A stretch of 28,944 nt of DNA, from the NCBI GenBank assembly GCA_029856525.1, contig JAHQXC010000007.1:1-28944 (forward strand). The letters are read 5' to 3'. Position numbers and translations under genes: made by a program. The notes beneath the pieces were generated by a model that was not told the origin of the DNA, did not search any database, and saw only the letters and a list, made by a program, of their open reading frames with translations. The DNA comes from Candidatus Odinarchaeia archaeon. Its GTDB lineage: Archaea; Asgardarchaeota; Odinarchaeia; Odinarchaeales; Odinarchaeaceae. This document shows, one piece after another, positions 1 to 28,944 of this stretch (its first letter is position 1; each line of letters opens with the position of its first letter).

Positions 1-2148
<2,148 letters not shown>

Positions 2149-2186
2149 TTTTTTATTATTAAATAATCGGCTTTAGGGTGAGTTAA

Positions 2187-2897
2187 ATGGACGAGGGGTT
2201 AGATATAGATAAGTTAACATACGCCTTAGGAAGCGATACGAGGAGAAAAATTCTCTCCCTCCTAAGTCAAGGCGAAGACTATCCTTTCAGCCTAGCAACC
2301 AAGCTTAAACTCACCCCTAGAGCGGTTATACAAAATCTGAATATCTTAGAAGAAACAGGATTAGTCGAGAAAATAGTTAAGAAAAGCCCCTACGGTCCAC
2401 CAAGAGTATATTACAGAATAAAAAGAGGAGTTCACTTAAATATAAGTCTATCACCTAGATGTTTCAGAATCAAAATGGCGGAGTTACCTGACAAAATAGA
2501 GTCTGAGACAGATTATATAAAAGAAGCTTTAGAAGAATTTGAGAAACTCGCATTATTCAAACATAACTCAGAGGGGCTAAAGCGTATCCTAGAATTATTG
2601 AATAAAACCGAGGAGAAACTTAGAGAATTAGAGGAATTCCAGTGCAATCTCCTAAAATTAAAAGATAGAATATTCGAGGAAATTGAGAGAATCCTTCCAT
2701 CTGAAACCTCAGATATATCTTTAGCGCCTTTAATAAGATCACTTATAGAATTAGGGGGGGAAGGAGATATACTAGACTTATTGGAGTATCATAAAATATC
2801 TAAAAATAGGTTGGAGCAACTTTTAGAAATAGCTAAAAAATATAATTTAATAAAGGAGAAAAAAGTTAAGGAGGAAAAAGACTATTATACGCTGTGA
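2187..2897 (+). CDS. ArsR-family wHTH regulator with coiled coil; possibly a Phr/HSR1-like heat-shock regulator
   Basis: N-terminal ALGSDTRRKILSLL...LNILEETGLVE...RVYYRI, a helical middle and a second wHTH-like C-terminus. SD GGGTGA; directly downstream of cdc48. Phr/HSR1 regulators are linked to cdc48-type genes in Pyrococcus/Archaeoglobus. Confidence 0.8.
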   Translation: MDEGLDIDKLTYALGSDTRRKILSLLSQGEDYPFSLATKLKLTPRAVIQNLNILEETGLVEKIVKKSPYGPPRVYYRIKRGVHLNISLSPRCFRIKMAELPDKIESETDYIKEALEEFEKLALFKHNSEGLKRILELLNKTEEKLRELEEFQCNLLKLKDRIFEEIERILPSETSDISLAPLIRSLIELGGEGDILDLLEYHKISKNRLEQLLEIAKKYNLIKEKKVKEEKDYYTL

Positions 2898-2943
2898 ATA
2901 TGCGAGCTGATGGATCTATTGTATCCATAAGTATACAGGTTTA

Positions 2944-2959
2944 TTTCAAATATTTGAAA
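2944..2959. promoter_or_regulatory. Perfect 16-bp palindrome in the intergenic region upstream of lhr
   Basis: TTTCAAATATTTGAAA is its own reverse complement; function inferred only. Confidence 0.4.
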
Positions 2960-3045
2960 CCGGTAGAAAAAACCTGATTATGTGATAAAGTTAAAATTGT
3001 AAAATTTATTATTTTTAATTTTGAATTTTATCTGAGGGACTCGTT

Positions 3046-5925
3046 TTGAATGCTTTCAGTGAATTAGACGATCTGCTTAGAGAGAAACTAGAGTTATTCG
3101 GGTTTAAAACACCCACGATCACGCAGGAGAAGGCGATTCCTAAAATCCTTAAAGGGTATAATACTCTTATAATCGCGCCTACAGGTTCAGGGAAAACTGA
3201 AGCTGCAGTATTCCCTATTTTAAACGGTATACTCCAGGACAGGAAAACCGGTGAGGGAGTAACAGGGATAAAAGCCTTGTATATTACTCCTTTAAAAGCT
3301 CTTAACAGGGATATTCTTAAACGAGTGATAAAACTAGGAGAAGCGCTTAACATTAAAATAGAAGTCCGGCATGGGGACACCAGCCCGCCTACTAGGAGAA
3401 AGCAGGCTTTAAACCCGCCGGATATTCTCATACTCACACCTGAAACCTTGCAGGCGATACTTCCAGGTAAAAAAATCAGAGAACATTTAAGAGCGGTAAA
3501 ATGGGTGGTAATAGACGAGATTCATGAATTAGCTAATGATGAAAGAGGAGCCCAGCTCTCAATAGGTCTTGAAAGACTTGAACAGCTTACAGGGCGAAGA
3601 TTCCAGAGAATAGGGCTTTCAGCCACAGTTGGAGGAGCCTCGAAAATAGCTAAATTTCTAGTCGGAAACACCGGGGAAACTAAAATAATTTATCTAAGTG
3701 GTGGTAAAAAGTTCATAATACATATAGATTACGCAGAAGCCTCTGAAGAAGATTATAAACTAGCAGCGGAGATAAAGTCTACTCCTAGAATCGCTAAAGT
3801 AATCAGATTACTTGATAAACTTATACGTGAACATAAATCAGTTCTAGTATTCACCAACACAAGAGAGGCTGCGGAGATCCTCGCCTCTAAGCTAACTCAA
3901 TACAATCCTAGTTTCAATTTCGCAATTCATCACAGCTCGCTCTCTAAAGAAGTGAGGCTTGAAGCTGAATCAAAGTTTAAAGATGAGATAATAAAATGTA
4001 TAATCTGCACATCCTCTTTAGAACTGGGAATAGATATAGGAAGCATTGATCTTGTAATCCAATTCATGTCGCCTAGACAAGTCTCTAAATTAATTCAGCG
4101 CATAGGCAGAGCAGGACATAAACTCGAAACACCGTCTGAAGGATATATTATCGCAATGAATATTGACGATATTTTAGAATCCTTGTCGATATGTAAAGGT
4201 GTGCTTAAAAATAAAATTGAAGAAATAACACTCCACGAAAACAGTTTAGATGTATTATGCCATCAAATCGCTGGAATAGTACTAGATAACAGTAAAATAG
4301 AATTAGAGAAACTATACGATATAATTCGGGGATCCTATCTTTACCGTCAGATTTCTCTTGAAAAAATTAAAAAAATAGTTGAATACATGCACGATCATAA
4401 ATTAGTTTACTTAACCGGTAATCTCGTTAAAAAAAGTCGAAAAACTCTACAATACTATTATTCGAATCTTTCAATGATACCTGACGTTAAACAATACGAG
4501 GTATTAGATATTTCATCAAACCTTAAGATAGGTCGACTAGACGAAGAGTTCGTCGTCAACACGCAACCTGGAGAGGTGTTTATAGCTAAAGGTCAAGCTT
4601 GGCGTATAATATCGATAGAAGATAACTTGATAAGAGTTGAACCTGTCCCCGCTCCTACAGCAGCGGTCCCTTCATGGGAGGGAGAGCTGCTGCCTGTTCC
4701 ATATAATATTTCTAGAATGGTCGCCGCGTTCAGGGACAGATTATATAATAATCTTTCAAGTCACACTACAGGTAACCCTATTGAAACAATTAAAGAATCT
4801 CTTCTAAATAGTAGAGTAGAACAGCGAAACATCATAATAAAAGAAGACGCTTTAAAAAAAATATATGATAGCATACGCTTCTATGTAGAGAATAAAGAAC
4901 CTTATAACGGCGAGAATGATATTCTCATAGAGTCAGCTGAGAATATGATAATAGTTCATCTCTGCTACGGTAGTAAAGTGAATCAAACAATCGCGCAGTT
5001 GATAGCTGCAATACTGTTAAGTAAATTAGGTGAAAGTATAATTATTAAGTCTGATCCATACAGGGTTATAATTCAGAACGCTACAGGATTAAACTGTAAC
5101 ATGATTAAAGACGTTTTTTATGAACTTGAAACAGAACATTTAAAACCGCTTTTAGAAACCACTTTAAAGCAAACCGCTCTCTTCAACTGGAAATACGTGT
5201 ATGTTGCTAAAAGATTCGGTTTAATTGAAAAAGACGCGGATTACAGCAGCACAGATATAAAAAGACTCATCAAATACTATGATCCAATAATCATAGAGGA
5301 GACTATTCGAGAAATATTACTTGAAAAAATGGATTTGAAAAAAACTTCAGAAGTGTTAAAAAAAATTAGATCAGGAGAAATTGAGATAAAATTAAAAGAG
5401 TATAAGCGAAGTTTAAACTACGGGGAGTTTACTAATATAGCTTTAGAGAATCTAGGTGTAAGAGATTTAGTTTCACCTGAAAAACCTATAGCTGAGATTT
5501 TAAACGTGTTTAAAAAGAGATTAGAGTCCGCTAGTAAGAAGTTAATATGCTTGTACTGTGGAAAATTTGAGTCAACTCGAACCGTAGGTTCACTAGAAGA
5601 ATATCCTAAATGCCCTATTTGCAATTCAAGATACTTAGCCGCGGTTTACCCGAACGACGAGGAATCCTATCAATTAGTTAAAAAATGGAAGACAGGTCGT
5701 AGATTAGACGCAGCAGAGCAGCGTAAAATAAAAAAATTACAGGAAGTTGGAAGTCTAGTTTTAACAATGGGTAAAAAAGCTATAATGGCTTTAGCGGCTA
5801 GAGGCGTCGGCCCTCAGAGTGTTAAAAGAATTTTTTCGAAAACAAGCTTAACAGAGCGGGATATTCTACTAGAGATTCTACGAACAGAGAAAAAATATAT
5901 TGAAACAAGAGGTTTTTGGGAGTGA
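3046..5925 (+). CDS. lhr: Lhr-family SF2 helicase with C-terminal Zn ribbon
   Basis: APTGSGKT, YITPLKALNRD, DEIH, GLSATV, TSSLELGIDIG, QRIGRAGH; C-terminal CLYC...CPIC; TTG start. Confidence 0.93.
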   Translation: MNAFSELDDLLREKLELFGFKTPTITQEKAIPKILKGYNTLIIAPTGSGKTEAAVFPILNGILQDRKTGEGVTGIKALYITPLKALNRDILKRVIKLGEALNIKIEVRHGDTSPPTRRKQALNPPDILILTPETLQAILPGKKIREHLRAVKWVVIDEIHELANDERGAQLSIGLERLEQLTGRRFQRIGLSATVGGASKIAKFLVGNTGETKIIYLSGGKKFIIHIDYAEASEEDYKLAAEIKSTPRIAKVIRLLDKLIREHKSVLVFTNTREAAEILASKLTQYNPSFNFAIHHSSLSKEVRLEAESKFKDEIIKCIICTSSLELGIDIGSIDLVIQFMSPRQVSKLIQRIGRAGHKLETPSEGYIIAMNIDDILESLSICKGVLKNKIEEITLHENSLDVLCHQIAGIVLDNSKIELEKLYDIIRGSYLYRQISLEKIKKIVEYMHDHKLVYLTGNLVKKSRKTLQYYYSNLSMIPDVKQYEVLDISSNLKIGRLDEEFVVNTQPGEVFIAKGQAWRIISIEDNLIRVEPVPAPTAAVPSWEGELLPVPYNISRMVAAFRDRLYNNLSSHTTGNPIETIKESLLNSRVEQRNIIIKEDALKKIYDSIRFYVENKEPYNGENDILIESAENMIIVHLCYGSKVNQTIAQLIAAILLSKLGESIIIKSDPYRVIIQNATGLNCNMIKDVFYELETEHLKPLLETTLKQTALFNWKYVYVAKRFGLIEKDADYSSTDIKRLIKYYDPIIIEETIREILLEKMDLKKTSEVLKKIRSGEIEIKLKEYKRSLNYGEFTNIALENLGVRDLVSPEKPIAEILNVFKKRLESASKKLICLYCGKFESTRTVGSLEEYPKCPICNSRYLAAVYPNDEESYQLVKKWKTGRRLDAAEQRKIKKLQEVGSLVLTMGKKAIMALAARGVGPQSVKRIFSKTSLTERDILLEILRTEKKYIETRGFWE

Positions 5926-6021
5926 CATGACATTAATCTTAATTTCAAAAAAATCTAAAAAAAATAGTTTAGAAGCCCTGTCACAAACCACTTTAGAATA
6001 GCTTACTATGATTAAAAACTA

Positions 6022-6306
6022 CTATTCCACTTCCAATTCAAATAATATTATAGGCGTTTGAGTCTTCACATTAAATTTTTCTTTAACACCAACCACCCGC
6101 CCCTTTACAACGATATTACTAATAGGGTTAAGCATTTCAACATCCATTGTTCGACTAGTAAAAATCCGATGGCTACTCTTATCCTCAATCTTCAACGCTT
6201 CCAAAGGTAATCCTTCACGTATTAGACGCCATTCTAAAATCTCAACTAAACCACCTATACTCGGCTTAAAATCCCCTTCAAACCTGAAAATTAAATTCTT
6301 AGCCAT
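6022..6306 (-). CDS. Hypothetical protein, about 94 aa
   Basis: Fills the gap between lhr and the radical SAM gene. ATG at 6306 (MAKNLIF) preferred over TTG 6339. No family recognised. Confidence 0.7.
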   Translation of the reverse strand: MAKNLIFRFEGDFKPSIGGLVEILEWRLIREGLPLEALKIEDKSSHRIFTSRTMDVEMLNPISNIVVKGRVVGVKEKFNVKTQTPIILFELEVE

Positions 6307-6394
6307 CTTAATCAACTTTTTTATAATAAAGTTTATCAATAAAACATTTAACTGTTTCTATAAAAAATATCTTTAGAAAATCTGAGGCGTTGAA

Positions 6395-7213
6395 ATGAGT
6401 GAAATGATCAAGCTACCGCCTAGAACAGGGCAGATCATATACGGGCCAATATACTCCCGCCGTATAGGCGTGGATATAGGGATTAACCTGCTTATCCAAG
6501 AGGGTAAAACATGTAATTTTAACTGCGTATACTGCCAGTACGGTGTCACTGGGAACCCTGTAGACTATAGAAAACTAAAAAACGGATGGGTTAAACCTGA
6601 GCTAGTATATAAAGCTCTCGAAAAAACGCTTTCAAATCTATTATCTGAAAGATTTAAACTAGACGCGGTTACTTTCTCAGGGTACGGTGAACCAACACTT
6701 CACCCGAAATTTCCAAGCATAGTCGCTAAAGTTAAAGAAATAAAAGAGAATTATTATCCTACTGCTAAACTCACTTTAATCACGAATTCAAGCATGTTTA
6801 AATATAAGAGAATATTGAAAACCGCTGAGTTATTCGATCAAATACTCGCTAAACTTGACGCTGCTACTAATAAAACATTTCACTCAATTAATAGGCCGGT
6901 AAATGAAAAACTTGATATTCACACCATAATTGACAGTCTAATTATTCTATCAAGTACAGTTAAACATTTTATTATACAAACACTTTTATTCAATACAATT
7001 GATCAAAACATTACCTCCAACACGAGTATCGAGGAGATGAAAGCTTTAAGTGAAGCTATTTGTAGAATTAAACCAAGAGAGGTGCAAGTGTACACAATTG
7101 TGAGAGCCCCCGCGATAAGCGCGGTTAAACCTGCTAGTGTAAATCAATTACAGGAGCTTAAAAAATACATAGAGGAAAGATGCGGCTCTAATGTTAATGT
7201 TAAAATATATTAA
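6395..7213 (+). CDS. Radical SAM Fe-S protein (COG0731-like)
   Basis: CNFNCVYC motif, IYGPIYSRRIG N-terminus, TFSGYGEPTLHP. Confidence 0.9.
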   Translation: MSEMIKLPPRTGQIIYGPIYSRRIGVDIGINLLIQEGKTCNFNCVYCQYGVTGNPVDYRKLKNGWVKPELVYKALEKTLSNLLSERFKLDAVTFSGYGEPTLHPKFPSIVAKVKEIKENYYPTAKLTLITNSSMFKYKRILKTAELFDQILAKLDAATNKTFHSINRPVNEKLDIHTIIDSLIILSSTVKHFIIQTLLFNTIDQNITSNTSIEEMKALSEAICRIKPREVQVYTIVRAPAISAVKPASVNQLQELKKYIEERCGSNVNVKIY

Positions 7214-7220
7214 GCTATAT

Positions 7221-8369
7221 TTAATGACGGATTCTATAACTTATAACCGCTGCTAAACAAACACTTAACGCAATCATTATGTAACTGTAAGAAAATGAGC
7301 CTGTGAGATCAGTTAACCCTCCGAATAAAAGAGGAAATACTGTTACAGTGACGCCTGTCAAGCAGACTAGCAGCGTCATAGCGGTATTAGGATAATCTGG
7401 TTCAACTATTTTAGGAAGCGCCCATATAGGTCCCTGAGGAATCCAGACAAGCGCGCCTACAAACCAGCTTAAAAATAAATCGCTAATTAAATTAATTCCG
7501 GCTGAGAAAGGTAGTATACCCAGTGTTAAAGATAGTAAAGTTAATGGCACGGCTATCCATAACCCCTTCCTAGATTTTTTATCTGAGAAGTATCCTCCAA
7601 GTAACGCGAATATAATTCCAGCCAGAGAGGCCACTATCACAGTTAAATTAGCAATATTAGGGTTCACGTTTTTTTCAAATATTAGCGTTCTCGTGAAAAA
7701 AGTTAAGAATACAGTCCATGCGGCCATAGATAAACACTGAGCGATTGCGATTTTAAAAAGCTCCTTGTTTTTGAAGACTCTAACAGAGTTGACAGGCTTA
7801 TGAGAGCTGCCGGGTGTATCCGTCGTTAAGATCTGCACTATAATAGCTACGATTAAACCGTAAATAAATGTAAGAAAGAATATTCCCCTCCACCCTAAAA
7901 TACTCTCCTGCACCGGGACAGTTAAAAGGGCGGCGAGTGTCCCGATCCCGTAGCTTAAAACAATTAAAGAAGTAGCTAAAGATAATCGCTCTTTAGGATA
8001 TAAATTCGATACGATAACCACTCCAGGCGTCCAGAAGAGAATTGCACCTACCCCCGTGGTGAACCTTCCTAAGAGAACGATTTCAAATGTGAACGCTTGG
8101 CTTATTATAAGAGAACCTAATGCTACTGTAAGAGTCCCCGCTACTACTAGTTTTTTAAACCCGATTTTATCCGCGTAATATCCTACTATGAACTGGAGGA
8201 TTATCGCTGGAACCCAGTAAGCGGCCATCAACGCTCCGATGCCAATCTCTGTGATAGAGAAAACGGTTTGAAGCGTTATAGAGAGTAGAATGAAATCGAA
8301 TACCGAATAGCCGAATAACGTTCTAACAAGCATTCCAGCTAGCAGATTTCTCCCTTTAACAGTTAACAT
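7221..8369 (-). CDS. MFS transporter
   Basis: About 12 hydrophobic segments; MFS loop motifs GYYADKIGFK and GYFSDKKSRK. Confidence 0.9.
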   Translation of the reverse strand: MLTVKGRNLLAGMLVRTLFGYSVFDFILLSITLQTVFSITEIGIGALMAAYWVPAIILQFIVGYYADKIGFKKLVVAGTLTVALGSLIISQAFTFEIVLLGRFTTGVGAILFWTPGVVIVSNLYPKERLSLATSLIVLSYGIGTLAALLTVPVQESILGWRGIFFLTFIYGLIVAIIVQILTTDTPGSSHKPVNSVRVFKNKELFKIAIAQCLSMAAWTVFLTFFTRTLIFEKNVNPNIANLTVIVASLAGIIFALLGGYFSDKKSRKGLWIAVPLTLLSLTLGILPFSAGINLISDLFLSWFVGALVWIPQGPIWALPKIVEPDYPNTAMTLLVCLTGVTVTVFPLLFGGLTDLTGSFSYSYIMIALSVCLAAVISYRIRH

Positions 8370-8492
8370 AAAATCACGTGTAAAAAAATTAATCTATATT
8401 TGCCCGTGAATTGCTCAAACTCGAAGTATTATATAAATTTTTAAAAAATTATGGTTCACTTGTTTTAGAATTAATATTTAAGAATTAGATGT

Positions 8493-8834
8493 TTAAATTA
8501 GAAATAGAATTATTAATAAAGCCATGAAGATAATTATAGAGAGCGCGTTAACAAATCTGAATCTCTTAATTCTCTTCTGAACTTCTTCTATATTTCTTAA
8601 AGCCTGCTCCCTGTATAACCGGATATCATCAGAATCTAGGACTTGGCCTTCAAAACTTACAGGTTGAATTAATAAAAACTCTGGTTCAATAGGCTCATCT
8701 TCCTCTCCTAACATAGGATTATTAGAGTAGTCAACTCTCGCCTCTTCCTCACTCTCGCATAAAGGGCATAAACCTGTTCGAGGGTCAAACCATCTATCAT
8801 GAATTGGACAGTAGAGTTTTTTAACTTTCACCAT
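8493..8834 (-). CDS. Small tail-anchored membrane protein with N-terminal Zn-binding motif
   Basis: CPIH...CPLC, acidic linker, amphipathic helix, basic KRIKRFR, then one C-terminal TM helix ending at the stop. Confidence 0.75.
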   Translation of the reverse strand: MVKVKKLYCPIHDRWFDPRTGLCPLCESEEEARVDYSNNPMLGEEDEPIEPEFLLIQPVSFEGQVLDSDDIRLYREQALRNIEEVQKRIKRFRFVNALSIIIFMALLIILFLI

Positions 8835-8902
8835 ATGATGCCATCTCTACTTATGAATTTTGCTAAACATAAATAAAAAGTATACTAGGGTAGCGCTTTG
8901 AC

Positions 8903-9700
8903 TTATACTAGAAGAACCGTTCTGTTAATTAAATAGAGTGCTCCTATTAATGTAACGATTGTGAAACATAGTAGAACTATAAAGGATAATGGGATCATTA
9001 AATCCGGTGTCATCATAGAGAAACCTGGAGTGTATGGTAGTAGAAGCGCTTTCATACCTTCAACTGCGTAAGTCGCAGGGTTAACGTATGCGATGAATTG
9101 AAGCGGTGTAGGCATAGCTGGTATTGGAACTAGAGCACCGCTTGTAAAGAATAAGGGCATTGTTAAAAGAGACATTATAGCGTTTAACCCTTCGAAGGAG
9201 GTTAGTTTAATAGCTATCATAGAAGAGAGGAATGTGAAGCCTAGCCCCATTAGAAATATTAAACCGATTAAACCCAGATAAGCGAATATAGGCGTGTATG
9301 GATATGTAAAAGATGCGCCTAAAATAAACCCTCCTATTAGAACTAATACCACTTGGATAATAGATCTAAGCTGGACTCCGAGCGCTTTCCCTATGATTAT
9401 ATCTGTTCTAGCTATAGGGGCTACGGCGATTTCTTTTATCAAACCGAATACTTTATCAAAAAGTATTCCTATGCCGCCGAATAGACCGGTGAATAGAACA
9501 GTAAGCGCTATGACACCTGGAACCAGCGAAGAGAAATAAGAGAATCCTGTGAAAACCGGCATACCTGTTAGAAAAGAGTTTAAAGAGATACCGTACAAGG
9601 CGAGCCATAAAATTGGTTGAATAATTGATGAAAACAATTGTGATTTAGATCTTAGTATTTTAATAGCTTCCCGCCAGAATATGGTAGTTATATTACTCAT
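8903..9700 (-). CDS. ABC-2 type exporter permease
   Basis: Six TM segments, QPILWLALYG, VAPIARTDIIIGK, NPATYAVEG; abuts the ATPase gene. Confidence 0.92.
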   Translation of the reverse strand: MSNITTIFWREAIKILRSKSQLFSSIIQPILWLALYGISLNSFLTGMPVFTGFSYFSSLVPGVIALTVLFTGLFGGIGILFDKVFGLIKEIAVAPIARTDIIIGKALGVQLRSIIQVVLVLIGGFILGASFTYPYTPIFAYLGLIGLIFLMGLGFTFLSSMIAIKLTSFEGLNAIMSLLTMPLFFTSGALVPIPAMPTPLQFIAYVNPATYAVEGMKALLLPYTPGFSMMTPDLMIPLSFIVLLCFTIVTLIGALYLINRTVLLV

Positions 9701-10699
9701 TTATCTCATCAACCTCCCTGTTCTCCTCATAATGGTTAGATTTCTCATCCAGTCATTGCTCTCCTTAATTTCTCTACCAGTATAGAATAAGAATACATCA
9801 TCTAACGTAGGGCGTTTTAACTCGATGCTGTCAACGGTAATATTCTCCGCGTCTAATGTTTTAATCAGTTTAGGAATTGTTGCGCTGCCTTTACCTATAC
9901 TTGTAAGTATTAAACCGGTAGAGGTTTCTTTAATCTCCTTTAATAATCCTGTTGTTTTTAACACTTCGACAGCCTTCGCTTTAATCTCAGGCGTAACTTT
10001 AAGGAGTATTAAATCTTTGCCGAGCTGCGACTTCAAATTATCAGAGTTATCTATTGCGATTATCTTACCTCTATTCATTATAGCTATTCGATTAGAAAGC
10101 ATATCCGCTTCATCCATATAGTGAGTTGTCATGAATATGGTTACACCTGAGCGGTTTATCTTTCTAATCTCATCCCATATAGTTATTCTACTCTGAGGGT
10201 CCAAGCCGAGTGAGGGTTCATCTAAAAATAATACTCTAGGATTATTCATTAATCCTCTAACTATCTCTAATTTCCTTTTCATACCGCCGCTTAATGTTTT
10301 AGTGAGATTTTTCGCTTTATCCTCTAAGCCAACTACAGATAGTAATTCTTTTATTCGCTTATGCCGCTCGGCTTTCGGTATATTATAAAGCCTGCCGTGG
10401 AAGTCTAGCGTCTCCCAGACGGTGAGATCTTTATCTAATACAAGTTCTTGAAATGTTACGCCGATCATATGCCTGATTCTATTAGGGTCTTTTACCACGT
10501 CAACGCCGTCTATAAATGCTCGTCCAGCGTCTGGTTTAAGAAGAGTTGTTAAAATATTTATAGTGGTGGTTTTACCTGCTCCGTTAGGACCTAATAAACT
10601 GAATATTTCCCCTTCCTCTACGCTAAATGAAATCGAGTCTACAGCAGTTAAACCATTGAATTTTTTAACTAAATTTTCAACTTCGATGATACTCCCCAT
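9701..10699 (-). CDS. ABC exporter ATP-binding subunit (DrrA/NodI-like)
   Basis: GPNGAGKTT, LSGGMKRK, LFLDEP, H-loop TTHYMDEA. ATG at 10699 (MGSIIEV) preferred over the track start at 10756. Confidence 0.95.
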   Translation of the reverse strand: MGSIIEVENLVKKFNGLTAVDSISFSVEEGEIFSLLGPNGAGKTTTINILTTLLKPDAGRAFIDGVDVVKDPNRIRHMIGVTFQELVLDKDLTVWETLDFHGRLYNIPKAERHKRIKELLSVVGLEDKAKNLTKTLSGGMKRKLEIVRGLMNNPRVLFLDEPSLGLDPQSRITIWDEIRKINRSGVTIFMTTHYMDEADMLSNRIAIMNRGKIIAIDNSDNLKSQLGKDLILLKVTPEIKAKAVEVLKTTGLLKEIKETSTGLILTSIGKGSATIPKLIKTLDAENITVDSIELKRPTLDDVFLFYTGREIKESNDWMRNLTIMRRTGRLMR

Positions 10700-10880
10700 A
10701 ATATATCGCCGTATAATCTTGAATAGTTTAGAATGATATATTAGGTGATTCCTCACTATTTATATCAAATTCGATATAGAATATAAAATATAATATATAA
10801 ACTTTATGCAGAGTATCAAATAAGTTTTTAAAGAAAAAAATATTTATTAAACAAGTAATAGCATACAGCTGTGAACTTTT

Positions 10881-12605
10881 ATGAGCGATAAGTTATTCAA
10901 CACCCCACAGAAAGATGTTTCAATAGTGTTATGCGGGGAGGCGGGGCAAGGCATCCAGACACTAGAGTTTTTCCTGACTAGAATATTTAAAATCTCAGGC
11001 TATCATGTTTACGCTACAAAAGAGTATATGTCTCGTATAAGAGGGGGCAGCAATTCAACTCAAATAAGAGTTTCATCAGATTACGTGAGAGCCCCTGTTA
11101 GAAGAATAGATATATTTATACCACTTAATACCGAAGCGTTAAAACATTTAGAGCGAAATATAACACCTAATACAGTTATAATAGGAGATAAAGAAATCAT
11201 AAAATCCGAATATAAAATCTACAACCTGCCTTTAACTAGAATAGCAGCAGCGATAGGTGGAAGAATATACGAGAATATGATAGCGGTAGGAGTTTTATCT
11301 AAGCTGTTTAAAGTCAACCTTCAGAACGTAGAAGATTATTTGAAAAATTATTTCGCTGTAAAAGGATCTGATGTAGTAGAGAAAAATATAAGAGCCGTTG
11401 AAGAAGGCTACAATGAAGCTGATAGACTTTTCAAAGGCGCTGAAATAAATATAATGAAAAACCCTGAGGTTAGAAATCATATATTACTAAATGGAGCTGA
11501 AGCTGTAGCGCTAGGCGCAATAGCCGGCGGCTGCAATTTCATCTCGGCTTATCCTATGTCACCGTCAACAGGTGTCCTCGTATTTTTATCCCAGCATTCA
11601 AAAACATTCAACATAATAGCCGAACAGGCAGAAGATGAGATAAGCGCGATTAACATGGCGCTGGGCGCCTGGTATGCTGGAGGCAGAGCACTAGTTTCAA
11701 CCTCAGGGGGCGGGTTCTCTCTAATGACTGAGGGGTTAAGCTTAGCAGGAATGACTGAGACTCCGCTCGTGATACATTTAGCTCAACGCCCAGGCCCGGC
11801 TACAGGGCTACCGACTAGAACAGAACAGGCTGATTTAAACCTCGCTTTACACGCTGGGCACGGTGAATTCCCAAGGGTGATCCTAACCCCAAGCACAATT
11901 GAAGACGCGTTTTACTTAACGCAGAAAGCTTTCAACTTAGCTGATAAATTTCAAATACCCGTATTCGTATTAACAGACCAGTATTTAATCGATTCATATT
12001 ATAATATACCCGAGCTTAAATTAAACCAGCTAGATATCGAAAAATACGTTGTGAAAACAGGTAGAGATTATAAACGATACTTGATAACGGAGAGTGGTGT
12101 ATCACCGCGTGGAATCCCAGGTTATGGGGAAGGACTCGTAGTAGTTGACAGCGACGAACATGATGAAAACGGGCATATCACTGAAAACTTGGAATTGAGA
12201 GTTAAAATGGTTGAGAAACGTCTTAGAAAAATGGAGTTAATAGAAAAAGAGGCGCTGCCGCCTGAAATCCACGGAGAGGAAGACTATAAACATTTACTAG
12301 TAGGCTGGGGTTCAACATATCATTGTATAATAGAAGCGCTTAAACACTTGAATAGAAGAGATGTCGCCCTACTATTTTTCAAACAGGTATATCCGATTCA
12401 TAAATCAGCTTCAAGTTACCTTGAAAAAGCTGAGAAAATAATCTTTATCGAAAATAATGCTACATGCCAGTTCGGGATGCTCATCCAGCAATTCACAGGA
12501 TTTAAACCTGAAAATCAGATTTTAAGTTATAACGGATTACCTTTCACAGTAGAGGATTTAGTTGAAAAAATTGAGAGGATAATAGGCGGTGTAAATGAAA
12601 GCTAA
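10881..12605 (+). CDS. korA: 2-oxoacid:ferredoxin oxidoreductase alpha subunit (gamma-alpha fused type)
   Basis: [50 protein letters not shown]. Substrate specificity not determinable. Confidence 0.92.
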
Positions 12606-13461
12606 CCCCTTCGATATTGAGAATATAGATATAGCCTGGTGTCCTGGTTGTGGAAATTACAGTATACTAAAAATACTTAAAGACGCTTTATTAGAGCTTG
12701 AAATAAAACCTGAAAAACTAGTTATTGTTTCAGGTATAGGTCAAGCAGCTAAAACCCCCCATTATCTAAAAGCGAATGTATTCAACGGCTTACATGGGAG
12801 AGCTCTACCAGCGGCTACAGCTATAAAAGCCGTAAACCCTAGTCTCACAGTTATAGCGGAGAGCGGGGACGGTGACATGTATGGCGAAGGAGGTAACCAT
12901 TTCATCCACGCGATTAGAAGAAACCCGGGTATAACAAATATAGTACATAATAATATGGTGTATGGTTTAACTAAAGGGCAGGCTTCTCCAACCAGTCTAA
13001 TAAATTTTAAAACTCCTGTACAAGTTGAAGGTGTTTTCAACGAGCCATTTAACCCTTTATCAGTAGCTATCGCATTAGACGCGTCTTTCGTAGCGCGAGC
13101 TTTCGCAGGAGACTATAAGGAGACAAAAGAGATAATAAAAAAAGCCTTAAAACATAAAGGCTACGCTTTAGTAGATATTTTCCAACCGTGTGTAACATAT
13201 AATAAAGTAAACACTTATCAATGGTTTAAAGAAAACACCTATTATCTAGATGAAACGCATAACGTATACGATAGATTAGAAGCCTTCAAGAAATCCATTG
13301 AAACCGGGAAATATCCGCTTGGAATATTTTACATTAACCCTAACAAGAAAACTTTTGAAGAAAACCTACCGCCTTATAAAAATAACAGTATACCAATCAT
13401 AGAACAAGAGTTCGACAAAACAAAGCTGATCGAGCTTGTTAACAGTAAAAAGAATAGTTAA
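12595..13461 (+). CDS. korB: 2-oxoacid:ferredoxin oxidoreductase beta subunit
   Basis: [20 protein letters not shown]-binding [12 protein letters not shown]...[13 protein letters not shown]; overlaps korA. Confidence 0.93.
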
Positions 13462-13517
13462 AAAGGTAAATTATAATATTTCTTGTAAACCGGTAATCTA
13501 TATTTAAAGGAGATCAT

Positions 13518-14174
13518 ATGAGCGATAACTGGGATAGTGAAATAATCGAAGCGCTGATGAGTCTTGATGAAGATTCTTTAATGAAGAAAGTTGAATCCGC
13601 CTTATCCCGTGGTATAAGCCCCCTGGAAATATTAAGGAAAGCGATAACCAAAGGCATGCAAATAGTCGGTGAAAAATACGAGACAGGTGAATTCTTTCTA
13701 ATGCATTTAATGGTGATAGGAGAGTCTGTTAAAAACGTGATGGATAAGCTTCTTCTACCAGCCTTACAGAAGGAGGGTGTCAAAGAATCTAACAGTGAAG
13801 GAACAATAGTTATAGGAACAGTGGAAGGAGACATACATGATATAGGTAAAAATATAGTAGCCTCCATGCTTCTAACAGCCGGGTTCAAAGTCATAGATCT
13901 AGGAAAAGACGTTAACTGCGATGTATTTATTCAGAAAGCCCTAGAATACAATGCAGATATTATAGGTGTTTCAGCGCTGCTGAGCACTACTATGATAGGA
14001 CAGAGAAAATTAATAGAAGAGCTTAAAAAAAGGAATATAAGAGATAAGTTTAAAATCCTAATAGGGGGAGCGCCGACATCACCAGCCTGGGCTGAAGAGA
14101 TCGGCGCAGACGGCTACGCTAAAGACGCTGTTGAAGCTGTTAAAATAGCTAAGCAGCTTTTAAAAAAACGGTGA
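13518..14174 (+). CDS. Methyltransferase cognate corrinoid (B12-binding) protein, MtbC/MttC-like
   Basis: Cap domain (GMQIVGEKYETGEFFL) plus DIHDIGKNIV (DxHxxG), SALLSTT, IGGAP. Confidence 0.93.
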   Translation: MSDNWDSEIIEALMSLDEDSLMKKVESALSRGISPLEILRKAITKGMQIVGEKYETGEFFLMHLMVIGESVKNVMDKLLLPALQKEGVKESNSEGTIVIGTVEGDIHDIGKNIVASMLLTAGFKVIDLGKDVNCDVFIQKALEYNADIIGVSALLSTTMIGQRKLIEELKKRNIRDKFKILIGGAPTSPAWAEEIGADGYAKDAVEAVKIAKQLLKKR

Positions 14175-14180
14175 AACATT

Positions 14181-14324
14181 TTGAAAAAAAAGTGTAGCGT
14201 AGTAAACTGTGGGAAAGAGGTTTCTGAAGGAGAATATAAGATTATAAACAATAGCGTGTTCTGCATTGAATGCGCTACTCTATTTAATAAAAAAATTTTA
14301 ACAGAATTATTTAAGAGGGGATAG
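14181..14324 (+). CDS. 47-aa Zn-finger protein (not in the ORF track)
   Basis: MKKKCSVVNCGKEVSEGEYKIINNSVFCIECATLFNKKILTELFKRG; TTG start with SD GGTGA 7 nt upstream; four Cys; fills the gap between two operon genes. Confidence 0.75.
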   Translation: MKKKCSVVNCGKEVSEGEYKIINNSVFCIECATLFNKKILTELFKRG

Positions 14325-14327
14325 AGT

Positions 14328-15137
14328 ATTAGCTTCGAGCTTTTATTCACAGGTAACGAGCTTTTAAACGGAAGCGTCCTGAATACAAACAGTCAATGGC
14401 TGGCTGAGCGTATTACAAAACTCGGTGGAAGCGTTAAGAGAATATATATTGTCGAAGACGATGTTGAAGAGATCCGCGATATAGTAAAATATATAATAAT
14501 CCGGAGACCTGACTATCTTATTATCTCCGGGGGACTGGGACCTACATTCGATGACAAAACCTTGCAGGGGTTAGCCGCCGCGTTGAATAGAAGTCTAATT
14601 ATAAATAAGACTGCTCTTGAAACTATTCAAGAAAAATATAGGAGTCTATACGAAAAAGGAGTTATTAAAACAGCGGAGCTTTTAAACTCTAGAATTAAAA
14701 TGGCGAAACTGCCTGAAGAAGCTATACCGCTTGAAAACCCTGTTGGCACAGCACCCGGTGTAAAAATAGAATATGAAAATATACAGATATACTGTCTACC
14801 AGGAGTCCCGGAGGAATTAAAAGCGATATTCGAAAAACATATCAAACCAGTTTTAAAAAAGGAGTTAACAGGCGTCAACTACTATGAGAGAAGTATTATA
14901 GTTGAGGGGGTCGCTGAGTCAGAGATCGCCGGAGAGGTTGAAAGAATAATGACGGAGGCAAAACAAGTTTACATTAAATCACATCCTCAAACATATGAAG
15001 GAGTATGTAGATTACGTATATGTTTGACAGCTAGAGGATGTGAAGATACATTAAAACTTTTAAACAAGACGGCTGAAAGACTTGAATATCATATTAAAGC
15101 TTTAGGGGGGAGAGTTTTAAAAGGTGAAGATATATGA
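14328..15137 (+). CDS. CinA-like molybdopterin-binding-fold protein without PncC domain; probable ATT start
   Basis: Frame is open upstream of 14562: SFELLFTGNELLNGSVLNTNSQWLAERI...ISGGLGPTFDDKT, the CinA N-terminus. No in-frame ATG/GTG/TTG after the TAG at 14322 until 14562; ATT at 14328 has SD GAGGGG 7 nt upstream. Confidence 0.85.
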   Translation: MSFELLFTGNELLNGSVLNTNSQWLAERITKLGGSVKRIYIVEDDVEEIRDIVKYIIIRRPDYLIISGGLGPTFDDKTLQGLAAALNRSLIINKTALETIQEKYRSLYEKGVIKTAELLNSRIKMAKLPEEAIPLENPVGTAPGVKIEYENIQIYCLPGVPEELKAIFEKHIKPVLKKELTGVNYYERSIIVEGVAESEIAGEVERIMTEAKQVYIKSHPQTYEGVCRLRICLTARGCEDTLKLLNKTAERLEYHIKALGGRVLKGEDI

Positions 15138-16207
15138 GAGATGAAGAGTTCACAGCTATATTAAACTTTGAAAGCTCTAAAACTGGTAAAACACTCCAAG
15201 AATTCTTAGAGGGAAGGGCGGCTGAGTCCTCTAAATTAAGTGAAGAGCATAAAGAGTTCTACTTGAATCTAGAAGAGTTTATTATGCGAGGGGGTAAAAG
15301 GCTAAGACCTATCGCGTTTATAATGGCTTATAAAGGAGTGAACGGCAGCTTAGATGAGAAAATATACTTACCATCCATCTCTATAGAATTACTTCACAAC
15401 GCAACATTAATCCACGATGATATTATGGATCATGATACTATGAGAAGAGGGGGGCCGACATTCCACACCAAATACGCTCAGCTATACACCGGGATAACCC
15501 ATGACCCGGCGGACTTCGGCCTCTCAGTTGGAATAATAGGAGGGAATACACTTTTCAATCTAGGTGTTGAAGCAATTCTAAAATCCAGCTTCGAAAACGA
15601 TAAAAAACTTAAAGCCTTAAAATTCTATACAGAAGGGTTCCGCGAAGTTATAGAGGGAGTATTCTTAGAGAGCATTATGGCAATACGCCGTTTCTCAGAT
15701 GAAAACGAGTATTTAACGATGATCCGTTTAAAAACATCCTCGCTCTTTGAGAAAGGTATTTTAATGGGAGCTAGCCTAGCAGGCGCTGATAAAAGTGTCC
15801 TCGACGCTTTAAGCAAATATGCGATATGCACGGGTCAAGCATTCCAGATTCAAGATGATATTCTAGGAGTCTTCGGAATGGAGGAGGTTACAGGTAAACC
15901 GAGTGATTCAGATATAAAAGAGGGTAAAATGACGCTGCTAACAATAAAATTATTAGAGGCTTGCACTCAAGCTGAAAAAGATAAAATTAACAAAATATAT
16001 GGGAACAGGAAGGCTACTGAAAAGGACATAGAGTATTTAAGGAAGCTTTTAATTGAAAAAAACGTCTTAGAATACTGCAGAAAGCTCTCGTTGAAACTAT
16101 CAGAGGAAGCGGTGAAACATCTTGAAAGTGTGAAAGACTCGATTACAAGTGATGTTAAAGAGTTTTTCACTAAACTCTCAGAGTTTGTAATAGCGAGGAA
16201 AAAATAA
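15134..16207 (+). CDS. Trans-polyprenyl diphosphate synthase (GGPPS superfamily)
   Basis: GGKRLRP, FARM DDIMD, RRG, KT motif, SARM FQIQDDILG, GKPSDSDIKEGK. Confidence 0.93.
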   Translation: MRDEEFTAILNFESSKTGKTLQEFLEGRAAESSKLSEEHKEFYLNLEEFIMRGGKRLRPIAFIMAYKGVNGSLDEKIYLPSISIELLHNATLIHDDIMDHDTMRRGGPTFHTKYAQLYTGITHDPADFGLSVGIIGGNTLFNLGVEAILKSSFENDKKLKALKFYTEGFREVIEGVFLESIMAIRRFSDENEYLTMIRLKTSSLFEKGILMGASLAGADKSVLDALSKYAICTGQAFQIQDDILGVFGMEEVTGKPSDSDIKEGKMTLLTIKLLEACTQAEKDKINKIYGNRKATEKDIEYLRKLLIEKNVLEYCRKLSLKLSEEAVKHLESVKDSITSDVKEFFTKLSEFVIARKK

Positions 16208-16220
16208 TGCTGGGAGAGAG

Positions 16221-18008
16221 ATGGGAGTTTTATTTGTTAGAAAACCTGACGGGGAGACTGTGAAACTAGAGTTTAAGCAAGGTGAAACTATACTATCATG
16301 TCTTCAAAGAAACGGAGTATACTTAAATGCTGTTTGCAACGGTCAAGGTAAATGCTTAAAATGTAAAGTTAAATTACAAAGCGGGGACCTAGAGGCGCGT
16401 GAACGGGGAACGGTATTAGCGTGCCAAACCAGGTTATTAAGAGACACTCAGATCGAAATACCTTTTTCAAGCGTCGTACCTACAATGCGAATGATGATCG
16501 GGTATGAGCCTCCTACCATAGTTAACCCGCCTGTTAAAAAAATCAGCTTACAGATATTATTAGATAATTTCAAGAAAAGAAAAAGAAACGAGATAAAAAT
16601 TTTAGAAGAATTGAATAAGCAGGGTGTAACCGTTACAGAATTTAACCAGAGTATAAGAGATACACTCCTCCCATTATTCGATACATGCAAAGGTTCTATA
16701 ATCGTAACTGTAAGAGGCGGCCAGATAATACATTTAGAGAAAGGGGGGAAAAGCCTTGAAGCATATGGGGCAGCTGTTGACATAGGAACAACTCAAATCT
16801 CGGTGTTTCTAGTAAACTTGCAAACAGGTGATATTGTAGATTTTATAAGCGAGATAAATAGGCAAACCATGTTCGGTGGAGATGTAATCACCAGACTCTC
16901 CTATATATTGTCAGCTCCAGGTAATCTAATAAGATTGCAGAAGATAACATTAGAGCAGATTCAAAGCATGTTAAATAAGCTTATAAAAAAGAATTTGATT
17001 AGCCCTCAACACTTATATGAAATAGTTATCGTAGGGAATACGCTGATGACGCATATATTTTACGGAGACGACCCGTCAGGGCTGGCTAAATATCCTTATA
17101 AACCATTCGATACAGGTTCTAAAGAAGTATACGCTAAACGTTATATTTTAAACATTAACCCTTCAGCGAAAATATACACGCCTCCACATATATCAGGGTA
17201 TATTGGAGCTGATATAACAGCGGATATTCTAAGCTCCGAACTATATAAATCAGATAAAAACACTCTTCTAATGGATATAGGAACAAACACGGAGATTATC
17301 TTAAAATATAATGGAAGACTTTACGGATGCTCTACACCTTCAGGCCCAGCTCTTGAAGGAGGTCATATCAGATATGGGATGAGAGCTGAAGAAGGGGCTA
17401 TAGAAGCAGTCTACATCGACCCGGATACTTTAAAGATTAATTATAAAATAATCGGGGGCGGTGAGCCGGCCGGTTTATGCGGTTCAGGAATCGTTGACGC
17501 GATTGCTGAATTAGTTAAAGTCGGAGCTGTAAGAAATGATGGAAGCATAGATGACAAGCATAAGCTTGCAACTATGTTAAACTCTGAGAAAGTTATTATA
17601 ATCGCTGATAAGCTTAATGGTGAAAAGATTACTTTAAGCCAACAGGATATAAGAGAGATACAAAAAGCAAAAGCTGCGGTACAAGCCGGTTACACCGCAC
17701 TGTTAAAATATGTAGATATAAGCGTTGAACAGATTGATGAAGTTATAATCGCCGGCTCATTCGGTTTACATATAAACCAGGATAGTGGAAGGTTTATTGG
17801 TATAATACCTCCTGTAGATGATGTGAAACTGAAATTTATGGGGAATCTAGCAGCTTCAGGGGCTCGAATCCTATTAAAAAACATTGAAAGTAGAAAGATA
17901 TGTGAGAGGTTAGCTGATAGCGTAGAGTATGTGGAGTTAGGTATGCTCAAATACTTTCAAGACGTTTGGTTGAACTCACTATACTTGGTTAAAAATCAGG
18001 GGGGATGA
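16221..18008 (+). CDS. Reductive activator of corrinoid proteins (RACo/DUF4445): 2Fe-2S plus ASKHA ATPase
   Basis: CNGQGKCLKC...LAC ferredoxin; VDIGTT, GGDVITR, MDIGTNTEI, GPALEG, GLCGSG, AGSFG. Confidence 0.92.
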   Translation: MGVLFVRKPDGETVKLEFKQGETILSCLQRNGVYLNAVCNGQGKCLKCKVKLQSGDLEARERGTVLACQTRLLRDTQIEIPFSSVVPTMRMMIGYEPPTIVNPPVKKISLQILLDNFKKRKRNEIKILEELNKQGVTVTEFNQSIRDTLLPLFDTCKGSIIVTVRGGQIIHLEKGGKSLEAYGAAVDIGTTQISVFLVNLQTGDIVDFISEINRQTMFGGDVITRLSYILSAPGNLIRLQKITLEQIQSMLNKLIKKNLISPQHLYEIVIVGNTLMTHIFYGDDPSGLAKYPYKPFDTGSKEVYAKRYILNINPSAKIYTPPHISGYIGADITADILSSELYKSDKNTLLMDIGTNTEIILKYNGRLYGCSTPSGPALEGGHIRYGMRAEEGAIEAVYIDPDTLKINYKIIGGGEPAGLCGSGIVDAIAELVKVGAVRNDGSIDDKHKLATMLNSEKVIIIADKLNGEKITLSQQDIREIQKAKAAVQAGYTALLKYVDISVEQIDEVIIAGSFGLHINQDSGRFIGIIPPVDDVKLKFMGNLAASGARILLKNIESRKICERLADSVEYVELGMLKYFQDVWLNSLYLVKNQGG

Positions 18009-18012
18009 TGAT

Positions 18013-18291
18013 ATTAAAGTTAAACTCTTATTCTTCGCATCTATTAGAGAAATAATAGGTGAAAATGAAGTGGTCGTCAACCTAAAAGGAGACCGCTGTA
18101 AACTACAACAACTATTAGAGTTAGTAGCCTCGACGAAATTAAAAGACAGCGGAGCGATATTAGAGCAAATAAATAAAGGGCGTATTAAAATTATAATCAA
18201 CGGTAAACCTGTAACTGGTGTCCGGTTAAATGAGATTCAGTTAGAAGACGGCGACCAGATTGTATTTCTACCACCTTTCGGCGGAGGGTGA
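18013..18291 (+). CDS. MoaD/ThiS/SAMP ubiquitin-like protein; probable ATT start
   Basis: (M)KVKLLFFASIREIIG N-terminus lies upstream of the track GTG at 18070; ends LEDGDQIVFLPPFGGG. No canonical in-frame start after the TGA at 17971. Confidence 0.88.
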   Translation: MKVKLLFFASIREIIGENEVVVNLKGDRCKLQQLLELVASTKLKDSGAILEQINKGRIKIIINGKPVTGVRLNEIQLEDGDQIVFLPPFGGG

Positions 18292-18294
18292 AAA

Positions 18295-19896
18295 CTAATC
18301 AAAATCTTTACACATATATGGGCCTAAAAGATTGTAGCCTAATCTTCTATAATAGGCTCTAACACCTAAACCGCTAGTGACGAGTATTCTATCACAATTG
18401 AATACTTCTTCAGCTAACAGCTCCGCTTCAGCTATTAACGCTTTACCGTATCCTCTATGCTGCCACTCATCTACAGGCAGTCGGCCGACTTCTAACTCCG
18501 GTCCGAATACGTGAAGCTCCCTTATAAGAGCTGTTCTACAACTATTAACTTCTTCTCTATGCGCTTTCGCGGAGGGTATACGCATTCTTAAAAACCCTAT
18601 TAGAATGTCTTCGACAACATCCTCATAGGATAAGAAAATTTCAAGCCCCTCGGAGGCTTCGTATGATTGAATCTTCAGTTCGATTTGATCTAGTTTAGGC
18701 TTCTTACCGTACCGGGCTATCTGGTGGCCGACCTCCCGGTATCTTATCTCCATGGTTTTAATATGTAATTCATCCATTCGATCAAGTAAGAGAGCTCTAA
18801 GATCGCTTCGCCTATTCCCTGCTAGTATTAAACCAGCCGGTATGTCTCTCTGGAATCTTTGAACTCTCACCCACGGTGGAATCTTCTCCATTACTTTCAG
18901 TAAAAGCTCGATAAGCTCCTCTGTAGTGTAAGGTTGATATTGATTCAGCCTCCACATTTTATAAAGCTCAGTTCCTTCTAAAACAAGACAGGGATAGATT
19001 TTAAGCATATCCGGTTTAAAACAGTTATTCTCAAATAATTCACTAAACATTTCCAAATCTCGATCAAAACTCGTTCCAGGTAGACCGGGCATTATATGAT
19101 AGCATACTTTTAAACCAGCGTCTTTAGCTATTCTAGTAGCATCCACCACATCTCTAACAGTGTGACCTCTCTTTATAATATGGTATACGTCATCGTAAAT
19201 AGTCTGCACGCCGATTTCCACCCGGGTTCCTCCAAGTTCAAGCATCCTATCCACATGTATGGCTTTACAATAGTCTGGTCTAGTCTCAAACGTTATCCCC
19301 ACGTTTTTAACCCGCGCCTTCTCTGCATTTAACTTAGCCTCAGTTAAATTATTTGAATTAAACCCGGTTAACGCGTCTAAACACCTTTTTATGAAGTCGC
19401 TTTGATAAGAGAAGTCTCTGGCTGGGAAGGTGCCGCCCATAATTATAAGCTCCACTTTATTAACCGGGTGGCCTATCTGTTTCAGCTGATTTAAACGCGC
19501 CTGCACCTGCATGTAAGGGTCGAAATTATTTTGAGCACCTCTAAGCGCAGCTGGTTCTCGGCCGGTGTAGCTTTGAGGGGAACCGGAACTAGGACCACCA
19601 GGGCAATATATGCAACGGCCGTGAGGGCATTCCGCAGGGGAGGACATAACAGCGATTATTGAAACACCTGAGATAGATCGCGTTGGTTTAATTAGAAGAA
19701 TCCGCTTAGCCGACTCCTGATGCTCTTCATCTACAAAAGATAATAGCATTGAATTGGAGGGGACCTGTTTTAATCCATACTTCTCACAGACCTCTCTCTT
19801 TATTTTCTCAACGCTCCTCTTATCAATGTTTTGAGAATTAAAAATTTTTTCAAGTATCTCTGCGCAAGCAGCTGTTTGAGTATTCAAAACATCCAC
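18295..19896 (-). CDS. elp3: Elp3 tRNA uridine(34) acetyltransferase (radical SAM + KAT)
   Basis: CPHGRCIYCPGG, SYTGREPAALR, ETRPDYC, LKIYPCLV, RVQRFQRDIP, RELHVFG, WQHRGYGK, SGLGVRAYY. Start may be TTG 19887. Confidence 0.96.
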   Translation of the reverse strand: MDVLNTQTAACAEILEKIFNSQNIDKRSVEKIKREVCEKYGLKQVPSNSMLLSFVDEEHQESAKRILLIKPTRSISGVSIIAVMSSPAECPHGRCIYCPGGPSSGSPQSYTGREPAALRGAQNNFDPYMQVQARLNQLKQIGHPVNKVELIIMGGTFPARDFSYQSDFIKRCLDALTGFNSNNLTEAKLNAEKARVKNVGITFETRPDYCKAIHVDRMLELGGTRVEIGVQTIYDDVYHIIKRGHTVRDVVDATRIAKDAGLKVCYHIMPGLPGTSFDRDLEMFSELFENNCFKPDMLKIYPCLVLEGTELYKMWRLNQYQPYTTEELIELLLKVMEKIPPWVRVQRFQRDIPAGLILAGNRRSDLRALLLDRMDELHIKTMEIRYREVGHQIARYGKKPKLDQIELKIQSYEASEGLEIFLSYEDVVEDILIGFLRMRIPSAKAHREEVNSCRTALIRELHVFGPELEVGRLPVDEWQHRGYGKALIAEAELLAEEVFNCDRILVTSGLGVRAYYRRLGYNLLGPYMCKDFD

Positions 19897-19920
19897 CGTT
19901 CTAAAAAATTATTTTAAAAT

Positions 19921-19975
19921 AAACCGGTTAAAACCGGTTTGAATTCCAAAAATTAGAGTGGCAGTGTAAACACTG
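19921..19975. other. Two inverted repeats between rps30e and elp3 (terminator/attenuator or operator)
   Basis: AAACCGGTT-AA-AACCGGTTT (19921..19940) and CAGTGT-AA-ACACTG (19962..19975); T-runs follow on the minus strand. Confidence 0.45.
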
Positions 19976-19983
19976 ATAGAAAT

Positions 19984-20145
19984 TTACACGCGCTGACCTG
20001 GTTGAATATTGTTAACTACTCTTTTAATATAGTTTATTCTATTCCTCCGCCTTGGAATAGGAGTAGGCACAACTTTAGCCTGCACCTTCGGAGTCTGAGA
20101 TCTTACTTTACCCGCCTTAGTTAACGAGCCGTGAGAGCCGGGCAT
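19984..20145 (-). CDS. rps30e: Ribosomal protein eS30 (not in the ORF track)
   Basis: [53 protein letters not shown]; signature HGSL-KAGKVR-QTPKV; SD GGAGGTG. Confidence 0.95.
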
Positions 20146-20190
20146 TAAAAATACACCTCCAGTTTACATACTAACCAAAAATAGATTGAC

Positions 20191-20208
20191 TATTTAAACA
20201 TATATATT
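20191..20208. promoter_or_regulatory. Probable bidirectional TATA region for rps30e (-) and the putative ncRNA (+)
   Basis: TATTTAAACATATATATT reads as TATA-like on both strands. Confidence 0.45.
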
Positions 20209-20237
20209 TTTCTCCGTGAACTATCAAGGTCTGAAGA

Positions 20238-20430
20238 CGGGCTTCACTCCTCACACATTAAGCCGCTAACAAGTATACTGGGATAGTTTAAGACTGGGAC
20301 ACACCAACCCCCGCTACATATATTCACGCCGCCGATAATTTTCAATGCAATAAGACCGCTGCTTTTAAGCGGTGAATTGCGGTGAAATTTTAACTTTATC
20401 GGCGGTAAGCCCGAGAAAGCGAGGGGTGAG
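20238..20430 (+). ncRNA. Putative structured non-coding RNA, family unknown
   Basis: Closing helix 20243..20252/20421..20430 (10 bp, 2 GU); long interrupted hairpin 20328..20406; GC-richer than flanking intergenic DNA; GU pairs favour the + strand. Confidence 0.5.
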
Positions 20431-20437
20431 ACTACTG

Positions 20438-20746
20438 CTAAATAATCTCTATTTCGATATATACATTGTTAGGAACTCTTATACGCATTATCTGCCTCAT
20501 AGTTCTCTCATCAGAGTCTATGTCAATAAGTCTTTTATGAATCCTCATCTCCCATGTCTCCCAAGTATGAGAGCCTTGACCGCACGGGGTTTTTCTAACA
20601 GGAACCTTTAAACGTTTTGTGGGTAATGGAATAGGGCCTATTATATTAACCCCAGTCCGCTGAGTTATAGCCTTAACCTGCGAGCAAATATTCTCAAGTG
20701 CTTTTTGATCCGTGCTACTTAATCTAATGCGAGCTCTCTGCGGCAT
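20438..20746 (-). CDS. rpsJ: Ribosomal protein uS10
   Basis: [44 protein letters not shown]; SD GAGGAG. Confidence 0.98.
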
Positions 20747-20922
20747 ATTACGATTCTCCTCTAAGTTTAGCAGTAGTGAAATAGAATAACTTACTTTTAA
20801 ATTTTATGATGTAATTTAAATTCATCTCTTTTAAATATAGCACTCAAATTAGCGTATTTTTTCATATCTAATTTCAGAGAAGAGAGTATTATATCTATAA
20901 AAGCGCTTAGATTTGGGAAAGT

Positions 20923-21450
20923 CTAGAAAACTTTCACTCTACTACTTAAATAAATTAAGGTTACACCAATTATGAAAAGATATATATAAGCCCAGGGGAG
21001 TCTAAAACCGTTTATTTCAAAGTAGCCTGTTGGAAATACCGGTTCAACATAGTAGCCGTAGTGAGGGTCGATAAAAGGAATACCTGCTACAGATCCTAGA
21101 ACACCTTCGGAGAAGTTGAATAAACCCGCGAATGTTATAGCTAGAAAATCCTCTAATATAAATCCGATGATGACGATCCCTCCTATGAGGAGGCTTAGCT
21201 TAACAAACCTTTTTTTGAATAACCCTCCATCTCTTTCAAAGTGTTTCGCAGCAGTGTAAACTATTATAGAAACAGCGGTGAAATGTGAGAGGACTAGAAA
21301 CGTCCAGTATTCGAAGCCGTAAGCCCATTTAACAGAGCTTTCAAACCGCGCGTATAAAACCACCCATAACAGGTAGCTGAAGGTGAATGTGAAAAGAAAT
21401 CTACGCTCCTTTGAATTAATTGAGTCTGGAAAGTTATCCCGGTTTACCAC
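20923..21450 (-). CDS. Hypothetical integral membrane protein (about 4 TM)
   Basis: Hydrophobic, aromatic-rich segments; GTG start; no family recognised. Confidence 0.75.
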   Translation of the reverse strand: MVNRDNFPDSINSKERRFLFTFTFSYLLWVVLYARFESSVKWAYGFEYWTFLVLSHFTAVSIIVYTAAKHFERDGGLFKKRFVKLSLLIGGIVIIGFILEDFLAITFAGLFNFSEGVLGSVAGIPFIDPHYGYYVEPVFPTGYFEINGFRLPWAYIYLFIIGVTLIYLSSRVKVF

Positions 21451-21517
21451 GGTACTGGTTTTATATATATTAGTGTATTTAAAAGCTTAGGTTTGAATAA
21501 TAGGAGAGGCGGTTAGT

Positions 21518-22648
21518 TTGAGAATTGGATTACTTTACGATAATATTGGTGTGGAAGAAGAGCTTTTCTTAAATTTTAATAAAGAAATTGAGAAAATTAA
21601 TTCAGATAGATTAATTTTAGATTTAAAAAAACGTCTTGAATACGATATTATAATTAACAGAATAGAGTCTAAGCATCGTAGAAGAAGACTTACAAAGGTT
21701 ATTGAATCTTATGGTTGCAAAGTTATTAACACCTTCAGTGTTGAAGAGGTTTGTAGCAGTAAATTTGAAACTAAAATAGCTTTAACCCTTAAAAACGTCC
21801 CAGCTAGTAGAGCTGTTTTTAAACCAGGTTTCCCGTTTAAAAGAAAGGGGGACAGGTATGTTAAACAGTTAACCGAATTAAATAGGTTGAAAGAGATTGT
21901 TAAAGAACTTAAACCGTGCATCATCAAACCTGACCTTGGAAGCAGGGGGAGATCGATAATTTTCATAAGAGATGAGAATGATCTTGAAAATAAAATTAAA
22001 GCATATGAAGAAACCCAGAATATACCTGATGCCTTCAAACCTACACTTATCTCACTTGACGGTATGCTAATAGAAAGCTACCAGCCGCATGCACTCGATC
22101 TAAGAGTTGTAGTATATAAATCTTTTAAAAACCCTGTGAAAGTTTTCGGCACTCTCATCAGAGCAGCGCCTAGTGAAGATATTATCGCTAAAAACACGTC
22201 GCTTGGTGGTTTCCCAATAGGTGTGGAGACACCGCAATCTGTAAGAGAAATTGTGGTTAAATGCGTGAACGCGCTTGAAGATTATATTAAAATGATGTAC
22301 GGTAAACCCCCAGACTATTATATTCTAGGAGTGGATGTTCTACCCTCCAACAGTAGTCCCGGAGAGAGAATTGAAGTATATAATAGTATTATTAAGCTTA
22401 AACCGTATTTTGAATCAGTTAATAAAGCTAAAAAAACAGGCGTAATAGTTGAAATCGATAAAGCCTTCAGCGAATATAAGAATAGCCCTGAATACGTAAA
22501 TGCGCAGGAGAAATGTCTTAAATATCTTGAAAACAGTGAACTTTTCATAACAGAGGTTAACACAACCCCTGACTTCGGAGTGAATACTAGAAATCTTGTA
22601 GGCGACTTAACGGTATGCTATAATGAGATAATAAAATCTCTTGTATAA
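21518..22648 (+). CDS. RimK/LysX-like ATP-grasp ligase with a large insertion
   Basis: KVINT...SSKFETK, IIKPDLGSRGRSI, LIESY...DLRVVV, AKNTSLGG, GVDVL...EVNTTPDF; TTG start with SD GGAGAGG. Confidence 0.85.
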   Translation: MRIGLLYDNIGVEEELFLNFNKEIEKINSDRLILDLKKRLEYDIIINRIESKHRRRRLTKVIESYGCKVINTFSVEEVCSSKFETKIALTLKNVPASRAVFKPGFPFKRKGDRYVKQLTELNRLKEIVKELKPCIIKPDLGSRGRSIIFIRDENDLENKIKAYEETQNIPDAFKPTLISLDGMLIESYQPHALDLRVVVYKSFKNPVKVFGTLIRAAPSEDIIAKNTSLGGFPIGVETPQSVREIVVKCVNALEDYIKMMYGKPPDYYILGVDVLPSNSSPGERIEVYNSIIKLKPYFESVNKAKKTGVIVEIDKAFSEYKNSPEYVNAQEKCLKYLENSELFITEVNTTPDFGVNTRNLVGDLTVCYNEIIKSLV

Positions 22649-22684
22649 GAAAAATTCTAATAATTTAATAAAAAATAGGAGGGT

Positions 22685-23986
22685 TTACTTTTTAGGAACA
22701 ACTTCTTCAACCATGCCAACGGCGACCGTTGTACCCATGTCTCTGACCGCAAACCGACCTAATTGAGGTATGTCTCTGAGGCGTTCGATAACGAACGGTC
22801 TGATTGGAACCATTCTAACTATGACACCCTCACCTTTCTTTACGAACTCAGGTTTCTCCTGTATGACCGCGCCTGTCTTAGGGTCGAATTTACTGATAAG
22901 CTCCTCAAACTTGCAGGCTACCTGCGCTGTATGAGCGTGTACTACAGGAGTGTAACCGGCTGCGATAGCTGTCGGATGGTTGAGGACGAGGACACGGGCT
23001 CTAAACTCTTGAACTACTGTAGGCGGATTATCTAGATGCCCGCAGACGTCTCCGCGTTTAACATCACCTTTACCGATACCTCTAACGTTGAAGCCGATGT
23101 TATCACCCGGTTCAGCTTTCTCTAAACGCTCATGATGCATTTCAATCGATTTAACTTCGCCTGTTTTACCGGCTGGCTGGAATATTACTTTATCACCGAC
23201 TTTTAAAACACCTGTTTCAACTCTACCGCACGGTACTGTCCCAACACCGGTTATTGTGAAAGCGGTCTCTATAGGTATTCTTAAAGGCAGGTTAATAGGC
23301 TTCTCTGGAAGCTTCAAAGTGTCGAAGGCTTCTATTAGTGTCGGTCCTTTATACCAAGGCATGTTCGGACTGGGCTTAATTAAGTTGTCACCGGTCCACG
23401 CGGAAACTGGCACGAATAAAATTTCTTTATCAGCATTCGGGTAAAGAGGTTTAAGTAAATCTATAACAGCTTGTTTAATCTGGTTGTAACGTTCTTGACT
23501 CCAGTTCACTGAAGGATCATCCATTTTATTTACAGCTACGATTAACTGGTTTACTCCGAGAGTCTTAGCTAAATATGCGTGCTCACGGGTTTGACCGCCT
23601 AAGCTTATCCCGGCTTCAAACTCACCTTTCCTAGATGATACGACGAGTAACGCCGCGTCGGCTTGGCTGGCTCCGGTAATCATATTCTTAACAAAGTCTC
23701 TGTGACCTGGGGCGTCGATTATAGTAAAATCATATTTCGGTGTTGTGAACTTCTGATAGAAGAGATCTATGGTAATTCCACGCTCACGCTCCTCCTTCAG
23801 TCTATCCATGATGAAAGCGTATTTGAAGCTGCCTTTCTCCATTTGTTCAGCTAACTGCTCTATTTTGCGCATTTCAGCCTCGCTTATAGAGCCGGTAGCG
23901 TATAATATATGACCCATTAGAGTACTTTTCCCCGCGTCTATATGGCCGATAACTACTAAGTTAAGATGGGGTTTCTTTTCAGGCAT
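22685..23986 (-). CDS. tuf: Elongation factor 1-alpha
   Basis: [73 protein letters not shown]. Confidence 0.97.
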
Positions 23987-24103
23987 CGAATAATTTCCCT
24001 CCAGCTTATTATCATATTTTAGATATTATCAACTCCACTCTTTCAAGGCAGATAACTGAATGGATATTATAACAGTTACATCCGCGTTTCACTATTAGAG
24101 TGG

Positions 24104-24165
24104 GCGGGTGCTTAAATTGATTCCATCACCCGCTTATAATGTTAGGATACAAGCAGATATATAAA
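24104..24165 (-). promoter_or_regulatory. tuf promoter (TATA) followed by a 5'-UTR hairpin
   Basis: Minus-strand TTTATATA at 24165..24158; 7-bp GC-rich stem GCGGGTG/CACCCGC (24104..24110/24127..24133) just downstream of the expected start site. Confidence 0.5.
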
Positions 24166-24409
24166 TTTATTCGATTCAAGTGCCTGAGAGTTTAAGTTTT
24201 TAGTTAGTCTATTCTAAAATTTCGTTAACAGCACAGTGAATTAAACCAGCTTATATTCGCTGCGACTTGAGAATATTTAACGGGTTTAAGAGTTGAACAT
24301 GGTGTCTGAGTGAAAACGGGAACCGGTTAATGATGGTTTTAAGTAAATTTATAATTTTTATATGCATATAAATTAAATATTTAACTGGTTCGTAAACTGT
24401 GGTGGAATT

Positions 24410-26233
24410 ATGTGCGGTATAGTCGGTGTTATCACAGCTGAAGGGGGGGTTGGGGATGTTCTCAGCAAAGCTCTTAAGAGATTAGAGTACAGGGGATATG
24501 ATTCGGTGGGTGTGGCTACAGTTAACGAGAATAAACTATATATTAAGAAGGATAAAGGGAAGATAGATGAAGTTAATGAGAGACTGAATTTAACTGATGT
24601 ACCAGGGCGGACCGGTATAGGTCATACTAGATGGGCCACTCACGGCGTCCCTTCTAAGAGAAACTCTCATCCTCACGGTGATTGTAAGAATAGACTAGCT
24701 GTGGTTCATAATGGGATAATAGAGAATTACAGTGAGTTAAAGGAGAGGTTAACACGTAACGGCCATATTTTCTTATCCGACACTGACACCGAGGTAATCC
24801 CCCATCTTATCGAGGAGAAGCTGAATTCAGGTTTAACCGGTTTCCACGCAGTTCTAGAGGCGGTTAAAGAGTTGAAAGGATCATACGCGATCGCCGTGTT
24901 AATAGCAGATCACCCTGATAAAATATACGTAGCCCGTAATGAGAGTCCGCTTGTGATAGGTGTGAAAAATAAAAATTACGTGTTCTGCGCCTCCGATATA
25001 CCGGCTTTTCTACCTATAACTAATCAGGTGATTTTTCTCTACGACGGGGAGGTTGCAGAGCTTTCCTTAGAAGGTGTTGTAATTAGAAATTTAAACGGTG
25101 AAGTCGTTGAACGCGAAGTTTTAGAAGTGGATTTAACACCGGAGATGGCTAAGAAAGGCGGTTTCCCGCATTTCATGCTTAAAGAAATATTTGAACAACC
25201 TAAAGCTTTAAAAAACACGCTCCGCATAGATGAGCGGAAGTTAATTGAAGTTTGTAAAATATTAAGTGAAAGTAACAGAATAGTATTCACATCAGCTGGA
25301 ACCTCATTTTATGCAGGTTTATGCGGTAAATATTTTTTAGCAAATATTTCTAGAACAGGGTCAGAAGCCGTCATATCCTCTGAATTCGATGAAATTATGA
25401 AAAATATTATCGATGAAAGAACAACCGTTGTTGCGATAAGCCAGTCAGGGGAAACCTCGGATACAATAAGCGCGGCTAAATATGCTAAACGATTCGGCGC
25501 TAAAATTATTTCGATAAGTAACACTGTAGGCAGCTCGCTTACTAGGCTAGCTGATGCTACAGTGTATACTCAAGCAGGCCCTGAGATAGGGGTGGCCGCT
25601 ACTAAAACTTTTCTAGTTCAACTGGGTGCTTTAAGCCTTATCAGCTCTAAACTAGCCGAGTTTAAGGGGGTTATAACCAGAGACGAGTATAAAACACTAT
25701 TAAATGATTTGAATACTATACCTGAAATAATCCAATTAATTCTTGATAAAACAGAAGGAGAGGTTAAAGCCTCTACAGAAGCCTATTATAATTCTACAAG
25801 CATCTTGTATTTGGGGAGAGGGATTAGCTCAGCTGTAGCTATGGAAGGCGCTCTTAAACTTAAAGAAATATCGTATATTCACGCTGAAGGATACGCTGCC
25901 GGTGAATCGAAGCACGGTCCAATCGCGCTTATAAGTACAGGTTTCCCCGTCGTGTTTGTAGCGCCTATGGATTCAACGCATAATAAGATAATAGGGAATA
26001 TTATGGAGATGAAGTCAAGGGGTGCTAGAATAATATCTGTGATAGAAGAGGGAGATGAAGAGATTAAGAGTATCTCAGATACGGTTTTCCGTGTACCTAA
26101 AACCTCCGATAATTTTTTTAAACAAATAGTATATATAGTGCCGCTGCAATTATTCGCATATTACATTGCAGTTAGAAAAGGCTTAGATCCTGATAAGCCT
26201 AGAAATCTAGCTAAAGCTGTTACAGTTGCTTAA
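24410..26233 (+). CDS. glmS: Glutamine--fructose-6-phosphate aminotransferase (isomerizing)
   Basis: MCGIVG, LEYRGYDS, GHTRWATHG, VHNGIIENY, SQSGETSDT, EGALKLKEISYIHAEGY, KHGPIAL, DKPRNLAKAVTV. Confidence 0.97.
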   Translation: MCGIVGVITAEGGVGDVLSKALKRLEYRGYDSVGVATVNENKLYIKKDKGKIDEVNERLNLTDVPGRTGIGHTRWATHGVPSKRNSHPHGDCKNRLAVVHNGIIENYSELKERLTRNGHIFLSDTDTEVIPHLIEEKLNSGLTGFHAVLEAVKELKGSYAIAVLIADHPDKIYVARNESPLVIGVKNKNYVFCASDIPAFLPITNQVIFLYDGEVAELSLEGVVIRNLNGEVVEREVLEVDLTPEMAKKGGFPHFMLKEIFEQPKALKNTLRIDERKLIEVCKILSESNRIVFTSAGTSFYAGLCGKYFLANISRTGSEAVISSEFDEIMKNIIDERTTVVAISQSGETSDTISAAKYAKRFGAKIISISNTVGSSLTRLADATVYTQAGPEIGVAATKTFLVQLGALSLISSKLAEFKGVITRDEYKTLLNDLNTIPEIIQLILDKTEGEVKASTEAYYNSTSILYLGRGISSAVAMEGALKLKEISYIHAEGYAAGESKHGPIALISTGFPVVFVAPMDSTHNKIIGNIMEMKSRGARIISVIEEGDEEIKSISDTVFRVPKTSDNFFKQIVYIVPLQLFAYYIAVRKGLDPDKPRNLAKAVTVA

Positions 26234-26243
26234 AGGTGAAATT

Positions 26244-26924
26244 ATGTTTTATACACCTATATCATCTAGGACAAGCCCGCCTTACGCTACACTAGGGATA
26301 ATCGCTATTAACGTAATTATATTTTTCATTCAAAGCTCTAGTCCAGTCTATTATAATTATTTCCTGTTAAATTTCGGATTGATACCTTATGAAATAGTTT
26401 CAGGAGTTAATCTTCAAACGCTAATAACATCTATGTTTCTGCATGGAAGCTTCATCCATATCTTCTTCAACATGTATATACTCTTAATATTCGGGCCTGC
26501 GGTGGAGAGAAAGTATGGGACAGCTCTTTTTATAATATTCTATATTTTCTGCGGTGTGGCGGCTGGATTAATACACTCCTATATTACATTTATATTTATG
26601 CCTGCTGAAGCGTACACGATCACAATAGGCGCGTCTGGGGCTATATTCGGGGTGATGGCGGCGTATGCCGTAAACTATCCGAACCAGTATCTGCTACTAT
26701 TCTTCTTCACACCTGTGAAAGCGTATATAGCTATTACATTATTCTTTGTTCTTGAAACAGTAATGGGTTTAGCTGGATTATTCGGAGCGGCTTCAAGTAT
26801 AGCTCATTTCGCTCATGTCGGAGGTTTTATCGCAGGGGTTTTATTCGCGCTTCTCTACCTCCGGTTCAAGGGACGGGGGCCTAAAATAAAAAAGGAGAGA
26901 GATATAGAGGTTATCTATCTTTAA
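26244..26924 (+). CDS. Rhomboid intramembrane serine protease
   Basis: FLHGSFIHIFFNM, catalytic GASGA, AHFAHVGG; ATG 26244 with SD GGTGA preferred over TTG 26226. Confidence 0.93.
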   Translation: MFYTPISSRTSPPYATLGIIAINVIIFFIQSSSPVYYNYFLLNFGLIPYEIVSGVNLQTLITSMFLHGSFIHIFFNMYILLIFGPAVERKYGTALFIIFYIFCGVAAGLIHSYITFIFMPAEAYTITIGASGAIFGVMAAYAVNYPNQYLLLFFFTPVKAYIAITLFFVLETVMGLAGLFGAASSIAHFAHVGGFIAGVLFALLYLRFKGRGPKIKKERDIEVIYL

Positions 26925-27453
26925 TAGTGTTCAACTGGCCGGTGACTTTTCTAGCGCCTATAGAGACAGGGATGGCAATAAGTCCGCCGACTGTGAATTG
27001 CACGACATTTAACGGGAGCTCGACTGCAGCTGCTGCTATACTAAATAGTAGGGATTCAACCATAAAGTAGCCTGTTATCATCCATGGCCCGGCGACGATG
27101 AAACACGCGATTAAATCTAGATAGGTAAACCGATCTCTTCTACTGATAAGACCTGCGAGAAAACCTTCAAGCCCCTTTATTATAAACGTCCAAGGGGAGT
27201 AGAAAGCATACCCTGAAATTATATCAGCTAAAGCTGATCCTAGACCGCCAGCCACTCCGCCTACTACTGGTCCGAATAATAGTCCTGAGAGCATAACAGC
27301 CGCATCTCCTATGTTAATGTAGCCGCTTGTAGCTGGTACTGGTATTTGAATGATAATGGTCAACGCTATTGTAAGAGCGGAAAACAAACCTGTCAACGCT
27401 GCTTGAACTGAAAGAGGGTAGGCCGGTGTTCTTGATTTAAAAAAGTTTTTCAT
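26911..27453 (-). CDS. ECF transporter S component, COG4720-like (PdxU/HmpT-type; substrate unproven)
   Basis: IPVPATSGYINIGDAAV...FGPVVGGVAGGLGSALADIISGY...PWTFIIKGLEG; ATG 27453 with SD GGTGG. Confidence 0.88.
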   Translation of the reverse strand: MKNFFKSRTPAYPLSVQAALTGLFSALTIALTIIIQIPVPATSGYINIGDAAVMLSGLLFGPVVGGVAGGLGSALADIISGYAFYSPWTFIIKGLEGFLAGLISRRDRFTYLDLIACFIVAGPWMITGYFMVESLLFSIAAAAVELPLNVVQFTVGGLIAIPVSIGARKVTGQLNTIKDR

Positions 27454-27464
27454 AAAACCACCAG

Positions 27465-27504
27465 TATTCAAGCAGATACTTGTATACAAGCTTTAACTTG
27501 AATA
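27465..27504. promoter_or_regulatory. Tandem palindromic operator, 2 x TWCAAG-N6-CTTGWA, over the S-component promoter
   Basis: TATTCAAG-cagata-CTTGTATACAAG-ctttaa-CTTGAATA has dyad symmetry over 40 bp. It abuts the minus-strand TATA TTTATATT (27508..27501), which has BRE-like GAAAAG upstream. Confidence 0.75.
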
Positions 27505-27513
27505 TAAACTTTT

Positions 27514-28929
27514 CTAAAGCAGAAAAGCCAGCTCCTCTAACGCGTTAAGAACTCTAATCCCTCTAGCAGTTATAGAATAATATTTGCGATTATCCCTCTC
27601 AGTGGAAGAGATTAAACCACGCTCCTCAAGCTCGTTAAGATGCTGATAAACAGCCTGCAAACTAACAGATTTAGACAGTGAATTCCAGAGAGAATATCCG
27701 TACGTTTCACCTAGAGAAATCAATCTTAATATTCTAAGCTTCAAACCGACTTTATCCATTACACTTATATTCTTCGAAAAACCGGATAAAGCCGCAAGTA
27801 AAAACTGGTCTTTCAACCCGCTTCCGGTAATAATACACGTAACATTATCATCTTTATTCAAAACCCCGCTTTCACCGAGTTTTTTAACAGCCGCTATAGT
27901 AGCACAGCTAGCCGTCTCCGCGTAAACACCCTCCTCTAAAGCTAAAACCCTCTGAGCTTCAGCGATATCCTTATCAGAAACCGATAAAGCCATACCGCCA
28001 GATTCTTTAATCGCTGATAAAGCAAGTTCACCGTTTAAAGGCTCTAAAACCAGTATCGCTAAAGCAATAGTCGAGCCGTTGCTAACCCGTTCTACCCTAG
28101 TCTTTTTTTCAAAAGCCTGGACGATAGGTGAACATGTTAATGATTGCACCCCGACTAGTTTAGGCAGCTGAAGAGATAAACCGAGATCGTAAAATTCTTT
28201 AAATCCCTTCCACAGAGAATATACGCTGCCTCCGTCTCCAACAGGCATTACAACGTAGTCGGGGACACCTATCTGCTCAATAATCTCATATGCGATTGTC
28301 TTCTGAGCCTCTATTATAAGCGGGTTGAGACCGGAAGTAGCAGGGTAAACGTTTTCACCTTTAAATCGCTCAATAACAAAGCGTATAGCTTCATCAACAG
28401 TCTCACCGTTATAGATAATATTAGCCCCGTACATCTTCATCTGAGCTAGTTTACCTATATCCACCCTTCTAGGAACAACTATCGTACTTTTAATATTCGC
28501 GCGCGCGCAATATGCGGCTACAGCTGCGCCTAGATTTCCATTAGATGCGCAAACCATCTCCTTAAAATTTAAGCTTAAAGCATGAGATATTAGCAGACTA
28601 GCAGCTCTATCTCTAAAAGAATTAGTGGGATTACGCGACTCATCTTTTAAAAACAAGTTATTTAAACCTAAAATCGCGCTCAGCCTGCTAGCCTTGAATA
28701 AAGGAGTCCTCCCCTCTCCTAAAGATACTCTAAACTCCGGGCTAATATAAGGTAGAAGCGAAGCATACCGCCAGAAAGAGTCTACATCTAAGAAAGAAAT
28801 ATTATCTTTGAGTTTAGAGCAATCACAGAAATAGATAAGCGGCGTGGAGCATACCTCGCAAAGTGAAATAACCCTCTCTGTAATATAGACTCTACCACAC
28901 TTAGGACATTTAAACTCCATAGAACCCAT
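27514..28929 (-). CDS. Threonine-synthase-like fold-type II domain lacking the catalytic Lys, fused to a C-terminal PadR wHTH; predicted transcription regulator
   Basis: Zn ribbon CPKC...CEVC, SLGEGRTPL, KDESRNPTNSF(R)DR, ASNGN, EAQKTIAYEI, PVGDGG, TGSGLKD; then LKLRILRLISLGETYGYSL...AVYQHLNELEERGLI...RKYYSITARG. Confidence 0.85.
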   Translation of the reverse strand: MGSMEFKCPKCGRVYITERVISLCEVCSTPLIYFCDCSKLKDNISFLDVDSFWRYASLLPYISPEFRVSLGEGRTPLFKASRLSAILGLNNLFLKDESRNPTNSFRDRAASLLISHALSLNFKEMVCASNGNLGAAVAAYCARANIKSTIVVPRRVDIGKLAQMKMYGANIIYNGETVDEAIRFVIERFKGENVYPATSGLNPLIIEAQKTIAYEIIEQIGVPDYVVMPVGDGGSVYSLWKGFKEFYDLGLSLQLPKLVGVQSLTCSPIVQAFEKKTRVERVSNGSTIALAILVLEPLNGELALSAIKESGGMALSVSDKDIAEAQRVLALEEGVYAETASCATIAAVKKLGESGVLNKDDNVTCIITGSGLKDQFLLAALSGFSKNISVMDKVGLKLRILRLISLGETYGYSLWNSLSKSVSLQAVYQHLNELEERGLISSTERDNRKYYSITARGIRVLNALEELAFLL

Positions 28930-28944
28930 AAATAAATTTATTGG

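Follow-up and report, generated by a model that had tools for sequence, protein, structure and literature searches.

A threonine synthase-like protein without its Schiff-base lysine, fused to a PadR domain, as a candidate vitamin B6-responsive repressor in Asgard archaea and Bathyarchaeia

Introduction

In the 28,944-nucleotide stretch analyzed here (the window; Candidatus Odinarchaeia archaeon, assembly GCA_029856525.1, contig JAHQXC010000007.1), a gene that databases name threonine synthase (ThrC) encodes a protein with a DNA-binding domain at one end, and exactly 60 nt separate its stop codon (27514) from the gene of an ECF S-component. The question raised by this arrangement is whether the protein is an enzyme at all, or rather a regulator of the transporter gene behind it. 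A first-pass annotation, made from the DNA letters alone, had proposed that the enzyme fold was repurposed as a ligand sensor, most simply for a B6 vitamer, that controls uptake.

To our knowledge, no vitamin B6 transcription factor has been described in Archaea. We also found no published description of a ThrC-PadR fusion or of an archaeal B6 regulator in the full-text literature, subscription journals being outside the scope of this search. B6 transporters and some salvage kinases remain, according to a recent survey, unidentified in most prokaryotes (PMC9997740).

In the present work, we examine the locus, its relatives and the DNA between the two genes. We will argue that the fusion protein is probably a repressor of B6 uptake that senses B6, most likely in the form of PLP. 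DNA binding, ligand and repression are all inferred here, and there are no binding, transport or expression data for any member of the family.

Results and Discussion

The features of the locus are collected in Table 1. A protein of the threonine synthase fold that carries a PadR domain and lacks the PLP lysine is indeed encoded here, as annotated at first pass (Pfam, 2zsj alignment). The PadR domain, with 37.6 bits against a Pfam cut-off of 27, is the sole helix-turn-helix (HTH) of the protein and lies at its C-terminus; its residues Y428, Q429, H430 and L431 are invariant in family alignment A1. The NCBIfam model PRK05638 matches the protein over its full length, HTH included, with 389 bits. 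The top solved relatives of the fold-type II domain are all ThrC (2zsj, 6cgq, 2d1f and 1uim), and the protein falls within the ThrC branch of the fold-type II PLP enzymes, which is why it bears the database name threonine synthase, a label that the first-pass annotation had suspected it might already have. The zinc ribbon is inherited from archaeal-type ThrC, and unfused ThrC relatives of 410-430 residues align from profile position 3 on.

Table 1. Features of the regulator and S-component genes in the window.
Feature	Position	Strand	Basis
ThrC-fold/PadR fusion gene, 471 aa	27514..28929	-	ORF; Pfam PALP + PadR; NCBIfam PRK05638
Four-Cys zinc ribbon, N-terminal (C8, C11, C24, C27)	28849..28908	-	Cys invariant in family alignment A1
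Fold-type II PLP-enzyme (ThrC-like) domain	27823..28728	-	PALP residues 68-369, E 2.8e-77
Arg106 codon AGA, site of PLP Schiff-base lysine	28612..28614	-	sequence; 2zsj alignment
PadR-type winged HTH, C-terminal, residues 400-462, YQHL motif	27544..27732	-	PF03551, E 2.2e-9
TATA-like box TTTATATT, 5 nt past regulator stop	27501..27508	-	sequence; conserved in genus; start site unmapped
Putative operator box 2, TTCAAGTTAAAGCTTGTA (minus strand)	27485..27502	.	pattern search; genus conservation
Putative operator box 1, TACAAGTATCTGCTTGAA (minus strand)	27467..27484	.	pattern search; genus conservation
Shine-Dalgarno-like GGTGG, 4 nt 5' of S-component ATG	27458..27462	-	sequence; similar GGTG in relatives
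Solitary ECF S-component gene, 180 aa, PF07155/COG4720 type	26911..27453	-	PF07155, E 3.2e-38

Taken at face value, the database name would make the protein a working threonine synthase with a DNA-binding tail, i.e. a trigger enzyme. It passes the TIGR00260 (thrC) cut-off with 221.6 bits against 167.1, and fused relatives that bear the lysine exist and may be active. However, fold-type II PLP enzymes depend on the Schiff-base lysine (PMC6411801), and the corresponding motif of the fusion protein reads NPTNSFRDR, with SFRDR aligned by HMMER to the SFKDR of ThrC 2zsj. The 120 closest homologues are all PALP+PadR proteins, and 116 of them likewise have arginine at this site. Moreover, the same genome encodes a separate ThrC homologue with the lysine in place (GSFKDRG, at G000:C4:5272-6183). 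An active synthase at this locus is thus highly improbable. The absence of the ThrC substrate-phosphate arginine (NPYRIEGQKT) was considered as an additional argument and dropped, as the closest unfused archaeal-type ThrC is also without it.

As to the remainder of the cofactor site, N132, the glycine-rich phosphate loop (G231/G233/G234) and T368-G371-L372-K373 show no or hardly any variation among 22 diverse family members, and they correspond to the phosphate loop of the fold-type II enzymes and to their Ser/Thr at the pyridine nitrogen (PMC6411801).

A homodimer model of the fusion protein obtains a score of 0.79, compared to 0.00 for the best control, and passes the calibration mark. Of proteins solved as one-chain pairs, 20 of 30 reach this mark, as opposed to 1 of 23 among those solved as single chains. 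Agreement between the runs covers at least 51% of the contacts, the partner pLDDT is at least 85, and the modelled interface lies in the ThrC-like domain. This calibration is only approximate, with our own alignment used and PLP included in the model, and ThrC dimers have already been solved, so that the pass may reflect likeness to them. The ThrC-like domain is the presumed ligand sensor and dimerisation domain.

The architecture is widespread. The search of archaeal genomes that the first-pass annotation had suggested finds 496 fused loci in species-representative genomes, mostly of Asgard archaea and Bathyarchaeia, and 14 control genomes, among them Sulfolobus acidocaldarius, Haloferax volcanii and Methanocaldococcus jannaschii, contain no match to PRK05638 above its cut-off. 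A conserved Lys-to-Arg exchange had also been proposed as a test. This exchange is not universal: loss of the lysine is the rule, and arginine is found in one clade. When clusters were formed at 50% identity, the fused members among 150 cluster representatives had R, L, I, V, M, T, F and others at this site, compared with lysine in 66 of the 68 unfused ThrC relatives. Given this variety, the site is not tuned to one ligand contact.

In the tree, a branch with support 89 sets the fused proteins apart, and almost none of them has the lysine. One nested Asgard clade of fused proteins retains it, and a member of this clade is often the sole ThrC homologue of its genome, so the family as a whole cannot be called a dead enzyme. 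If the B6-regulator reading is true, the clade would represent either a reversion or an enzyme-regulator that is still active. Near two of the lysine-bearing fused proteins (P0132 and P0133) there is no S-component or pdx gene, while two others (P0122 and P0123) are on contigs shorter than 2 kb and hence lack gene context.

We now consider the gene downstream. Its product matches PF07155 with 131.8 bits against a cut-off of 26.7, and its ATG at 27453 agrees with the start in relatives; the COG4720-like S-component that had been annotated 60 bp downstream on the same strand is thereby confirmed, exact distance included. The description of it as an orphan also holds, as its surroundings contain no ECF A or T gene, and the genes for ABC_tran, ABC_tran and CbiQ, i.e. 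an EcfA-EcfA'-EcfT set without an S gene, are consecutive on another contig (C104).

The only PDB sequence match of the S-component, at E-values up to 10, is 4hzu_S (E 3.1e-15), the PdxU2/HmpT protein of Lactobacillus brevis (PDB 4HZU, chain S). This protein was found to hold pyridoxamine and not HMP (PMC4860826), and both PdxU and PdxU2 belong to COG4720/PF07155 (PMC9997740). Like the S-component here, PdxU2/HmpT is encoded by a stand-alone S gene and would rely on a shared EcfAA'T module. The HmpT pocket residues E41, H84, Q87, Y120, N140 and Q143 correspond to D50, K93, E96, Y129, N149 and Q152, so that three of the six are identical, with the NVVQ motif and the pocket tyrosine kept, and three are changed (E41D, H84K and Q87E). 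The S-component is a candidate vitamin B6 importer, for which there are no transport data. PdxS and PdxJ were found neither in the genome nor elsewhere in the genus, a 98% complete single-contig genome being among those searched. The organism would then be unable to make B6 by known routes, and the importer would supply it. A ThiD-type kinase is encoded in the genome.

Another option is thiamine-precursor salvage, in which an HmpT-like S-component imports hydroxymethylpyrimidine and the regulator senses a pyrimidine or thiamine compound. In its favour, the initial prediction for COG4720 S-components was HMP transport, and 4HZU_S was deposited under the name HmpT. In addition, a PurM/HypE/ThiL-like gene follows the S-component gene in 45 Bathyarchaeia loci; the nearest named kinase relative of its product is thiamine-phosphate kinase, and its resemblance to ThiL has E-values of ca 1e-12 to 1e-28. 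However, the PurM-like protein scores higher against HypE than against ThiL, and stays below all curated cut-offs. The ligand of the so-called HmpT speaks against this option as well, and no thiamine gene adjoins any of the ca 120 loci, whereas pdxS-pdxT does occur there. We regard it as very unlikely.

The spacer between the two genes contains the TATA box and the two tandem 18-bp palindromes that had been reported at the S-component promoter. The final 2 nt of the TATA box belong to box 2 as well, and box 1 abuts box 2 and spans the expected transcription start. In the four species of the genus, the TATA box is kept as TTTATAT or TTTTTAT and the centre of box 1, CTTGTATACAAG, is identical, while the palindrome arms are conserved and the spacers free among the genus relatives. 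The motif TWCAAG-N6-CTTGWA occurs twice in the window, where 0.01 would be expected, and none of 100 shuffles reached two. The 1.32-Mb genome contains six sites, compared to none for the backwards control, but the other four exact sites fall within ORFs and were discounted as chance occurrences. As a correction to the module envisaged at first pass, the regulator looks, from the distribution of sites, like a single-target local regulator rather than one with a wide regulon, both here and in five Bathyarchaeia genomes.

It can be asked whether the palindromes instead form an RNA hairpin, either as terminator of the upstream gene or as a leader structure, or have arisen by chance in an AT-rich spacer. 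The 36-nt element can indeed fold into a nested hairpin of -13.5 kcal/mol. This is no better than shuffled sequence, however, with a z of -1.38 and 19 of 200 shuffles folding equally well, and the element has no Rfam match. Moreover, the arms are conserved as sequence, beyond mere pairing, and the same motif type is found in divergent promoter spacers, in which no terminator is expected. A chance origin is at odds with the expected number given above. Both variants can practically be dismissed, and the palindromes are best read as putative operators.

The proposed promoter scan supports this reading, in that other Asgard families also have TWCAAG-N6-CTTGWA upstream of their S-component genes, and G194 and G236 have it upstream of pdxS. 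In G194, TACAAGTTATAACTTGTA is located 25 bp 5' of pdxS-pdxT, and in G127, of the same genus, TACAAGTTGTAACTTGAA is found 5' of an S-component/EcfA pair. The strict motif is genome-unique in G046, where it lies in the spacer between pdxS and the regulator gene, and in the Asgard genome G053 an operator-type palindrome, the S-component gene and pdxS are consecutive. In Bathyarchaeia, TAGTATAGTT-N2-AACTATACTA stands at the equivalent place, once per genome in five genomes, with 0 for the control. These lineage-specific variants have a common AG-N6-CT core. Of 107 S-component genes, 65 have a palindrome with this core in the 150 bp before them, compared to 32 of 737 other ORFs, and of the 57 8-2-8 palindromes in 80 loci, 52 sit 0-140 bp after the regulator gene.

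A scan with one mismatch in five Asgard genomes of genus g44 gave 44-90 matches per genome against 48-68 for the backwards control, about as many as in the control, and for this reason only exact sites by regulator, pdxS or S-component genes were used. One further site, the second strict clade-B site of G138, between GNAT and HTH_10 genes, was rejected, being without a visible link to B6. As regards autoregulation, same-strand loci have no family-type palindrome in the 200 bp before the regulator gene (the window itself ends 15 bp upstream).

Both kinds of neighbour that had been proposed for testing, S-component genes and pdxS/pdxT, are found beside the regulator. The S-component gene adjoins it in 75 of the 80 best loci, in 73 of them directly downstream, and is a neighbour in 31 of 40 Asgard loci from other families; in 6 of these 40, neither an S-component gene nor pdxST adjoins it. 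The pair pdxS-pdxT adjoins the regulator in L102/L127, L120, L123/L149 and L153, which represent both major clades.

The same type of regulator could also have a different effector, namely an amino acid or phospho-amino acid (threonine, O-phosphohomoserine or phosphoserine) or a PLP-amino-acid adduct, in which case uptake would be tuned to the amino-acid status. The ThrC-derived domain retains much of the active-site shell, and the status of the lysine-bearing clade as frequent sole ThrC homologue fits this as well. Furthermore, in ca 16 Bathyarchaeia loci a true thrC is head-to-head with the regulator gene, beside homoserine-dehydrogenase-like genes. These thrC genes, however, have no family-type palindrome in front of them, and they belong to a distant ThrC clade and are therefore not recent duplicates of the regulator. 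The conserved operators all precede S-component or pdxS genes, the adjacency to pdxST in both clades is unrelated to threonine, and ECF S-components of this kind are known for vitamins and their precursors (PMC9997740). An amino-acid effector is accordingly unlikely, but it deserves to be kept in mind.

We return to the B6-sensing repressor. The first-pass idea of an enzyme fold turned into a sensor for the control of B6 uptake is supported by the family, the gene linkage and the motif, with the ligand remaining an inference. In the mechanism that we propose, the 471-residue protein would be a one-component transcription factor and not a threonine synthase. Its ThrC-fold domain, devoid of the Schiff-base lysine, would retain the cofactor pocket and hold a B6 vitamer without a covalent bond, with PLP or another 5'-phosphorylated form as the likeliest candidate. 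The protein would dimerise via this domain, and the two PadR winged helices of the dimer would bind one 18-bp palindrome. Since the palindromes reach into the TATA box and extend over the region of the transcription start, their occupation should exclude TBP/TFB or RNA polymerase. With ample B6, the vitamin would act as co-repressor and the importer gene would be kept silent, whereas under B6 shortage the regulator would come off the operator and allow expression of the importer. The S-component would dock onto the shared EcfAA'T module encoded elsewhere and import B6.

The position of the operators suggests repression, and the sign of the regulation is thus an inference. Bacterial PdxR, for comparison, activates pdxST, which calls for caution on this point, and the archaeal regulator RbkR was read as an activator on similar evidence (PMC5397151).

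Comparison with Known Systems

The closest functional parallel is with PdxR and the MocR regulators, in which the fold of a PLP enzyme likewise serves as cofactor sensor and is fused to a winged helix, with a regulon of pdxST and a PdxU-type transporter (PMC5320631) and with repeat operators in the spacer shared with pdxST. The construction is different, however. The sensor is of the type II ThrC fold here and of the type I aminotransferase fold there, the PadR domain is C-terminal whereas the GntR winged HTH is N-terminal, and the PLP lysine that MocR keeps is mostly lost in the fused ThrC-PadR family. The proposed repression also contrasts with the activation exerted by PdxR. MocR has been reported absent from Archaea (PMC5320631). 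Judging from the pdxST and PF07155 neighbours with common operator types, the family would appear to work like PdxR without being a MocR member.

RbkR is likewise an archaeal one-component regulator in which an enzyme of the vitamin's own metabolism is joined to an HTH, and it controls synthesis genes and the ECF S-component gene ribU via palindromes of 16-20 bp (PMC5397151). RbkR is an active riboflavin kinase, while the fusion protein is without the catalytic residue; moreover, the parent enzyme ThrC uses B6 but does not make it, and both the vitamin and the HTH family are different.

With ThrC itself, the fusion protein shares a ca 30-40% identical fold-type II domain, the N-terminal zinc ribbon and a predicted ThrC-like dimer; it differs in the absent Schiff-base lysine and the extra PadR domain. 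The canonical PadR proteins (e.g. Bacillus subtilis PadR and LmrR) have the same PF03551 winged helix and the same expected binding of a dimer to an inverted repeat. Here, in contrast, the winged HTH is the C-terminal appendage of a 380-residue sensor, and the dimer is modelled via the enzyme domain rather than the usual PadR C-terminal helix. The S-component, finally, differs from PdxU2/HmpT and PdxU in its candidate control by a protein regulator of another family.

Conclusion

A broader claim is that the family constitutes the missing archaeal B6 regulator, a convergent counterpart of PdxR, of independent origin, in which a lysine-less fold-type II enzyme serves as non-covalent cofactor sensor, and that its regulon marks PF07155 importers and a Bathyarchaeia salvage enzyme. 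For this claim we see only a slight balance in favour. If it is true, the regulon would mark PF07155 S-components as archaeal B6 importers, and the PurM/HypE-like ATP-dependent enzyme would be a new B6 salvage step in Bathyarchaeia.

The results provide a testable candidate regulator in hundreds of Asgard and Bathyarchaeia species, together with a candidate B6 importer for them, and the regulon offers a handle on missing B6 salvage genes. The proposed route from enzyme to sensor would involve the loss of one catalytic residue, in convergence with PdxR, which started from another PLP fold. The label threonine synthase would be wrong in hundreds of genomes, with the DNA-binding domain included in the PRK05638 model itself, and such a mislabel would distort metabolic reconstructions for the closest archaeal relatives of eukaryotes, as regards both threonine synthesis and B6 dependence.

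Results and Discussion

The regulator combines an enzyme fold with a DNA-binding domain. Pfam places a full PLP-enzyme domain (PALP) at residues 68–369 (E 2.8e-77) and a C-terminal PadR winged helix (wHTH) at residues 400–462 (E 2.2e-9, above the curated cut-off). The nearest solved proteins are threonine synthases, and the SFKDR of one of them (2zsj) is aligned with SFRDR of the regulator, placing Arg106 at the position of the PLP Schiff-base lysine. An ordinary ThrC with GSFKDRG is present on contig C4 of the same genome.

The first-pass annotation had described a ThrC fold without its PLP lysine carrying a PadR domain, which these results confirm, and had suspected that databases may list the fusion as threonine synthase. 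All named homologues are indeed so annotated. The name arises because the cut-off of the general thrC model TIGR00260 is passed, and because the match to the NCBIfam 'threonine synthase' equivalog PRK05638 (NF004170; 389 bits, slightly below its cut-off of 421) includes the DNA-binding part, profile positions 2–442 covering residues 6–465. Since PRK05638 extends over the PadR domain, it labels lysine-less regulators as enzymes. A stand-alone 125-aa ORF on contig C31 of this genome matches PRK05638 only in the wHTH part (profile 360–438); judged by sequence alone, it may represent an unfused paralogue of the DNA-binding domain.

The ECF S-component gene follows 60 bases downstream on the same strand. 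Read on the minus strand, the spacer consists of TAG, AAAAG, TTTATATT, TTCAAGTTAAAGCTTGTA, TACAAGTATCTGCTTGAA, TACTGGTGGTTTT and ATG, and the first two T's of TTCAAGTTAAAGCTTGTA are shared with the TATA box. The motif of the two tandem 18-bp palindromes (boxes), TWCAAG-N6-CTTGWA, is found twice in the window (0.01 expected) and at six sites in the genome (none for the backwards control), the four sites other than the window's two all lying within ORFs. The original observation is borne out in full. A rhomboid-family gene converges with the S-component gene, the two overlapping by 14 bases at their 3' ends (window 26911–26924).

Features in the window and in related loci (L, loci cut from genomes of relatives)
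Feature	Location	Strand	Basis or remark
Regulator gene, 471 aa	window 27514..28929	-	ORF
Arg106 codon AGA, lysine site	window 28612..28614	-	sequence and 2zsj alignment
ECF S-component gene, 180 aa	window 26911..27453	-	PF07155, E 3.2e-38
Rhomboid-family gene	window 26226..26924	+	
Stand-alone ORF, 125 aa	C31:14494-14757	-	PRK05638, wHTH part only
Two S-component genes, Bathyarchaeia	L051:5427-5960 and L051:7794-8549		own palindrome before each
Boxes, S-component gene and pdxS in a row	L176:63-1889		G053, family f15
Lysine-bearing thrC (410-436 aa), head-to-head	L016, L025, L027, L032, L042, L045, L056, L071, L073, L076, L078, L082, L083, L090		
PurM-like gene (example)	L021:5033-6061	+	44 more Bathyarchaeia loci among L016-L090

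A pattern scan over one genome per prokaryote species gave 496 loci that encode relatives of the regulator. The best 80 of these come from Odin-, Loki-, Hel-, Baldr-, Frey- and Jord-type Asgard archaea and from Bathyarchaeia, the closest homologues (85% identity) being from Odinarchaeia. All 120 closest proteins have the PALP+PadR architecture that had been proposed as a search target; none of the 14 model genomes checked has the fusion, judged by matches over the PRK05638 cut-off.

A conserved replacement of lysine by arginine had also been anticipated, and this holds only in part. Arg occupies the site in 116 of these 120 proteins, but among the wHTH-bearing matches of a wider profile search, over 1.8 billion cluster representatives, the residue varies: R (16), L (19) and I (15), besides V, T, M, F and others. 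Lysine is kept in 66 of 68 matches without the wHTH, and in only two wHTH-bearing matches with the YQHL motif of the family. In a quick FastTree analysis of 211 proteins, with local support only, all fused proteins lie on one side of a single branch (support 89) and split into an 'Arg' clade (98), which takes in the window regulator, Bathyarchaeia and several Asgard families, and a 'hydrophobic' clade (99). Among 22 diverse members, N132, the Gly-rich loop 231–234 and T368-G-x-G-L-K are invariant or nearly so, and these pocket residues fit the general description of fold-type II (PMC6411801). Loss of the ThrC substrate-phosphate Arg was considered as a further argument and dropped, as the nearest unfused archaeal ThrCs also lack this residue.

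The gene neighborhood is well conserved. When the window S-component is used in an iterated search, 75 of the 80 best loci prove to have a homologue, and in 73 of these the gene starts 40–110 bp after the regulator stop codon on the same strand. In a second set of 40 Asgard loci from other families, the S-component gene lies beside or near the regulator in 31, often divergently, pdxS-pdxT adjoins the regulator in three, and neither target is present in six. One member from the representative search lies directly upstream of pdxS-pdxT, and regulators linked to pdxST occur in both major clades. Co-location with S-components or pdxS/pdxT had been named beforehand as a test of the proposal, and it occurs with both. 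The Bathyarchaeia locus L051 has two S-component genes, and one Asgard genome (G138; L124, L125) encodes two fused paralogues, each with its own S-component gene beside it.

Within the Odin genus, four species share an identical central CTTGTATACAAG and the arms of both boxes are conserved, but the 6-nt spacers vary, as expected for a site bound by protein. At the corresponding place in Bathyarchaeia, TAGTATAGTT-N2-AACTATACTA overlaps a TATA-like box; when up to three mismatches are allowed, each of five genomes contains it just once, and the control gives 0. Loci totalling about 700 kb contain 57 palindromes of this shape, of which 52 fall in the first 140 bp after a regulator gene and two others stand before further S-component genes. 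The hydrophobic clade has ATATA[AG]G-N6-C[CT]TATAT in the divergent spacer, and a lysine-bearing clade has TATAAG-N6-CTTATA in tandem. All versions have in common 18 bp laid out as hexamer-N6-hexamer, with AG...CT at the core. Of 107 S-component genes, 65 have such a palindrome in the 150 bp before them, compared to 32 of 737 other ORFs; these counts are descriptive, without a test, since kin are not independent. Exact Odin-type boxes precede S-component genes in three more Asgard families, and the suggested promoter scan finds the window-type motif before both S-component genes and pdxS in other Asgard genomes. The palindromes could in principle be an RNA element instead, but this is unlikely: their RNA fold has a z of −1.38, there is no Rfam match, and divergent promoter spacers contain the same motifs as well.

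A putative link of this module to vitamin B6 rests on five lines of evidence: regulators adjoin pdxS-pdxT; the window's motif type precedes both pdxS and S-component genes; an unlinked S-component gene in Asgard family f15 keeps the motif and is followed by pdxS in genome G053; the only solved relative of the S-component carried pyridoxamine; and de novo PLP synthesis is missing from the Odin genus. As for the motif, TACAAGTTATAACTTGTA lies 25 bp before pdxS-pdxT in genome G194, within the spacer shared with the regulator gene, and TACAAGTTGTAACTTGAA precedes an S-component and ABC ATPase gene in G127, of the same genus. The pdxS-regulator spacer contains TTCAAGTAGAAACTTGCA in G236 and, in G046, the strict clade-B motif, which is unique in that 4.2-Mb genome. 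In f15 the regulator is apart from its target, and the unlinked S-component gene has TACAAG-N6-CTTTAA upstream. In G053 (rated 9% contaminated) boxes, S-component gene and pdxS stand on one strand about 70 bp apart, which would place the importer and a synthesis gene of one vitamin in a single apparent unit. The solved relative, 4HZU chain S, is the only solved protein with detectable sequence similarity (E 3.1e-15), and pyridoxamine was shown to be its cargo (PMC4860826). PdxU and PdxU2/HmpT, the only B6 S-components known, belong to the Pfam family of the window S-component, PF07155 (PMC9997740).

Several loci do not fit the common pattern. In Asgard family f9 (L113–L119) the fused proteins keep the PLP lysine (NPTNSFKDR) and are nested within the Arg clade. 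In most f9 genomes this protein is the only ThrC homologue at E < 1e-30, and its gene adjoins an S-component gene with the tandem boxes; both a bifunctional enzyme-regulator and a one-base reversion from Arg (AGA to AAA) are possible readings. The Arg-type regulators of two f7 genomes (L111, L112; G080, G011) have no S-component or pdx gene nearby, and the window S-component as query found no homologue in either genome. In about 16 Bathyarchaeia loci the regulator gene has a true thrC as its head-to-head neighbor, and homoserine-dehydrogenase-like and ACT-domain genes follow on the far side of that thrC; as the tree places the thrC genes in a distant ThrC clade, they are not recent duplicates of the regulator. 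Directly after the S-component gene, on the same strand, 45 of the 80 loci, from Bathyarchaeia, have a PurM-superfamily gene (PF00586 + PF02769). Its product is nearest to HypE (E 3e-30) and ThiL, under every NCBIfam curated cut-off; its place in the regulated unit makes it a candidate for an ATP-dependent enzyme of B6 salvage, the reaction being unknown.

Bacterial PdxR likewise joins a PLP-fold sensor to a wHTH and has pdxST and pdxU as regulon (PMC5320631). However, fold, HTH family, domain order and lysine all differ, so the present family is not part of the PdxR family, and MocR proteins are reported absent from Archaea (PMC5320631). The archaeal RbkR is parallel in logic (PMC5397151). 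The first-pass annotation knew of no such described regulon, and our full-text literature searches found no description of a ThrC-PadR fusion.

We infer that the regulator would dimerize via its ThrC-like domain. The homodimer model scores 0.79 (best control 0.00). Of 30 proteins whose structures were solved as pairs of one chain, 20 reached the mark, and of 23 solved as single chains one did; the runs share at least 51% of contacts, and the pLDDT is at least 85. It is important to note that these calibration counts are only rough, because a custom alignment was used and PLP was included, and that the pass may reflect likeness to ThrC, whose dimers are solved. Each dimer would bind one 18-bp palindrome, for which there are no binding data, and the two occupied boxes, reaching from within the TATA box across the expected start site, would block initiation. 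The modelled interface includes residues 99–103 and 370–373, adjoining the cofactor site, and ligand binding could in this model alter the dimer geometry. The simplest reading, although not shown, is that a phosphorylated B6 vitamer acts as co-repressor, given the kept phosphate loop and a regulon of synthesis and uptake genes. The ligand is the main uncertainty.

PdxS and PdxJ each mark one of the two known routes to PLP. Neither was found in the window's genome (93% complete) or in three more genomes of the genus, one of which is a single contig with 98% completeness; of the sister family, two genomes were searched for PdxS and one for PdxJ, again without a match. PLP enzymes are encoded in the window's genome (ThrC and two TrpB), as are a ThiD-type kinase, an EcfA-EcfA'-EcfT set on contig C104 that lacks an S gene and, separately, a CbiMNQO set. 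With PdxS and PdxJ not found, yet PLP enzymes and an S-less EcfA-EcfA'-EcfT set present, the gene content looks like that of a B6 auxotroph in which a solitary S-component goes with a shared ECF motor.

Follow-up and report, generated by a model that had tools for sequence, protein, structure and literature searches.

What two abutting palindromes do in the promoter of an archaeal transporter gene, and which protein reads them, is the question raised by this Odinarchaeia locus. The palindromes lie in a window (the whole stretch of DNA analyzed) of 28,944 nucleotides, ahead of a gene for the S-component of an ECF transporter (the S-gene). They are quite probably a repressor operator of the S-gene promoter, bound by a fusion protein encoded directly upstream, whose sensor domain, judged from sequence, most likely reports vitamin B6 status.

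The S-gene promoter and its two boxes

The features of the locus are as follows.
26911..27453, minus strand: ECF transporter S-component gene, 180 aa, PdxU/HmpT type (COG4720/PF07155), the presumed target gene
27458..27462, minus strand: putative Shine-Dalgarno-like GGTGG, read from the sequence, 4 nt ahead of the ATG
27467..27484: candidate operator box distal to TATA (box 1), minus-strand sequence TACAAGtatctgCTTGAA, plus-strand sequence TTCAAGcagataCTTGTA
27485..27502: candidate operator box proximal to TATA (box 2), minus-strand sequence TTCAAGttaaagCTTGTA, plus-strand sequence TACAAGctttaaCTTGAA
27502..27513, minus strand: predicted S-gene promoter, composed of a BRE-like, A-rich AAAAG (27513-27509) and the TATA box TTTATAT (27508-27502)
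27514..28929, minus strand: presumed regulator gene, 471 aa, with a ThrC-like fold-type II PLP domain and a C-terminal PadR-type winged helix
27637..27663, minus strand: codons of the putative recognition helix SLQAVYQHL (residues 423-431), of which YQHL is invariant in the alignment
28612..28614, minus strand: codon of Arg106, which occupies the position of the PLP Schiff-base lysine in alignments with true ThrC and PDB 2zsj

On the coding (minus) strand, the TAG stop (27516-27514) is followed by AAAAG, TTTATAT, TCAAGttaaagCTTGTA TACAAGtatctgCTTGAA, ta, ct, GGTGG, tttt, and the ATG at 27453. The last T of the TATA box is the first base of box 2. Box 1 spans the predicted transcription start, placed near 27478 by a distance rule from the TATA box, and ends 4 nt ahead of the Shine-Dalgarno sequence. 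Five of six arm positions are complementary in either box, and 27465-27504 as a whole is a 20+20 nt palindrome with 75% complementarity. The sequence-only reading had described two abutting 18-bp palindromes between the TATA box and the Shine-Dalgarno sequence of the S-component gene; their sequence and coordinates are exact, and the placement reads as claimed.

The S-gene start at ATG 27453 is conserved in the congeners. TTG 27489, the start listed by the ORF finder, falls within the palindrome. The TATA box is kept in the congeners as TTTTTAT, TTTATAT, and TTTATATA.

The S-component product matches PF07155 at 131.8 bits. Its only PDB match at E up to 1 is 4hzu_S (HmpT/PdxU2), aligned without gaps over 142 residues at an E of 3e-15. 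This makes HmpT, not RibU, its closest solved relative. HmpT/PdxU2 is a pyridoxamine carrier (PMC4860826, PMC9997740) with pocket residues E41, H84, Q87, Y120, N140, and Q143 (PMC4860826). Tyr120, Asn140, and Gln143 are identical in the Odinarchaeia protein, and three positions are substituted (Glu41 to Asp, His84 to Lys, Gln87 to Glu), so that its preferred vitamer may differ from that of HmpT. An ABC-ABC-CbiQ-like cluster (EcfA, EcfA', EcfT) is encoded at G000:C104; judged by its gene content, a shared EcfAA'T module is there to energize the S-component.

Recurrence of the boxes across archaeal genomes

The inner arms, CTTGTA|TACAAG, are invariant in three congeners, and the TACAAG inner arm of box 1 is invariant in all four Odinarchaeia genomes. 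The outer arms drift, to TTCAAG, TTAAAG, or TAAAAG on one side and to CTTGAA or CTTTAA on the other. The suggestion that the arms are conserved and the 6-nt spacers unrelated agrees with these congeners, which keep the arms and vary the spacers. The spacers are not random, T being the usual base after AAG. The invariant 12-bp central junction, CTTGTATACAAG, was considered as the true site and rejected; other lineages have single 6-N6-6 boxes, and boxes spaced by 20 bp occur elsewhere with another junction.

Beyond the congeners, related 6-N6-6 boxes, often in tandem, are found ahead of the S-gene in many Asgard lineages, irrespective of how it is oriented toward the regulator gene. Across Asgard families, the two genes are neighbors, arranged co-directionally, convergently, or divergently. 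Boxes ahead of the S-gene in all three arrangements indicate that in those lineages the gene is served by a regulated promoter of its own and that the element does not terminate the upstream gene. The S promoter of G008 carries TACAAGtacaatCTTGTA twice with an 18-bp period, that of G029 carries TACAAGttgaatCTTGAA-ta-TTAAAGttgaaaCTTGAA, and that of G009 carries one box, TTCAAGttttaaCTTGAA. Loki-type genomes have a tandem TATAAG-N6-CTTATA ahead of the S-gene. Tandem boxes mostly repeat every 16, 18, or 20 bp and once at 30 bp; with this variable period there is no fixed helical phasing. Single boxes in G009, Hadarchaeota, and Thermococci point to the single 6-N6-6 box as the operator unit.

A TACAAG-N6-CTTGTA box also stands ahead of pdxS-pdxT adjoining the regulator gene in Heimdallarchaeota, Bathyarchaeia, Hadarchaeota, and Thermococci. 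The divergent regulator/pdxS spacers of Heimdallarchaeota and of one Bathyarchaeia MAG contain TACAAGttataaCTTGTA-ta-TTAAAGttgaaaCATTAA. In pdxS-pdxT-regulator operons, a Thermococci MAG has the box TACAAGcccgaaCTTGCA, set in GC-rich DNA, and a Hadarchaeota MAG has TACAAGttacagCTTGAA; the gene order in G012 is regulator-pdxS-pdxT. The layout of TATA, box, box, Shine-Dalgarno sequence, and ATG recurs in Loki-type S promoters and in Heimdall pdxS promoters.

The boxes follow the presence of the fusion. With at least five of six arm positions required, a box is found in 16 of 25 S promoters of fusion-bearing genomes and in none of five promoters of S homologues from genomes that yielded no fusion. 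The other nine fusion-bearing promoters have no box at this threshold; some have 4/6 versions, and in that of G040 no version was seen. The sequence-only reading had made conservation in orthologous promoters decisive, and the outcome favors an operator.

A position weight matrix (PWM) was trained on 13 sites, none of them from Odinarchaeia. Box 2 ranks first among 2.64 million positions of the Odinarchaeia genome (22.4 bits), and box 1 is among the ten best matches (15.9-16.7 bits). Such a scan had been proposed as a way to define the regulon. Neither the exact pattern nor the PWM gave another intergenic site in this genome, the remaining matches lying inside ORFs. A large regulon was therefore dropped; the regulon here would be one gene. 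In the closed congener genome G002 (L037 7571-7642), the DNA upstream of the regulator gene itself showed no box that would suggest autoregulation.

A further occurrence near the TATA box of tuf, CAAGCAGATA (24150-24159), is present as a half-site only and had rightly been taken as weak. It is absent from the PWM list, whose 25th match scored 13.9 bits. Its conservation is uninformative, since it is kept in G002 only within a fully conserved block of ~90 nt.

The ThrC-like/PadR fusion and rival readings

The presumed regulator is made up of a fold-type II PALP domain (PF00291, 260 bits) and a C-terminal winged helix. PadR (PF03551) matches residues 400-462 at 37.6 bits, against a curated cut-off of 27; the winged helix matches PadR, HTH_45, and ArsR-type models, not GntR. 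Threonine synthases are the best PDB matches of the sensor domain. The NCBIfam model PRK05638, "threonine synthase," matches the protein over its full length with a score of 389, below the cut-off of 421.

The regulator reads SFRDRAAS where true ThrC reads SFKDRG, with Arg106 replacing the lysine. The standalone ThrC of the same genome (G000:C4) retains the lysine and SFKDRG. The glycine-rich phosphate loop is kept in the regulator (GDGGS versus GNAGN in 2zsj). Most members of the fusion family have lost the Schiff-base lysine, and Loki-type proteins retain it. Its loss could mean that the ligand of the regulator is not PLP. The database label "threonine synthase" should be re-annotated for this family.

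The fusion family spans Asgard lineages, Bathyarchaeia/Thermoproteota, Hadarchaeota, and Thermococci. A literature search found no description of a ThrC-like/PadR regulator or its motif, and no archaeal B6 regulator. MocR regulators are reportedly absent from Archaea (PMC5320631).

The arm sequence tracks the putative recognition helix, with Q-A-V-YQHL paired with CAAG and A/P-A-I-YQHL with TAAG, as read from aligned loci. All 10 loci with the helix Q-A-V/I-YQH have CAAG or AAAG arms. All 22 loci with A/P/S-A-I/V-YQH have TAAG arms, one of them being TAGG, and P/S-T-V/I-YQH pairs with AGG or CGG arms. This co-variation comprises just two or three independent transitions. The search for related loci used a five-sequence winged-helix alignment and patterns of which one contains QAVYQH, so that the loci found through that pattern are biased toward the Q-type helix.

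In the proposed mechanism, the ThrC-like pseudoenzyme/PadR fusion encoded directly upstream would bind both 18-bp boxes, presumably as one dimer per box, with one winged helix to every T(T/A)CAAG arm. Since the boxes run from the last TATA base across the predicted start to 4 nt ahead of the Shine-Dalgarno sequence, the bound protein would repress the promoter. It would deny TBP/TFB or RNA polymerase the use of this promoter and, in addition, halt transcription reading through from the regulator gene. The sensor domain would most likely report vitamin B6, either PLP or a related vitamer, bound with no Schiff-base link. When B6 is sufficient, the importer gene would be off; when B6 is scarce, it would be released, in an organism where no PLP synthase was found. 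Binding, stoichiometry, sign of regulation, start site, and ligand are all predicted here from DNA and protein sequence.

Chance palindromes in AT-rich intergenic DNA have next to no probability as an explanation, although abutting palindromes by themselves are not rare here. Abutting pairs of 6-N6-6 palindromes at no fewer than five of six positions occur four times in the window, against about one expected (0.95 in shuffles). The degenerate pattern shows no genome-wide enrichment in four of five genomes tested, with no excess over the reversed control in G008, G029, G009, and G032. The case for the operator rests on comparative evidence. Within the window, TWCAAG-N6-CTTGWA with at most one mismatch has three matches versus 0.36 expected, and an abutting pair with four mutually related arms occurs this once, against a shuffle mean of 0.005. 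Conservation, recurrence across phyla at two B6 gene sets, and the first rank with an independently trained PWM effectively refute chance. The palindrome might instead work as RNA, either as a 3'-end hairpin of the regulator mRNA (a terminator or stabilizer) or within the 5' leader of the S-gene mRNA, where it would occlude translation signals. This is quite improbable. The 40-nt stretch does fold at -13.7 kcal/mol (z -1.9), with a U4 run about 10 nt downstream, but 9 of 200 shuffles are as good; a stem not clearly better than shuffles and the lack of an adjoining U-tract are not what is expected of an RNA hairpin or terminator. In G003 (L010), a joint change of the two outer arms (TAAAAG...CTTTAA) preserves the pairing of a long hairpin; in G001 there are unpaired changes, and the symmetry of a hairpin is equally expected of a palindromic DNA site. 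If the TATA box is used, the transcript would hold only the 3' half of the palindrome. The mismatches are non-wobble, with A opposite G in TTAAAG...CTTGTA (L009) and A opposite C in TACAAG...CTTGCA, and base identity beyond pairing is kept across phyla; both speak against an RNA hairpin, which the sequence-only reading had also disfavored. In other lineages, where the S or pdxS gene behind the boxes is arranged divergently or convergently to the regulator gene, the boxes are not the 3' end of the latter, and the unit is one 18-bp box in some lineages, with a variable period. No Rfam match at E up to 1 is found in 23900-28944. Short AU-rich stems would also be weak if this organism, like hot-spring Odinarchaeia, is a thermophile.

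Two further alternatives accept a protein operator. One holds that the site is read by another transcription factor and that the ThrC-like/PadR gene is a conserved neighbor, a view favored by G008, G029, and G032, where boxes are present although the regulator gene does not adjoin the S-gene. It is very doubtful, as boxes are found solely in fusion-carrying genomes, the arms track the recognition helix of the fusion, and the linkage of the fusion to two distinct B6 targets in several phyla would be hard to account for otherwise. The other alternative, unlikely but the less improbable of the two, keeps the fusion as the binding protein and changes the outcome: the fusion activates, or it responds to a threonine-pathway metabolite such as O-phosphohomoserine or threonine, or to an amino-acid-PLP adduct, instead of B6 status itself. 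Bacterial apo-PdxR activates pdxST, with PLP as an anti-activator (PMC5320631). The sensor domain is nearest to threonine synthases, and with the Schiff-base lysine gone classical PLP binding is not assured. Against another ligand, the conserved targets are pdxST and the PdxU/HmpT-type carrier, not threonine genes. Against activation, the boxes touch the TATA box on its downstream side and lie over the predicted start, as they do in Heimdall pdxS and Loki S promoters. An operator just downstream of TATA and over the start is typical of archaeal repressors, not of activators.

For the preferred reading, repression by the B6-sensing fusion, the gene content of relatives is also relevant. No pdxS was found in the Odinarchaeia genome or in G001-G003, including the single-contig G002. 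Among 41 relatives, the S-gene has a match in 30 and pdxS in 10, with both in only two. The negative pdxS search, the predicted regulation of a PdxU/HmpT-type carrier, and the shared ECF module point to B6 auxotrophy of Odinarchaeia. There is a reasonable likelihood that the boxes are the operator of a widespread, undescribed archaeal B6 regulator family, a counterpart of PdxR, and that Odinarchaeia use it to control import alone.

B6 regulation is described in Bacteria (PdxR/MocR), and this operator offers a testable entry point, consisting of 36 bp of DNA, a candidate protein to bind it, and the ligand predicted for that protein. With the motif, genes for B6 synthesis and uptake in uncultured archaea could be predicted, among them those of B6 transporters, which are poorly characterized and have been flagged as a gap (PMC9997740). 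If the reading is true, these Asgard archaea, the Odinarchaeia, would be B6 auxotrophs with a regulated, experimentally addressable vitamin dependence. The predicted auxotrophy of Odinarchaeia could help cultivation attempts.

Comparison with known regulators

The PadR-family repressors share with this system the PF03551 winged helix, an inverted repeat with half-site centers about 12 bp apart, and tandem sites. The operator of B. subtilis PadR is ATGT-N8-ACAT, and the fusion half-site, TWCAAG, differs from the PadR half-site. PadR proteins are small and sense ligands via their own C-terminal helices, whereas here a 380-aa enzyme-fold domain precedes the winged helix.

The archaeal thiamine regulator ThiR reportedly joins a ThiN-type domain to a DNA-binding domain (Rodionov et al. 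2017); comparative genomics is said to have predicted that it represses both biosynthetic and transporter genes by way of palindromic operators. Like the fusion, it is an archaeal vitamin regulator with an enzyme-derived ligand domain joined to a DNA-binding domain. It differs in vitamin, sensor fold, DNA-binding family, and motif.

On the target side, the Odinarchaeia S-component shares its Pfam/COG family with HmpT/PdxU2 (PDB 4HZU chain S) from Lactobacillus brevis (PMC9997740).

The bacterial PdxR/MocR regulators resemble the fusion in having a sensor derived from a PLP enzyme joined to a winged helix. Their regulons include pdxST and the pdxU transporter (PMC5320631); here, the box-bearing targets beside the regulator gene in several phyla are pdxST and the PdxU/HmpT-type S-component. 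In both, regulator and target genes are often arranged divergently. PdxR/MocR proteins are composed of an N-terminal GntR winged helix and a fold-type I, aminotransferase-like domain, whereas the fusion has a fold-type II domain and a C-terminal PadR-type winged helix. Unlike MocR proteins, most members of the fusion family have no Schiff-base lysine, and the promoter is archaeal, with TATA and BRE. Apo-PdxR activates pdxST, whereas the site position here predicts repression. The family, a ThrC fold that has mostly lost its catalytic lysine joined to a PadR winged helix, is rather likely a non-homologous counterpart of PdxR, and the best reading of its sequences is that the fusion is functionally like PdxR and built from different domains.

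Layout of the S-component promoter

The window is the complete contig G000:C82 of an archaeal genome of 1.32 Mb (38.5% G+C, 93% complete). The following features make up the locus.

Features of the regulator and S-component locus
27514-28929, minus strand: fusion gene, 471 aa, encoding a PLP-enzyme fold (260 bits to PF00291) that carries a PadR winged helix at its C-terminal end (37.6 bits to PF03551)
60-nt spacer, minus strand: between the fusion gene and the S-gene, with two putative operator boxes inside
ATG at 27453, minus strand: ECF transporter S-component gene (S-gene), 180 aa, PF07155 (131.8 bits)

The fusion gene matches the full-length NCBIfam model PRK05638, 'threonine synthase', end to end at a score below its cut-off. 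In the direction of transcription, the spacer reads TAG-AAAAG-TTTATAT-TCAAGttaaagCTTGTA-TACAAGtatctgCTTGAA-ta-ct-GGTGG-tttt-ATG. Mechanical calling starts the S-component ORF at TTG 27489, inside the palindrome. This start is ruled out; the SD and the conserved first residues of the protein (MKNF...) show that the true start is ATG 27453.

The two abutting boxes lie at 27467-27484 and 27485-27502, exactly where the sequence-only reading had placed them. Five of six arm positions are complementary in each, and 27465-27504 in full is a 20+20 palindrome. The consensus with at most one mismatch has three matches in the window against 0.36 expected, and abutting palindromes at 5/6 or better number four against about one in shuffles. 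When mutual resemblance of all four arms is required, 27467-27502 alone is left in the window (shuffle mean 0.005). The chance test from the window alone is modest, so the comparative data carry the argument. The three other abutting 6-N6-6 pairs at 5/6 or better, at 6618, 21554 and 24337, have mutually unrelated arms; the last falls shortly before glmS, in the AT-rich spacer between tuf and glmS.

Genome-wide, the exact pattern occurs four more times, each within an ORF. A genome-wide PWM scan, proposed from the sequence alone, used a matrix trained on 13 boxes from outside Odinarchaeia and its order; it covered all 2.64 million positions. Box 2 (27485-27502) is the top match of the genome at 22.4 bits, and box 1 is among the ten best (15.9-16.7 bits). 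The second-best match, TACAATTTAAAACTTGCA (21.7 bits), is outside the window on contig C62 (G000:C62:7955-7972; L176 1056-1073), some 900 nt into an ORF for a class-V aminotransferase (PF00266), and could be a chance or internal site. This aminotransferase is itself a PLP-dependent enzyme.

The match near tuf had been described as a half-site, and it is only that: TACAAGCAGATA (24148-24159) has one arm and the spacer in common with box 1 and no partner arm. It is located in a block of about 90 nt in the tuf-glmS spacer (24090-24175). This block also contains a GGGCGGGTG...CACCCGC hairpin, and its sequence is almost unchanged in the closed genome among the congeners (L037 2730-2800). The block has no Rfam match and, lying upstream of tuf, could be a leader or a small RNA.

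Conservation of the boxes among relatives

Orthologues of the S-gene are found in the three Odin congeners, at 80-88% identity, and also further afield among Asgard genomes. The congeners retain the TATA box and overall layout. Conserved arms with unrelated spacers had been noted between the two boxes; in this comparison all four spacers differ, the inner arms CTTGTA|TACAAG are kept and the outer arms drift (TTCAAG, TTAAAG or TAAAAG on one side, CTTGAA or CTTTAA on the other).

The fusion is widespread in the phylum. It neighbours the S-gene co-directionally in Odin and f2, convergently in G013, G040, G009 and many Loki-type genomes, and divergently in G016, G020, G028, G014, G030, G039, G037 and G035. 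Related 6-N6-6 boxes precede the S-gene in all three arrangements alike. Since they stay there in every orientation, the comparison identifies the element as part of the S-gene promoter, not the 3' end of the upstream gene.

Boxes in S promoters of relatives
Genome G008: TACAAGtacaatCTTGTA twice, 18-bp period
Genome G029: TACAAGttgaatCTTGAA-ta-TTAAAGttgaaaCTTGAA
Genome G009: TTCAAGttttaaCTTGAA, single
Genome G025: TATCGGtaataaCCGATA|TATCGGtacattCCTATA
f6, f13, f17: TATAGG-N6-CCTATA types
Some thirty Loki-, Hermod-, Thor- and Hod-type loci: tandem TATAAG-N6-CTTATA

Phylogenetic footprinting, also suggested at the outset, thus finds the box type again in orthologous S promoters of congeners and Asgard relatives. 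An automatic scan at 5/6 or better detects a box in 16 of 25 S promoters of fusion-bearing genomes, and in none of five S-homologue promoters of genomes with no detected fusion. Single boxes exist, and the tandem period is usually 16, 18 or 20 bp (once 30 bp); the 18-bp box is the unit. The box spacers are non-random, with T after AAG in most boxes (27467-27502; loci L056-L070 and L137-L174). Loki-type boxes approach TATAAGTTnnAACTTATA, so the operator arms may extend to 8 bp.

The presumed regulator and its link to vitamin B6

Aligned to the genome's own standalone ThrC (G000:C4, SFKDRG) and PDB 2zsj, the regulator keeps the glycine-rich phosphate loop and has Arg106 at the Schiff-base lysine position (SFRDRAAS). 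Across the fusion family this position is R, L, I, N, V, A or T, with K in the Loki-type branch only (SFKDR in Loki-, Hermod-, Thor- and Hod-type members, L056-L070 and L137-L174). Hence either the PLP lysine has disappeared on several occasions, or an internal aldimine may still be formed in the Loki-type branch.

The last four residues of the putative recognition helix, YQHL, are invariant, and those preceding them track the operator arms. Q-A/S-V/I accompanies CAAG or AAAG arms (10/10 loci with boxes, plus G008 and G029), A/P/S-A-I/V accompanies TAAG arms (22/22, TAGG in one), and P/S-T-V/I accompanies AGG or CGG arms; these counts represent two or three independent transitions only, and part of the loci were retrieved by the pattern QAVYQH. 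The tracking is suggestive, short of proof. In several Asgard families a GINS (Sld5-domain) gene is close to the fusion gene (L037 8837-9391; L048, L052, L053); in the last three the GINS gene is followed by an MCM gene, and both are oriented divergently to the fusion. This conserved synteny has no obvious B6 link.

In genome G012, pdxS and a likely pdxT come immediately after the fusion gene. Beyond Asgard, a search of species-representative genomes finds the fusion in MAGs of Bathyarchaeia/Thermoproteota, Geothermarchaeales, Hadarchaeota and Thermococci. It is divergent from pdxS-pdxT in five Heimdallarchaeota loci and one Bathyarchaeia locus, where the spacer reads TATA-box, TTAATGtttcaaCTTTAA, ta, TACAAGttataaCTTGTA, SD, ATG towards pdxS, the layout of the Odin S promoter. 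In divergent pdxS spacers the T-after-AAG asymmetry is directed towards the regulator gene. Operons of pdxS-pdxT-fusion are preceded by TACAAGcccgaaCTTGCA in a Thermococci MAG and TACAAGttacagCTTGAA in a Hadarchaeota MAG. Jordarchaeia-type genomes (f7) have an unlinked pdxS, yet carry TTAAAGaaacatCTTTAG or TTGAAGaaataaCTTCAC, a weaker match, at the same position.

No pdxS was found in the source genome (93% complete) or its three congeners, one a single 1.42-Mb contig. Among 41 relatives, 30 have an S-gene match, 10 have pdxS and only two have both, counts that kinship inflates; three genomes, 77-84% complete, have neither. The near-exclusion is seen again in several families. The sole solved relative of the S-component at E<=1 is 4HZU chain S, HmpT/PdxU2 (E 3e-15), with three of six HmpT pocket residues identical. 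HmpT binds pyridoxamine (PMC4860826), and the B6 carriers of COG4720/PF07155 are PdxU and PdxU2/HmpT (PMC9997740). The source genome also encodes a shared EcfAA'T module and a PdxK/ThiD-family kinase.

Proposed mechanism and known systems

The boxes occupy the region between TATA and SD, as first described: their first base is the final base of the TATA box, and 4 nt separate their end from the SD. With the spacing of about 25 nt that is usual between TATA and start in Archaea, the S-gene transcription start is predicted near 27479, covered by the boxes. Archaeal repressors such as MDR1, LrpA, Phr and TrmB that sit on the TATA box or immediately after it keep TBP/TFB or polymerase from being recruited. 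With this precedent, the position of the boxes leads us to read them as a putative repressor operator. We infer that one regulator dimer would bind each box, and that PLP or a related vitamer would be the co-repressor, so that sufficient B6 would turn off import here or synthesis elsewhere.

The palindrome could instead act as an RNA hairpin, and 27465-27504 is foldable on paper (-13.7 kcal/mol, z -1.9). This reading is disfavoured: the boxes remain with the target gene as gene orientation varies, the TATA placement leaves only half of the palindrome transcribed, the box mismatches are non-wobble, base identity is held across phyla, and no Rfam family matches. Alongside the helix-arm tracking, another transcription factor reading the operator is a minor possibility. 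Activation in place of repression, set beside the box position, and a ligand other than B6, set beside the pdxS neighbourhoods, are likewise minor.

Full-text literature searches turned up no paper describing a ThrC-like/PadR regulator or the operator motif. In Bacteria, pdxST and pdxU are under the control of MocR/PdxR regulators, a group stated to be absent from Archaea (PMC5320631). The regulator fails both PdxR-defining domain tests and the threonine-synthase lysine test. The archaeal system would appear to work like PdxR, but its winged helix is PadR where that of PdxR is GntR, and its enzyme-fold domain is of fold-type II where that of PdxR is of fold-type I.

Follow-up and report, generated by a model that had tools for sequence, protein, structure and literature searches.

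A threonine synthase-like archaeal protein without the Schiff-base lysine, proposed as a vitamin B6-responsive regulator

Introduction

The window analysed here is a stretch of 28,944 nucleotides from a Candidatus Odinarchaeia archaeon (contig JAHQXC010000007.1), and close to its end lies a gene, labelled threonine synthase in databases, that raises a simple question: what is the function of a protein that has the fold of threonine synthase (ThrC, EC 4.2.3.1) and most of its PLP pocket, and lacks the Schiff-base lysine? The first-pass annotation regarded the product as a pseudoenzyme for which the name thrC would be wrong. The protein joins its lysine-less, otherwise conserved pocket to a winged helix; its gene is linked to that of a transporter S-component whose promoter contains a palindrome, and sister members of the family are linked to pdxS–pdxT. 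Judging from sequence, the protein is probably a dimer that represses B6 uptake in response to B6, a one-component transcription factor and not an enzyme, although this is held with no more than moderate confidence.

Gene and domain architecture

The open reading frame listing and its translation give a protein of 471 aa, P0001, with the following parts.

27514..28929, minus strand: ThrC-fold/PadR fusion gene, candidate B6-responsive regulator P0001 (open reading frame, translation, Pfam, NCBIfam)
28831..28914, minus strand: N-terminal zinc ribbon with four cysteines, C8, C11, C24 and C27, all invariant in the family
27823..28728, minus strand: ThrC-like fold-type II PLP domain, residues 68–369, the proposed sensor (Pfam PALP, phmmer, AF2/Foldseek)
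28612..28614, minus strand: Arg106 codon AGA, where threonine synthases have the PLP Schiff-base lysine (plus strand TCT, within RNPTNSFRDRAAS)
27733..27822, minus strand: linker joining the sensor to the DNA-binding domain, residues 370–399 (AF2 pLDDT <50 for residues 370–392)
27544..27732, minus strand: C-terminal PadR-type winged helix-turn-helix, residues 400–462

Pfam finds in P0001 only PALP, a fold-type II domain (260 bits, residues 68–369), and PadR (PF03551, 37.6 bits against a cut-off of 27, residues 400–462), and no MocR-type domain. The NCBIfam model for ThrC, TIGR00260, scores 221.6 bits, over its cut-off of 167.1, and NF004170 matches at full length with 389 bits, under its cut-off of 421. 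The ThrC-like domain shares the fold of solved threonine synthases (2ZSJ, 6CGQ/6NMX, 1UIM) at 35–39% identity: phmmer returns E 1.8e-63 against the Aquifex enzyme, and the AF2 model, with pLDDT mostly >90 over this domain, is best matched in Foldseek by B. subtilis ThrC (6NMX, TM 0.87, rmsd 2.0 Å). The N-terminal zinc ribbon is likewise a feature of many archaeal ThrC; because its cysteines are also found in most unfused, lysine-bearing relatives, they are ancestral and lie outside the innovation. Unlike ThrC, P0001 continues through an additional linker into a winged helix, modelled as helices 390–405, 411–417 and 424–436 with a beta hairpin at 440–453, in which YGY (410–412), W415 and YQHL (428–431) are invariant across the family.

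P0001 is also predicted to form a homodimer. The prediction reached 0.78 against 0.00 for the best control. Among proteins of solved structure, 20 of 30 pairs and 1 of 23 single chains attained this mark; the runs had at least 40% of contacts in common, with partner pLDDT of 85–86. The predicted interface is located in the ThrC domain, as would be expected of a ThrC-type dimer, and since such dimers have already been solved the pass may reflect this likeness.

Loss of the Schiff-base lysine

Arg106 aligns in phmmer with the lysine of NPTGSFKDR in the threonine synthases of Aquifex (2ZSJ), B. subtilis (6CGQ) and M. tuberculosis (2D1F), and together with the TCT of the plus strand this bears out the first-pass claim that an AGA codon has replaced the PLP lysine by arginine. 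The same annotation left room for a sequencing error or a strain variant, AGA being one transition away from AAA, and an assembly error or a decaying pseudogene might be suspected on the same ground. Such an accident can hardly be entertained, however, as arginine occupies the site in 120 of 121 close homologues (47–85% identity) and in 76 of the 78 readable loci of other species (from the best 80 species-representative loci), a conservation across the family that excludes the caveat. The reading frame is unbroken, and conservation of the protein is high: the orthologue encoded by the closed genome of Ca. Odinarchaeum yellowstonii is 85% identical. A Logan contig of run X1, an independent assembly, is identical over 28346–28900 at a word depth of about 14; X1 is probably the source sample of the stretch, and so does not count as an independent sample. 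X1 was the only run listed with the stretch, as Logan contigs, and no RNA run was listed.

A comparison of fused with unfused homologues, which the annotation had suggested as a check, was made on representatives of 50%-identity clusters, and it separates the two groups clearly. Lysine is kept in 75 of 77 unfused relatives, whereas nearly all relatives fused to the winged helix are without it (Arg 15, Leu 19, Ile 14, Val 6, and others) and it occurs in no more than 2 true fusions. Over the whole fused family the site may be Arg, Leu, Ile, Val, Met, Phe, Thr or Asn. The fused proteins fall into two clades (SH-like support 99 and 96), the clade of P0001 with arginine and its sister clade with Leu, Ile or Val. 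About 66 positions reach a conservation of 80% or more in the unfused relatives, and of these site 106 is the sole one that is invariant in 77/77 relatives yet altered in both fused clades.

Lysine in orthologues would have counted against the substitution, and it does occur in one Asgard lineage (NPTNSFKDR) nested inside the arginine clade, with the same architecture and the same neighbour. This lineage is distant (its representative P0123 has about 44% identity to P0001), and the objection fails for the close homologues, with their near-uniform arginine. Judged from the alignment and its place in the tree, the lysine looks like an Arg-to-Lys reversal. It does not rescue an assignment to ThrC, because the substrate-binding arginine discussed below is absent there also; the existence of lysine-bearing orthologues does mean that the role does not strictly depend on losing the lysine.

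The cofactor pocket and substrate residues

The pocket elements that the first-pass annotation listed are all present in P0001: ASNGN (128–132), PVGDGG (229–234) and TGSG (368–371). Compared with the unfused relatives, S104, F105, D107, R108, G131, N132, the glycine loop, T368 and G371–K373 are unchanged, and the retention of the rest of the pocket while the lysine was lost points to purifying selection on a pocket that does not catalyse. The asparagine-to-aspartate change noted in the glycine loop is real in P0001 (Asp232), but it is no trait of the family: it was found in 6 of 121 homologues, which make up an Odinarchaeial subgroup, and the family consensus is G-S-G-G-T. In these Odinarchaeial proteins an aspartate in the phosphate loop might disfavour a phosphorylated ligand.

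The residues for substrate have changed as well. Going by T. thermophilus structures, the phosphate of phosphohomoserine is presumably contacted by the Arg of NPxRxEGQKT and the Thr of ASTGNTS. P0001 has Ile205 and Leu133 at these positions, where the family consensus is Val/Thr/Ala/Ile and Leu/Met, respectively, and the canonical paralogue keeps Arg and Thr. That paralogue, the real ThrC of the same genome, is encoded on contig C4 with SFKDR, ASTGNTS and PVGNCGN. With the lysine absent, the presumed phosphate contacts altered and a canonical ThrC encoded elsewhere, both the pseudoenzyme reading and the warning against the name thrC hold.

It could still be argued that P0001 is an enzyme, ThrC or another PLP enzyme that can dispense with the canonical lysine or recruits a different one, and that the winged helix is an add-on. 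The fold is intact, TIGR00260 scores over its cut-off, a nested lineage bears the lysine again, and low model confidence over the linker leaves a conserved lysine there, Lys386, without a structural placement. We nevertheless consider catalysis very improbable. Fold-type II enzymes require the lysine for the internal aldimine and as catalytic base, the fused family tolerates eight different residues in its place, the presumed phosphohomoserine-binding Arg and Thr are replaced, and the genome has a canonical ThrC. No family-specific conserved lysine was found within the PALP domain across the homologues, K95, K160, K210, K241 and K373 of P0001 being common to canonical ThrC; the question of a substitute lysine was judged by conservation and not by distances to the pocket.

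The neighbouring S-component gene and vitamin B6 supply

Downstream of the regulator gene lies its likely target.

26911..27453, minus strand: HmpT/PdxU2-type ECF S-component gene, 180 aa, likely regulated target (PF07155, 131.6 bits)

The arrangement recurs in 73 of the 78 loci with an identifiable regulator gene, with 68 of the S-component genes on the same strand and within 400 bp, and it spans Odin-, Prometheo-, Hel- and Freyarchaeota as well as Bathyarchaeia. When Asgard archaea were sampled evenly, 18 of 20 members of the sister clade proved divergent from an S-component gene of this kind; about a third of the clade A members in that sample have neither an S-component nor a pdxST gene within 4 kb, which weighs against the proposed role. 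At L052, a locus from Freyarchaeota, the S gene runs convergently beyond a 464-aa open reading frame.

The sole PDB sequence match of the S-component is 4HZU chain S (E 3.1e-15), which is HmpT/PdxU2, reported to take pyridoxamine and originally assigned to hydroxymethylpyrimidine (PMC4860826). PdxU and HmpT belong to COG4720/PF07155 (PMC9997740). Genes for EcfT were found in the genome of the window. To our knowledge HmpT/PdxU2 is the only PF07155-type S-component with a verified substrate, and given that history of reassignment the B6 specificity of the archaeal S-component remains an extrapolation.

A connection to B6 that does not depend on the transporter comes from pdxS–pdxT, which directly adjoins three fused members (G015, G013 and G079; G013 is identical to P0132 over aligned columns). 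Such neighbours occur in both clades, with an arginine-type member among them, and their position ties the family to B6 regardless of transporter specificity. The products of pdxS–pdxT make only PLP. No gene of the thiamine, riboflavin or threonine pathways was seen adjoining any member examined.

PdxS itself was not found in the genome of the window or in six other regulator-bearing genomes; the five Bathyarchaeial genomes used for the operator search below have no match. It is present in 20 of 101 sampled Asgard genomes and in 5 of 25 with a member of the clade of P0001, without a specific anticorrelation between regulator clade and PdxS in that sample. Its absence was dropped as evidence of an auxotrophy linked to the regulator, PdxS being missing in 81/101 Asgard genomes, regulator or not.

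Promoter and candidate operator

Two features can be read upstream of the S-component ATG at 27453.

27502..27508, minus strand: TATA-box-like TTTATAT of the S-component promoter (read from sequence; function inferred)
27469..27500, no strand assigned: candidate operator of two CAAG-N6-CTTG sites with a common central palindrome CTTGTATACAAG (27479–27490), over the expected transcription start (no binding data)

The TATA-like box sits 52 bp upstream of the ATG, and the palindrome begins 1–2 bp past it. The tandem arrangement of CAAG-N6-CTTG is unique in the 1.32-Mb genome, and ACTTGTATACAAGT, allowing at most one mismatch, occurs there only at the S-component promoter. The CTTGTATACAAG core is kept in four Odinarchaeial relatives (L003, L004, L020 and L021), and dozens of Bathyarchaeia have a promoter palindrome of their own, TAGTATAGTT-N2-AACTATACTA. 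In each of five Bathyarchaeial genomes searched, the exact match was at the S-gene promoter only; one extra site with two mismatches was not above the reversed-pattern control. Control of synthesis genes by Arg-type regulators thus gained no support in these genomes.

The genome of the window gave no sign of a wider regulon. It contains 12 copies of CAAG-N6-CTTG, where about 16 would be expected, the remaining sites being intragenic or away from promoters, and the core palindrome at up to two mismatches recurs at 3 other genomic sites against 6–16 in shuffles, leaving no second target. Without a second operator in the genome there is no regulon for a cross-check. Autoregulation likewise found no support: the contig ends 15 bp upstream of the regulator's ATG, which leaves its promoter outside the window; no palindrome with arms of at least 5 bp was found upstream of the L003 orthologue, and palindromes upstream of other orthologues bear no resemblance to the operator.

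Discussion

The mechanism that we propose would begin with a duplicated archaeal threonine synthase that lost its Schiff-base lysine and phosphohomoserine-binding residues. This duplicate would have kept the remaining PLP pocket and gained the C-terminal PadR-type winged helix. Dimerising through its ThrC-like domain, it may sense a B6 vitamer, probably PLP, reversibly and without catalysis; the vitamer-bound dimer would then set its two winged helices on the palindrome past the TATA box and block transcription of the S-component gene, so that repression of the HmpT/PdxU2-type S-component would turn B6 uptake off in a replete cell. The identity of the ligand, repression and not activation, and the direction of the ligand effect are inferred, and the evidence for this role is comparative genomics throughout, with no binding, expression or DNA-contact data.

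Regulation of the S-component gene could also be granted and B6 denied, if the ligand were some other compound imported by the S-component, such as hydroxymethylpyrimidine or another thiamine precursor, riboflavin, an amino acid, or a PLP–amino-acid adduct. The name of PF07155 refers to riboflavin transport, the S-component has weak, sub-threshold NCBIfam matches (TIGR04002, FolT-like, RibU-like), and HmpT has its history with hydroxymethylpyrimidine; a basic residue at site 106 (Arg/Lys) against a hydrophobic one in the sister clade could mean different ligands, and Asp232 might disfavour phosphate. Against this, the sensor has a PLP-binding fold in which the residues that contact PLP are conserved save the lysine, pdxS–pdxT neighbours occur in both clades, the sole solved match of the S-component is HmpT/PdxU2 and not RibU, ThiT, FolT or BioY, and the neighbourhoods examined show no thiamine, riboflavin or threonine pathway genes. 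We regard a non-B6 ligand as unlikely, if worth keeping in view. The sign of regulation is a separate matter, not fixed by anything in the sequence: P0001 might be a B6-responsive activator, or a ligand-free DNA binder that activates uptake, and bacterial PdxR does activate pdxST at some promoters. The position of the palindrome, immediately past the TATA-like box and over the expected start, is however the classical one for archaeal repressors that keep polymerase from being recruited, whereas activators usually bind upstream of BRE/TATA, and makes activation a doubtful proposition.

A B6-responsive repressor of this kind would resemble the MocR/PdxR regulators (GabR, TauR) in its proposed role, as a one-component factor with a sensor derived from a PLP enzyme and a winged helix, which in MocR/PdxR binds repeated DNA boxes. 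The resemblance is without homology in either domain and with the domain order reversed: the bacterial MocR proteins start with a GntR winged helix, followed by a fold-type I aminotransferase-like domain in which the lysine is retained, whereas P0001 starts with a fold-type II ThrC-like domain that lacks the lysine and ends in a PadR winged helix. Classical PadR proteins have an N-terminal winged helix, a short helical dimerisation domain and a ligand bound between subunits. P0001 shares with them the PF03551 domain, and its candidate operator is palindromic; unlike them it has the winged helix at its C-terminus, with an enzyme-derived domain of 370 residues proposed for dimerisation and sensing. 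PdxR regulons include pdxST, pdxK and the transporter gene pdxU (PMC5320631), and the ThrC/PadR family is similarly linked to pdxST and PdxU/HmpT-type genes. Archaea are stated to lack MocR-type PLP regulators (PMC5320631), which leaves the niche open.

Full-text literature searches for ThrC, PadR and B6 regulators in archaea returned nothing relevant, and no published description of the family was found. We know of no regulator of vitamin B6 homeostasis described for Archaea. On balance we lean, if only slightly, towards seeing here the first family of B6-responsive transcription factors in Archaea, in which ThrC became a non-covalent PLP sensor and a functional replacement for PdxR in Asgard archaea and Bathyarchaeia, with site 106 tuning how, or which, vitamer is sensed. 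If true, this would be a clean natural case of an enzyme turned sensor, with one catalytic residue removed and the cofactor pocket kept. With PdxS scarce among the sampled Asgard genomes, such a switch would also point to widespread reliance on B6 uptake in these uncultured lineages, which would be useful for cultivation.

Metabolic reconstructions of Asgard archaea and Bathyarchaeia would, on the same premise, over-count ThrC and overlook a B6 uptake switch. NF004170 (PRK05638, 'threonine synthase', 442 positions) spans the whole fusion, its model positions 2–442 aligning with residues 6–465 of P0001; its name denotes an enzyme activity which the fused lysine-less proteins almost certainly lack. 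The profile had no match over cut-off in 14 model genomes, so none of those organisms appears to hold a member. On the proposed reading hundreds of archaeal 'threonine synthase' genes would be mislabelled, the subtype of P0001 alone having 491 matches among species-representative genomes.

Replacement of the active-site lysine

The whole window is contig C82 (28.9 kb). It belongs to a genome of 1.32 Mb, 93% complete, that is most closely related to Odinarchaeia.

Features of the regulator locus and its product
27514–28929, minus strand: regulator ORF, 471 residues
28612–28614, minus strand: Arg106, codon AGA, inside RNPTNSFRDRAAS
Residues 68–369: PALP domain (Pfam, 260 bits)
Residues 400–462: PadR domain (Pfam, 37.6 bits)
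26911–27453, minus strand: S-component gene, sixty bases downstream of the regulator; 180-aa PF07155 ECF S-component (131.6 bits)
Between regulator stop codon and S-gene ATG: S-gene upstream region, AAAAG-TTTATAT-T, then two CAAG-N6-CTTG sites
27469–27500: the two CAAG-N6-CTTG sites, central palindrome CTTGTATACAAG common to both; putative operator, no binding data

In alignments with solved threonine synthases (Aquifex, Bacillus, Mycobacterium), Arg106 of the regulator stands opposite the PLP Schiff-base lysine of NPTGSFKDR, which confirms the AGA substitution reported in the first-pass annotation; the ASNGN, PVGDGG and TGSG motifs named there were all found as well. Asp232 of the glycine loop is aspartate in only 6 of 121 aligned proteins, the family consensus being G-S-G-G-T, a typical phosphate-binding loop. 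A sequencing error or strain variant, which could not be excluded at first pass, is ruled out. Column 106 is Arg in 120 of the 121 aligned proteins (Ser in the other), and PALP and PadR domains are both present in all of the 120 best database homologues. A scan with one genome per species gave 491 related stretches, and among the best 80 loci inspected position 106 was readable in 78 (76 Arg, one Ser, one Met). The sole public run holding the stretch, probably the window's source sample, yields a Logan contig identical across 28346–28900.

The genome carries a canonical threonine synthase on contig C4 (350 bits to TIGR00260) with NPTGSFKDR, ASTGNTS, NPWRLEGQKT and PVGNCGN, and by sequence comparison the regulator is a paralogue of this real ThrC. 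Leu133 replaces the Thr of ASTGNTS and Ile205 the Arg of NPxRxEG, residues that, as a lead only, correspond to phosphohomoserine-phosphate ligands in the Thermus structures, and positions 133 and 205 are changed throughout the family (121 aligned proteins). The caution that the gene should not be called thrC is borne out. The family bears the database name 'threonine synthase' because NCBIfam NF004170 spans the full fusion (389 bits; cut-off 421 bits).

The N-terminal ribbon has four invariant cysteines, also present in unfused archaeal relatives. In the AlphaFold model (mean pLDDT 86.4) the linker (370–392) is of low confidence and the winged helix is confident; the top Foldseek matches are threonine synthases, 6NMX first (TM 0.87, rmsd 2.0 Å), and the fused architecture occurs in no solved protein. 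Homodimer prediction with PLP included scored 0.78 versus 0.00 for the best control. Of 30 proteins solved as pairs, 20 attain that mark, and of 23 solved as single chains, one does. At least 40% of contacts agree between runs, and the partner pLDDT is 85–86. The predicted contacts between subunits fall in the ThrC domain (residues 70–82, 99–103, 139–145, 163–168, 327–336 and 370–373). Because solved ThrC dimers exist, this pass may be mere likeness to them.

Lysine loss and the winged-helix fusion

A search of 1.84 billion cluster representatives supplied the best 150 matches, to which the canonical paralogue was added. Position 106 is Lys in 75 of 77 unfused proteins; in those fused to the winged helix it is Arg (15), Leu (19), Ile (14), Val (6), Met (4), Thr (4), Phe (3) or another residue, four long proteins (~620 aa) being misaligned in this tabulation, and P0123 and P0127 are the only true fusions with Lys among the 150 matches. 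In a ThrC-domain tree built without column 106 the fused proteins form clade A (support 99, mostly Arg, including the window's protein) and clade B (support 96, hydrophobic residues at 106), and the unfused Lys-bearing proteins stand outside both. Of ~66 positions with at least 80% conservation across unfused relatives, 106 is the sole one invariant there (77/77) that both fused clades have replaced. Kept in the fused proteins are the SF-DR frame, GN (131–132), the glycine loop, T368 and GLK. The pocket is therefore under selection and its chemistry, as inferred from the alignment, abolished, the signature of a sensor. The first-pass claim of a pseudoenzyme signature, and with it that interpretation of the window's protein, is supported.

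Orthologues with Lys at 106 would have counted against that claim, and one nested Asgard lineage does have it. Forty-three fused loci were examined from an even sample of Asgard genomes. Among them, L148 and L150–L154 (genomes G044, G096, G055, G105, G060 and G014; representative P0123) read NPTNSFKDR and so carry Lys at the Schiff-base site. Still fused, this lineage also retains Thr at 205, the family-specific Asn103 and an adjoining S-component gene, convergent and abutting. On a tree rooted on unfused proteins it (support 100) is nested in a clade of 21 rows (support 96), itself part of clade A (support 99), and the other members of the 21-row clade have Arg, save one Ser. Most parsimoniously, Lys here is an apparent reversal from Arg, for which one transition would be needed. 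The lineage shows that the regulator role tolerates Lys at 106, and its lysine does not restore ThrC.

A 447-aa Arg-type subfamily (L108, L133–L142) has ASTGSFS for ASxGNxG, with the conserved Asn132 changed to Ser, and TGSGFN for TGSGLK, so that its pocket is further diverged.

Linkage to vitamin B6

The sole solved-structure sequence match of the S-component is 4HZU chain S (E 3.1e-15), and 4HZU is HmpT/PdxU2, whose reported substrate is pyridoxamine (PMC4860826); PdxU and PdxU2/HmpT are the B6 transporters of COG4720/PF07155 (PMC9997740). The window's genome also contains two genes for EcfT. Regulator and S-component are paired again in Odinarchaeia and in Bathyarchaeia, where other neighbours differ, and another Asgard contig has the pair in convergent orientation. 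The S-component gene lies downstream in 73 of 78 species-representative loci in which the regulator was found, on the same strand and within 400 bp in 68. Among the Asgard genomes sampled, 18 of the 20 clade B members are transcribed divergently from an S-component gene; such a gene lies within 4 kb in 7 of the 11 members belonging to the 447-aa Arg subtype, and in 8 of the 12 belonging to clade A. The remaining two clade B members adjoin pdxS-pdxT, in G015 (Ile, divergent) and G013 (Leu, upstream in the same orientation; identical to P0132 across aligned columns), as does an Arg-subtype member in G079. Since the sole product of pdxST is PLP, this adjacency ties the family to B6 without recourse to transporter specificity.

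No PdxS is present in the window's genome, in that of Ca. Odinarchaeum yellowstonii, which is closed, or in five Bathyarchaeial genomes. An anticorrelation between PdxS and the regulator was considered and rejected as not specific, because PdxS is missing in 81 of 101 Asgard genomes and present in 5 of 25 holding clade A. Just 20 of these 101 Asgard genomes, all at least 85% complete, have PdxS (PF01680), and several that lack it are closed. This points to B6 auxotrophy being common, or to a pathway not yet known. The sole Phos_pyr_kin (PdxK/ThiD-type) match in the window's genome, at 333–1058 of contig C125 (G000:C125:333-1058), lies within a 450-aa ORF, a length typical of archaeal ThiD-ThiN fusions. 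The scarcity of PdxS in Asgard genomes contrasts with a survey in which Archaea use the PdxST route (PMC9997740).

A candidate operator

The tandem CAAG-N6-CTTG arrangement is unique in the genome, the 14-bp core with up to one mismatch is found at this site alone, and the core is kept in Odinarchaeial relatives. In dozens of Bathyarchaeia TAGTATAGTT-N2-AACTATACTA occupies the equivalent place, directly past a TATA-like box, and in five Bathyarchaeial genomes the S-gene promoter holds the sole exact copy of this palindrome. Archaeal repressors usually occupy such a position, from just past the TATA box across the expected start. It is quite probable that the protein senses a ligand and regulates the adjacent S-component gene; the full statement, a B6-responsive repressor of B6 uptake, is the most likely function, held at somewhat better than even confidence.

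The functionally closest system is bacterial PdxR (MocR), with regulons of pdxST, pdxK and pdxU (PMC5320631). Both MocR domains, however, are unrelated to those of the regulator, MocR retains the lysine whereas the regulator lacks it, and Archaea reportedly have no MocR (PMC5320631). Literature searches turned up no account of a ThrC-PadR regulator.

Tandem double copies of the 22-bp TAGTATAGTT-N2-AACTATACTA stand at S-component promoters of seven Bathyarchaeial loci (L054, L060, L065, L082, L083, L085 and L099).

Surroundings of the locus

Only 15 bp (28930–28944) separate the regulator start codon from the contig end, leaving the regulator promoter outside the window; in the Odinarchaeial relatives L003 and L004 a same-strand SBF-family transporter gene lies upstream of the regulator. 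A rhomboid protease gene (26226–26924, plus strand) is convergent with the S-component gene, their 3' ends overlapping by 14 bp (26911–26924), and this arrangement is retained in L003 and L004. MCM genes upstream of the regulator locus contain one or two inteins in L003, L004 and a third Odinarchaeial relative, L006. The other window genes (16221–26233) look ordinary by Pfam: a RACo-like activase, an Elp3-like radical SAM/GNAT protein, a LysX-like ATP-grasp protein, EF-1alpha and GlmS.
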